A DNA stretch of 63,807 nt, counting the filler, from Basidiobolus meristosporus CBS 931.73 (Eukaryota > Fungi > Basidiobolomycota), in NCBI GenBank assembly GCA_002104905.1. It is 3 parts of 3 records of this genome, joined end to end, with 100 filler letters (N's around TTAATTAATTAA, not from the genome) between each part and the next. Parts side by side here need not be neighbours in the genome. Positions count along the whole stretch, not along the records: positions 1 to 29,352 come from MCFE01000868.1; 2 more parts are not named here. One strand, given 5' to 3'. Made by a program: the position numbers and the translations under genes. Shown here one piece after another: positions 1-63,807 of this stretch (position 1 is the first letter of the stretch; each line of letters begins with the position of its first letter). Under the pieces are notes generated by a model. That model did not search any database. It saw nothing but the letters and a program-made list of their open reading frames with translations, and had not been told where the DNA came from.

Positions 1-23
1 TTGCGACAAAAACAAACAGCTAG

Positions 24-350
24 CCTTTCAGAGTGGTGGCTTGGATAAAGGTGACGAGAGGTGCTTATGTCCCCGAAACATATCAAGTAGCTGCTAAGCC
101 ACTGAGTGACGCCATACTCCAATCACTCCATTCAGTACTAATCAATCTTCTGGATGGCCTTTGTTGGGATACTCAGTCGATCCAAGACATCATTGAAGGT
201 AGCTACCTAGAGTTGAACACTTTAATGCGCCAGTTTGGAGGCCAGGATGGTAAAATACGAGGATCGATCAATAGAGCTCGGAATTTCCACATCAATAGTA
301 TTGAATCTCTGGGTCAAGGCTGTACAGCTAGGCATCATTTGGGGATCTAG
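24..350 (+). CDS. Possible terminal exon of an unidentified gene running in from outside the window
   Basis: Open frame after a ctag acceptor-like site at 20-23, ending in TAG at 348-350. No recognisable family. Confidence 0.25.
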   Translation, partial: PFRVVAWIKVTRGAYVPETYQVAAKPLSDAILQSLHSVLINLLDGLCWDTQSIQDIIEGSYLELNTLMRQFGGQDGKIRGSINRARNFHINSIESLGQGCTARHHLGI

Positions 351-725
351 GAACACCAATAAAGCACATGAGACGATGTTTTGTGAAGTGCAGTCATAAT
401 ACTGGACATGCCTATACACTACATCAAGGCCTCGCTACCGTTCGTATGGGATGTTTATTATTCGTGACGAAATGTGTAAGTCTACATTTGGATGAGAATC
501 TCGTTTTATGATAAACTGAAATATGTGATGCATGAATAAAACTGAAATTAGAACTTTACGATACGATTATCTGGAACCTCAAAATCGCTCCCGGCTCGGC
601 GTATTAGATGGAGGAGCAAGCGGACTATGCACAACGGGATTAAAGCATACTTTGCTGGGTGGATATAGGTTGATCTTTCTAGTGGTAAAGGGGAAAAGCT
701 CGTTCGATGCCAGATGTAACGATGA

Positions 726-2126
726 CTATATGATCTTTGCCCTCACGCAATACAGTACGCTGAGAGTAAAGAGAACAACCATGAAAATCACAATTCCAAA
801 AAACCAATACAGATTTGGATCATCTTGGCCAGGGACTCTAACGTTCATTCCCCAGAGACCTGTGATGATGTTCATGGGAACTAGAACTGAAGCGATCACG
901 GTCAACTTGGCAACCACATCATTCATTTCATTGCTCGTTTGCGTAATTTCGATCGAAATCTGGGCCAAATAATTGGAATGTGCTCGGGAAAGGATCTTTT
1001 CAAAATGGGCAGCACTTTGAACCATCGTCAAAATATGATCTATAATATACTGTTTAGCCTAAGTTCAGAATGGTTAATTCCCCAGCATGAACGTACCTTG
1101 AATATCTCCGAGATACAAGCCTATCTCGTGTCTTTCGTCCGGTTTCAAAGCGTCAATTCTCTTGACCACACCTTTGACTACATCAGCTTTGGGCTTCATA
1201 ATCCTCAACAGCCCCGATAAGGCTTTTCTAGCATTTCCGATTCTACGTAGCATATCGGCCTGCTCGGATTCTTTGAGTATGAAGACCAACTCGTCGATTG
1301 AGTCTGCCTCGAGCTCGAGGTTCTCTTCCAAAGGAATGAAATCATCTACAATGGAATCCATCAACGCGTAGTTTATCCAGTCGGGAGTCATAATAAGATA
1401 TTCTTTGAGCTGCTCATATCTGGACAGAACCTTCTCAGGGTGGTGGATCGGAAGATAATGGAACGAGAGTATACAGTTCTTCATGACGATGTTGTAGATA
1501 CTTAGAGAATTATCTACATAGGTGGAGTAATTGCCGGAGTCCTCGTCTGGATTGAAAGTTTGTATACTGACAAAGTAGTAGTTCCTGAATGATTCGCACT
1601 TCTCACGACTTTCGGCTCCTTGTATATCTTCTATAGTAAGGGGATGGATATGGAAGATTTTTCCAATCCACTTCAAATCATTATGACTAGGATTAAGAAA
1701 ATCTATCCAGTACATATTCAAATTCAACAGGTCTGCCAACGGCCTCTTTGCCGAGTCCAGCCCAGCTAGCGAAGTGACTTTGATACTCCCTGTATCAGGA
1801 GAAAAGAAGGTGATCTGGCTGTTAGGGGTATATTGCTCTTGCATAACAATGCTTTTTCTCCTTGTGCTGGTTTTGCGGCGATGTAGCTGATGTTGACCGA
1901 TCGACAAGTACTCTTCAAGTGCTTTGGAATCGAAACGATCATCTTCTTGTTGGACCATGTTTGGGAAGCAAACATCCTCTTCTGGGATGAATTCGTAAAT
2001 GGTAGGGACGCAAGATTCAGGAGTTCCACCTTCGTAAGAATGTCCCGGCTCTTCGGTCATGTATAACACAAGGTCAGGCTGGCTACCCAGAGTGGACGAA
2101 CTTTTGGACTTTTCGGGGTCATGCAT
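726..2126 (-). CDS. CorA-family Mg2+ transporter (fungal ALR1/MNR2-like), 2 exons
   Basis: Exons 2126-1097 and 1039-726; intron 1096-1040 (GTACGT...TAG) joins GDIQ-D-HILTMV in frame. Has the CorA signature GLWGMNV, two C-terminal TM helices and the motifs HPLTIEDI and REKCESF. An upstream exon is not excluded. Confidence 0.92.
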
Positions 2127-3332
2127 GCTTTCTAAAATATTATACAACAGATAGACAAGAACCAAAGATTAAGGCTAGGGAGGATTCGCCAAGTATTATA
2201 ATTTCAAGAACCAAAGGTGACTAGGCGGATTCTCCCAAACCCTTCAAGTACTCGCAAAATTGACTGAGATCAGGTGTAACAAAATGTCGTATAATTTCAT
2301 AATTCAGCGTTCTTGGCCAATGATATGCTGGCTATTCAAACATTTTTACCTATCCACTGCCACATATAGAAATTTCGTCTTATGAGAAGCTTTTAATAAT
2401 TTGAAGTGCTGGGGTTGGTTCCAATTTCGTCCGCAAAGGATAAATGGATGCTCACTATATCACGTAGTCAATGAATAGCCCAGATCCTCAAAACTGAACA
2501 TCGCGCCTAGAAGGTACTTATATAAGGGATATATCTGGTTGAAAACAACACAAATCAAGATGAACAATATATTTACATTTTATGGTGAACATCCCCTTCA
2601 TATGCGTGACTTCCAAGTGTCACATCGAACTGAAGGCATTTTCGATGGGGTTTACTTAGCCACGATTGTATATCTAGTGGCCAACGTCCCTAGCCTGAAA
2701 TAGAAGAATTCCAACCATTGGTAACTCGATTTTTGGCATATTCGATGGGCAACAATTCTTCCAAGCATCTTATCCTTAATAAGAAACTTGGGCTAACAAG
2801 GAGACAAAGGAAATATCGAAGTTCCTGATTTCCAACATCCCATATGATTCACTTTGGTTTATTGGACAAATAACCTAAGCACTCAAATTGCCCCAACCTT
2901 ATATTATGTGACGGCTTCGTGATTAACTTTAACCTCGTTAGAATTTTGGGAAATTGGATGGACTTATTGATACTCCTTGACATAAATGGAGTGAAGGCCT
3001 AAAACAGTAGGCTGGAGAAAATCTATATTGGAACACCACTATTATACATAGATTAATCTACCGATGGGGGCATAGTGATATTGATTTGGTTAAGCTGCTT
3101 AAAAAGTGTTGAAGTTAACGCACAAGGGTTAGATCGTAACCAAAAGCCAACAAAATATCACATAGCAATAAACCATACCACTTCAAACAAATATTAAGCA
3201 CTTTACCTTTGGATACTTAAAACGTATGCTGTCAGATTAGGTGATGTTGTATGTGGGTCAAATTACTTGATGAGATGAAAATGATTTATTTGAATTGAAT
3301 GCCGAGGATACCATTTCTGATGCAGTGTGGTT

Positions 3333-3791
3333 TTAGTTGCTCTTTGACTGAGCATATTGCTTTCGAATGTGCTCATTGATGAAGTATCTGGAGAGCGTTT
3401 CTTCGGAAAGATATTTTGCACCCTTGATCTCGCCAATGCATTGGCTCGAGTTGCAAATGCAGCTGAATTGCTCGACCATGTCCCATTCACTGGATGGATA
3501 GAAGAAAGTGAGCTCGTCACCTTCCTGGATGTCCTTGACCGCAACAGTAAGCATACGGGCGGTATCGAAATTGAGACTTGGATCACAGCTGTGGTTACAG
3601 TAAACCAAGTCATTAGTTAATTCGATGTGTTGGTCCTGGCCTACTTGAACTGTATGGTAGAAAACACCAGCGATGGGCTTTCCCTCCAAGGGATGCACAA
3701 CACTTCCCTTCTTGAAATCACGGGTAGCTACAAGCTTGAGGGAGCGAGCAATATCCTTACCGCTGGGAACAATCTTATATGGTACTAGCAT
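3333..3791 (-). CDS. Small stand-alone SET-domain methyltransferase with post-SET Cys motif (152 aa, intronless)
   Basis: SET motifs NHSCDP and GDELTFFY, followed by post-SET CICNSSQC (CxC-x4-C). ATG at 3791. Confidence 0.88.
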   Translation of the reverse strand: MLVPYKIVPSGKDIARSLKLVATRDFKKGSVVHPLEGKPIAGVFYHTVQVGQDQHIELTNDLVYCNHSCDPSLNFDTARMLTVAVKDIQEGDELTFFYPSSEWDMVEQFSCICNSSQCIGEIKGAKYLSEETLSRYFINEHIRKQYAQSKSN

Positions 3792-5169
3792 AGTCAAGCG
3801 GAGTGTTAGTCGATGTATGGAGAAGCAGACTTCTGTTTGATATGCTTACGTTGGGTATCGGCCATCATGAGAGTGTAATAGAGCGTCTGTGTCAAGCTTT
3901 CACGCTGACTTCCTACGAAAGGTCGCCTTTATTCATATTTTCTTTTGAATATCACTCACGTGAGAGTCGGTGTCAAGGAAGATTCAACCAAGTTTGCACT
4001 CGATCTCTGGTCTGTTGATTGATTCAAAAAAGACGTCACATCTCTATTCCAAAGGTGTTAGCGAAATTGCCGAAAACTCACTTGAATGTGAGAAATTCGG
4101 GTTGAATTCCTTCAACAAGAATCTCCATATTTGGGTAGTGGATGGTACCTGGCAATGGTGATTGCGTAATTTGAGAAATAAATGTCGTTCGTGTATTGCG
4201 CAGCGGTGTACCCTGACAACCAGTTATAGTGGACCCTGTGGTTTATGATTTGATAATTAGATGCATTTCAGAGCGAAATGGCGGATAAATCAATGGTCAT
4301 TCAGGAAATCACACTGATTGAGAGCCGAAGAGGAAGAAAGCTGGACAGAGTGCCAAGAATCCTGATTTATTCCAGTCGAACGTAGATTATCATATGCTTG
4401 CTTTTGGTATCCGTTCCCGGATTATCAGCCATTATGCATTGGCTCCTAATCTCCTCCTTCGTGTCCGAATTCTACTGCTTGTGCTTCATCATATTACGTT
4501 TTTGTAATAGGTTGACAAGTAGCCCTTCGAGGTGAAACTAGGATCTGTAATGATGCTTGCACCAAGCATAGGCATGTCTATTAAGGAAGCCCCATTCCTT
4601 GTTTAGGCTCGGCTTCAGGAAGAGGTACTGTGGGGTATGAATTCTAGTGTGCAGGAATAACATGTTCGAGGAACAAGGATCCTCTCTCAAATGCCGGGAT
4701 TGAAGCAACGTGAATCAACAGGGTTTCGTATGGCCCATTGTATACAATCTAATATCTAGTTTCAGGTAGCTACCATTGCTTTTTTTGGAATGTTGAAAAC
4801 GTGGAAAGCCAGGGTGAAGTATACAAAACCAAGGAAAGTTTCTCAAACATAAGATGGCCTCGTGGCGAAAAGTGTGGAGCATCCATGTATGGAGGGCTTA
4901 AATGAAGCAAAAATGCAGCGGCCATAATTTTCAGTGGCCATATGCATCTTCAGACAGCTCACAGCATTCTACCCATCCAAGCGATGGTTTCAGATAGAGT
5001 CAGTCTTTAGGAGCATGCAACAGAGTGCTTTATTCAATGCATTGCGACATCAGGTCAGAGGCTTTAAATATATACCCCTCGCATCCATGTTGTCTGCCTG
5101 ACTTCTTTGTAAAGAAGCCTATCGTCTCATTTAGTTGTCGGCAAACCATAGCAGAATTTCTACGGAAAA

Positions 5170-6140
5170 ATGCCTTCCTTAACAACCGGTAACCTTCCCA
5201 GGGTCCCGCCTAATCCTTTTGAAGATCCTGCGAATGAGGTTACAATGGCGATGGAATCCGATGTTACCTTAGACATTGATGAACATAGTGAATCAGCGGC
5301 CATCCTCTCTATCCCAAGTGCCGAACCCCATACTGCCTTCAATACCAACAATGCCTACTCTAACTCCTATCCAGCCCATGACGAGCTTGCTCTCCGGGAG
5401 GAGAGACTTCTTCGGAAGGAGATGGAGCTAGAGGAGCGTGAAAGGGAGTTGGCTCTGCAAACCAAACGCTTGAAGAATCAAGGACCTAAGCCCTACAATT
5501 TCCCTCCGTTGTGGCCAGTGATGTATCACAATATTGACGAGGAGATCACGGATTCAAATAGAGTGCTGGTGCGAAACATATTTCGCTCGTGGCTTTTCAC
5601 ACTGGGTACGTTGCTGTTGAACTCAACCAGTTGCTTCCTGATTTTGATCGCACATGCTGTCGGTGTTAACACTGGGGCCACCGACTTCGGAGTCGGACTT
5701 GTCTACACTATATTCGTGGGAATGGCATCGTTCTTCCTCTGGTATAGGCCCGTTTACAATGCATTCATGAAGGAGAAAGCCCTTTACTACTGTATGTACA
5801 TCCGGCTAGATTATGATTCTATCTGACATCATCACTAATCGACCGAGCACTAGATCTCTTCTTCGTTTTCAACGGGTTTCATATAGGGTTTCAGTTCTAC
5901 ATGTTGGCGGGTATCCCAGGATCAGGTTCCGGCGGATTGATCAACATGATATCTATGATATCAGATGGTAAAATCCTTGCTGGGGTGTTTTGTATCATCA
6001 CCTCGGCCCTATGGGCATGTGGGGGTACCTTATCGTTGTTTTTGTACAACAAAGTCTACTCGCACTACAAGCTTCAAGGGCACACGTTCAATGAGGCCAA
6101 GAGCCATGCTGTGCGTAAAATTGTTTCCACTAGCGGCTAG
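5170..6140 (+). CDS. Secretory carrier membrane protein (SCAMP), 2 exons
   Basis: N-terminal NPF, coiled-coil, NFPP motif, E-peptide-like LWYRPVYNAF and four TM helices. Intron 5792-5853 (GTATGT...ACTAAT...TAG) joins LYY-Y-LFFVFNG in frame. Confidence 0.9.
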
Positions 6141-6467
6141 TTTTTTCCCTAGCGTCTCGCAGCTTAACCTCTAAACTTCTTGTAGATTAATTTTCTGGGC
6201 CAGATATGTACACGCGTTTCTCTGGCATATTTAATGATATGTAGAATAAAACCGATGATTTGGATTGATATTGCACGTCAAGTTGAGGATGGATCTTATT
6301 CGGATAGCAGGTACCTCTAACTAGTCAAGGAAGCCAGCGTGTTTGGACAATCGAGATTCCGTTTTGATGCATTTTTGATTGGGTCGGAACTAGAAACATG
6401 GGTATAATTTTGATTGGCGCTCACGCCTTGAGTGGCTGCATCCTGCTATAGAAACATAGAAATGTGC

Positions 6468-6735
6468 ATGCTGCGTTTGTTACACGAACTGCGCATAACT
6501 CAACAAGTGGAAAGGGACCGTAAACAAAAAACCACCAAGGCTGCACGTAGATCCGTCGCTGCTGTTGGAGACGTTAGGTGGCCTTACCACCGCCAAACCC
6601 ATCTCCTTCGGATGCCAAAGTCGGTCGTTGGCTACCGAAGCCCTTCAAAAAGCATCCGAGTTTGACACCCATCAATGCACAGGTATCATCCAACACAGAG
6701 ACCTACAATTGGCCCGTAGACCTTGCGGGGCGCTC
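6468..6735 (+). pseudogene. Decayed histone H3 copy (frameshifts and internal deletions)
   Basis: Three frames give consecutive H3-like segments in H3 order: TAHNSTSGKGP (cf. TARKSTGGKAP), RKQKTTKAARRSVAAVGDVRWPYH (cf. [23 protein letters not shown]), ALQKASE and FDTHQC (cf. ALQEASE, FEDTNLC), IIQHRDLQLARRPCG (cf. TIMPKDIQLARRIRG). Confidence 0.8.
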
Positions 6736-7119
6736 TTTATTATGGTGAATAGATACTAGAACTCACGAGTGGAGTAGAAACGAAAAATAGCTCCCCCCGA
6801 GAAAAAATGGCTGTGTTTACATGCTCGAATGCTGTTGAGATGAATATGCATTGCACAGTCGTGAGAATTGGTATAAGGATGAACCAAAATGTACAGGTCT
6901 AATTGAACAAAAGTACAACCATCAATCTTTGATATCTAATGGGTAGATTCTTATTGAATTGATGGGGCCATTCAGGAAATAAAGGTACATCGTAATTACT
7001 ATCTCCTACCATTCAGAGACCCGTTGGACCTGCTAGGTGCAAAAGTATTGACGTTAATATCAAATGGGATCTGAGGCTTTGGCTGCATATGCTTGTAATA
7101 TTCAATGAGGTTGGTATAC

Positions 7120-7851
7120 CTACTTTGCCGGGGTGTCTCTGCAAAGCCACAAATCTTGCTCAGCAAATATCGTAACCAATTCCTTCCGTGAGGGTGGTGT
7201 GTAGTCGGGCCGCAATGTGTGCAACAGATCCATAAATGAGGGGTTTTCTATCACCGAGAAAGGGATTCCCGTGACGTAGAATGTACGTGCAAGTGTGGCA
7301 TCGATGAACTCCTTCTCGTCCTGCTCCTGGGTAAGACTTACCTCATTCATCGAATTTTCGCGTACTTGGTTATGGATTTGACTATGCATATTGACTGGTA
7401 TATTATTGTTGTTGTTGGAGGCCGGCGTCTGCATACTTTGGATATTGACTTGTTTTGACTCGGAAGCCATGGCGTGTAAGGTAGACATAGGTGCAGTGGA
7501 TGGTGTAGCCATGGGGGTGGGTGCAGGGGTCATAGTGGTGTTGACTGGAGGCATTGGTGGAATCTGTTGTAAGATAGGTGTATGTGTGTGGGAGCCAGAA
7601 TTGGCCAGTTGCAGAACTGACTCGAGGCACGGCTTCTTGTTTGGCGTTGAATAATCCTCCTGAGCAAGTAGAGATTCCCGAACCTCTATAGGACAACCAG
7701 AGCAACGACTAAGCAAATGTTTAGTCATACGTGCTGGCTGGCCATTAAACTCGTGTGGGCAGTATCTACATTTCGCTCGGTGTTGCGAGCCCTTAGTTTT
7801 GGGCTCAAGCCGATCGAAGTATTGCCAAACTGATTTACACTTATTTGTCAT
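7120..7851 (-). CDS. BED zinc-finger protein with a hAT-transposase-type N-terminal DNA-binding/dimerisation segment and no catalytic domain
   Basis: BED finger VWQYF...AKCRYC...MTKHLLSRC, a Q/P/T/N-rich linker, then the hAT-like LARTFYVTGIPFSVIENPSFMDLLHTLRPDYTPPSRKEL. Stop follows about 20 aa later. ATG at 7851. Confidence 0.8.
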   Translation of the reverse strand: MTNKCKSVWQYFDRLEPKTKGSQHRAKCRYCPHEFNGQPARMTKHLLSRCSGCPIEVRESLLAQEDYSTPNKKPCLESVLQLANSGSHTHTPILQQIPPMPPVNTTMTPAPTPMATPSTAPMSTLHAMASESKQVNIQSMQTPASNNNNNIPVNMHSQIHNQVRENSMNEVSLTQEQDEKEFIDATLARTFYVTGIPFSVIENPSFMDLLHTLRPDYTPPSRKELVTIFAEQDLWLCRDTPAK

Positions 7852-10401
7852 GGTTGAGAGAGAGGAGGTACGCGCCAAAAAGTGTGCCGCTACAGCTTCC
7901 AGTAGCGAGATAATATACCGGTAGAGCACCCAGGGAACAAAGGTAAAGTAGCACAGGGTAGAGTTCCAAAGGGATAAAAGGGAGGTATGGGTGATTAGTA
8001 ACAGGTTTGACTGGAAATGGGGTATTTTGAATGAGATTTTTCAAACCATTTTATGTACTCGGAGTTGGCCTAATTTGGGTAATTTCAAAAAGCAAACCCC
8101 AGGCCAACTATAGTAAATTGGAAAATGCTTATGCAATAGCTTGTCAGAGGTGGTAGTGCTTCTCGAATAGGAACACACGTCTAGCTGGTAGAAATATACG
8201 GAGCAAACAATCACCAAGATTAATTTTAGGGGACATTGAAATCATTCATCCAATACCGCAGGCGAACCTCCAATGAATATGTAGTGGGAATTTCTCATCA
8301 CACGTTTACCATATCCATACCCTTTGTGACCTAGGGATACCCAATTAGAGTGTCCCAAAGGAATACAAGCCTTTACTTACCCAAATGAAAAGACGCCGAG
8401 AGACCAAGCTTGTCACACATGGTCGCAATGCTTTTTGAACCCCTCAGGGTACTCGACCAGCTAAGAGGCTATGATAGAGAATTACCTCTACAAGACGTAT
8501 CTACGATAGGCTAGAGTAGACATTTCCGGGAATGCACTAATGGTTGGTGATTTCTTTACAATCATCCAACCAGAGCAGATGATTCCAGATTCCAAGCTGT
8601 AATTGGAACAGACTCCTTATGTTTCCGAGTTTACCCACAGATAGCCCATGCCTTTGGTTCTCTAGCTAGTGATTTGCAATGGAATACGTGTTTTCCATCT
8701 TGGTGGACCGTCTTCTTTACCGTTCAAAGGTAAAATGTGCGATACTATTCGGTTAATCTACTATAAACCTATTCGGCGTTTGGCACGCATTCACTATGAC
8801 AAGCGGTTTACAGCTGCATCACGGAAACACCGTCCGAATGTGAGCATAATGGACTTCGCACCAAACATCAACAACCTCAATGCCCTGGCGCGATATGAAT
8901 ATTTGTATATTCCAGACTGTCGAAAATAGAACAAGCCCCAGGACTTTCCGTATTTACTTTGTATCCAATGGGCTATTGGGTATTATTGAAAGCTATCTAA
9001 TTAGGCTTTGGGTGAAAGATTAACATTGACAAGCCATACAGTTTATCTAGTATCAATACTTCATCTCCATGGTAAGATATTTGTTTTCATTATTTTCAAT
9101 AGATACCTACGCAGAATTTGGTGGTTTCAATGTAACTGATAGTATGAGAGGGTTATGAGTTGAGCCATCAAATTAAATGATTACTGGTGGTAATATTTTT
9201 CCAATGAGCTTGGAGGATGTTTTGGATGTCTGGATAATGGAACCAATGTTTGGTGCTCTTCAACTTCTGGCCAGAATGGCACATATCGCATCTATGCTAT
9301 ATTGCTAATAAATTTCGGTCTGGGAGTCTCGAGTACTGAACTCTTCTATGTAATGTACATTCCTCTGTAAATATAGTTTGAAAGTAATGGCTGTACGAGT
9401 GATGTTACTGCTAAGCAGTGTTGATTACAATTGCTTGGACTAGTGATTTACGTAATAATCAGCTCGATAATCTACGTCATTCTCAAGGATATCGATATCT
9501 CGTAAAGTTCGTTTTTAACACGAGTACGGTAAGATCCGAAAGATGCATGGGTAATTGACACCGGTAGCACAATCGAAACCTTATCAGTATTAGCGTTAAA
9601 ACCGTGTACACCTAATTTTGGTTGGGAGCTGAGAATGATGATCAATAGAATCTTCCAAAGACCAGATTTGTATGTTCATTTATTATTGACATTCATAGGG
9701 TAGAATGCCTGAGATATAGCACAGTCATTTTATTTACTGTATTCATTTTGTAACAGTGTATATATCTAGAACCATAGTGGGAGCAGTAGTTCTCACATCC
9801 GTGGAGTGCTACATTTCATTATTGAGCGGTTTCATATCTTATATTGTATAGAGTACCAGCCATATATTCTGATTTTGTACGTTTCGAGGCACATCAGAAG
9901 CTTAAATATCTGGTTTATTCGGATGACCTTATAATCTTAGAATATGGCCTTGTAATTCGTTGGTTATTGGCTCTGTACAAAGAACAGGTAGCTTATTTAC
10001 CTATACTAAATTTCAAACGGTTACACACCAACCTTAAACTCGTATGACGAGTAATGACAATCAAGTATTGGGAGAATAGCCATAAGTGTGCTTCGAAGTT
10101 GCCATGGACTTCACTAAATTGTACTTATCTAACTCCTAAAGTCGTAGCTCGTGCCACACATACACAGATACATGTGATAACTCTAGGCGTTTCTTTGATT
10201 GGTAGTGAATCATCATTTTGAAAATATATCCCATCTTTATTGATTTAGGAAGCTAGCTCTGGTTGACATCTACTATAATCGGCATCCCTTCAAGTGACCT
10301 GGGAATTAGCAGTAATATTGAAGGCCGAATTTTCATATAAATACTGCCGCATACCCTTCCAAAGCAAAATAAGCGTTGCTCATACAATCTACACAACTCA
10401 A

Positions 10402-11943
10402 ATGTCTAGCGATCAAAAGGCCGAAGTAGCACAATATGTGGATGGAAAGTCCTGGTGGAGGAAGCTTTTTACTCTGAAAAACGTTGATAACCTTCGTTCC
10501 CGAGCGGAGAGCTCTGAAATGAGCCGCTCCTTGTCCGCCTTTGACCTAACGGCAATCGGAGTTGGTGCTATTATTGGTACTGGAATTTTTGTACTTACAG
10601 GCACTGCAGCTGCACAGAACGCAGGGCCAGCTGTAGTTTTGTCGTTTGCAGTGGCTGGAGTTGCGGCCGGCACAGCAGCCATGGCTTACTCTGAAATGGC
10701 GTGCATGATTCCCGTCTCCGGATCAGCTTACACTTACTCATATGCTACCATGGGCGAGTTGGTTGGGTGGATTATTGGTTGGGATCTGATTCTCGAATAC
10801 TTGGTCGGTGCCGCTACTGTTTCTGTTGGATGGTCCGGATACTTCGTAAAATTCTGTGAAAGCGCCTTCAATTGGCAGCTTGATAAAAGATGGGTGGATT
10901 CTCCTGTCATATTTGACGCAAAGACGAATTCATTCGAAGTAACCGGGAATTATATCAATCTTCCAGCTTCGGTGGTTTCACTAGTTGTCACTGGACTCCT
11001 CTGCTTCGGTATCAGAGAATCTGCCAGGGCTAATGCCGTTATGGTGTGCATCAAGACGCTGGTGATCCTCTTGTTCATTTTTGCTTGTATCAAGTACGTT
11101 GAGCCTAGTAATTATACACCATTCGTCCCAGAGAACGAGGGAAGTTTCAGCAAATATGGCGCTACTGGAGTTCTAGCAGGTGCCACAAGAGTTTTCTTCT
11201 CGTACATCGGGTTTGATGCAGTTTCAACTGCTGCACAAGAAGCAAAAAATCCTCAACGCGACCTTCCTATTGGTATCTGCTCTTCGTTGATTCTCTGCAC
11301 AATACTCTATGTTGCAGTATGCGTAGTTATGACTGGTGTGGTTCCCTTCAGAGAATTGAATTCATCAGCACCCATCAATGTTGTCATTGGATATACTGGC
11401 ATGAGGTGGTTAGGAATCATTGTATCATTGGGGATCCTATTTGGTCTAACCTCGGTGATGCTTGTATTGTTAATCGCTCAGCCGCGTATCTTCTACTCCA
11501 TGGCTCTTGATGGTCTATTCCCGAAGTTTGCAGCTAAACTTCACCCCAAGTACAAAACTCCTTGGTCCACTACCCTAATTTCAGGACTTTTCTGTGCCGT
11601 GGCCGGCGGAGTTTTGCCAGTCGATGTTCTGGGAGAGATGACATCTGTTGGGACATTGTTTGCCTTCGCGTTAGTCAACATTGGTGTAACTATCTTACGA
11701 GTGAAGAGACCTGATCTTCCTCGTAAGTTCAAAGTTCCACTTGGTCCTTATCTGTTTCCTGGCCTTGGTGCCATTATGTCAGTGGGATTAATCGCCACCG
11801 CTTCAGCTCATACTCTGCTCCGACTCTTTGTTTGGATGGGACTCGGTGTTCTAATCTATTTCTGCTATGGCCGTACACATTCAGTAATCAATAATCCTCA
11901 CCGTGCAGCTGAATTCCATGATATCGAGAAAGTTGATATCTAA
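10402..11943 (+). CDS. APC-superfamily amino-acid permease, CAT/SLC7-YfnA type (513 aa, intronless)
   Basis: GAIIGTGIF, AGPAV, GSAYTYSY, GWDLILEY, YIGFDAV and a C-terminal FKVPLGP...RLFVW...YFCYG extension. About 14 hydrophobic segments. Confidence 0.92.
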   Translation: MSSDQKAEVAQYVDGKSWWRKLFTLKNVDNLRSRAESSEMSRSLSAFDLTAIGVGAIIGTGIFVLTGTAAAQNAGPAVVLSFAVAGVAAGTAAMAYSEMACMIPVSGSAYTYSYATMGELVGWIIGWDLILEYLVGAATVSVGWSGYFVKFCESAFNWQLDKRWVDSPVIFDAKTNSFEVTGNYINLPASVVSLVVTGLLCFGIRESARANAVMVCIKTLVILLFIFACIKYVEPSNYTPFVPENEGSFSKYGATGVLAGATRVFFSYIGFDAVSTAAQEAKNPQRDLPIGICSSLILCTILYVAVCVVMTGVVPFRELNSSAPINVVIGYTGMRWLGIIVSLGILFGLTSVMLVLLIAQPRIFYSMALDGLFPKFAAKLHPKYKTPWSTTLISGLFCAVAGGVLPVDVLGEMTSVGTLFAFALVNIGVTILRVKRPDLPRKFKVPLGPYLFPGLGAIMSVGLIATASAHTLLRLFVWMGLGVLIYFCYGRTHSVINNPHRAAEFHDIEKVDI

Positions 11944-13775
11944 CTTGGGTAGCTTTTTCACAACCACATCGTTAATGATCCATGTTACATATCGACAGGT
12001 GCCAAAGCGTAGCAATGTTTCTAATCATCTTGAAATCCATTAATAAAATCAACTATCCTATATATACATATCTTTAATAGAAACGGGAAACATCTGAAAT
12101 TGAAGAATATCCATAGCCACAAATTCATGGCGATTTGGTTTTCTCGAGAACTCGAATTAGAAAAGATCGCTAGTGGTTATCATTGCATTTCATAATTTGA
12201 GATCATCCATACCTTCCGGCGCTAGATAGAGTACGACTCGCTAACCAGTATTTACAAGTACGTGATGTCAATTTTAGATTGCTTGCAGACTATCATCAGA
12301 CTCGAAATTGTGGAGCCAACGCATGCTATTATCACAGTGGCTGCCATCAAACATGGTGGTGGCCTTAGACACTAAGTACTTTCTCAAACCGTCTAGGTAG
12401 CTGCTTCGTTATCACCAAAATCCAGGTGGCTTTCACTATCTACATTACTGGACACGTGAGGTAGAATAATATAAGATGACCACATTAGGGTCTTGATTGA
12501 ATTCTTGCGCATGTGCCTCAATAGTAGGATTCTTACAAATCAGTACTTGCATCTATCCAATCTTGTGAACTCCTCATCATTTCCGCTTAATGGAAGGTTC
12601 CATGTGTTTGGTGCGCGCGAAATTTAGCCTGTACGAAGCTCTGGCGTGGATCATATGATTGCGATATATTCCTCGGCTTTTTCCAAATATGACGAATGTC
12701 GACTGGTCGCAAGGACGTTCGTTTAGAGGATTCGTGTGAAGAAAGTGGTGGGAACTTCCCTTGGGATAGATTGGATTCCTGCGTATCTCCACATCAGTCA
12801 ACTGGTTTGTGGTAAATGACACTCGACCCGTTGAGGCGAATAGTATATTACGTAACGTTTATTCATACGAGGGCGACGTTTATTACTGCAGGTTGGAATT
12901 CGTAAATAACGCTTTTGTAAATAACATGCCTGAAAATCAACACAGTAATTAATACGAAGTTTCTTTCCGATGCTATATGATAAGTAAAATGTCTAAATCA
13001 AAGGTATTGGTGATTGAATTCAAAGTGAATGTGGAAATAGGAGTCTAAAAGCATTCATACCGTGTAGCCGCCTAATCCCTGGGTATCTCCCAGAATTCTT
13101 CATCGCGGCAAGCGAATTGTGTAAACCCCTTACATACAACATAATAGCTGGGATTGAGATTTTCAAAGTGTATTGAGGATGATCCTTGGCAGATGCAATC
13201 CATTGACTGGTCGTCTATGGAAGATGATACTAGATACTGCTAGCTGGTGTTTTTGTTTTCCGTCATCTGCGTAATAGGCCGAACATATAATCCACAACAC
13301 TCGCTGAACCATTGGAGAAAGCCCTCCACATGCATGCCCACTTGGATAAAGATCATCATTGACGCAGATAATAATAAATCCCAGTGGCTGTGATTACCAA
13401 GGGCAAAACCTATTATCGATCTTTTGTACTTTAGCTGGCATAGTAACAACAGAGTGAGAGCATGGATTGCGACTTTCCGAATATGATTCGGAAGCCAGCT
13501 CCCATTGTAGTCTCCCCCGCTTTTGACTTGTCCCCAGATTCTCAAGTTGTTGATTACGACCAATGCAGTAGCCATAATGATCACTGCTATTGAATTGTTT
13601 ACCAGTCAATATATAGATACTGACCATTATTACTGTGCAGGGTACATCCTCATTCATGTTCGGAATTTATGGATTTCCAGGATGAAATAGAGTTTATATA
13701 GTGTGGGATCGCCGTGTCAGCCAGTTCAGACAACAGAGTCCCCATTTCATTAATCACTTCGATTCTGCCATTAGA

Positions 13776-14781
13776 ATGAGTATGCTTCCAAAGCCAGTCA
13801 CTACCCAGGTCAAGCAGCATCCCAGTCTGCCCGATCTGGTTACCTCGTATTTTGTATCTCCTAAAGGCCTTGCTATTTTTCGTGGATTAGCCTGCTCCTA
13901 CGCAATCATTTCCTTTATATGTAACCTGGTGAATTATCGGAATGCCTTGCTACAGTTTTTCACGCAATTCGCCTGCTTGGCCTATGTAGGGTTGATTGGA
14001 TATTTGATGGTAAATTTGCTCCCTCCTTTTGCTGTGATCCCTTGCTACGAATGCATCTGACCACCATGCTTATTGCCACAGATTTCTCTCCGGCTGTCGT
14101 ATCTATATCTCCGAAACCCTAATGATGAGCTCCAAAGTTCTATTATGAGAAACCGTTCTGGTGTTCGCTTTGCTTACTCCCTACTATATGCTACCACTCA
14201 AGTCTTTCATACGGTCATCCCTATCATATATTGGACAGTGATCATGCGTGTTGGGTTTGAGCACAGAGGTGGCTATCAATTCTGGTTGAGCTTATCGCTC
14301 CATGGGGGAAATTTTGTCATCACTCTGATCGAAATGTGCCTGAATAAGGTGCAGGTAAGCTGGACCCAGCTCCCTTTCCTACTCCTTGTTGTGATAATGT
14401 ATTTTGGGCTGTCCTGGATCTACTACACATTGTAAGTACAGGTGCTGTAATTCTGCTACCCCTCACATACTCACTATTATTCTCTATAGCACTGGGCATT
14501 CGTTGTATGCCACGACCAGTGAGCCCAATGTCTACAGCGCTCTTATCATGCGATACGCTCTGGTACTTGGGATCTTTGTTGTGGTATTCGTTGTTATATA
14601 TGGCCTTCATAAGGTGCGGACTAGCCTGGGTAAAAATTTGGAAGAGAGCGATGTGCAGACTGAGGTGATTATCGTGGAAGACTTTCCTACAGAGCCCAAA
14701 CCAGCCTCGCTCAGCAATCGATCAGTCTTTCCACCAGCTAGTCAGGCACAAGCATTCAGCCATATCTTGACCTTTTTTTAA
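13776..14781 (+). CDS. Multi-pass membrane protein, FAR-17a/AIG1/rolling-stone-like, 3 exons
   Basis: Exons 13776-14009, 14082-14431 and 14490-14781 with GT-AG introns of 72 and 58 bp. About 6 TM helices, with Thr (FFTQF) and His (LSLHGGN) at positions typical of that family. Family call is from motif memory. Confidence 0.65.
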
Positions 14782-15419
14782 TTTAACGACCCTACTCAGG
14801 AATCATACATAGTGCACGGGCATTCCCGCTTTGCAGTTGATTATTGAATCAAGGGCATTCCATTATACTCGAACTGGTCCAACAATGACCTCGGTTCATT
14901 CTCAGAAATGTTTTTATTATGAGGATTCTTTTATTATTCATTTATTTCTATATCCATACACCACATCAACAGCATAGACATGACACTTATCAATTATTAA
15001 ACTCATCTACAAAGCACCTGTATCGAGGCCTGAAACCTGATTCTAAAATGCTCTGTGTGCTGCGCCCAGCAACCTGCTAGCCCAGGCGGACGCAAAGCAT
15101 GTCATCTTCAGCCGCAAGGTATGGAGCGTCTGTGCTGACACCAGTCGGACTACCTCCCCAGCTGTGATTCTCTACGGCTGGGCCAAAACAAGGAGACAGT
15201 AAGCATTGGATAGTGCCATCTCATACACTCATCAAACCTTTAGCAGAGACAATAACATGTACGCACACCATCTCCATTAATTATTTTAGTGTACCAACAG
15301 GACTATTCTTCCACTGATTATTTCTTTTTGCCTACGCTGGCCAATCATCAAATGGCCCCATAACCAGGCAGAATTTTAAGTGTAAATCTTTGTGAGCGTA
15401 CAAGCTGCACACTCCCAAC

Positions 15420-16473
15420 ATGCTTCAAGCCATTTTTAAGACGCGTATGTATAGTAGAGAACCACACTACTTGATTACCCTCCAACGTTTCCATATTAAC
15501 GTAAAAGGATTTCTCCCATCTTATCTATCTAGGGCCAATCCTCCTACGCGTCAACCTCACCTTTATCAAGACCCCATTCACTGCATCTCGCCAGCTTAGC
15601 GAAAAGATCTCCTGTCCGGACCCCGACGAATTTGTCAAAAGAAATTCTTGGAGAAAGAAGGCACTTAAAACCCAGCCAAAGGGAAAACGCATTCTTCGAA
15701 AATGGACCGAGGAAGACCGTGAAAACCTGCTCTATGCCGTCAACAAGTATGGAAAACGTTGGAGCTTTATAGCCGGCACATTTTTCTCGGACAGAAGCCC
15801 GAATTCGTGCTACCAGATGTATCTGAACTTGAAAAGCTCTTACAAGAAGGGACCTTGGACCGATGAGGAAGACGAAAGCTTGAAAACTCTATCGTCGATG
15901 GAACAATATACCGGCCAGTGGAAAATCATTTCCGAGGCATTAAATCGCTCTCCTGCAAGCTGCTATCATCGGTGGCATACCCGGTTCAAACCGGACATCA
16001 AGACCGGTCGCTGGACGGAAGAGGAGGATATGGCTCTTTTGGAAGGTGTGAAAAAGTACGGACGGGATTGGGAGAAGATTGTGAAGGATATCCCAGGAAG
16101 ATCAGGCAGACATGCATTACTTCGATACGACAAATTTATTTGCCCGAACACAAACCGCGGTAAATGGACTCCGGAAGAAGATCAACTGATTCTACAAGAG
16201 TTTGAAAAGCACGGCAGAAGTTGGACCAAGATTGCTGAATCAATCCCCAATAGAACGCCTTTTCAGGTTCAAGCAAGATACGACACCAATGTAAATCCAA
16301 AGATCAAAAAAGGCCGTTGGACACCAGAGGAAAGCGACCGTTTGCTTGAATTAGTTGCAAAGTATGGCCATGACTGGACACGTGTGTCACAAGAACTTGC
16401 TACCAAGAGCAACATGCAAGCCCTTCTTCGCTACAACTATCTACGCAGCAAACAGAAAAAGGAAGCCAATTAG
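15420..16473 (+). CDS. Five-repeat Myb protein with a presequence-like N-terminus, 2 exons
   Basis: Exon 15420-15444, intron 15445-15532 (GTATGT...TAG), exon 15533-16473. Five W-T-x-E-E-D...W...(W/Y) Myb repeats. The ORF track starts only at repeat 2. Confidence 0.88.
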
Positions 16474-17043
16474 AATAGGCTTTTATCAGAAAACGGTCCT
16501 CACTGGTTATACTAACCTCTTGCATATTCGATAAATCTGACGATACACCATTTCTTTAGAATAAATGTTTATACAATGGTACTATTTTGGCGTGGACTAG
16601 AGCTGATCTAAAACGTTTACCATTAAGAACACCGTCGTGGCCACTTGCTTTATTCTAATTAAGAGCCTATCGTACCAGCTCGAAAACCTTCCATCCAAGA
16701 AAAGCTATGGATTTGCCTGCTCCATTACCAATTTACCTCAGTGCAACCACTAATTCGAGCACCGTCTATCACTATCCAATAAAATTGTTCATGACACTCT
16801 GTCTTCAAATGAATCCAACACTGAAACGATACAACCAACCTCATCAACTGCAATGGATATGGAAAGATTGTTTATTAATCTTAGCCTCATACTAGCAAAA
16901 CTAAGATCAGAGGCATATGACCAAGAGCTGAGGTAATGTATGTGACAAAGTGCAATACAGATGGAATGATTTTAAAAGAAATTGGCCCTCACCAGCATGC
17001 AATATGCTCTATATATTCGTCTAGAGGTGCACCTCCCTGGCAT

Positions 17044-17406
17044 TTAGAAGTCGTTTTGCTCACGATTGAAACGAGGACGGTCGTTAAAGGTACGAGGAGC
17101 TCTGGGGCGACTTTGAGCTTCGCTGACACGAAGATCGCGTCCATTGAAGCTATGGCCGTTGAGGGACTCAATAGCCTTGGGTGCGGCATCCTCATCGATT
17201 TCGACGAAACCGAAGCCCTTCATACGACCAGAATCGTCAAGAGGAAGGCGAACATTCTCAACTGGACCGTATTGTCCAAACAGATCTTGGAGTTCTTGTT
17301 GACTAGTACCCCAGGGGATGTTACCGACGAAGCAGGTCTTGGTTCCGTAAGCACGAGCCAAGTTTAATGGAAGTGCGTTTCTGGTAAGTCGGGCGAGGGC
17401 GTTCAT
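17044..17406 (-). CDS. Single-RRM RNA-binding protein with a mitochondrial-presequence-like N-terminus
   Basis: RNP2 CFVGNI and RNP1 KGFGFVEI. N-terminus MNALARLTRNALPLNLARAY has no acidic residues and an R-x-Y cleavage-type motif. Basic R/F-rich tail. Confidence 0.9.
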   Translation of the reverse strand: MNALARLTRNALPLNLARAYGTKTCFVGNIPWGTSQQELQDLFGQYGPVENVRLPLDDSGRMKGFGFVEIDEDAAPKAIESLNGHSFNGRDLRVSEAQSRPRAPRTFNDRPRFNREQNDF

Positions 17407-18132
17407 GTTAGGACTGGTGAAACAAAGCGATTACTGCTAGCAGGAACCAAAAGCTTTGTATTTGAATAAACAGCAGTCAGGTGATTATGTGTTGCTACGG
17501 GGGGTCAACAAAATTTTCAAGAGAGCCTATATCCTTATTATTGGATGCATGAATTCAGTTTAGCCTAATAACCAATGATTACCAGTCACTTTAAGTCTAG
17601 GCAAACTTCTATGTATTAATTAAGATGTATTATCCTGCACAGGAGAATTTTGCTTGTTTGTTCGGTAAAAGATGGCGAGAATCATATTCGGTTGACTAGT
17701 TGACACACAAGCTTGGACGATATGCATATTTTCCAGGAGTCGATCACCACAGATGGTTTATACATGAGTATCATCCGTTAACCATCCTTGAATAACATTT
17801 CACCTAGTATTTTGTGTATTTAAGCACACACTACAGCATTGGTAGAGTACGAAAATCAATTGCTGTGGGTGTGAAATTCCGTGGGGAACCACCTTGATTT
17901 TATATTTTTTGAGTATTTGATCTAAACAAATCTCAATCAGTTTGGGGAAAAGGGGAGAGTTGGCTGTTATTTTTTGGTGAGTTCGCGGGGTTGAATCCGC
18001 CTTTTAGTCACGTGGAGGGCCGGTAATCTCAAGTAACAGCTTTGGACTGGCAGCGAACGTCTATTTGGCTGTTTACGAATTCCCCTTCTCATACATTCAC
18101 CTCTCGTGCTCACAACAATTTCACCGTGAATC

Positions 18133-18607
18133 ATGTCTACATATAACCAAGAGCTTCCACCTCAAGGTGGATACCCCGCTATTAGATATAAGCGCCATCT
18201 CCCCAAGAAAGGTCCCTCAGGCTTGGTGCTTTTCACCGGCTTGGCTGCCATCACCGGTATCAGTTTCTATCAAGTTTTCGAGGGGATTAAGGAAAGAAGG
18301 TAAGCGCATAGCAGCCTTTCGGCTATTCTTGTTTTTTCCAGCTACCACAACACAGATGATTTCTTTTTTTCTCTGAGATATTCAATTTTTTTATCCGGTT
18401 TTTAGGGAGCTTAAACGCGAGAAAATCTGGGCTCGTTTACACTTGCTCCCAATGCTCCAAGCTGAGTATGATCGTGATGCTTACCGTCGTCAGTATGCTG
18501 CTTTCGTGCGTGAAGCCGAGATAATGAAGGACGTTCCTGGCTGGGAAGTCGGAAAATCAGTCTACAATACAAAGCGTTATATCGCCCCCAACATTATCAT
18601 CGCCTAG
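18133..18607 (+). CDS. NDUFA13: NADH:ubiquinone oxidoreductase subunit NDUFA13/GRIM-19 (B16.6), 2 exons
   Basis: Exons 18133-18299 and 18406-18607 give QELPPQGGYPAIRYKRHLPKKGPSG...RRELKREKIWARLHLLPMLQAE...MKDVPGWEVGKSVY. Not in the ORF track. Confidence 0.95.
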
Positions 18608-18910
18608 ATACTGGTCATCATTTACAATTGCGTAAAAAAACTATTTTGCTATCTCCTTGTCTGCTTGCTATTCATGAAGTTTCAATTTGCCGAATAAATC
18701 GAGAAATGTCAGGGACACCACTACATTGACCTCATAACTCAAAGCCCACCTGTGGCTTCCAAAAATAAACCGTTTCAACTCATTCGGCCCCCAAAGCACT
18801 GGTAGTCTATTCAATGGTGCCAACTACTTACTAATACAATAGCTCTTGGGGTGCAAATTCCATGTGCGATTCCCCAAGGCGATTTATTTATTCTATATTC
18901 ATGAAGACCT

Positions 18911-20927
18911 TCAAAGCTCGACATTGAAAGATATGGGATGGCACTCAAGAGTGTTGAGGTTAACAAGGACAATAGTGCTTGTTTCCGAGAACTTGGGAAC
19001 CAAAACAACTCGTATCTGCTGTCCATCGGGCCCTGAAATCAAAGGTTAATCGAAAGGCTCATTTCAGTGAATACAGTCTCGCAGTGGCATAGTACCTTCG
19101 ACTAGCTGATTCGAGAACTCTGGCTGGTTTCCAATAATATAAACGTGAGGACATTCTTTCATAATGAACGGATCATTGTCTTGGAAGGGGTAGCACCCTA
19201 CGAAATAGAAATAGCGTATGAAGGCTGTTACTATCTGTTTGTGAACTTCAGCATATACATTGTCCTACATAAAGTATCGGGTGCTGTTGGTGCAATATGT
19301 CTCCATAACAAGGTCTTAATTGCCATATCTATCCTCTCATCATCCAAAGTGTATTTCATGATATCGTCCAAGGTTTGTCCCGATGTCGCTAGAAATCTGC
19401 GGTGTAATAGTGTTAGCATCGGTACCTTTAAGGTGTGTATGAGAGGATGCTTACGTAGTTCCGTCCAGCTTGAACCAGTGCGGGTTGGTCACGTTATTGA
19501 AAGACGACATGCGCTGAGCTTTTGGGAAGAGCGATGGTAGTATAGGTTGTTGAGGAAGGGATGTATTGGTTGGATCGTTTTCCCCAGACATGAGATCAAT
19601 ATCTACAGACTGACAAATATCATGAAGAAATTCATCCAAATCACTGATGGGTTTATCATCGTACGTGATCTGCTCATGGCCAAAACGTTTCTAAAAAGTG
19701 CAAGCTGAGTTATCACGAGAAACAGAAGATATGATATTTGGACTCATACTGGTTTTTTCTCATTTTCAGTGGAATGAATCTTTGAAAGGACATTTCCAGC
19801 AAATACTACTCGAACAATATTCGAGCTGAATGATTGCTCGTCAAATCCCCCAAGCTCTCCCGACAAATACTCTTGAAGCATCTCAAGACCAAGCGGTGGT
19901 ATCTTGTTGTCTCCAATATCCAAGCCGGATACCAATGCAACATATTTCGATTCTTATCAGTGGCATACTCTGCGTTAGGAATGAATCGCTGTTTTGCATT
20001 TTCTTTGTACTGCATACCTGTGTTGGTAGATTGCATTCTTGGCTCCTGGGGTAACATATTTGGATAGCAGATATCCACGATATCCAATTCACCTGATGTT
20101 CTCTCAATTCCAAGAACCCCAACAACAGTACCTATTTCGAATCGGACCTTAGTTTAACTCAAGCATCATATTTCTGGATTTGTACATTAACGGTTACCAG
20201 TGACAAGTTTCTCTGATCTTAGAATGTTACCATTCAGGTTGATACGTCCACTCTCGTCTTCCAAAACAATACTATCGTTACCCCCGATGTATTTCTCTCT
20301 TGGTGGAGGGGCAACTACCCAATGCTATAATTGTTGAACATGAGCGCCTAAGGATATGTTTTCATGTAGTATTCTCAAACCTCTTTGGTAACATCGTCAA
20401 GGATATTAGGCTTGTACTCCATCTCCACGTATATAGTCCCTATCACGTAGCACAATTCACCCTCCTTGATATCAAGAACTTTAGAAATATATCTAGGCTT
20501 CTTCCCTATATCAGAATTTAATAACAATCATTAGATGAAGAACAAACAGCAATCTCCTCCGAAAGAAAATTTGAACCAACCATCAAGACGATCCCAGCGT
20601 ACTTTTGCTGCTTCAAGAATGGGTTTTCTGAGAGTCTGAAGGCGAGTGTAATAGATGCTAGCATATTGTTGATTGTTGTATGCGCGCTTCTTTAGAAGAT
20701 AAGGATCGTTCAATTCAACTTTGCTGGTGTAAGTAGCATCTTGACGATTGAAAGGGGTGAATGAAGCTTCGGGATCTTTCTTTGATAAGAGTGTTTCTGC
20801 CGAATTACTAAAGTCGATATTGAAGAATCTAACGGATAAGTGCTTGGTACTAATCAAAACTGTTACGATATTGGCTTCACCTCTCCATTGTAGGGAAGGT
20901 ACTTGATGTTTCATACTCTCGGCTCAT
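18911..20927 (-). CDS. POL31: DNA polymerase delta small subunit (POL31/POLD2), multi-exon
   Basis: QQYASIYYTRL, GTIYVEMEYKPNILDD, LEDESGRI, RVVFAGN, GENDPTNTSLPQQP, SGQTLDD, RHIAPTAPDTL and VPKFSETSTIVLVN occur in order across exons. Stop TGA at 18913-18911. The first exon is inferred. Confidence 0.93.
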
Positions 20928-21242
20928 TATGTTTGTAAATCTATTTTGCAAAAGGTGGGTCTCTCACCAAGTTATAGCAACCGCAATATTCAAGGATTCA
21001 TTCAGTAAACTCTTGTTTGTTTATATGTTTTGATATCCACTCAATGCAAGATATACTAAGGATCAGGATTATCTGTGGTTCGCCAAATTCAGCTTTCAAG
21101 ATGTTTGCATTAAAGCAGAATTAAACGATTAGGTTTACTCGGTTGAACAAAAATCACATGATCCCAAGGATTAAATACTAAAATATCTATCGAGCGAGAA
21201 CACTACTACTAATCCAAACATAGCTGGTAAATAAGCAAGACA

Positions 21243-21501
21243 ATGGACGCACTTTCTGTAAACTCGACAAAAGCAGCAGCTCCCTGCGATTACAGTGAGC
21301 TTCAAGAATGTTTGGCAAAGAACAAAGGCGATCGTAGTAAGTGCTTAAAGGAATGGGAAGCCTTCCAAAAAGCCTGTGCTGAAAAAAAGTAAGCTATTCT
21401 TCCAACACAGCAATTTAACGACCAATTTTCTAATATCCCTCAAAAAAAGGAAGCAAATGAACCCTAGCAGCGAGACCTGCGAAGCTTGCCAAGCCCCCTA
21501 G
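21243..21501 (+). CDS. Small cysteine-rich CHCH-like protein (65 aa), 2 exons
   Basis: Exons 21243-21388 and 21450-21501 (intron GTAAGC...CTAAT...AAG) give MDALSVNSTKAAAPCDYSELQECLAKNKGDRSKCLKEWEAFQKACAEKKKQMNPSSETCEACQAP. Confidence 0.75.
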
Positions 21502-21561
21502 AGTAGTCGGAAGAATATCTCTTGCCACCATTTCGATCACCTTACTCATAAAATTCCCTGT

Positions 21562-22543
21562 CTACTTTACTAATGCTGTGGATAAAGTATTTTCAACATC
21601 ATGTTGTTTCAATTTGCACCTGAAGTAAATAGGTAAGTCAACCTGTGGAAGAATACCTAGGCTGGAATGTACCATATCACCAACATGAAGAGAACCGGCA
21701 ATATAGCTCCTGCAGAGGCAGTTTGCGAAAGAAACAAAAATTTTATTCCGGGCATCAGACACTTGATTTAAGACTTGAAATAAGGAATCTGTAACTACTA
21801 GGTGATAAACTCGATTGAGAGTACGTGATCGGGTATTAATCCAGCATAGTTTTCCATTATGTTCACCAACATTGAAACAGTGATTAAAATACCCTTGCAT
21901 AAACCAGTTGGCTGAATGCCCAAATCCAGTATGTGCACTCAGAAGTTCACACGTCAAAGAGAGCCTGCTCACTCAGAATGGCATATCTTGATCACTTTTG
22001 TAACTGACCCACCTGCTCCGCAAACAAATGATCAGATACATTGTCAGGTGCTTCGGCAAGACCTACAGTATTCTGTTCGCATGAAAATTCTTCAATACTC
22101 GATCAGGTGTCGGAAATTTCACATCTCTGGTTTTCGTCCAATTCTGTTGTTTCTCCGTCTGCCTGGTGACACGTTTAGCTCGAATTACTGGTGTTTGCGA
22201 TATGGGTCTGCCCATGAAATCCACCGGATGTAAGACTCTGATTAAGCTGTAGGTTTACCTCGACTTGGCACGTTGAACAGCTGTATTTAGCAATATCTAA
22301 TCTAGAGCGGCGATGGTACATGAGTATAACCGTCTCGGGGTCGCCCAGCGAATAATTCATCATCAGCAGACAGCACTGATCCGAATTTATCTGCACACTT
22401 GCATGAAATACTGTCAGCCTGAAAGTCCACCTCCACTGCCCTGAATAAATGAATGAGTGTGATTCATGGGCAGAAAATATGCTAAACATTTGCCCAGGAA
22501 AGAAGAGTAGGAATTCCCCGTTTATACAGGTGATTCGTCTCAT
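21562..22543 (-). CDS. Unresolved, probably multi-exon gene or pseudogene of unknown family
   Basis: Several protein-like open segments (136-codon ORF 21972-21562; AVEVDFQADSISCKCADKFG...) with splice-like signals, but I could not build a consistent exon chain. Confidence 0.3.
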
Positions 22544-23085
22544 CCTTGGATCCTATATTACATCGTTATTCAGAAAATGGATACGCCACACCATCATTAT
22601 TCCCATTTCTTCTGCTATAGTGATCCTAGTACATACATTCAAAAGCCATCTGAATTGATTCGTCTGAGGGATTCAGCATTATATGGCTCCAGGAATCGCA
22701 GTAAAATAGTAGTCAAATCCAATGCCGATATATTTTTCTATCCAACTAGTGTCGTTTAAGGGCTAGTAGGGTAGTATAATTATTCCTGGTACAACCACTT
22801 ATACTTGCTGGTGAAACTCGAGTAAATTCGGTCAAATGATTTTTGATTAGATTACTCAGCCCAGTAGAAGATATCCTTGAGGCTCTACTGGAAAGGGTGG
22901 CCTTTTTTCTTTACACTCATGCCCCAGTACAGTTGACGTATACTGGTTTGTGACACAGTAAAGCTAGATCTCATATCGGCTGCCTTTGGCCTTATAAAAA
23001 GGTAAGAATGGCCTTACTGAGCGACAATTATTCCACTGTTGTTTACTAACAATTAGGAGTAGTACCATCCGAGATCTTATTGACA

Positions 23086-24705
23086 ATGCATATTCGTAAC
23101 TTCGAAGAAACCGGACTTTTCTCCGATGAGTGTGAGCTCGTTCGTTCCTGGTGGAAGAGTGAACGTTTCTCCCAGGTGGTTCGACCATATTCCGTTGAAT
23201 CTATCGTCTCAAAGCGCGGTACCTTAAACATCCAGTATCCCTCCAACACCATGGCCAAGAAGCTTTGGAAAATCCTGAACGAGCACTATAGAAATCGCAC
23301 TGCATCCCACACCTTCGGTTCCTTGGATCCTGTCCAGGTCACCTGCATGTCGAAGTATTTGGAGACCATCTACGTTTCCGGATGGCAAAGCTCCTCCACT
23401 GCGTCCACCTCTAATGAGCCAGGACCTGATCTTGCCGACTATCCTATGGACACCGTTCCTAACAAAGTCCAACAACTATTCTTGGCTCAACAATTCCATG
23501 ATCGCAAGCAGCGCGAAGCCAGAATTAAAGCTGAGCCCAAGGTCCGAGCCACCATGGAGGAGTATGACTACCTACGTCCTATCATCGCTGATGCCGATAC
23601 TGGACATGGTGGTATTACCGCTGTGATGAAGCTTGCTAAGATGTTTGTTGAGCGTGGTGCCGCCGGTATTCACTTGGAGGATCAAGCTCCAGGTACCAAG
23701 AAATGCGGACACATGGCTGGCAAAGTTCTGGTCCCAGTGTCTGAACACATCAACCGTTTGGTTGCCGTTAGAGCCCAATTCGATATCATGGGCGTTGAGA
23801 ACTTGATCATCTCAAGAACCGATGCCGAAGCAGCCACATTGATCACTAGCACCATTGATAAGCGTGATCATCCATTTATTCTTGGCACCGTGCGTAAGCA
23901 CCTCCGTCCTCTCGCCGAGGTTCTCGAAGAATCACGTGTTGCCGGTATGAACCCTATTGAGATTGCCCGCATTGAAGCCCAATGGATGGAGGATGCCAAT
24001 CTTCAAACATACATCGAGGCTGTGGCTGATGCCATTAGAAACTCTTGTCACTGCGAAAAGGCAGAAATCCTGTCCAAATGGTATTGTCGTGTTGAGAACC
24101 TTTCCAACACTGATGCCCGTCGCCTAGCCAAGTCACTCGGCTTCGAGGTCGATTTCAGTTGGGAGAAACCCCGTACCGCCGAAGGATTCTACAGATATTT
24201 GGGTGGCATCAAGAGTAGCATCGCTCGTGCCGTTGCCTACGCCCCTTACTCGGATCTTTTGTGGATGGAAACCAAGAAGCCTGTGTTGTCTGAAGCCAAG
24301 GAATTTGCCGATGGTGTTCACAAGAAATATCCTCATGCCAAGCTCGCCTACAACCTCTCACCCTCATTCAATTGGGATGCCGCTGGTTTGTCCGAGAGTG
24401 AAATTGGTTCTTACATCTCCGATTTAGGCCGCTTCGGTTTCTGCTGGCAATTCATTACTCTTGCTGGCTTCCACTCCGATGCTCTTGGCATTGACCTTTT
24501 CGCACGAGACTACGCAAAACGTGGAATGTTGGCTTATGTTGAAGGTATCCAACGCAAAGAGCGCCAATTTGGTGTAGATACTCTACAGCATCAAAAATGG
24601 TCAGGTGCCTACTACTACGATGAGCTGATCAACCTTGTATCTGGTGGAACTGCCTCTACAGCTGCCATGGGATCTGGTGCCACTGAAGAACAATTCCGTC
24701 ACTAG
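23086..24705 (+). CDS. ICL1: Isocitrate lyase (539 aa, uninterrupted CDS)
   Basis: Catalytic loop KKCGHMAGK, plus [14 protein letters not shown] and [17 protein letters not shown] carries the F/T pair of isocitrate lyases rather than the L/S pair of methylisocitrate lyases. Confidence 0.97.
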
Positions 24706-24948
24706 TTAACATATGAAATTCATTGTATGATCACCAATTAAGCAACATAATTAAAATAATATTTTCTCATGATATATATATACGTAAACGTATACTTCCT
24801 TTTTTTTTGATTCTCGTATATTTCTTTGAGCGGAATCCATAGCAACGAAAAATTCAAACAAATTCATACTGTTGAAGAATACAGTTTATTGGGTTTTTAA
24901 TGCTGACAAAACGAAACAATTATCGAACTATCTAACGATAAATTTGGC

Positions 24949-25455
24949 TTAACCGTAAACAAGACGGAAGACATCGTTAAGAACCCAGTAGTTGTTACCC
25001 TCGGGAACCAATTGGAAGCATTGAGTGAATTGCTGAGGGTTGGATTCCTCATCAATCTGTAATAAAAGTGAAGTTAGCATATGGCTATAGTATGGGAACG
25101 AAAAAAAAAGAGAAAAACTGTACATACCATGAGTTGACCAGTAACACTGATAATCAAAGAACCTTGTTGGGGGTGGGAAGGCTGAGCATCCAAAGTAGAG
25201 ACACGATGTTGAACGCGTTGGAAAGGAAGATTGACCAACTTCTCAACGATGTTGGCAGAACCTTGGAATTGCTGACCTTCGAAGGTCAACATAGAGCCCT
25301 CTCTCTGTGGGAAACGGAGATAAGTACATATAACACAAGGTATATTCAAGATTTGAGATACTTACGTAGAGAGGACTAAGTTCATTTCTGCTACGGTCGA
25401 AAGTACTGTAGTAGAAGTCAACGAAAGACTTGGCAATAGTTTGGATATCAGCCAT
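24949..25455 (-). CDS. NTF2: Nuclear transport factor 2, 3 exons
   Basis: Exons 25455-25366, 25304-25128 and 25056-24949 give IAKSFVDFYYSTFD...SMLTFEGQQFQG...TLDAQP...VTGQLMIDEESNPQQFTQCFQL...WVLNDVFRLVYG. Confidence 0.96.
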
Positions 25456-27903
25456 TGTTTTGAGCAGACGGAGTAGACCAGCGTGGCAAAGGGATAAAGG
25501 AATCAACTGACTATTTGAACCAGAGAGCCAACACACAAAAAAAAAACTGGATCACCAAAATTACCAGGTTGATGGTCCTCGTTGAAATTTTTTGCCCCCT
25601 GATTTGCTTGAAATTATCATCGTTCACAAAGTCGATGATTGTCAATTTGTTTACGTTATTCCTTCAATGAGATGTCAATATTTGATTTGACGCCATAATC
25701 TCAAGTTGATCATTTTTCATTTACCAATCTTTAGCCTCTATTAATGCACATTTATTGTACAATTATTCATAGGCCCCTCAAGGGGCAAAATCCATTGCTA
25801 ATTGAACTTGAAATTGGGATAAATCTTGACTTGTTGGGTAGAGTTTATGCACATATTACTCAAGAATATTGATCATTTAAACCATCAGTAGGTTGTACGG
25901 TGATTTTAAGCACTGATTGCACCAGCATGATGTTATGCACTAAACGATTAGCATTGAAAGTGCCAAGAAACAATGGTGGGCCTGTGGGTTTTGAGTGCGA
26001 CAATAATTTACACATCAGTGTTACACGTAATAATCAATCACCTAGATAGCATCCGAAATGAACATAAAGAGTCTAGTAACCCCTGACTTTGCAGTATGCC
26101 AATGCCAAGTTGATTAACATCACCGCCCCAACAGCAACAATATTTGCAAAGAGACTGAAAAAATACACTTAGATTACCCGAATGCTTGAAGGCAAGGGCC
26201 AGTTAAATTAGGTTGGTCGAGCACTAGTCGCGAATGATTTTGTTAATGGCCCCCGAACAAATATATAAGCAATACCCTACATGAATCATATAATCTTCAA
26301 ACTCTCGACTACTCATGCTTTAAATAGCTAGAGCCTAGTTACATCAATTGAGAAATTCTTGTGGGGGAGGCCATTACGAATAATGACACTTCAAAGGTTA
26401 TTCAGGAAGGAGTAATTGGCTACAGTTTCTAAATGACAATTGTATCACCCCTACCCCTCATAGTACAAATTACCCAACTGGATCTTAAACAGGTTCCTCC
26501 TCAACCACCACAAACCACTTCAGGAAGCTGGGAAATGAAGTCCAATAACAAAATAGACATATTCACAGCCCAGGGCAAATTTACCCAACACCGCCAGCCA
26601 AATATGATCAGTTCGCAATAATGTCTTGAAACTCCACGAACAGTTCTTATCGCAAGTAAATCCGCATTACGGAAGCCAGTCATACCATCGTAATTGCGGT
26701 AGAATTTGTGCAGAGGTCAAACATCAATGTACGCAATGTTTACAATCGAGCAAAAAGCACTGACGGGACTTGGATTATCGTGCATTATTTGGTGGCAGGC
26801 ATGCCAAAGCTGAGCATACGACCAATTCCTAATTTGATCGGGTGTCGGTGATTCAAGGGTGTGTAAACCATTGTTTTTCCCAATTACCATAATCATTGAT
26901 GGGGGCTGTGAGTGGTACAAATAGTGTTCCATAATAAATAAATAAACACTAACATTGGGGTGACAATCACTGAAAATTCCAAAGACCCGCCTCGTGGAAA
27001 GAAACCGCCATCTAGACCAGTCACATTATCAACAATCTTCTAGATATGACCCAAAAAACACCAATCACTCAGCTCAGGCAATGTATGGAGTTTCCATTGG
27101 CCACAGGTACGGTAATTCAGCATATTATCGTGATTATTTTATCTATGCTGATTCAAGTTGAAGTCACTCGCTACAAATCAGGTGAATATATTCTGGAAAG
27201 TAATTTGCGCTTGCAGATTCGTATCCTTTGGGCGATCACAAAGGACAGCTTTTATGCATACTTCCGTGATTGGGTAACCCTCACCAATACCTGTACTAAG
27301 GCGTAATATCAAGCACGCAAGGAAAATCATACGGACTTGTTTGGAAAGCATGACATAAATAGAAGTGGTACACGATGATGCCTCTCCTATCATAGGGGCG
27401 CAATTGGTCCCATCATGAATCTGAGAACACGTTGGATGGCTGATATCTAATCAGCAAATGAATAGCACTTTTAGTTTAAATGGGCTTACTTGATTTATGA
27501 TTCTCGCCATTTTGGACCAATCACCGCAGTCAGCCCCTTTCTCCGTAGATATGGTTTCCTTTTATTTTATTGTTTTGGTTTTAGTTTATATATTGCTGTG
27601 GTTTGCGTATACATTAGGAAGATATAGATATCCTATACATATTGGAAGAGTGGGAGGAATGTAACACAACCGGAAATAGGCTGAGTGGATGTGCCTTAAC
27701 CTGAATTCCATTCTGGGAACTATGTTTGGTGAAACATTTGAATGTTGATGCTCTCGTCCAGGATCATATAAAAGGTGACCCATGGGCTTCGGAATAAGCC
27801 ATTCTATTCATACACATCGATGAATATTTGTTATTTTCAAAACTACTTTCCAACATACCGCTAATTTGTGCGTCCTCAATTGATTCGCTTTTCTTCGCAG
27901 AGA

Positions 27904-28638
27904 ATGAACACATTAAGCTCGTTACCAAATCCAATATTTGACGGATTCAACTACCTCGAGGATGATCTATTAATTCCCAAATATTGGCCTAATAATAGTT
28001 CGACCTCTCTAGGTTCCTCTAAATCACTTGGCGATGGTGGTATGATCGATTATGCTGAGATGGTGGATGTAGTATCAGACTTGTGTTATTCCATCTGGCA
28101 TATGAATGATGTACCATTCACCTGTTTCGCTCCACCCGATTTTAAGCAATTCTGCCAGTTTCTTTTAAATCGCACACAACTCTCCTGGTCAGTCATCATC
28201 ATTGGACTGATGTACCTTCATCGTTATCGTCAAGGACATCCAGATGATTCTGATTTATTTGACGAATGCCAACTCATAACCGTGGCTCTCATGTTGGCCA
28301 TGAAATTTCACGAAGACGTGACATACAGCAATCACTCGTGGTCTACTGCAAGTGGGATCCCAGTAGAGGAGCTAAACCAGCTCGAGATGATCTTTTTAAC
28401 CAGCGACCTTGATCTGTTTCTTAATTGTGATCAATACCAAAGCTGGCTGCTCTTTCTGGAGGAGTTTCTCTCTCACGTGGACAGGATTCAAGGGCAATCA
28501 TTTTGTTTCCTCACCAACACTACGTTCCCCAACCTTTTCGACGAGCTGCCTATTACACCTCTGGACATTGAAACACATGATTCCTGTTTCGATGATACAT
28601 TAGCTAATTGGGATCTTGAGTTTTCTGAGTATCTTTGA
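27904..28638 (+). CDS. Pcl/Pho80/Clg1-type cyclin
   Basis: Cyclin box: LLNRTQLS...GLMYLHRY...ALMLAMKFHEDVTYSNHSWS...ELNQLEMIFL. TATAAAAG at 27767-27774 lies upstream. Confidence 0.85.
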   Translation: MNTLSSLPNPIFDGFNYLEDDLLIPKYWPNNSSTSLGSSKSLGDGGMIDYAEMVDVVSDLCYSIWHMNDVPFTCFAPPDFKQFCQFLLNRTQLSWSVIIIGLMYLHRYRQGHPDDSDLFDECQLITVALMLAMKFHEDVTYSNHSWSTASGIPVEELNQLEMIFLTSDLDLFLNCDQYQSWLLFLEEFLSHVDRIQGQSFCFLTNTTFPNLFDELPITPLDIETHDSCFDDTLANWDLEFSEYL

Positions 28639-29352
28639 TTCTTCTGAGTCCTCTCGTCGTCTCCCTTGTTCTATTACATGTGCACCATAGTGTATTATTT
28701 CTTCATCCAAATTTTGCACCAAATCCTGGCTGATTACAGATGTATTTATTCGAAATTTCCTACTTCCTCAAGCTGTACACGTCCTCCTTTAGATTTAATT
28801 TGTAAATAGCCAACAAAGTCCTAGTACCGAACTTCCTTGCACATTTTCCCTTAGTTCCTTGTATACGTTGTAAATAATATAAAATAATGGTTCCCGTCTG
28901 CCAGACGAATTTCTAACATCAATATTGTTTTTGGTGAATTTCTGAAACAAGGCGCGACTTCAGTATTATATTTAGGCAACTCATCAGTCGGAAGTTATTT
29001 CCACAGCTTATTATCCGTTACTTTCGAGCAATGAGGATATTGAAAATCACTTGCGGGTTTGCTGGTACCTGAAGCTTATATACATGTTTATTAGACGAGC
29101 ATATACAGATTGAGTGGGTGGAAGGAGGGATGCTCTCGCAGATAATTGGAAGGGGTGAGCATAGCACCATGGACACCTTCAAGTGCCCAAGACAATTCTT
29201 TAAAATAGTAGACATTAACGATATGCTTCAAGGAAAATGAATAGAATGCTACTAGTCGAGAAAACTGGAAGTTTGCCCTAAAAATAAACGAAACAATAAG
29301 ATATACATCTACATCAGAGCATTGGCACTGGCTCAGAAAGATTACTCAAAGG

Positions 29353-29452
29353 NNNNNNNNNNNNNNNNNNNNNNNNNNNNNNNNNNNNNNNNNNNNTTAA
29401 TTAATTAANNNNNNNNNNNNNNNNNNNNNNNNNNNNNNNNNNNNNNNNNNNN
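29353..29452. other. Assembly gap with artificial all-frame-stop linker
   Basis: 44 N + TTAATTAATTAA (29397-29408) + 44 N, identical to the second gap. Confidence 0.97.
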
Positions 29453-32400
29453 AAATATAGTAATAGGAATTTTTGACATAGGCCTAAAACTGTAAAAAGC
29501 TTTCTTAGCCACATTGCTTCTTTTGTAGCTTCACTGGCTACTATATACTCTGCCTCTGTAGTAGAAAGTGCTACAGTTGGTGCTTTCTTGAATTTCATGA
29601 AATTGCTCCTTTACAGTAAAGAAAGGTATATCCTGTGGTGGATTGTTTGTCTTCCAAGTCTTGTCCCCAATCAGCATCAGAGTGTCCCACAAAATCCTGT
29701 TCTGGTTCCTTAATAGTGTATCTTAAGCAGATATCAGCAGTTTCTTTCAGGTATCTAAAAATCTGCTTAACTGCTGCAATGTGATCAGATCCATAGTTTT
29801 GATTATGCTGGCTGACAACACCCATGGAATATGAGATATCTGGACATAGTCCAAGCATGCTGTACATCAGACTGTCAGCCATTGATTGCTAAGGGAAATC
29901 AGGGCTTTCAGATGGCACCGAGCTCTTTTGATTGGCTGTGTTTTGACCAAGTTAAGGTTTGCCTCCATTGGGGTAGCCATCAGTTTACAGTCTTCCATTT
30001 TGTACTTCTTTGGTATATCCTGAATATACTTGGATTGGCTGAGAGTGTTTGTCTGGGTACTTCTGTCTATGGAGAACTTAATCCCCAAGTAGTAATTGAG
30101 CACTCCTAGATTGGACATCTTGAACTCCTTTGATAGGCTGGATTTAGTCTCTTCCAATATTGTTAGGTTATTGGCGCTATAATACAACTATCCACATATA
30201 GAGCTAATAGAGCTGGATTTGCTCCATCTGGCTTATAGTATATACTATAATCAGCATTACTTTTTTGAAGCTCAAAGATTCCAAATAAGAATCTATCTTG
30301 CAATTCCAGGCTCTTGGGGTTTGTTGAGACCATATAGAGATTTTTTAAGCTTGCAGACTAAATGGGGGTTATCTTGGTCAACAACCCAATGAAGCTGGTC
30401 CATATACATTTCCTCATCAAGTTCTCTATTCAAAAATGCAGCTTTTACATCTATATGATGAATAAAATCTTATATTTGGCTGCAATAGTCATTACTAATC
30501 TGATAGAATCAAAGCTAGCTACCAGTGCAAAGGTCTCAGTATAGTCAAGTCCTTTTGTTTGGGATTATTCTTTGGCATAAGTCTTGCTTTGAATCTTCAA
30601 TTATACTATCAGCCTGATACATAGTCTTAAAGACCCATCTGCATCCAATTGAGTTTTGGTTGATTGGTATTTGACTAAGTCCCTAGTTTCATTTTCCATC
30701 AGAGCCAGATATTCCTCAGTCATTACATAACTCCAAAACTTTGTCTGAGGGCTATTTAGGGTCTCTTATACAGTCTGGGGCTCATCAATATGGACTGAAT
30801 AGGCATAGGCTAAGTTTGTACCATCATTGCTATAGTAAGTTGACCTATTTCTTGTCTGATTGGATTTCCAGGTATTTGAAACTGGACTGATCACTACTGG
30901 GATATTCTTTGGCACTGATTCAGGCTGAACCACAGTTGCAGAGTTCTCTGGAGTGAAATAATTCCCTTTGTTCTGCTCTGATTCATTTCTGACAACTGGT
31001 GGACTTGAGATCAGAGTTTTGTAATAATCTGATGTCACTTTTTGTGAAAATTTTGCATTTTCATCAAACATCACATCCCTGGACTTGATTGGCTTATTTG
31101 CTTTGGTATTGTAGAATCTGTGTGTTTTACTCTCCTTGCAGTTGCCTAAAAACATGCATTTATAAATTTTGGCTCAAATTTGACTGATTTCCAAGCAGTT
31201 GTTTGGCATATGCTGCACACCAAACTAATCTTAGACAAACTGTACTTGGTCTGTATCTTGAACATGCTTCAAATGGAGAAGAATCACAAAGTATTCTCTT
31301 ATGATTCCTATTCTTAAGGTATACTGCTGTGTCAACTGATTACAACTAGAAATTATAGGATAATTTTTGATCATGCATCATGGTTCATGGATCTTACCAT
31401 ATCAATTATTGCTCTGTTTGCATATTCTGCTACTCCATTTTGCTGTGGGGAGTAAGGTACAGTAGTCTCTTGCTCTATTCCATGAATTTTGCAGAAGTGG
31501 ATGAAGAACTTTGAGGTATATTCTCCACCATTATCAGAACGTATTTTCTTGATTTTTTCACCAGTTTCTCTCTACACCATGGCTTTAAGCTCCCTGAGCT
31601 TAGTTAGAGCTTCTTTCTTTCACTCCATGCAGTGGACCCATGTGTATCTTGTATAATCATCAATAAAGTGATGGAATACTTCATTCTGCCCAAGAATATA
31701 TATTGTTTAGGTCCACACAGATATGAATCAGTTAGATCCAATTTTTTCCTAGTTTGATTTACCTAGAGCTCTTAAGCAGTTGTCTGGCTTGTTTCCCATA
31801 TATGCAGGCTCCACAGTGCTCAATTTATCTGGGGGATCAATTTTCACTCCAGATATTAGCTGATTGTTGCTCAGTATGCGCAAATAATCAAAATTGATGT
31901 ACCCAAATCTCCTGTGCCAAAGCATTTGTATTTCTGCATCTATTTACTTATATTGGTTTACAGATATGATGGAATTTAAGTCAGCTTGTATAGATTCTGA
32001 TCTCTGACACCAAAAGCAATATGGGGATCATTTTGATCAGTGATTCTGCATCTATAATTGTCAAAGCTGAAACCAAGTCTTTCTGCTGTGGCCTTGCTTA
32101 CAGATAGTAGGTTCTTGGCTATTTCTCGTACATAGAGTACTTCTTTAAAGGTCAGTGTATGACCTCCTTCACTGCTTCTAAGATTTACTTGGATGGTTCC
32201 TTCTCCCACCACATGCAGTGTTTTTGGCACCCATAACAACCTTCTTAATTGGAATTTCTTGATATTGGATAAAAAGTTCTTTTTGGAGTGTAAAGTGTTG
32301 AGATGCTCCAGAGTCAATGCCCCACATCTGGAAATCCTTGTTTGTGGTCATGTTTATTGCAGATATTAATAATCTATCTTTAGTTGTTGCAGCAATTCCA

Positions 32401-33184
32401 TATGCATGCTTCTTTTGCTGATAATCTCTCAGTTAGAGACACCGCTCTGATGTGTGTTCTTTCCTTTGCAGTAGTTGCAAAACAAGTTGCTATTGCCTTT
32501 GTAAGATCTTGGGTACTTTCTTTGCTGGTTATCATTGCTTATTAAGGCATTTTCTTCTTCCTTCTTATTGGCACTTGATTTTCTTAATTCTTCATCCAGG
32601 AGCCTTCCATAAACATAATTTAAGGTCAAATGTTCAGCTCTGGACTCTAAGGCTGATACATGGCACTGAAACCTGTCTGTCAGGCTATTCAGGATGGTAA
32701 CTATCACATCCTCATCTGTAGTTGGTATGCTTACAGATTCTATTTCATCTATCAGCAGGGGAATTCTGTTAATTAGAGTTTTCATATCATTTCCTGGCAG
32801 CATCTTTGTAGTTAAGAATTTTTGTCTAAGATACATTTTATTATCAGCTGAAAATGGCTGGTGGGTGTCTTCTAATGCCTTCCAGGCATTCTTTTCTGTT
32901 TTTGCTCCTGAGCATTGAATTAGCAATTTGTCTTTAACATTAAGGCAAATACAGCTAAAGGCACTTTGTACTTTCTTCTGGTACTTCAAGGCTTACTCTC
33001 CTACATTTTTAGGAGGGCACTCTTCTCCCATAACAATATCCCAAAGGCCTCTTTCTTGTGGCAGTATCCTCATCTGCACCTTCCACACTTTGTAGTTAGA
33101 TCCATCCAACTTTTCAGCAGAGAGAAAGTTCCAGTAGTAGCAGTAGTAGACATGACAGAGAGTGACAGCTTGGGGCTCATAATC
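29453..33184 (-). mobile_element. Ty1/copia retrotransposon, copy A internal region (degenerate; 3' end lost in the gap)
   Basis: Fragments of gag (KLDGSNYKVWK, LESRAEHLT), protease/GAG-pre-integrase, integrase, RT and RNase H (ALSTTEAEY) in copia order, with many stops and frameshifts. Confidence 0.93.
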
Positions 33185-33533
33185 TGTTGTGAGAGTCTTG
33201 GAGAAATTGGAAGTGATTTGGGAGGATAAGTACATCATGTGGTTCTCACTTGATGATTTATTGAATGCAAAAGTAGTATTTAAACTTTTACATGGTCTTG
33301 GCATTGTAAACACCAAGAAAAGGTTAAGGAAGGTCCCAACAGCATGTGTGCAAAGTTTGGGGCTGTTTGTACAACTTTGAGAATTTTCATGTTCTGGGTA
33401 CCAGATATTTGGTGAAAATATTCCAAATAAATCCCAACAAGGAACTTGGTCACTATTCCCTGGGATTTGGAGGTAATTATCTAAGTGACCAAGTGAGGTG
33501 AATACTTAGGTGGAATTACAAATTTTTACAACA
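33185..33533 (-). repeat. LTR (349 bp) shared as 3' LTR of copy B and 5' LTR of copy A
   Basis: TGTTGT...ACAACA termini. Preceded on the minus strand by PPT GAGTGGGAG (33542-33534) and followed by PBS GATTATGAGCC (33184-33174). Confidence 0.92.
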
Positions 33534-36500
33534 CTCCCACTCTGCTAAATGCTCATACTGACTATTCCTAATATTGGCCAAAGATAATCAAACTTGTCTC
33601 TAGCTAATTGTTTGGCAAATATATCTGCAATCATTTCATCTGAAGGACAGTAAACTAAGCCAACTAAGCTGCTCTCTACAGCATCATGCATGAGATGATG
33701 TCTAATATCTATGTGCATGGATATGGCATGAAAAGCTAGAATACTACCTAGTTGAATGCATCCTTGATTATTGTCAAATGGAGTAATAGACATGTTTTGA
33801 CATAGGCCTAAATCTGTAAGAAGCTTCCTTAGCCATTACCAGATCCTGTTCTGAATCCTTATAAGTGTATCTTAAGCAGATATCAGCAGTTCCTTTTAGG
33901 TATCTAAAAATCCGCTTAACTGCTGCAAAATGATCAGATCCATAGTTCTGATTATGTTGGCTGACAACTCCAACTGAATATGAGATATCTGCACATGTTC
34001 CAAGCATGCTATACATCAGACTGCCGGCCATAGACTGATAAGGAAAGTCAGGGCTTTCAGATGGCACCTAGCTCTCTTGATTTGGTTGAGTTTTGCCCAA
34101 GTTAAGGTTTGTCTCCATTAGGGTAGCTGCCGGTTTACCGTCTTCCATTTTGTACTTCTTTAGTATATATTGAATATACTTGGATTGGCTTAGGGTGATA
34201 GTCTGGGTACTTCTGTCTATGGAGAACTTAATCCCTAAGTAGTAATTAAGTTCTCCTAGATCAGACATCTTGAACTCCACAGATAGGCTGGATTTAGTGT
34301 CTTCCAATGTTGCTAGATTATTGGCAGCTATAACAAGATCATCTACATATATAGCTAATAGAACTGGATTTGCTCCATCTGGCTTATAGTATATACTATA
34401 GTCAGCATTACTCCTTTTGAAACTGAAAGATTCCAAATAAGAATCTATCTTGCAATTCCAGGTTCTTGGTGATTGCTTGAGACCATATAGTGACTTTTTA
34501 ATCTTGCAGACCAAACAGGGGTTATCTTGGTCAGCAAACCCATCAGACTAGTCCATATAAACATCCTCATCAAGTTCTCCATTCAAAAATGCAGTTTTTA
34601 CATCCATTTGATGAATAAAAAACTTATATTTGGCTGCAATAGCCAATATTAATCTGATGGAATTAAACTTGGCTACCAGTGCAAAGGTCTCAGTATAGTC
34701 AAGTCCTTTTGTTTGATAGTATCCTTTGGCCATAAGTCTTGCTTTGTATCTTTCAATTTTACCATCAGCCTTGTACTTTGTCTTGAAGACCCATCTGTAT
34801 CCAATTGATTTTTGGTTGATTGGTAATTTGACTAAGTCCCAAGTTTGATTTTCCATCAGGGCCTGATATTCCTCAGTTATTGCAGATCTCCAAAACTTTG
34901 TCTGAGGGCTATTTAGGGCCTCTTTTACAGTCTTTGGTTCATCAATATGGACTGAATAGGCATAGGCTAAGTTTGTACCCTCATTGATTTAGTAATCTGT
35001 GCTATTTCTTGTGCAATTGGATCTCCAGGTATTTGATACTGGAATGATCACTTCTGGGATATTCCTGGCCACTAATTCTGGCTGAACCACTGTTGTAGAG
35101 TCCTCTGGAGTGAAAAAATCTAATTGTTTTGCTCTGATTCAATTCTGACAATTGGTGGATTTGAGATCAAGTTTTCATCATCATCTGATGTAAATTTTTG
35201 TGAAAATTTTGAATTTTCATCAAACAACACATCCCTGGACTTGATCAGCTTCTTTACTTTGGTATTATAGAGTCTGTATGCCTTACTCTCATTGCAGCAG
35301 CCCAAAAATATGCATTTTACGCTTTTTGGCTCAAATTTTGACTGATTTCCGGCCACTTTTTTGGCATATGCTCTACACCCAAATATTGTTAGATGTTCTG
35401 CACTTGGTCTGTATCCATACCATGCTTCAAATGGAGTAGAATCATGAAGTATTCTGCTAAAACTCCTATTTTTAGGGTATACAGCAGTGGCAACTGATTC
35501 TGCCCAAAAATCATAGGATAATTCTTGATCATGGATCATAGATCTTGCCATATCAGTTATTGATCTGTTAGCACGTTCTGCTACTCCATTTTGCTGTGGG
35601 GAGTATGGTACAGTAGTCTCTTGCTTTATCCCATGAATTTTGCAGAAATGGATGAAGAGTTTTGAGGTATATTCTCCACCATTGTCAGAGCGTATTTTCT
35701 TGATTTTTTCACCAGTTTCTCTCTCCACCATGGCTTTAAACTCCCTGTGCTTAGACAGAGCTTCTTCCTTTCTCTCCATGAAGTAGACCCATGTGTACCT
35801 TATATAATCATCAATAAAAGTGATTAAATACTTCATCCCACCTAAGGATATATTTTGCATTGGTCCACACAGATCTGAGTGAATTAGATCTAATTTTTTC
35901 TTAGTTTTGATTATCTAGAGCTCTTGAACGGTTGTCTGGCTTGTTTCCCATATATGCAGACTTCACAGTGCTCCAAATTAGCCGGGGGATCAATTTTCAC
36001 TCCAGAAATTAGCTGATCTTTGATCATTTTACGCAAATAATCAAAATTGATGTGTCCAAATCTCCTGTGCCAAAGCATTGGTGTTTCTTCATTTAAGTTA
36101 CTTATATTAGCTTCCAGATATGATGGAATATAAGTCAACTTGTATAGACTCTGATCTCTGATGCCCAAAGCAATATGGGCACCATTTTGATCAGTGATCC
36201 TGCATCCAGAATTGTCAAAGCTGAAACTGAGTCCTTCTGCTGTGGCCTTGCTTACAGAGAGCAGGTTCTTGGCTGTTTCTGGTACATAAAGTACTTCTTT
36301 AAAGGTCAGTGTATGGCTTCCTTCACTGCTTCTAAGATTTACTTGGATAGTTCCTTCTCCCACTGCATCAAGTATTCAGTTGTCACCCATGAAAACCTTC
36401 TTAATTGGAATTTCTTGATATTGGGTAAAAAGTTCTTTTTGGTGTGTAAAGTGTTGAGAAGCTCCAGAGTCAATATACCACGTCTGAGAATTCTTGTTTG

Positions 36501-37342
36501 TGGTCATATTCAGTGCAGATATGTATAGTCTATCTTCAGTTGTTACAGCATTTCCATATTCAGGCTTCTGTTGCTGATAATCTCTCTTTTTGAGACACCG
36601 GTCTGATATGTGTCCTTTCCTTTTGTAGTAGTTGCAAAATAGGTTGCTGTTGCCTTTGTAGGGTCTCGGGTACCTCCTTTGTTGGTTATCATTGCTTATT
36701 AAAGCATTTTTATCTTTCTTCTTATTGGCACTTGATTTTCTCAGTTCTTCATCCAGGAGTCTTCCATATACGTAATTGAAGGTCAAGTCTTCAGTTCTGG
36801 ACTCTAGGGCTGATACAAGGCCCTGAAACTTGTCTGTCAGGCTATTCAGGATGGTAACTATCACATCCTCATCAGTAGTTGGTACGCCCACAGATTCCAT
36901 CTCATCTACCAGCTTGGTAATTCTGTTAATTAGATTTTTCATTTCTTCTGCTGGCAGCATCTTTGTAGTAAAGAATTTTTGTCTCAGATACATTTTCTTA
37001 GCAGCTGAACATGACTGGTAGATGTCTTCTAATGCCTTTCAGGCATTCTTTGCCGTTTTTGCTCTTGAGCATTGAATTAGCAATTTGTCTTTAACAGTAA
37101 GGCAGATGCAGTTAAAGGCACTTTGTTCTTTCTTCTGGTACTTCAAGGCTTCCTCTCCCACATTTTAAGGAGGGCATTCTTCTCCCATGACAATATCCCA
37201 AAGGCCTCTTTCTTGTAGCAGCATCTTCATTTTCACCTTCCACACTTGGTAGTTAGATCCATCCAACTTTTCAGCAGAGGGAAAAATTCCAGTAATAGCA
37301 GTAGTGGACATTGCAGAGAGTGACAGCTTGTGGCTCATAACC
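33534..37342 (-). mobile_element. Ty1/copia retrotransposon, copy B internal region (full length, defective)
   Basis: gag with zinc knuckle (CNYYKRKGHISDRC), protease WYIDSGASQHF, LWHRRFGH...CEVC, integrase (DDYIRY, RSDNGGEY, PQQNGVAER), RT (HQMDVKTAFLNG, SLYGLKQ, IYVDDL), RNase H. Has premature stops and frameshifts. Confidence 0.96.
37332..37342 (-). promoter_or_regulatory. Primer-binding site complementary to the tRNA-iMet anticodon arm (half-tRNA priming type)
   Basis: GGTTATGAGCC immediately after the LTR ACAACA end, instead of the usual TGGTATCAGAGC. Confidence 0.8.
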
Positions 37343-37690
37343 TGTTGTAAGAGTCTTGGAGATATTGGAAGCAATTGGGAGGACAAGTAGATTATGTGGT
37401 TTTCACTTGATGATTTATTGAATGTAAAAGTAGTATTTATACTTTTACCTGGTCTTGGCATAACAAACATGTAGAATAAATTAAGGAAGATCCCAAGAAC
37501 ATGTGTGCAAAGTTTGGGGCTGTTTGGACAACTTTGAGAATTTTCATGTTCTGGGTACCTGGTATTTTGGTGAAAATATTCTGAGTAAATCCCAACAAGG
37601 AATTTAGTCAGTATTCTCTAGGATCTAAGGGTAATGATCTAAGTGACTAAGCTAGGTGAATATTTAGGTGGAAATACAAATTTTACAACA
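37343..37690 (-). repeat. 5' LTR of copy B (348 bp)
   Basis: TGTTGT...ACAACA termini; aligns by eye with 33185-33533. Confidence 0.93.
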
Positions 37691-39712
37691 CTCTATACCT
37701 TAAAAATTGGAGTTATAACAGAATACTTCATGATTCTACCCTGTTTGAAGCATGGTATGGATACAGACCAAGTGCAGAACATCTAAGAATATTTGGGTGT
37801 GCAGCATATGCCAAGCAACTGCCCAGAAATCAGTAAAAAGTTGAGCCAAAAAGTGTAAAATGCATAATTTTAAGCTACTGCAATGAGAGTAAAGCATACA
37901 GACTCTACAATATCAAAGCAAATAGGTCAATCAAATCCAGGGATGTGCTTTTGATGAAAATTCAAAATGTTTACAAAAATGACATCAGATGATGTCAAAA
38001 ATCTGATCCCAAGTCCACCAATTGTGAAAATTGAATCAGAGCAAAACAATGAATATTTTTTCACTCCTGAGGACTCAACAGGCATGGTTCAGCCTGAATC
38101 AGTGCCCAGGAATATCCTAGAAGTGATCATTCCAGTATCAAATGCCCGGAGATCCAACTGCACAAGAAATACCCCAAAATACTATATCAATGAGGGTACA
38201 TACTTAGCCTATGCCTATTCAGTCTGTATTGATGAGCCCCAGACGGTAAAACAGACCCTAAATAGCCCTCAGACAAAGTTTTGGAGATCTGCAATGACTG
38301 AGGAATATCAGGCCCTGATGGAAAATCAAACTTGGGACTTAGTCAAATTACCAATCAACCAAAAATCAATTGGATGCAGATGGGTCTTCAAGACAAAGTA
38401 CAAGGCTGAAGGTACAATTGAAAGATAAAAAGCAAGACTTATGGCCAAAGGATACTATCAAACAAAAAGACTTGACTATACTGAGACCTTTGCACTGGTA
38501 ACCAAGTTTAATTCCATCAGATTAATATTGGCTGTTGCAGCCAAATATAAGTTTTTTGTTCATCAAATGAATGTAAAAGCTGCATTTTTGAGTGAAGAAC
38601 TTGATGAGGACCTTTATATGAACCAGCCTGATGAGTTGGTTGACCAAGATAACCCCTGTTTGGTCTGCAAGCTTAAAAAGTCTCTATATGGTCTCAAACA
38701 ATCACCAAGAACCTGGAATTGCAAGATAGACTCTTATTTGAAATCTTTCCGTTTCAAAAGGAGTAATGCTGACTATAGTATATACTATAAGCCAGATGGA
38801 GCAAATCCAGTTCTATTAGCTCTATATGTGGATGATCTTACTATAGCCGCCAAAAATATAGCAACATTGGAAGTGACTAAATCCAGCCTATCTAAGGAGT
38901 TCAAGATCTCCAATCTAGGAGAACTCAGTTACTACTTAGGGATAAAGTTCTCCATAGACATAAGTGCCCAGACTATCACCCTAAGCCAATCCAAGTATAT
39001 TCAAGATATACTAAAGAAGAGTCAAATGAAAGACTGTAAAACAGCAGCTACCTCAATGGAGACAAACCCTAACTTGGTCAAAACCCAACCAAATCAAGAG
39101 AGCTTGGTGCCACCTGAAAGCCCTGACTTTCCTTATCAATCTATGGTTGGCAATCTAATGTATAGCATGCTTGGAACACGTCCAGATATCTCCTATTCAG
39201 TGGGAGTTGTCAGCCAGCATAATCAGAACTATGGATCTGATCATATTGCGGCAGTTAAGCAGATTTTTAGATACCTAAAAGGAACTGCTGATATCTGCTT
39301 AAGATACACTTATAAGGATTCAGAACAGGATCTTGTAGAATACTTTGATGCTGATTGGGGACAAAATTTGCAAGACAGAAGATCCACCACAGGATGCACC
39401 TTTCTTTACTGTAAAGGAGCAATTTCATGGAATTCAAGAAAGCAACCAACCATAGCACTTTCTACCACAGAGGCAGAGTATATGGCAGCCTGTGAAGCTA
39501 CAAAAGAAGCAACGTGGATAAGAAAGCTTTTTAAAGTTTTAGGCCTATGTCAAAAACACCTATTACATTATTTCAAGATAATCAGGGATGTATACAAATA
39601 GGTGGAAATCCAACATTTCATGCCAGTACTAAGCACATGAGTATTAGTCATCATTTCATATGTGCAGCTATAGAGAATAACTTAGCTTAGTTTACTGTCC
39701 TACAGATGAAAA
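37691..39712 (+). mobile_element. Ty1/copia copy C: 5'-truncated, opposite orientation (integrase C-terminus, RT, RNase H)
   Basis: ORFs 37967-38428 and 38441-39601 contain WVFKTK, LKKSLYGLKQ, LYVDDL, DADWG and ALSTTEAEY. Starts mid-integrase directly at the copy B LTR. Confidence 0.92.
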
Positions 39713-40076
39713 TGTTGTAAGAGTCTAAGAGCAAGGGCTACTTTGTTTTGTAAGAGTCTTGGAGATATTGGAAGTGATTGGGAGAACAAGTAGATTATGT
39801 GGTTTTCACTTAATGATTTATTGAATGTAAAAGTAGTATTTATACTTTTACATGGTCTTGGCATTACAAACATGTAGAATAGGTTAAGGAAGGTTCCAAG
39901 AACATGTGTGCAAAGCTTGGGGCTTTTGGACAACTTATCTAATTTTCATGTTCTGGGTAAAAATTCTAAGTAAATCCCAGCAAGAAATTTGGCTAGTATT
40001 CTCTAGGATTTGAAGGTAATGATCTAAGTGACTAAGTTAGGTGAATATTTAGGTGGAAATACAAGTTTTTACAACA
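39713..40076 (-). repeat. LTR of the same family with a short terminal duplication, interrupting copy C RNase H
   Basis: tgttgtaagagtc at 39713, repeated at about 39744, ending ttttacaaca at 40076. No PBS or gag follows. Confidence 0.85.
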
Positions 40077-40274
40077 GATAAGCTGATAAAGCAATGGCTA
40101 CATGAAAATTGATCTGGTGTGACAGCCAAAAATAGACTCAGTAGAGGATAAAATCAGTCATAACTGGGATTGGTTGTGTTTGGGTTAGGGAAAATCAGTT
40201 AGGGTAATAGATTTTCCTATGTAGTAAAATTGGCTAAGTTTTTAAATGTTGATGCACAACACGGAATATATGCC

Positions 40275-40960
40275 ATTGCCTATTACTTTATTTCAAGATA
40301 ATCAAGGATGTACAAAATTAGGTAGAAATGCAACTTTTCATGCTAGAATTATGCACATAGATATAGACATCATTTCATATGTGAAGCTATAGAGAATAAC
40401 TTAGTTAGCTTAGTTAACTGTCCTACAAATGTAATGATTGCAGACATATTTACCAAACCATTAGCTAGAGACAAGCTTGAATATCTTAGGTCAAAATTAG
40501 GACTACTCAGTATGAACATTTAGTTGAGTGGGAGTGTTGTGAAAGCTTGTAACTCTACCTAAATATTCACCTAGCTTAGTCACTTAGATCAATACATACA
40601 AATCTTAGAGAATACTGACCAAATTCCTTGTCATGATTTACTTGGAATATTTTTACCAAAATATCAGGTACGCAGAACATGAGAATTCTCAAAGTTGTCC
40701 AAACAGCCCCAGACTTTGCACACATGTTCCTTGGACCTTCCTAAACATATTATATGCATTTGTTTTGCCAAGACCATGTAAAAGTACAAATATTATGTTT
40801 ACACTCAGTAAGTCATTGAGTGAACACCACATAATCTACTTGTTCTCCCAATCACTTCCAATATCTCCAAAACTTTTACAACAAATAGATGATCAAGAGA
40901 AAACAACATAATCTACCTGTTCCCCCAATCACTTCCAATATCTCCAAAACTCTTACAACA
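40275..40960 (+). mobile_element. Second RNase H 3' fragment, PPT (40526-40534), 3' LTR (40535-40883) and a duplicated LTR end (about 40904-40960)
   Basis: Decayed RNase H end, then GAGTGGGAG|TGTTGTG...TTTTACAACA. The last ~57 bp of the LTR are repeated. Confidence 0.88.
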
Positions 40961-41068
40961 CTATCATTCCCAACTGGCACCATCTGGCACAATAAGTCCT
41001 TTGTGTCAGTTCTACTTTGAGGCTAATATTTAATTATAGTGCCAGATAGAATCAGTTGGGAATAATAG
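40961..41068. repeat. 30-bp imperfect inverted repeat with a 48-bp spacer (MITE-like or hairpin)
   Basis: ctatcattcccaactggcaccatctggcac (40961-40990) versus gtgccagatagaatcagttgggaataatag (41039-41068). Confidence 0.7.
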
Positions 41069-41536
41069 CGCCCAAGTCAATGGAATACTTTGGTGTAATT
41101 ACAAAGCTTACAACACCTCATAACATGAGAACTAAGTAGAATCATGCTACCACTTGTAGTTATGAAATCCAGCGATCATCCGTTAACAGCATACACTTTC
41201 CATGTGTGTAAAACAAGTGCGAACAACTTGTCGAGCAGGAAGTGGTGAATAAAAGGAAATTGCATGAGATGATCTGACAACCCATATGTAGGGAGTACAT
41301 TTCCTGTTTCTAGGAACAACATGTGGCAACTATACGGTCATCCCGAGCGTATATAGTTGGGTCTCGTGAAACTGACGGAGAAATTCGAATCCTGGTACAG
41401 TGCTCCATCATCGAGGGTTGAAACATGCGGAATTCTCCTCAGAACCGGAACATTCCCCCCACGATGTATAAATGCGAACCTGACGCTACGGTGGCCTCGG
41501 GGCCTCCCAGCTGAGAATTGGGAAACAAACGTTGCG

Positions 41537-42010
41537 ATGAGGTTCATGCTCATCTTGCTCTACATCGTGATCCTTGTCAACCTGGTGATAGTCAAGGGGC
41601 AAGAGGAAGAGCTGGTCGATTCCGCAGAAGGAGAGGATGACACTGCAGAGGATTCCGAAGAGCCCAGTGATGACCTCGATCCATACACGCCCACATCCAA
41701 TCCGATCGTGACAACGCCTTCACCGACTTCGATCCTGGTTCTCTCCACCGGTGTTGTCACGGACAAGGCAATGCCAACCACGGTCCCAGCGAATGGACCA
41801 TCTAGATCGTTAGCAGGGAAAAGCCAGCATCCGCCTTGCGCGTCATCCTGTGTTGTGCAAACTGGGATTCTGCGACCATCCATCGCCAGGGCCAATCAGA
41901 ACATGGCTGGGCAGGCGAGCGTCTTTTCCTCACCACTGCTGATTCTTAGTGTCATAATAAGCACCAGGCTGCAACAGGCTTGGCGACTGACTGCTGATTC
42001 CTTTTCTTAA
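41537..42010 (+). CDS. Secreted or surface protein with acidic and Ser/Thr/Pro-rich regions (157 aa)
   Basis: Signal peptide MRFMLILLYIVILVNLVIVKG, D/E-rich block, T/P/S-rich block and a hydrophobic segment near the C-terminus. Confidence 0.65.
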   Translation: MRFMLILLYIVILVNLVIVKGQEEELVDSAEGEDDTAEDSEEPSDDLDPYTPTSNPIVTTPSPTSILVLSTGVVTDKAMPTTVPANGPSRSLAGKSQHPPCASSCVVQTGILRPSIARANQNMAGQASVFSSPLLILSVIISTRLQQAWRLTADSFS

Positions 42011-42059
42011 TGCCGCTCGTCATTTGCTGAAGATCCCCACTAATTAATGAACCATCCGT

Positions 42060-42102
42060 GAACAATCCACGAACAATCCACCAACAATCCACGAACAATC
42101 AA
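42060..42102 (+). repeat. 11-bp minisatellite (GAACAATCCAC x ~4)
   Basis: gaacaatccac gaacaatccac caacaatccac gaacaatcaa, followed by two AATAAA. Confidence 0.8.
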
Positions 42103-42612
42103 TAAAATTCAATAAAATGATCACTGCTGACCATCCTGAAACCCTGAACACCAACGAGAGATCGACCGACTGTACTCTGCGCGTCATCCTGCCCGTGTGA
42201 TGAAGCAATCCTGACAATCCACCATACTAAAAATAGAAGCCCCACGTGACGGGCCTGAACAATCAGAGATGACATTAGATAATGAAACCACGCCAGTCTG
42301 ACATGGAATCCCAACATTTCCAATCCAATATAATCAGCCTCCTTGATCCCTAACGAAATTTCTTGTTGTGTTTGGGCTAATGGGTTTCATGCACATGAGT
42401 GGCATCGTTTCCTACATATCTCCATATAATTATTCTCCTAGTCGGCCTTCCCCCCAAATACTTCCCCCTTAACTCGTCCACTTTTTGGCCTCGCCACTTT
42501 TGCAAAGAAATCCTGTTTCCCCTCCTCCTTCTCCTTCTCCTTCTCCCCCTTCTGCCTCTCCTTGTCCACTTGCTCACGTTCCCGGTTTTTCTGCCCACTC
42601 GTCCGTTTGAGT

Positions 42613-43129
42613 ATGCTCTACACAAAATCCTCTCTGACCTACTTTGTCTTGGTTCTCCTCGCCGCATGTCTTCAGGCAACTGCCCAAAGCACCCGCACAA
42701 GCACAAACATAGTGACTGCCACTGGAGCCGGCAGCACAGTGACAAAAATCGTCGCCACCGAAACTGACTACCCAACTCCGGTACAGCCACAACCCCCCTC
42801 AAACGACGGCGGCCAAGGCAATAGCGGTGGCGGGAGCGGTGGTGGAAGCAGCAGCGGAAGCAAGACCGTGATCATAGCTGGAGTGTCGGTTGGAGTGGTT
42901 GTGGTCCTCTCGGCCATAGGTATCTTCATATTCCGCAAGTGGAAATTAAAGGTAGTTCCACATCGAGCACCAATACCGCCATGTTTCCTGCACTCACCTC
43001 ATTCTCTTCTCCAACCAGCCCACGCAAAAATTCGAAAACAAACTCCAGGCCGACACTTTCTTCCGACCACCTGACCACTCGAACAACCGCAATGATACGG
43101 TCTTTTTACGAGAGCTTAACGAACCATAG
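42613..43129 (+). CDS. Small type-I membrane protein (Mid2/Wsc-like topology), 2 exons
   Basis: Signal peptide, Thr-rich ectodomain, Gly/Ser linker, TM helix and RKWKLK. Intron 42952-43018, then the tail PTQKFENKL...VFLRELNEP. Confidence 0.8.
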
Positions 43130-43616
43130 AGTCAACCCGCTTGACCTCAGGCTTGCATCACTAACTTCCCTCCCTCCCCTCACGACTCTATGTTTGTTCA
43201 GACTCAACAGGGATCTGGAAAGTAATGACTAGTGAATCGTGAAAGTTGATCCACCTCCACCTCCTACACCATATATCCGTGATCATCAACCCCCACAGCC
43301 CTCCTTTCAGAGAATACCACCATTCATCATCTCTCTAATGTACAGCCGATTTCTAATAAAAGCCACTAATGAATCCATACGAATTCCATCGGCTTTGTCT
43401 GATCCAAGGACAACCACACAGCACTGTGAATGACCGGTCAACTCTCAACTCTGAAAGCAGTCACTTGGGTGATGTGCTTGACCCACAAATCCAGCGGATT
43501 TTTTTCCCATCCCAGCAGACCAATATGATCCAATAATCCGTAGGAAATTTTCCCTCATCAAGCGGTCCAAAAAAATCCCCACCATCAACGCACTCCCCTC
43601 TACCGTCCAGAAATCC

Positions 43617-45353
43617 ATGAACCTTGAAAACCTCACCCATCTCCTCAAGGACCACAAGGTCCAGGTCCTCCTCACGGCCGGTGTAAGCTCGCTGGTCACC
43701 GCGCTCACCCTTCTGAGACTCCAGAAAGCCCAGGCCGAGAGAATCTCGAAGAAGCTGAAGGCGGAAGTCAAGGAGGATTACCAGGAGTATTCCGTCGAGG
43801 ACCCCCTTCTGCCCCAAGCCACGGTGGCGGCAGCAGCAGATGACCGCTTGTTGCGGGAGCAGTTCTCGAGAAACATCGCCTTTCTGGGAGAGGAAGGGGT
43901 GCAGAAATTGCGCAACGCTTCGGTAGTGATCGTCGGCTGTGGAAGTATCGGCTCCTGGGTCGCGCTTATGTTACTTCGCTCTGGTGTGGGGAGCGTGAAG
44001 ATTATCGACCACGGTGAGGTGACCCGAGAGACCATGAACCAACATGCTTTGGCCACAGTTGAGGACATTGGGATTCCCAACGCAGTTGTGTTGAAGAAGC
44101 ATATCAGAGAGATAGTACCCCACGCGAAGGTGGAGGCAGTCATCGACAGCTTCAGTAAAGATACGGCCTCTTGGATGCTCGAAGGTAGAAACTCCTTTAT
44201 TAGGAAGCATCGACAACCACACTCGCATCCAACCGAACTCAACCGTCAATTCTTTAGGACAGCCCGATTACGTGCTAGATTGTGTTCAAGATCTCCAGAC
44301 GAAAGTTGACCTCTTGAAATACTGCCACGATCACCAGCTTCGGGTAGGTGATATCGCCATTTTATGGACAATGCGAACCTAGCCTCATACATTCATTAGG
44401 CTATCAGCACCTCCTACGCAGGTGGGAAAGCGGATCCCTCAAGGATTCAAATCTCAGACCTTAGCGATACCTTCGGTTAGTCCCCCACGTATGCCTTCCC
44501 CCCCCCGAACATTCGACTGACTTGAATCGCTGCACATTAGACGATCCTTGGGCACGAGTCCTCCGCCGCAAGCTCCGGAAACTCGGAGTGGAGAACAACA
44601 TCGGCATGATCCACTCGATCGAGAAACCAACCGAATTCAAGACAGGTGAGTGGTTTGTCAGTGTGGTGTCAGAGGATATTTGTTGATCGGCCGTGCGCCA
44701 TTGTTGTAGCTCAAGAGGCTGCTGGCGAATATGATCAATACGCCATTTACCCCGAAGGACGAATTCCCACCTTGCCGACATTTGGTACATATCTTCACTA
44801 CAGATCCCCTATCCTGATGGAACCCGCCCTTAACCTACCCACGCGCGACAGGTACCCTCGCAGCAATCTTCGGCATGAGCATGGCTTCTTGGGTGATCTG
44901 TGAGTTAGCCGAGCATAAGGTTCAACCACTGTTCGTCAAGCAGAAAGACAACACCTTCTCAAAACTCAAAAGAGACCTGGTGGCACGTGAAGAGAAAAAC
45001 ACGTTCAGGTAACTGTAACCGCAGCCCCCCTCCACGCTCACCATCAAGTACCAACCTAACTGTTCCTGACCCCATGCAGCGCCTCTTCCCCTGGATTGAG
45101 CAAGTCCGAAGCTGGCTACGTCTTGGAGGAGCTGTGGCGTAGTAGAAGTGCCCTCTCTGGGGCCTTGGATAAACTGGCCTTGACTCGGTGGGATCGCCAT
45201 CAACCACTGACCATCCAGAACTGCATATGTTTGACTGTAGAGGAGGCCGATCGCCACGACAACATGCTCGGTAAGCTGGAAGACAACTACCCTGAGGAAT
45301 TCATCCGATTTGTACAATCTAGATTTGCCGAGGAGCGCAAGATATTTGAATAA
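43617..45353 (+). CDS. tRNA threonylcarbamoyladenosine dehydratase-like (TCD1/TCD2, ThiF family), 7 exons
   Basis: Exons 43617-44184, 44258-44343, 44400-44475, 44541-44645, 44710-44784, 44852-45008 and 45080-45353 join in frame. N-terminal TM helix, EQFSRNIAFLG, VVIVGCGSIGSW, DPSRIQISDLS, RRKLRKLG, and the fungal TCD C-terminal YVLEELWR...LTRWD. Confidence 0.9.
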
Positions 45354-45587
45354 ACAGATTTCTAGAGGCCCAAGGGACACTGGGTAACAACCACATGTAC
45401 GTGTGCACCATTTTTGCTTTGCATACTAGTTAGACCTGATCATAATAAATAGTACATATTGTTCACTAGACGATGGTTCTGAGAAATTGGTGCGATTTAT
45501 TGATCATTGGATGGCAAAAATCGGGAATCTATTCAATTAGGTTCTCGACAACGGAGGGTCGGCGGGAACGAGTCCGGATTGAGCAGA

Positions 45588-45665
45588 TTATTTGGATCTG
45601 GCTCTCATCTTTCTTCTCTTGCGCTTAAGACGTCTTTGTCTCTTCTTTCTCCACTTATCTCTCAT
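45588..45665 (-). CDS. RPL41: Ribosomal protein eL41 (25 aa)
   Basis: MRDKWRKKRQRRLKRKRRKMRARSK*. An 85-bp intron (45750-45666, GTAAAT...CTGAC...CAG) ends immediately before the ATG. Confidence 0.97.
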   Translation of the reverse strand: MRDKWRKKRQRRLKRKRRKMRARSK

Positions 45666-45800
45666 CTGCAAATAACACGAGTCAGTAAGGAGGGCCTCAA
45701 TGGGGGGGGATGCGAACACTAGCGAACGCTAGTTGGGAACTGATATTTACCTTGAACTAAAAGATGGTGGGTTGAGGGAACCACCGCAGGCCGCCCCGCC

Positions 45801-45831
45801 TTTATACTTGAAGGGGGCAGAAAAATTTTTC
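45801..45831 (-). promoter_or_regulatory. RPL41 promoter: TATA box and RRPE-like AAAAATTTTT palindrome
   Basis: GTATAAA (45807-45801) about 50 nt upstream of the intron donor, and GAAAAATTTTTC at 45820-45831. Confidence 0.6.
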
Positions 45832-46045
45832 GGGAAATCCGGTGAAAAAAAAAACCCTCCCTCCTTGCGCATGCGATTTCTTTGGATGATCCTTGCTCGA
45901 ATTGGTTGGAAACTATCCCATTTCTAGCACACCCATGGTTAAGAGAAAATTCTATCGCTAATGATGGATATCGTTCGAGATGGTAGGAATCAATCAGCAA
46001 AACTGAAGTCTTTATTTACATCAAAATCTATCATCTAACTGGGAA

Positions 46046-49000
46046 TTACAGCTTCTCGAGGTTGAACCACTTGTAGATGTCCGGCGGCTCTACGAACTGG
46101 ACCTGGACCATGGTTAGATACTGGTTGTCCATCAGCATGTCAAAGGGATCACTTACTCCAAGACGACTGGGCTCCATTGTCTCCTTGGTTGTAAGAACGA
46201 TGAAGTGCCTACATTCAGCCTTCAGCAAGCCTTGTAATTTGAGCATCATACCGATCGTTCCGGATTGGGCTTCGGCATCTGGTTTAGTCTAAATGGAGGA
46301 AGTGCATCAATACGGTTGCTATTTTGGGAGTTGACGCTGAGCCGTACCTCGTTTGAGCCAATGCACTTGATACGCTCGGATCGAATTAAGTCCTCCACAA
46401 TTTGGCAACTCTTGATTGCCCTAAAAAGTACGTTTGGTATGGATTCCAAGCATCGTTCCATTCGGGTTTACTTACGTCGCATGATGGTTCGCCGCCTCCG
46501 CACGAATAGCCTTGAGGGTAGAGTCAGATATGACGATTCTCCATTTCTCGACATACCGTTTCTGGGGAGACTCGCAAGCATTAGAGTCTAGAGAGGGGGC
46601 AAACGGCTGTTTGGTGAGCGCTTACCAGGTCTTTGTATTCCATTAGTTTGTGCAGGATCCTGTCGTTGGCCAACAGTAACTCGGTCGTCACTGTCACTAT
46701 ACCCCCCGAAGGGAAAACCATACTCGGCAACGCCTGCTCGGGTGATATGTTGACCGCGAAGCCAAATACGATGAAAGCAAAGGGCTCGCGTTGCTTCAGG
46801 TCATTGAGGCTTGGAATCATATGGATCTGACTCAATGACGAACGATGAATCTAGAGAAACACGCCATGAATATGCCTGCGCCATGCCCAAAATACGAAAC
46901 GTCTCAAAATGTACCAGAAGCGCATTTGTCTTGGGATCCTTCATAGTGGCGTCGATCGGTATGTTGCGGTCTTTCAGCAGCGCTTCCATCGATAGGACCT
47001 CCGGATGGTTTTCAGGGCCAAAAATCGATACTTGACTGTAGGGGCACTCGGTCTGCAGCAATATCAAATGGAAATCAGTTGACGTTGTATTATCCCGCAC
47101 CATATCCAACCTACCGTGAACCCAAGGAGACTTTCCCAAGTTCTGTGGTGCAAATTGGCCGGAGTTATAGGCCATTTCGAGGTGAATTCTACAGTTCTAG
47201 GCAGCCTATTGAAATCATAACAGAATTTAGCCAACATTCGAAGATGCGAGGCAACTGGGATGTCTAATACAGCTGGTCGTAGTGTAGTCCATCTTTTGCA
47301 AGTTTGGGGTCATTGATTAGCAGCATATATACGCGGCTCAAGTTATCTGATGGGTTCTGGAACAACGGGTGGATGTCAGGGTGCATGGGGGACGCAATGA
47401 CGACTAGATTCTTGTATGTGGTGATTCCAACCTGCAAAACAATGTTCAGGACAAATTGAATAAGGTCTGGGATCAGAGATGGATGGCATACCAGTCCTTC
47501 GCGTGCCAGGAATGACGTGAATCTACTAAGCTTCTGCTCGTCGCTATCCCTGTTGGCGAGGTGCACATAGCAAGTAGAGATGGCATTGTTTCGAAACGCC
47601 TGGTCGACTAGAGGCTTGACATATGAGCAGCGGATTGTCTTTGAAAAGCATATGCTGTTCTTGTCTTTCCTGTTAGGCCGGTTAATATGCATTGATGTCA
47701 CTATATTTGCACGCGCTCTATATTTACATGATCTCTAGTAGTTTGGTATCCTTGCTATCAGTCAGGCCCACGCGGACTAACCCTACTTCTTTGCTCTTCC
47801 CTTTGTACAAACGGCAAATCCACTTCATATGCGACCTCGTTGTTAGTTGTATGCGCAATGGTGATATGCTACGAAGTCTTACATCAGCGGAGTGCTCCTG
47901 GTTGGTCTTAGATTGTGCACCGGGCTTCTGCATGAGTGATCGCTCTTGCCCATTGAAACCCAAGCTATCGGAGGAATCCGAATCACTGCTCATACCCATA
48001 CTATTCGCCAGGCTCTTGCTAAACAGTGGGACCGAGCCAAACATCGCTTCGGCTGTGGATTGAGGCGTAAGAGCGGTCGCTCCAGTTTCAATCTTGTCTC
48101 TGTAGCTTGAGGAGGTGCTCAGCATGGCCGGTTTTCGCGGGTCTGATACACTCTTACTCATGATGACCTTGCGGCTATCTTTGTTCATTGGACTCACAGC
48201 TGACTCTCGGGCCCTGATATGGCTCAAGGAGTCAGGTTCACGAGCTCGAGGTGTATTAGGTGGATGACTAGAGCCCTGGGTCGGATTTGCCTTTGGCGTG
48301 TATTTCGGTCTATCAGGGTTGTTTATCTTTGGTGATTGGCTCGAGTCACGGATGGGGTTTGTTTTCGGTGAGCGATCAATCTCACCAGGCTTCACCTTGC
48401 TTCTCTCTGGCACAAAGGGGGGCTTGCGAACAGGGGATCTCGTTGGTGGAGACGATTCGATCGAGCCTAAGGGGTTGGATACCGATGCCCGTTCCTGTTG
48501 AGGTGCCGCTTCTGGTTCCGCTTCTTTTGAACTTGCTTGCGCAATCGCGGTTTGAGGTGATATGGAATGGTTTGGTATGACTGTCGGCAACACCGACTCT
48601 TTTTCGTAAGGGCGAGTTGATACGCGACGGGGGGTGGAGGGAATACTTCCGCGAGCCTTTTTAAATCTGGGAAGTGATGCGTATTGGCTGTTTAAGGTTT
48701 GGATCAGGTTTTCTATAGAAATGCAGGTTAGATGGCTTGGTTCTGGGTGCTTCTTAGTTGATTCATAACGTGCATATACCTCGTTCACGAAGTTGCTTCT
48801 CGTATTCCAATTCAGTTTCCGACTAATATTCATAATGGTGATAGTTAATTCGTTGAAAGATTTGGAGTAAACCTTGTTTGTCTCAACTCACTCTCAGCGC
48901 AGAAGCATCGTATCCGTGCTTTCGTTTGTACCCTGCAGGTGCTTCTGTGCTGTTTTTGGCCTTTGATTTCGAAGGTGCAAGGGTACTCTTGAACTTTGCG

Positions 49001-49703
49001 ACGGAAGAAAAGCCGCCGGCGTTTTTGTTTGATATCCTTTGAGACTTTTCTCGGGTGGCAATCTATCATGTCGAAGTGTAAAGATAGGTGTGTATCAATA
49101 TCACAGCGAACAGATGGTATTTACTTGGGGATGAGAGCTGGTCGATGGCTCCTTGTCAGACTCGAAATAAACGCTTTTGAGGCCGGAGCGGTCGAGAAAG
49201 TCTTGCAAAAGCTCTGGGCAATTTAAATGATCCAATGGCTCCCAGCTATAACACGTAGAAAGGTAAGTGCTTAATATCGAACCAATTGAGAAGGTGAACC
49301 TACGTCAGTTCATCGTATCCGCGCCATTTTATCAAGTACCATTCTTCTTTCTGGCTCATATACATGGTTATTGTGCTGTTCTATTCAGGAGAATATTCAC
49401 CGGACGTCAAATCAATACCTTGACAATTTTTTGCTTCATGATGTCCTCCACCTCCCATTCATTATCCCCTGCCTCATCACTACCCTCTTCCTCATCCTCC
49501 TCTTCTTCCTGGTCCTCTTCCTCGTCACTGTCATTTTTTCCCGATACTTGAACAAGTTTGGATCGCCGCGGCGTTATGATCTCAACTTCAAAGTTGTTCT
49601 TCGGGATCTCTTGTTTGTAGTCTCCATCGCTCTGATCTTCTTCTCCTACGATGAAATCCTTTAAACTGTCATCCGAAGAAAGCTCATCAAGCCAATCGGT
49701 CAT
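46046..49703 (-). CDS. Large multi-exon chromodomain protein, Chp1-like architecture
   Basis: Spliced chromodomain EWEVEDIMKQKIVK|KEEWYLIKWRGYDELT|WEPLDHLNCPELLQDF, a long S/P/K/R-rich linker, then globular C-terminal segments (FPSGGIVTVT, CRHFIVL). C-terminal exons are not fully resolved. Confidence 0.75.
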
Positions 49704-49990
49704 GTCTGCCAGTTGTACACCAAACCGTTATAGCGCGTCTACCTAAAGTTATTAGATAAACAGAAAATAAATCACGAATGTGACCGATGCTAGGAATAGG
49801 GATTTAACAAACAAAATCGAGGGATACAACTTTCGTCTCCATTTTCCTTTCCAATGGCAGTGGCAAGGACGTTGACTATCTTTTGGGGGACTTTGAGAAA
49901 AAAAGGCCCACTAGGAAAATTTCGCATTTTGTATCAGAAAAATTGATATAGCTGTTGATAGACTTGTAGTGGTTTCTCGAGAAAGTCAAT

Positions 49991-50968
49991 ATGCTCAGCT
50001 CAAGGTGTCAAATCAATACTCTTGGTAAGCCCATCTCGCCTATAGATCTCGCCATTTGGTTGCAAAAAACTAAGACACCACAGCCTCGGCTTTCAAGCTT
50101 TGCAGAATTAACGGCTCGCGCAGCGCAGGTGTTGGGTGGGTTATTCCTTCGTCAGTTTTATCACCGTATAGATATCTAATACCTTATATCTTTGGCTTCG
50201 AAGTATCCGTTACCTCCACTCCACTTCACCCAAGCTTGATTTATCTCGACCTGAGGTGTCTGCTTCTCCTTTATTCGAACAAATTGCTGAGAAAGTTGAA
50301 ACTGAGGTAGAGAAGAAGGGTAAAAAGGCCATCCTCGGAGGTGAAAAAGCCCAAAATGAAGTGCTTGGAAAAGAGGTATATTTCGCATGCCCTTACTCTA
50401 TTCCCATGTATCTCGCTTGCTTATCTCTCGATTGAAACGCCGCATAGTACCGCTTTTCTACCGCCAACTTCAAAGGTAGTCCAAGAAAGCTTCGTTTTAT
50501 CTCTAAGCAGATTGCTGGTCTCCCCTTGGACAAGGCCATTGTCCAAATGGAATTCTCTCCCAAACGTTCCTCGAACAAAATCCTCCACAACTTGACTTTC
50601 TTGCGTAAGAACGCTCAACTTCAAAAGGATATGGATCCCAAGAAGATGTATATTGGTAAGCAACTGCTTTGTCCTGACGCGATCTTATCGAATGAGTCGA
50701 TTTACATTTCTCCTTTTTCATAGCCCAGGCCTGGGTCGGCAAAGGACAATATCTCAAGCGTGTTCAACCCCACAGTCGTGGAAGACATGGAATTAAGCAT
50801 CATCCAAGTGCTCACATGAAGTTTATCGTCAAGGAAATAGAAGAACAGCCTGATCTTGGTAGAGCTAAGAGAAGAAATATCCATCGCTTCAAGGAAACCA
50901 AGAAAGTATGGACCTCCTTCGGAAATAACAAACCTGTATACAATCCCAAGCCTTATTACAATTGGTAG
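49991..50968 (+). CDS. MRPL22: Mitochondrial ribosomal protein uL22m, 5 exons
   Basis: Exons 49991-50024, 50084-50135, 50204-50375, 50448-50655 and 50724-50968. Presequence ...IRYLHSTS, FKGSPRKL...IAGLPLDKAIVQMEFSPKR, AQAWVGKG...HSRGR, and the end PVYNPKPYYNW. Confidence 0.93.
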
Positions 50969-51489
50969 ATTCTAGAAAATTTCCATCATTCTTAGCATTT
51001 CTTATTTCATCTTTATAAGGTCATCTCACTTAAAATAAATGGCATGAAAGAGTCTTCTCCCATAAACATTATAGCGCAAGTGTAGGGAATGCTAGTACTA
51101 TCGGACAAGTATGTGTAGAGCAAAGAGCAAGCCTCTGCGTTCATTCGAATGGCACCATTCAGTCCCCACACGTAACAATCAATTAGTATCTAGCAAATAT
51201 ATATATATGTATGCACGTAACGTAATGTCTTGGCCCTTTCACACGCATTGGTTCATAGCTCGATACAACATGTAAAATGAAACATCATCACCGTCATTCG
51301 TTAATGGTTTGACAGGCATCAGGGAACGGGATACAATGGTCCAATTAGCTCATTGTATTCCAGTGGGTGTAAAATGGTGCGTTAGATGCTAAATCGATCT
51401 TAGACTCTGAATCTTGATGGACAGCCAATGAAGACCGTTTAGTTTAAGTTCGCATACCAATAGAAGAGTCGAAGTAATACAGCAGGCAT

Positions 51490-51589
51490 NNNNNNNNNNN
51501 NNNNNNNNNNNNNNNNNNNNNNNNNNNNNNNNNTTAATTAATTAANNNNNNNNNNNNNNNNNNNNNNNNNNNNNNNNNNNNNNNNNNNN
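51490..51589. other. Assembly gap with artificial all-frame-stop linker
   Basis: 44 N + TTAATTAATTAA (51534-51545) + 44 N. Confidence 0.97.
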
Positions 51590-52032
51590 TCTGAATACAG
51601 GATGGAGCTTACCTGTGGATTTACAATCCAACAAATAATTCGCCACTTGCTAGGGATTTTTCCCCACTTCACTCCCCGTCAAACCAATATATTTACTAAA
51701 CAGATTACTAAGGAAAGAGTTATCGTATTGCTAGTAGATTGATTAATTTGCCATTAATAGGCTGATCCGTGCTGAACTACATATTAATTGCGGAAACCCT
51801 TTGCTATGCAGGCCAGGGTCCCACCAAGTCTGAACGAGTGTTGCCAAAAAATACAAAAACCACTAATTCTAGGAATATCCGGTCCCCGGGCTGACGATTG
51901 TCTACTTCTAGAACCACACCATGATTTGCTGAGTCCTGATTGGCAATCCTGGGCTTACAACTCGAGCTTTACGCATGGATAGAGGTGCCATACCAATATA
52001 AATTAAGCCATGCTAGGGGTAGTCATCTAACA

Positions 52033-53031
52033 ATGCCAGCATTTGATCTTGAAGATTTGGAGGCGTCTGTGGCAGAATGGGAGGAATTCCGTAAGAGCCT
52101 ACCGCCAACCGTTTTTGGTCCAGATTTCCTCAGCTTTAGAGAAAAAACGGATACCGCCAGCCACTTAGCCCGTTTCCATGATAGAAGCGGCTTTACAACC
52201 AGAGAGCAATTTATTCCCGTTAGGGACGCCAAGATCAAAGTTAGAATTTACGAGCCCAATCTTCCAAGCGGGAGTGGCCCTTACCCCTTGGTTATGCTCT
52301 ACCATGGCGGAGGCTTCTTTGCCGGAAATCTCGATACCGAGGACAGAGGAGCCTGTGAAATCTGCGTTGGTGTCAAGGCTGTCGTCGTGGATGTGGAATA
52401 TCGCCTAGCTCCTGAACACAAGTTTCCAATCCCCGTCAATGATTGCTTTGATGCATTGCAATGGGCACTTGCAAATGCCAACGAGCTCGATGTAGACGTC
52501 ACCAAGGTGGTCACCACCGGAACAAGTGCTGGGGGATCGTTAGCCCTGGCGGTCGCCTTGATGGACCTAGACTCAGGACATCGTAGAATCCACTTCATTG
52601 CAGCCATTCATCCCATTACATGCCATGTTAACCATTATCCAGAAAAATACAAAAATGACTTTCGCTCCATTGTGACCAACGCAGATGCTGATGTGTTTAA
52701 CATTCAAGGTGTGAACTTGGTGAACAAACTTTATCTTCGAGATGAACAAGTAGATGGCGCCAATCCATATTATTCCATGCTTCTAGCAACCAATCTAAGC
52801 AGCCTTCCCCCTACTTATATTGTTGTTGGTGGCAAGGACCCTTTGCGCGATGATGGAGTTGTGCTAGCAAAGGAACTGCTAGAGGTTGGAGTTCCATGCG
52901 AGTTGGATATCTATCGTGGGTACCCTCATGGGTTCATGATGTTTCCCTTATCAATAACAAATCCACACTACCGAACCTGGGTTGAAAAGATCTCCAACGC
53001 TGTGAACAAGACTTCGAAATCACGTGTTTGA
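52033..53031 (+). CDS. Alpha/beta-hydrolase fold-3 (HSL family) esterase/lipase, intronless
   Basis: HGGGF oxyanion motif, YRLAPEHKFP, nucleophile GTSAG, DPLRDDG and HGF. Confidence 0.93.
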   Translation: MPAFDLEDLEASVAEWEEFRKSLPPTVFGPDFLSFREKTDTASHLARFHDRSGFTTREQFIPVRDAKIKVRIYEPNLPSGSGPYPLVMLYHGGGFFAGNLDTEDRGACEICVGVKAVVVDVEYRLAPEHKFPIPVNDCFDALQWALANANELDVDVTKVVTTGTSAGGSLALAVALMDLDSGHRRIHFIAAIHPITCHVNHYPEKYKNDFRSIVTNADADVFNIQGVNLVNKLYLRDEQVDGANPYYSMLLATNLSSLPPTYIVVGGKDPLRDDGVVLAKELLEVGVPCELDIYRGYPHGFMMFPLSITNPHYRTWVEKISNAVNKTSKSRV

Positions 53032-56000
53032 TAGGATTCAGTATTCCCATCACAATAAAAATCCTGTGCTTGCTAGGCAAAAAAGATTAATGTCAGGATT
53101 AATTTGATGAAACCCAATACGTTCTGAATTGATGGACCAACATACTCTAGCAAAGTGTGATCAAGCCCTTTGTTAAATATACATTAGTCTACGGTACTTT
53201 TACCAACCGGAGTCATCCCATCCGCATATGAGCACATTAATCTTTAAGATTTAGGTTATGACGAAGAGGTACAGGAAGAGTCTGATTTCCAGAGTCTCCC
53301 GTAAGATGGAAGAACGCAGCCAATTTCGGATGGAAAGAAGTTACCGCGAATATTCAATAACAGCGTGCTGAATTCCAAGTTCAACTACCATGATATGAAT
53401 ATAATTCGTGTTTATCATGTGCATACTGTTCCAAAGTTATTCTTCGTGAATAGCGGCATTTAGCTCCATCTGTTTGCATACTACTGGAAATAGCCTGAAT
53501 TAACTCGTAGTTGATGTATGCAATTTCCCCAGTGAAAATGTTTATGACCCTGGTACAAGAATTATAGCCAACTGTCACATCCTTGGCGGCATCGCTGCCT
53601 TCGCACAGAAAACACATACCTACACAACTGGCCCGAGGCATGTACATTACTTCACGAAGTGCAAAACTATTGCTGTAATGTGCGTGACAGTATTATACTA
53701 GAATACCTAAGGCAAAAACGATGTTGATCGTGGCGAAGTGATAACCAACTACGTCAGTAACTGTAGCTAAATCGAAGGCAAATATAATGAATTTATGTTA
53801 GTGCATAGCGGATCAGGATAAATGAGTCACAGATTCATATCGATTGTACTCAATAAAATAACCACAGAAAATAGAGTAATCTTGTATGACTAACGGTGAT
53901 AAACTTATCGTAAGAGTCATGCCAAATATGACCACCGTGAGCGATTAATGGATGAGGAATTTTGACTGCACACAAGCTTTGCTCTATTAGCATTATATCG
54001 CATCTTCTATATGTACCCTGCTGATAATATTCGGTTTAACTCCTATATTTTTCATATATCTTAAATACATTCTTGTCTGGTTGCGAAATTATCAGTTGCT
54101 AACTTGAGATTCTGTTTGTTTTTTAGCAAATTCTTTGAATTTGTGAAGTCCTTCAAGTCATCCAAATGTTTCAAATTATATACCCAGCTCTTTAAGGCCT
54201 TCCGTAATGCTTAATATCATCAGTTGTGCCTAGCTTTCCTATTTATCTAAATTTTCTGGTTCTCTATTTCATCACATATACTCTCCGGCTAAATATATTG
54301 CTGCAGGCGACAGACACAACTGACAAAATACCAGAGTTTGTGGCTACTTCAACAAATAGCATTTAAGGCGCTGTTTACTCTCTCAAATACCCTATGCATG
54401 CTCCAGTTATAAAAACTAGTTGTAGGCTATCCCATAACTCAAGTGAAGCACAAGCTTTTGGCTTCAAATAGGATTATAACCCTACAATAAGTTAATAGCA
54501 GTGTCAGATTTAGTTGCACACTATATCTCTAAAGCATGGTGCCCCGCCACGAGCATTCTCCAGAATTTTGAGCAGCTTAGGGCAAACGTTTGAATTTGAA
54601 CATCATTCTGTATTGGTAGAGGCATTGGCAAACAAGTGTGTTATTCAAGTTTAAAGTGTGTCCTACTGCTGATATTCTATTTCCCTTTACCAACTTGCCT
54701 CCCAGTAAGTTTGAACTTGATCATCAGGATTATCAATATTGATATAAAGATTCCCACCTTATATATAATCCACAATAAGCACATATGGCTACTTTGCTAA
54801 AAATATTTGGAATACGGTGCTTTCCATTACCTCATTATCTCTGCCCTTAACTTGGGCCAATGAAAAAGCACCGCCATGGCACCCAAGCAACTCCTAACAT
54901 CTGACCACTAATTGCAACTATTTTATATGCGAAACAATCTGTTCTAGTATGTACCAATGTTGATGTGAAACCACTCAAAGACCTTATGAATAATGTAGTT
55001 ATGCTGGCAACCTGTTTCTTTGGGCACGGATGAACATGCTTAATCTTCTCCATAAAAACTTGGAGCTCACCGTACTTCTGATAAAACCCTACTACTTTGC
55101 ACTTTTAATCAAGTGATCTCAGCGTTCGGTACCAGATACACTCTGCGTATATGTTGCACAAGTCTATTTCAGAATAATACATTTTATGTTGCCTCCCTAC
55201 TTGTCAAGAGATGACAAAATATTACAGAGTGGACTCCATTCATCAAAAGCACTCAGTTCAAATTAATCTGAATCTTCGACAGTGACATATACAGCTGTTG
55301 ATATTGCTAAATTAAATGACGTTACATTTGGCTATTCACGGAGATCCAATAGCCAATCAACGAGAATTGATTACCATATTAAGAAGGCAGATGGAGTCAC
55401 TGTTTAGGTCATAATATTTAGCAATATTGCTGCCATGCAATCTCAACGCAAATAACGCAGCCATATTGCCGCAGCCATCTCTTTGTCGTCAATTGTCTAG
55501 AAGCGATTTGCAATGGCACCTGGCTAAATACGAGAGTATCATGTGAGCCGTCTTTTTATAGCTATACATGGTCACTTGTGGGGGAACAAGGTGGAGCAGT
55601 ATTGAGCGGTTAGGAATGGTCCTATCAGGCATGCATTGTCTTTCTGTCTACTGGGCTCCCAGCAAAGCCTACCCTATGTTGCAAAACATGGGCAAATTGC
55701 TTTAATTAAATCACCGCTCAGTTGTAGGGGAGTAAGCGCGTTGAAGAAGATGGATCGTAATATTTCATCCAGTAGGATTCTTGATGCGGATCCACAAACA
55801 AAGCAAACTCAACGATTGCTATTTAGTACTGCTCAGTTGTGTAATATCCATCCAATCACTGGCCTCCGCTCCATAGGCGTGACCGACTTGGAGGTGGATT
55901 AACAGATAGCAGCATCGTGGTAGGCTATGTTCCATATGTGCAGCATCTATTGTTAGGCCCTACATACACATATATACGCTCAACAACCCATCTCCAACTT

Positions 56001-56299
56001 CTCAATTGTAAACACTACCTTCCTCTCTCGCTCACTCCATTGTATATCAAGTCAACTCTACTACCACATACGCATATATTCTTCTTTCTTTTGGCTGGCC
56101 GTATCATACACTGTAAATTAAGTACTACACCAGGAATCAACACCACTGGAACTCCTCTTCTATTCAGCTCGTATTCCCACTCGCCTTTTTCGATATCTCC
56201 TTCCTCAGCACCGCACTTAGTTCGTCGCCTGTATTGAACCCAGCTAGTATACCAAATTTCTTCGCCAGCATACCTATTATAAATATTTAGCCGCCGAGC

Positions 56300-56599
56300 A
56301 TGTTTTCCTGGATTAACGACCAGGTATTTGGTAGAAGTCGGGAATCACGTTCCGGCCTTGATGGTTGCTTATCGGAGGATTGGGTGATCTTGCCGAGTAG
56401 CACCATTCACTGGTCATCCAACAATGGCCGTAAATCGAAGTCGCGCCAAAGTGGGGGATTGTTTGTTCCGCCTAGTCACCATCGCTTTGGCCGTGATATC
56501 ACTCGGTCCTACTTACCCAATATCACCGATCGGGATAACCTAATCAAGAAGCTGCAACATCGCGACAGCCCGCATCGCCTTCATTGGACTTCGAAATAA
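56300..56599 (+). CDS. Small protein (99 aa) with a LIR/AIM-like motif
   Basis: Intact ATG-TAA ORF downstream of a pyrimidine-rich leader; contains SEDWVIL. Confidence 0.5.
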   Translation: MFSWINDQVFGRSRESRSGLDGCLSEDWVILPSSTIHWSSNNGRKSKSRQSGGLFVPPSHHRFGRDITRSYLPNITDRDNLIKKLQHRDSPHRLHWTSK

Positions 56600-57885
56600 G
56601 AGTGGAGTCATCGTACGTAGGAGCTCACCATTCACCATCTTTTTCCAAGTAACACCGCAATGTGGTCTAGTTTTATTAGAAAATAAAGCGGAGCATTGCC
56701 CACTCACCCCCTTGCTGCTGCACTATCCCGGTTATGTTGATTCTTTTCTTTGTGAGACTTTATGCAGTGAATCAGAGCCTCCTCTTTACATATGGTTAGG
56801 CGAGTAAGAACCTCCCCATGAATATGCATCACTGATTTTAGAACTAGTCCTTAAACTCGCTGTGAGGGACGTTGTCTTACAATCCGTTCATCGTCCACTA
56901 TATCTTCAGTGAGTGCTTTGTATACCGAAGAGCACTGATCAATAGCCCTGAAATCCCCAACTAGACGAACATGCTTAGAAGCTGGATATACCGACATTCT
57001 AGTAGCCAGTAGCACCAAGCTTATCCTGAAAACACCCGAATTCCTGCATTATACTAGTCAATTCAACAATCCTTCCAGCATAGCCATTTCAAATAAAGGT
57101 CTCATTGCAGCATTAGCTTAACCTTCTTGCAAGTTGTAGGCTCCGATAAAAATGACTACTTTATTGCAACAACAAACTATCATTGTCAACAAGGTTCAGA
57201 ACGATCCATCCCAATGTTAGAATTCCATACCAACCACAGGTGGGTTGGTACAAGTGTATAGCATTAGTGTCCAATGGATGATTATTAAGTGATAATGATT
57301 AACAGTTTGAAACTAGTATAGGTCAAGCAGGAGAGGAGATTAAACATCCTGAATGATTTTCGTGATTGTTTATGCTTTCCCCTAATGAAGGTCCTGCTTG
57401 CTTGCAGCTTCAACATTTACAAATGTATATATATATATGTGTGTGTATACCTCTATGCTAAAATCATCCATCACTCCGGCTTATTCTCCGGTTAGATTGT
57501 AGTCTACTGAGTTCAATGCAAAGATCCTATTATAATCGGCACACAACAGATACAATAGACGCGACTTTTTGCATCACCCAAGTGCTTATTCCAAGCATGT
57601 GTCCTTTTCAATTCTAGTAATCTTTAAGACCTGGAGAAGAGTAAGGAACAGTGCGAGGAAATTTTAATTCTTGATTTCACCAGGCTATCCTCAGAACACC
57701 TGCACGAACTGACATCACCCTTCATTCATAAGGCGGGCCGAGGGGACTCTTCAGTCTTCAGAAAGCCTATTTTAAAATATTTCGTTCATCGTCTGTGTTT
57801 CTTTGTGGGCCCTTGATCTGTATTTCCAACGTTGACCTAATCTTACAAGCGCTCTGTTCACTCCCCTACCTTCAATAGTCTTAGG

Positions 57886-59749
57886 ATGGTTTCGAAAAGG
57901 ATAGCCCTGTCGCTTAAGAGCGCCAATCGAGGAATTCTAAGGACCCCGCTTGGTGAGTTCACAGTAATCAAGTCTCTAGGGGAAGGCAGTTACGGAAAAG
58001 TCAAGCTGATTATGAGTTTGGCAACGAAAGAGAAGGTGAATTTGCTGTGCGCTTTCGTCTCATCGACGCTGCATATTAAGGAGCTCATTGTGTTGCTTCT
58101 TTAGTACGCCGTGAAGATCATACAGCGACAGATCCGGCGAGGTGCAGTATACGATGCAAAGAAAACAAAATCAATGGAACGGCGAGTGCTTCGTGAAGCT
58201 AACATGGCCCGGCTTCTTGCTCACCCCAATATCGTGACGCTAAAGAATTTCCGTGTAACAACCACTCATTACTATTTGTTCTATGAGTACGTTGATGGGT
58301 GCCAACTGGCGAATAAGATTGGCAAGCGAGGGCTGTCCGAAGACAGAGCACAGCGCTACTTCACGCAGATTGTGGCCGCTTTAAGTAAGTAGACTCCAAG
58401 CCTCCCCAGCCCAGAGCTGGTGCGCAAATGTACTCAACAACATACACAGGTTATTGCCACAGCTTCAATATTACCCATCGTGATATCAAGATTGAGGTAA
58501 GCCGGGTTCATTTACCGTGGACCGTATGCACCAGGCCTAATGTCTCGAGGCAGAATATCCTTGTAGATAAGGACGACAATATTAAATTAATCGATTTCGG
58601 ACTGGCCAATTTCTACAACCGAAATGCGGTTCTAAAAACTGCTTGTGGTTCTCTGCCCTATACAGCGCCAGAGATTCTGCGTGGAGAGCCCTATGTCGGT
58701 CAGTAGCCAGCGCATGGGCATTTATCCCACTTTTCTCACCACTAAACTACTTTCTAGGACCTGAGGTTGACATATGGTCGCTGGGTGAGTAAACATCCTT
58801 GTATGTGTGACATTGCAAAGCTGACTTTGCTCTGCAGGCGTAGTACTTTTTGTGATGGTTGCTGGATATCTACCATTTGGTGACCCGTCTAGGCCAAAGA
58901 ACCTTGAGCGGGTGATGACCGGGAAAGTCAAGTACCCCGGTAAAATAACCACTGGTAATTGTCTCCCCTATTCCATCAGGTCTATGCATGCTGAATACTA
59001 AGCCGGTGCTTTCAGAGTGCAAGAATTTGCTTGCTCGTTGCTTGGACCCTAATCGGAAGCGACGAGTGACTATAGCCGATGTTTATCAACACAAATTTCT
59101 TGTGGTAACGGGTGTAGCACCCTCATTGCCATTCTATGACCCATTGCAGAGTATCTCTCTTCCGCGTGAGATAGATCCCCAAATCATCGTTGAGATGAGC
59201 GCATGCTTATACCAAACGGAGGCAGAGATTCGACAGTTGTTGGAGAAAGAGTTAGAGTTAAGTGGCGAGGATACAAGCTTTCCTGAGCGAGTGCTAGTAA
59301 AAAGAACGCCCATAACTTCACTATATGAGTTGATCTCACGCAGCCTGGAGCTACTAGAGGCCGATCAGAGTGATGACGATGACAGTACACTTGGTCTACA
59401 GGCCCGGCACATAAATGAGGCAAGCTTGCTCATATACCTCAATCACTGCGTGGTTACATTTTCCAAGGAAAAAGCATCAGTCCTGTTAGCCAAGATGATC
59501 CGTTTTTTAGATGATAATCAATTCCCATACATACTGGACTCGAAGTCCAAGATGATCTGTCAACATTCCCCTTCCCTGACGGACGCCCATTGGACACTGG
59601 TCGAGAAGAAAACCTTTTCGGCGAAAATCAAGGTAGTGGACATCCCAAGTACAAGCAAGTCTGCAGTGGTGGTTAAGAGACTGGCTGGGAATAAAAAGCA
59701 GTTTCGTCTGTTCCGTGGGTTCATCCGAGGTGTACTCAAACAGATGTGA
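57886..59749 (+). CDS. CAMK-group Ser/Thr kinase, KIN1/MARK/SNF1-like, with a KA1-like C-terminus; multi-exon
   Basis: GEGSYGKV, YAVK, HRDIKIEN, DFG, TACGSLPYTAPE and PEVDIWSLG spread over about 7 exons. C-terminal VKRLAGNKKQF resembles KA1. Confidence 0.9.
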
Positions 59750-61261
59750 ACGTCGAACGGTTTCGTAGTTGGTTTCAATTCTTCCCTAGAGTTCTTGTTG
59801 CACGTGCGGTTTTTACTCTGGTCATTTTTGGGCTAGACCAGTTGTTATTCTTTTGTATCTGAAGAGTATTCCCCAGTTCCGTATCTCTAATAAATCAGCC
59901 ACCGAGTTGACAATCCACTGCTGGAGTGTACCATTTGGCCCTAGTGCATATGTAGGATGGGTTGCGCTCACTGCATCTTAAAAATCTGAATCATGTTGCT
60001 TGAGCGAGGTTACATCACTTTCTACCCAATGATGCCAGAAATAGTCAAGGTTACTTGGAATGTATTAAGCCCTAACCCTAAATGGAATACCTAGTGCTTC
60101 GTGGTACTGTAGGAACGAACTACTATCAACCATATGGCACGTTTTATCCTTGGCCAATTTGATTGGTTTGAAGAGGACCTGGGCTTCAATGCTATGTGAT
60201 ATTTCGCCGAGTCTTCGGAATGGTACGGTGAAAAGTTAGGAAAAGTCTTATCCACGTTTTTCCACGCCTTTCCAGTGCCCACTCCTGAGGAATCCCATAG
60301 AGTGAAACAGAGAGGCATGTTAGCCAAGATATGGGAAGATGTGTTCAAGCCCCGGGGCATTTTAGATGACTTCCATAACCATTGGCTATTTGGCATTTGC
60401 AAAATCCTAGACCACGGACAAATAACTCTAGTGCAATTAATTGAAAGCCCTAATGAGTTTCCCCACCATTAGCCCAATGTGAAAATGCACTCTATCAAAA
60501 ATTCGGTGTAATTAGTCATTTGCATAGCCAATATAGTAGTAACTGTAGAGTGTTCTCTTGTGCGTGATCAGGGAGACTTAATATGATGATCTGTATAAAG
60601 GCTTACTGTCAGCATATAGTAATAGGCATGGTCTTCCAGATTTGTGGATCGCACTGCTACTCATACCCAATGCTTCATTTTGCAAAATTACTGATTAGCT
60701 TGGAAATTGTATGCGATTCTGTGTTGTAAATTTTGTACTTACACATAAATATTTATATTAACTTATCATTGTATTATAGTCCATCAATATGCCTATTTCC
60801 AGCCCAAGCTCATATAAGCTTTTTGGAATAGTTTTACCAAGATATCAAAGCTCAAGAAGCTCTTTAAAAGCCCCCCTTTACACACACAGACAAGCTCTTG
60901 ATTATTACCACATATATGGAAATGCTGTCTCGTTCAGACCATGAACAAGTATATATGCTCCACTTACATGCAATAAATCTTGAAGTGAAAACTTTGTAAT
61001 ATACTGGGTCCTCAAGTCTTACCATCACTTAGGACTTCCTGAAAATGTATTAGTGAGCACATTTTGCTTGTATCCTAAGATATCCAATAGCCTTTTTGAC
61101 TGTGTAACCTGGAAGGTCCTAGAGTATATGAGCAAAGCTTGAGACTTATTTATATAGTTAGTACTAGCATTTTATAAAGTCTGAGTCATCATGGCAGTCA
61201 TGAAGATTAGCCTGTAAAGGGTACCAGACATTATTGCAAGGATTCCTCTGGAAAGTAATAT

Positions 61262-61596
61262 TGTCTTAAGAGTTTTGGAGATATTAGAAGTGGTTGGGAG
61301 AACAAGTAGTTTATGTAGGTTTCACCTAATGATTTATTGAAAGTAAAAGTGGTATTTGAGATTTTACATGGTCTTGCAAGAGCAGACACTTGTATGAGCC
61401 TGAGTAGGTCTCTAGAGTATGTGTGCAAGTTTTGGGGCTGTTTGGACATCTGTGCAAAATTTCTTGTTCTGGGTAGCTGATATTTGATGAAAAAATTCTT
61501 AGTAATTCCCAACAAGAAGTTTGGTCACAATTCTCTAAATATATAGGTAATGATCCAAGTTACTAAGTTAGGCTTTTGATTACAAACTTTACAACA
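61262..61596 (-). repeat. Older solo LTR of the same copia family
   Basis: Matches the other LTRs (gagttttggagatattagaagtggttgggagaacaagtag...ttacaaca) with more divergence; no internal sequence flanks it. Confidence 0.85.
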
Positions 61597-61699
61597 AGTG
61601 TAAGTATGTAGTTTTCACACATACTACTTATATAGCTTAAGCTACTACATGGCTCACTGTTGATTTACCAGCTGTTGACTTGAAAGTTTGTCACATATT

Positions 61700-63807
61700 C
61701 ACTAATTTTAAAAACCAGCAAAGACCTGGGGGCTAGCAATGCTCTAGGCTTATCCAGAGGACTAACTGTCTTACACACAGTGCTCTACAGCTATCCTGAA
61801 GTTGGTTTTTCATTGGTTCCACAAATTCCTCTGAAAGTGTAATACTGCTATTTAAAATATTTAAAGCAACAACAGGAAGTTTAGCAATTTTTCACTTCTC
61901 CAAGTTACTGTTGATGCTCCTTGGGGTTTTGTGGTACTCTATTTTATTACTTTAGAGCATCTTCTTCTACATCTTTTGGGTGTGTATGCTTCTCCCATTA
62001 AGCTATCACAAAGCACTTTTTCCTGCAACATCATTGCTTTACTTACTTGTAGGATCTCCATACTACCTACATCCAAGGATTAGGAGGGTGTGATAGAAGA
62101 TATGCCTTTCACTGCAAGCTCATCCACCACACAGGAATATTTGGCAACTGGCTCTAATTCATTATTCCCCATGGATAATAATTTGGTCCCATGGGTGGAT
62201 CCAATCTGGATCAGCTATCAAGATCCCAAGATGAAGCTGTCATATTGCTGGCAGCTTGCAATTATTAACCCTCTTTACAATCCACAACTACTGTTGGTAT
62301 TCCACGTATGGTTCAAACCAAAAAAGTCTATGGCCTCCTGCTTACTAACCTCAGCATACATGCACTCCTGCTGCAATTGACGCACTTCTATCACCTCATC
62401 TTTACAGCTTTTTAGTGTGACACTTGCAAATTTTCCACACACTTAGTATTGCAGGTAACATATACATCTTACAAACATATGCTTAGTTGTTGCCACTTTT
62501 GCCATGAATGCCTCTTGAATATCTGCAAAATACTTTTGGTACTTAGCTAATCAATGCTTCTTTCCATCCAGATTTTAGCCCCCCTTATTGGTATACTGAT
62601 GTCCAAGTCTATATAAGTTCTGTATTAAATGGTATGGAAGTTAGCTTGTGCCCAGAAGAAACCTGGTATACTTTGGTAAACCTGTCATAATAAGAACTAG
62701 TTGCTTGTTGCATCCAACACTACTTTGTATGTTGATGCACAACTGGTCTCTGCATGTGTACCTCTGTCCTCATTATTTTTCAACTCTTCCTGGCTGTCCT
62801 CCATGTGCCAACTCATCAAATCTATGACAGACTTCATGGTAATATTGCTGATTAGATTGAGATATGGCAGTGCTTGTAACTTACCTTGTCTTCCTATCTC
62901 CCCACACATCCACTCCATAGGAAACTCACAAAAGGTGAAGCAAGGTCCAATATTTTCCACTCACCAAACAAGATGGTGTAGCATATGGATGCAATAGCAG
63001 CAGAGATCTTCATGCTTGGCCTTATGCTTGTAGTATAGCCTCATGAATCCCATAACAAACTCCTTGCATAAAAGCTGCAAATGTGCAAAATATGCATTGG
63101 TGATCAGCTTGTGGATAAATATTTCTATACTGTCCATATATGACTCCCAATGCTTCTGGTGTATTATGAGTAGAAATTGCTTACAGAGGTAACATGAATT
63201 AGTACATATCCAGTCATACAGTCCTTGCTTTTGCATTGTTGAATATGCATATAAGTATTGATAGGAGCTTGTGAGAAGTACTTTGGGTAATTGATACTCT
63301 GTAATGCATTGCCAGTTCTATCAAATCTTCATGTATCTCAAAGGGCTAATTTAACATGAAACATCCCACATATTACTTGGTCATTAGTATAGGAATATTG
63401 CTCAAGAGCAAATGTGTTGCTCCCAGTGAAAAGCTTTTGCTTCAACATATTCACCTCTATCTTTAGTGTCTCCAGCTTTTAATTGTTCCATATCCTGGCC
63501 AATGGCATCCAGCTTGGCAGCTTTGCTGCAATTGCATGCTCACTTATGTATATTCTCTCTTTGGGAGGAGGATACTCTTAGTATTGGTGTTTGGAAATAA
63601 TAATGTGTGTGAGTTTTGAAGCAAATCCCCTGGATTTAAGACATTCCTCAGCAATACCATCCCTTGTGCCCAGAAAAGCTGGCTATTGAGCTAATGGATG
63701 GGGTATTCACAATACAGATAGTAATATGTGCTTTAACATGATGGTCACATACAGGTATTCTGCAGAGAGCATACAAAACTAATCTGGCAATATATATAAG
63801 TAGATAT
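61700..63807 (-). mobile_element. Decayed CACTA/EnSpm-type DNA transposase remnant
   Basis: SGHKGWYC* (GHxG..C motif) near 63650 and HMLHHLVW*VENIGPCFTFCEFPMEWMCGEI (cf. HxLxHL...GP...WxFPxERxxG). Many stops; CpG-poor. The left boundary is approximate. Confidence 0.75.

Follow-up and report, generated by a model that had tools for sequence, protein, structure and literature searches.

The gene at 15420-16473 (+) of the window analysed here, a stretch of 63,807 nucleotides (filler included) from Basidiobolus meristosporus CBS 931.73, is nuclear, has two exons and comes from a Basidiobolus-type fungus; its spliced product (321 aa) carries five tandem Myb repeats behind a basic N-terminus that resembles a mitochondrial presequence. 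Myb proteins are classically nuclear. For this one we hold with moderate confidence that it is imported into mitochondria, and with confidence just above even that, taken as a whole, it is best explained as an imported five-Myb protein that would bind mtDNA as a transcription or replication factor. The features on which the analysis is based are the following (positions count along the window):

15420..15444, + strand: exon 1, 25 nt, with the start codon; 8 1/3 codons, i.e., MLQAIFKT and the first base of R9
15445..15532, + strand: intron, phase 1, 88 nt, with GTATGT donor, TTAAC and TAG acceptor
15533..16473, + strand: exon 2, with the stop codon at 16471-16473; coverage by contigs of runs X1 and X3 is 100%
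15535..15600, + strand: residues 10-31, the remainder of the presequence-like segment, ending in R28-Q-L-S31, an MPP R-3-type motif
15601..15696, + strand: basic disordered linker, residues 32-63, with 10 K/R, pI 10.1 and pLDDT below 50
15697..15849, + strand: Myb repeat 1, residues 64-114, complete, with a W-x-F-I ... F-F-x-x-R signature
15850..16005, + strand: Myb repeat 2, residues 115-166, the one acidic repeat of the five (pI 6.1)
16006..16158, + strand: Myb repeat 3, residues 167-217, with Arg at the position equivalent to c-Myb K128
16159..16311, + strand: Myb repeat 4, residues 218-268 (Pfam, AlphaFold2)
16312..16446, + strand: Myb repeat 5, residues 269-313 (Pfam, AlphaFold2)
16447..16470, + strand: basic 8-residue C-terminal tail, directly after repeat 5
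16560..16597, + strand: AATAAA (16560-16565), then the probable transcript 3' end at 16597, where the X3 contig ends

An in-frame stop lies nine codons 5' of the ATG at 15420, the unspliced reading from this ATG closes at 15599, and the frame of exon 2 is shut upstream of 15520, with its earliest internal ATG at 15817. Because the unspliced frame stops and the exon 2 frame is closed upstream, the 15445-15532 intron is needed for repeat 1 and the N-terminus to have a start codon. In this intron, the branch-like TTAAC is located 33 nt ahead of the TAG acceptor. A preliminary description of this DNA had proposed the 88-bp intron together with a 31-residue N-terminus containing five K/R, zero D/E and an R-x-x-S end, all of which the spliced translation bears out.

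Expression was assessed from sequencing contigs. A 1065-nt contig of run X3 spans from the first base of exon 2 (15533) to 16597 and ends approximately 32 nt past the AATAAA, and no X3 sequence matched upstream of 15533; total sequence amounted to 27 Mb in X3 vs. 113 Mb in the genomic run X1. Such a pattern is as expected for, and suggestive of, a transcript-derived contig broken at the splice branch and ending at the poly(A) site. It is evidence for expression and for use of the acceptor that stays short of proof, X3 being labelled 'DNA?' and contigs being unable to prove ends. In X4, a more distant relative with an 88% identical exon 2, the interval of exon 1 and intron is replaced by 126 unalignable letters. 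A second contig matched window positions 16088-16137 (50 nt of repeat 3, the GRSGRHALLRY region) with 7 differences and at approximately 3-4x higher depth in both X1 and X3, which indicates at least one further paralogue, of higher word depth, in the same genome.

The closest proteins among the matches listed were P0002 (324 aa, 64%) and P0003 (326 aa, 61%) of B. ranarum and P0005 of B. meristosporus. The upstream neighbour of the Myb gene (13755-14781, +) is a multi-exon gene with no Pfam domain, and its counterpart adjoins the Myb gene at locus L002 of B. ranarum (2791-3817) and at locus L003 of B. meristosporus (2637-3598); since this neighbour is syntenic, P0003 and P0005 are positional orthologues. 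A homologous ATG with a 24-25-nt exon followed by GTAAGT was found in the two copies at B. ranarum L001, at L002 and at B. meristosporus L003. In three B. ranarum copies (two in tandem at L001, and L002), a 25-nt exon 1 and an 81-nt GTAAGT…TAG intron occur at identical position and phase, and exon 2 carries on with the same N-terminal motif as in the window protein (M-L ... R14-V ... F19-x-K21 ... F24-T), which is kept between species at 42% identity, whereas the linker after it diverges. At L003 (4347-5405), exon 2 is an unbroken ORF that from residue 10 onwards runs collinear with the window. The deposited P0005 treats part of Myb repeat 1 as intron and starts with an unrelated N-terminus; this deposited model is evidently wrong. 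The exon 1 homologue at L003 has 24 nt, not 25, by which the spliced frame breaks, and the unspliced reading from ATG 4347 is open into exon 2; this is due either to an error in the assembly or to a change in the lineage.

Basidiobolus has many paralogues of the multi-Myb gene, both tandem and dispersed. Two B. ranarum loci carry the gene in tandem duplicate (L001, 283-1230 and 1842-2897; L002, 4805-5684 and 6001-7062), and the upstream L002 copy is split into several frames, i.e., it is a decaying copy. The deposited P0004, corresponding to the upstream L001 copy, begins at a Met within the ORF and does not include the conserved exon 1. In the multi-Myb family, the 5' ends of gene models are frequently incorrect, as in the deposited B. 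meristosporus model and some of B. ranarum.

In the 321-aa protein, Pfam recognised PF13921 (1.2e-64) and PF00249 (1.2e-62) in five stretches each, and AlphaFold2 (11-sequence alignment) modelled five three-helix bundles with pLDDT about 90, so that the five tandem repeats first read from the sequence are confirmed by profile and model alike; the array has the hallmark of Myb/SANT proteins, tandem three-helix units of ~51 residues whose aromatic residues are evenly spaced. The N-terminal ~60 residues are disordered in the model, and the pTM of 0.41 is as expected of repeats arranged like beads on a string. Compared with c-Myb and 3R-Myb (PDB 1h88, 1mse), fold and repeat spacing are the same and identity is ~35% per repeat, but there are five repeats instead of three, and neither a transactivation nor a negative-regulatory domain; that the protein has no activation domain, as remarked previously, is true yet uninformative. 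The further claim that its recognition helices lack the base-reading residues of c-Myb held only in part: the equivalents of K182/N183/N186 are L/L/D, Q/A/D, and L/L/N, but repeat 3 retains in the alignment an Arg at the K128-equivalent position. The missing K/N pattern is in any case not diagnostic and no argument against DNA binding, because the DNA-binding SNAPC4 also lacks it.

SNAPC4 was the best match in a sequence search of solved structures (E 2.8e-29 to 3e-28, 102-105 bits), collinear over Rh-Ra-Rb-Rc-Rd, with c-Myb reaching 9e-27 and 97 bits from three repeats only. Foldseek retrieved DNA-bound SNAPC4, c-Myb, Reb1-Ter and Trichomonas Myb2/3, and every ligand-bound structural relative touches double-stranded DNA via helix 3. 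SNAPC4 (SNAP190; 4.5 repeats; PDB 7xur, 7zwc, 9fso), which reads a long DNA site, is thus the best match in both sequence and fold, and shares with the window protein a collinear array of approximately five Myb repeats with helix-3 residues unlike those of c-Myb. This top, collinear match would be accounted for if the protein were the Basidiobolus SNAPC4 orthologue, the promoter-recognising subunit of the snRNA-activating complex, a reading that was rejected as very improbable. Its 102-105 bits are barely above the c-Myb score, and none of the 63 residues ahead of repeat 1 align to SNAPC4, while a control fungal-type SNAPC4 (P0256) aligns to residues 85-516 of the human protein at 1e-55, pre-Myb region included; SNAPC4 85-270 has no counterpart in the window protein. 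The SNAPC4 region upstream of the Myb domain binds SNAPC1/SNAPC3/SNAPC5, and the window protein has neither an N-terminal SNAPC1/3-binding region nor the long C-terminus. Its N-terminus is basic and acid-free, in contrast to the acidic one of SNAPC4, and its first repeat is complete, not half: on a five-repeat profile built from collinear short homologues it fills positions 1-252, whereas SNAPC4-type proteins start at positions 17-21 (half a repeat).

A tree was computed from all fetched proteins with ≥ 85% coverage of this profile (53 rows). In it, proteins of SNAPC4 architecture, with a long acidic N-terminal region, form an 11-row clade (SH-aLRT 99), and the window protein falls outside, in a different clade, that of Basidiobolus (support 99). 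The non-SNAPC4 groups are poorly resolved among themselves, and the tree is therefore silent on a single origin of the presequence. We place the window protein, by its sequence, among the multi-Myb proteins of non-Dikarya fungi, a family with members in Mucorales, Umbelopsis, Endogonales, Glomeromycotina, Calcarisporiella, Neoconidiobolus, Paraphysoderma, and Quaeritorhiza; no Dikarya orthologues were found among the named matches listed. Repeat 1, the least canonical of the five, found its best match in repeat 1 of proteins from Lichtheimia, Diversispora, Rhizophagus, Geosiphon, Jimgerdemannia and Paraphysoderma, and of B. ranarum P0210, which suggests orthology of this short-protein subgroup. 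Such per-repeat matching is informative for repeat 1 only, repeats 2-5 picking the most canonical repeat of each target. A protein-atlas feature search gave generic Myb clusters only, with scores below 0.85.

The N-terminus itself was examined by presequence criteria that are heuristic. Residues 1-31 contain K7, R9, R14, K21 and R28, and zero D/E, and they fit the composition of presequences (15-60 residues, acid-free and net positive, with many hydrophobic and hydroxylated residues); the acid-free length of 31 residues compares with a median of 6 among 244 Myb homologues. K7, R14, K21 and R28 are heptad-spaced and lie at 180-240 degrees on a helical wheel, with a maximum hydrophobic moment of 0.52. 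R28-Q-L|S31 fits an R-3 motif, which the B. ranarum orthologues do not retain. P10 and P23 break up the segment, beta-branched and aromatic residues are many, and AlphaFold2 places no helix there, so the presequence of the window protein is less canonical than those of Mucorales. A signal peptide was considered and rejected, the hydrophobic stretch being broken by K7, R9, R14, N16 and K21.

The linker that follows (residues 32-63) fits a bipartite-NLS pattern, KR-x12-KGKRI, which the preliminary description had not mentioned, and it may leave room for nuclear or dual targeting. Targeting predictions are known to give false positives for DNA-binding proteins whose N-termini are basic. The protein could be an ordinary nuclear, sequence-specific Myb factor, a lineage-specific offshoot of the SNAPC4/3R-Myb group whose N-terminus is no signal and which would enter the nucleus via the basic linker. 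We consider this rather unlikely, yet several observations agree with it: all characterised multi-repeat Myb proteins are nuclear, SNAPC4 and c-Myb are the top matches in sequence and fold, the linker matches the NLS pattern, the presequence departs from the canonical type and forms no helix in the AlphaFold2 model, and Basidiobolus paralogues are many, as in transcription-factor families. What it leaves unexplained is the recurrence of acid-free basic leaders in deeply separated lineages despite sequence divergence, their R-x-F/Y ends at the first repeat, and their total lack in the nuclear SNAPC4 clade.

Presequence-like N-termini right before the first repeat were found in Mucor, Umbelopsis, Syncephalastrum, Blakeslea, Circinella, Spinellus, Lichtheimia and B. 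ranarum P0210 and P0157, and further ones in Paraphysoderma, Calcarisporiella, Ambispora, Diversispora, Neoconidiobolus, Jimgerdemannia, Paraglomus and Quaeritorhiza. They occur on long forms with ~7-10 repeats (560-690 aa; Mucor, Blakeslea, Circinella, Spinellus, Syncephalastrum, Umbelopsis) as well as on short forms with 4-5 repeats (~260-400 aa; Lichtheimia P0266 with 311 aa, Jimgerdemannia, Paraglomus, Paraphysoderma of the Blastocladiomycota, and B. ranarum P0157 and P0210). Neoconidiobolus P0195 (477 aa) has a leader of the same kind, and in the Glomerales and Diversisporales (Glomeromycotina) the leaders are hydrophobic-basic with one or two acidic residues. Two expectations raised before the analysis thus turned out as anticipated, namely that homologues in early-diverging fungi keep a presequence (presequence-like leaders are present in the Mucorales orthogroup and in other lineages) and that they vary in repeat number (short 5-repeat and long 7-10-repeat forms). 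Lichtheimia ramosa has both a long (P0412, 627 aa) and a short (P0266) presequence-bearing multi-Myb protein, therefore at least two distinct subfamilies coexist in Mucorales.

The sets compared were picked by profile coverage or whole-protein similarity, independently of how their N-termini look. In the 53-row set, net charge of the first 25 residues averaged -3.9 in the SNAPC4 rows (n = 11), which as the closest nuclear relatives have acidic N-termini, vs. +2.2 in the others (n = 42; Mann-Whitney p 8e-6, rows not independent), and these 25 residues were acid-free in 19/42 non-SNAPC4 rows vs. 0/11 SNAPC4 rows (Fisher p 0.004, rows phylogenetically non-independent). At least 8 deep lineages contribute to the 42 non-SNAPC4 rows. 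The Mucorales orthogroup, retrieved with the whole Mucor protein by similarity alone, comprised 45 proteins among the matches listed, and 24 of these models passed a strict test (M start, ≥ 25 acid-free residues, ≥ 3 K/R); most of the other models have a shorter acid-free basic leader (~15-25 residues) running directly into W-x-P-W-E-D, and the remainder are truncated or over-extended. Mucorales leaders commonly finish with R-x-F-(I/A/S)-(H/S), an Arg -2/-3 type context, and across non-Dikarya relatives they often end with R-x-F/Y/L just ahead of the first repeat, while a strict R-x-[FYL]-[SA] motif, present in 11/37 relatives vs. 2/13, is poorly discriminating and missing in the B. ranarum orthologues. 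Leader sequences are very different between genera with composition retained, and conserved composition with drifting sequence is the usual evolutionary signature of presequences. Taken together, the comparative evidence favours reading the N-terminus as a presequence. A red algal protein, P0209 of Galdieria phlegrea (375 aa), has ~5 collinear Myb repeats, and its basic N-terminus is free of acidic residues over 46 residues and carries R-Q-Y-S at position 31; multi-Myb proteins targeted to organelles may thus occur outside fungi as well.

Dual targeting, in which the presequence would send one part of the protein pool to mitochondria while the NLS-like linker sends the other part to the nucleus, with gene expression in the two compartments possibly coupled, appears improbable to us. 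Both types of signal are found in one polypeptide, and the weak, non-canonical presequence would fit, as is typical of dually localised proteins, but the Mucorales relatives have no linker and their presequence abuts the first repeat.

Returning to mitochondrial import, residues 1 to ~31 would act as a matrix-targeting presequence (acid-free, basic, partly amphipathic), which the processing peptidase probably cuts near R28-Q-L|S31. The mature part, with ~290 residues and a basic pI of 9.6, would be a flexible string of five Myb three-helix bundles, most likely reading a 15-25-bp double-stranded mtDNA site in the major groove through successive recognition helices, like SNAPC4 and c-Myb/Reb1. 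It could thereby confer sequence specificity on mitochondrial transcription or replication (promoter selection, or polar termination and fork pausing), whether by giving specificity to the phage-type mitochondrial RNA polymerase or by acting as a polar terminator or fork barrier. Import, the cleavage site, DNA over RNA as ligand and the process affected are what we infer from the features above. The protein may also bind RNA, given that a second surface for nucleic acids is reported for Cdc5-type Myb domains (PDB 6jui).

A functional precedent for the proposed role exists in Reb1, Nsi1, TTF-I and Rtf1 (PDB 5eyb), which use Myb repeats for polar, sequence-specific polymerase arrest and match structurally. 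These proteins are nuclear (rDNA), consist of two canonical repeats plus Myb-associated domains, and have weak sequence similarity to the window protein (E 1.6e-8). The mTERF and PPR proteins, nuclear-encoded, presequence-bearing arrays of alpha-helical repeats that act on organellar nucleic acids and vary in repeat number between paralogues, resemble it in another way; the fold is unrelated and without a Pfam match (mTERF motifs, PF02536, gave none in the 321-aa protein at E up to 1), and the likeness that we propose would be functional only. In animals and plants, mTERF and PPR are well-known providers of sequence specificity in mitochondrial transcription, termination and replication, and fungal factors outside yeast are poorly known. 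Fungi are reported to lack mTERF (PMC3414458), so that its role is vacant there.

The window is otherwise ordinary fungal nuclear DNA, with genes for CorA, SCAMP, a BED finger, an amino-acid permease, an RRM protein, isocitrate lyase and cyclin, and a GC content of 36-49% in 1-kb windows. The convergent neighbour of the Myb gene (17044-17406, -) encodes a 120-aa single-RRM protein (PF00076, 4e-20) whose first ~23 residues, MNALARLTRNALPLNLARAYGTK, are presequence-like too, and it may be a small mitochondrial RNA-binding protein.

In the full-text literature searched (subscription literature lay outside its coverage), no mitochondrial Myb-repeat protein, fungal or other, was found, and searches of the literature for Myb in Mucoromycota, 5R-MYB or Basidiobolus mtDNA returned nothing relevant. 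In databases the orthologues appear only as 'hypothetical', 'Homeodomain-like' or 'Myb-like'. The Myb fold is thus known, while the conserved uncharacterised family and, in a sequence-based reading of its localisation, an unreported compartment would be new.

Tentatively, and as a possibility somewhat below even, we suggest that non-Dikarya fungi have an unrecognised class of nuclear-encoded, imported multi-Myb proteins, in short 5-repeat and long 7-10-repeat forms, as sequence-specific DNA-binding regulators of mtDNA transcription or replication, with the window gene as the Basidiobolus member and its paralogues having diversified towards different mtDNA (or mt-RNA) targets, as in the PPR and mTERF expansions. 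If this is true, a nuclear Myb DNA-reading module placed behind a presequence would represent a new solution for mitochondrial sequence specificity. It would also provide testable candidate mtDNA regulators for Mucorales, among which Mucor and Rhizopus are genetically tractable, for arbuscular mycorrhizal fungi, and for Basidiobolus.
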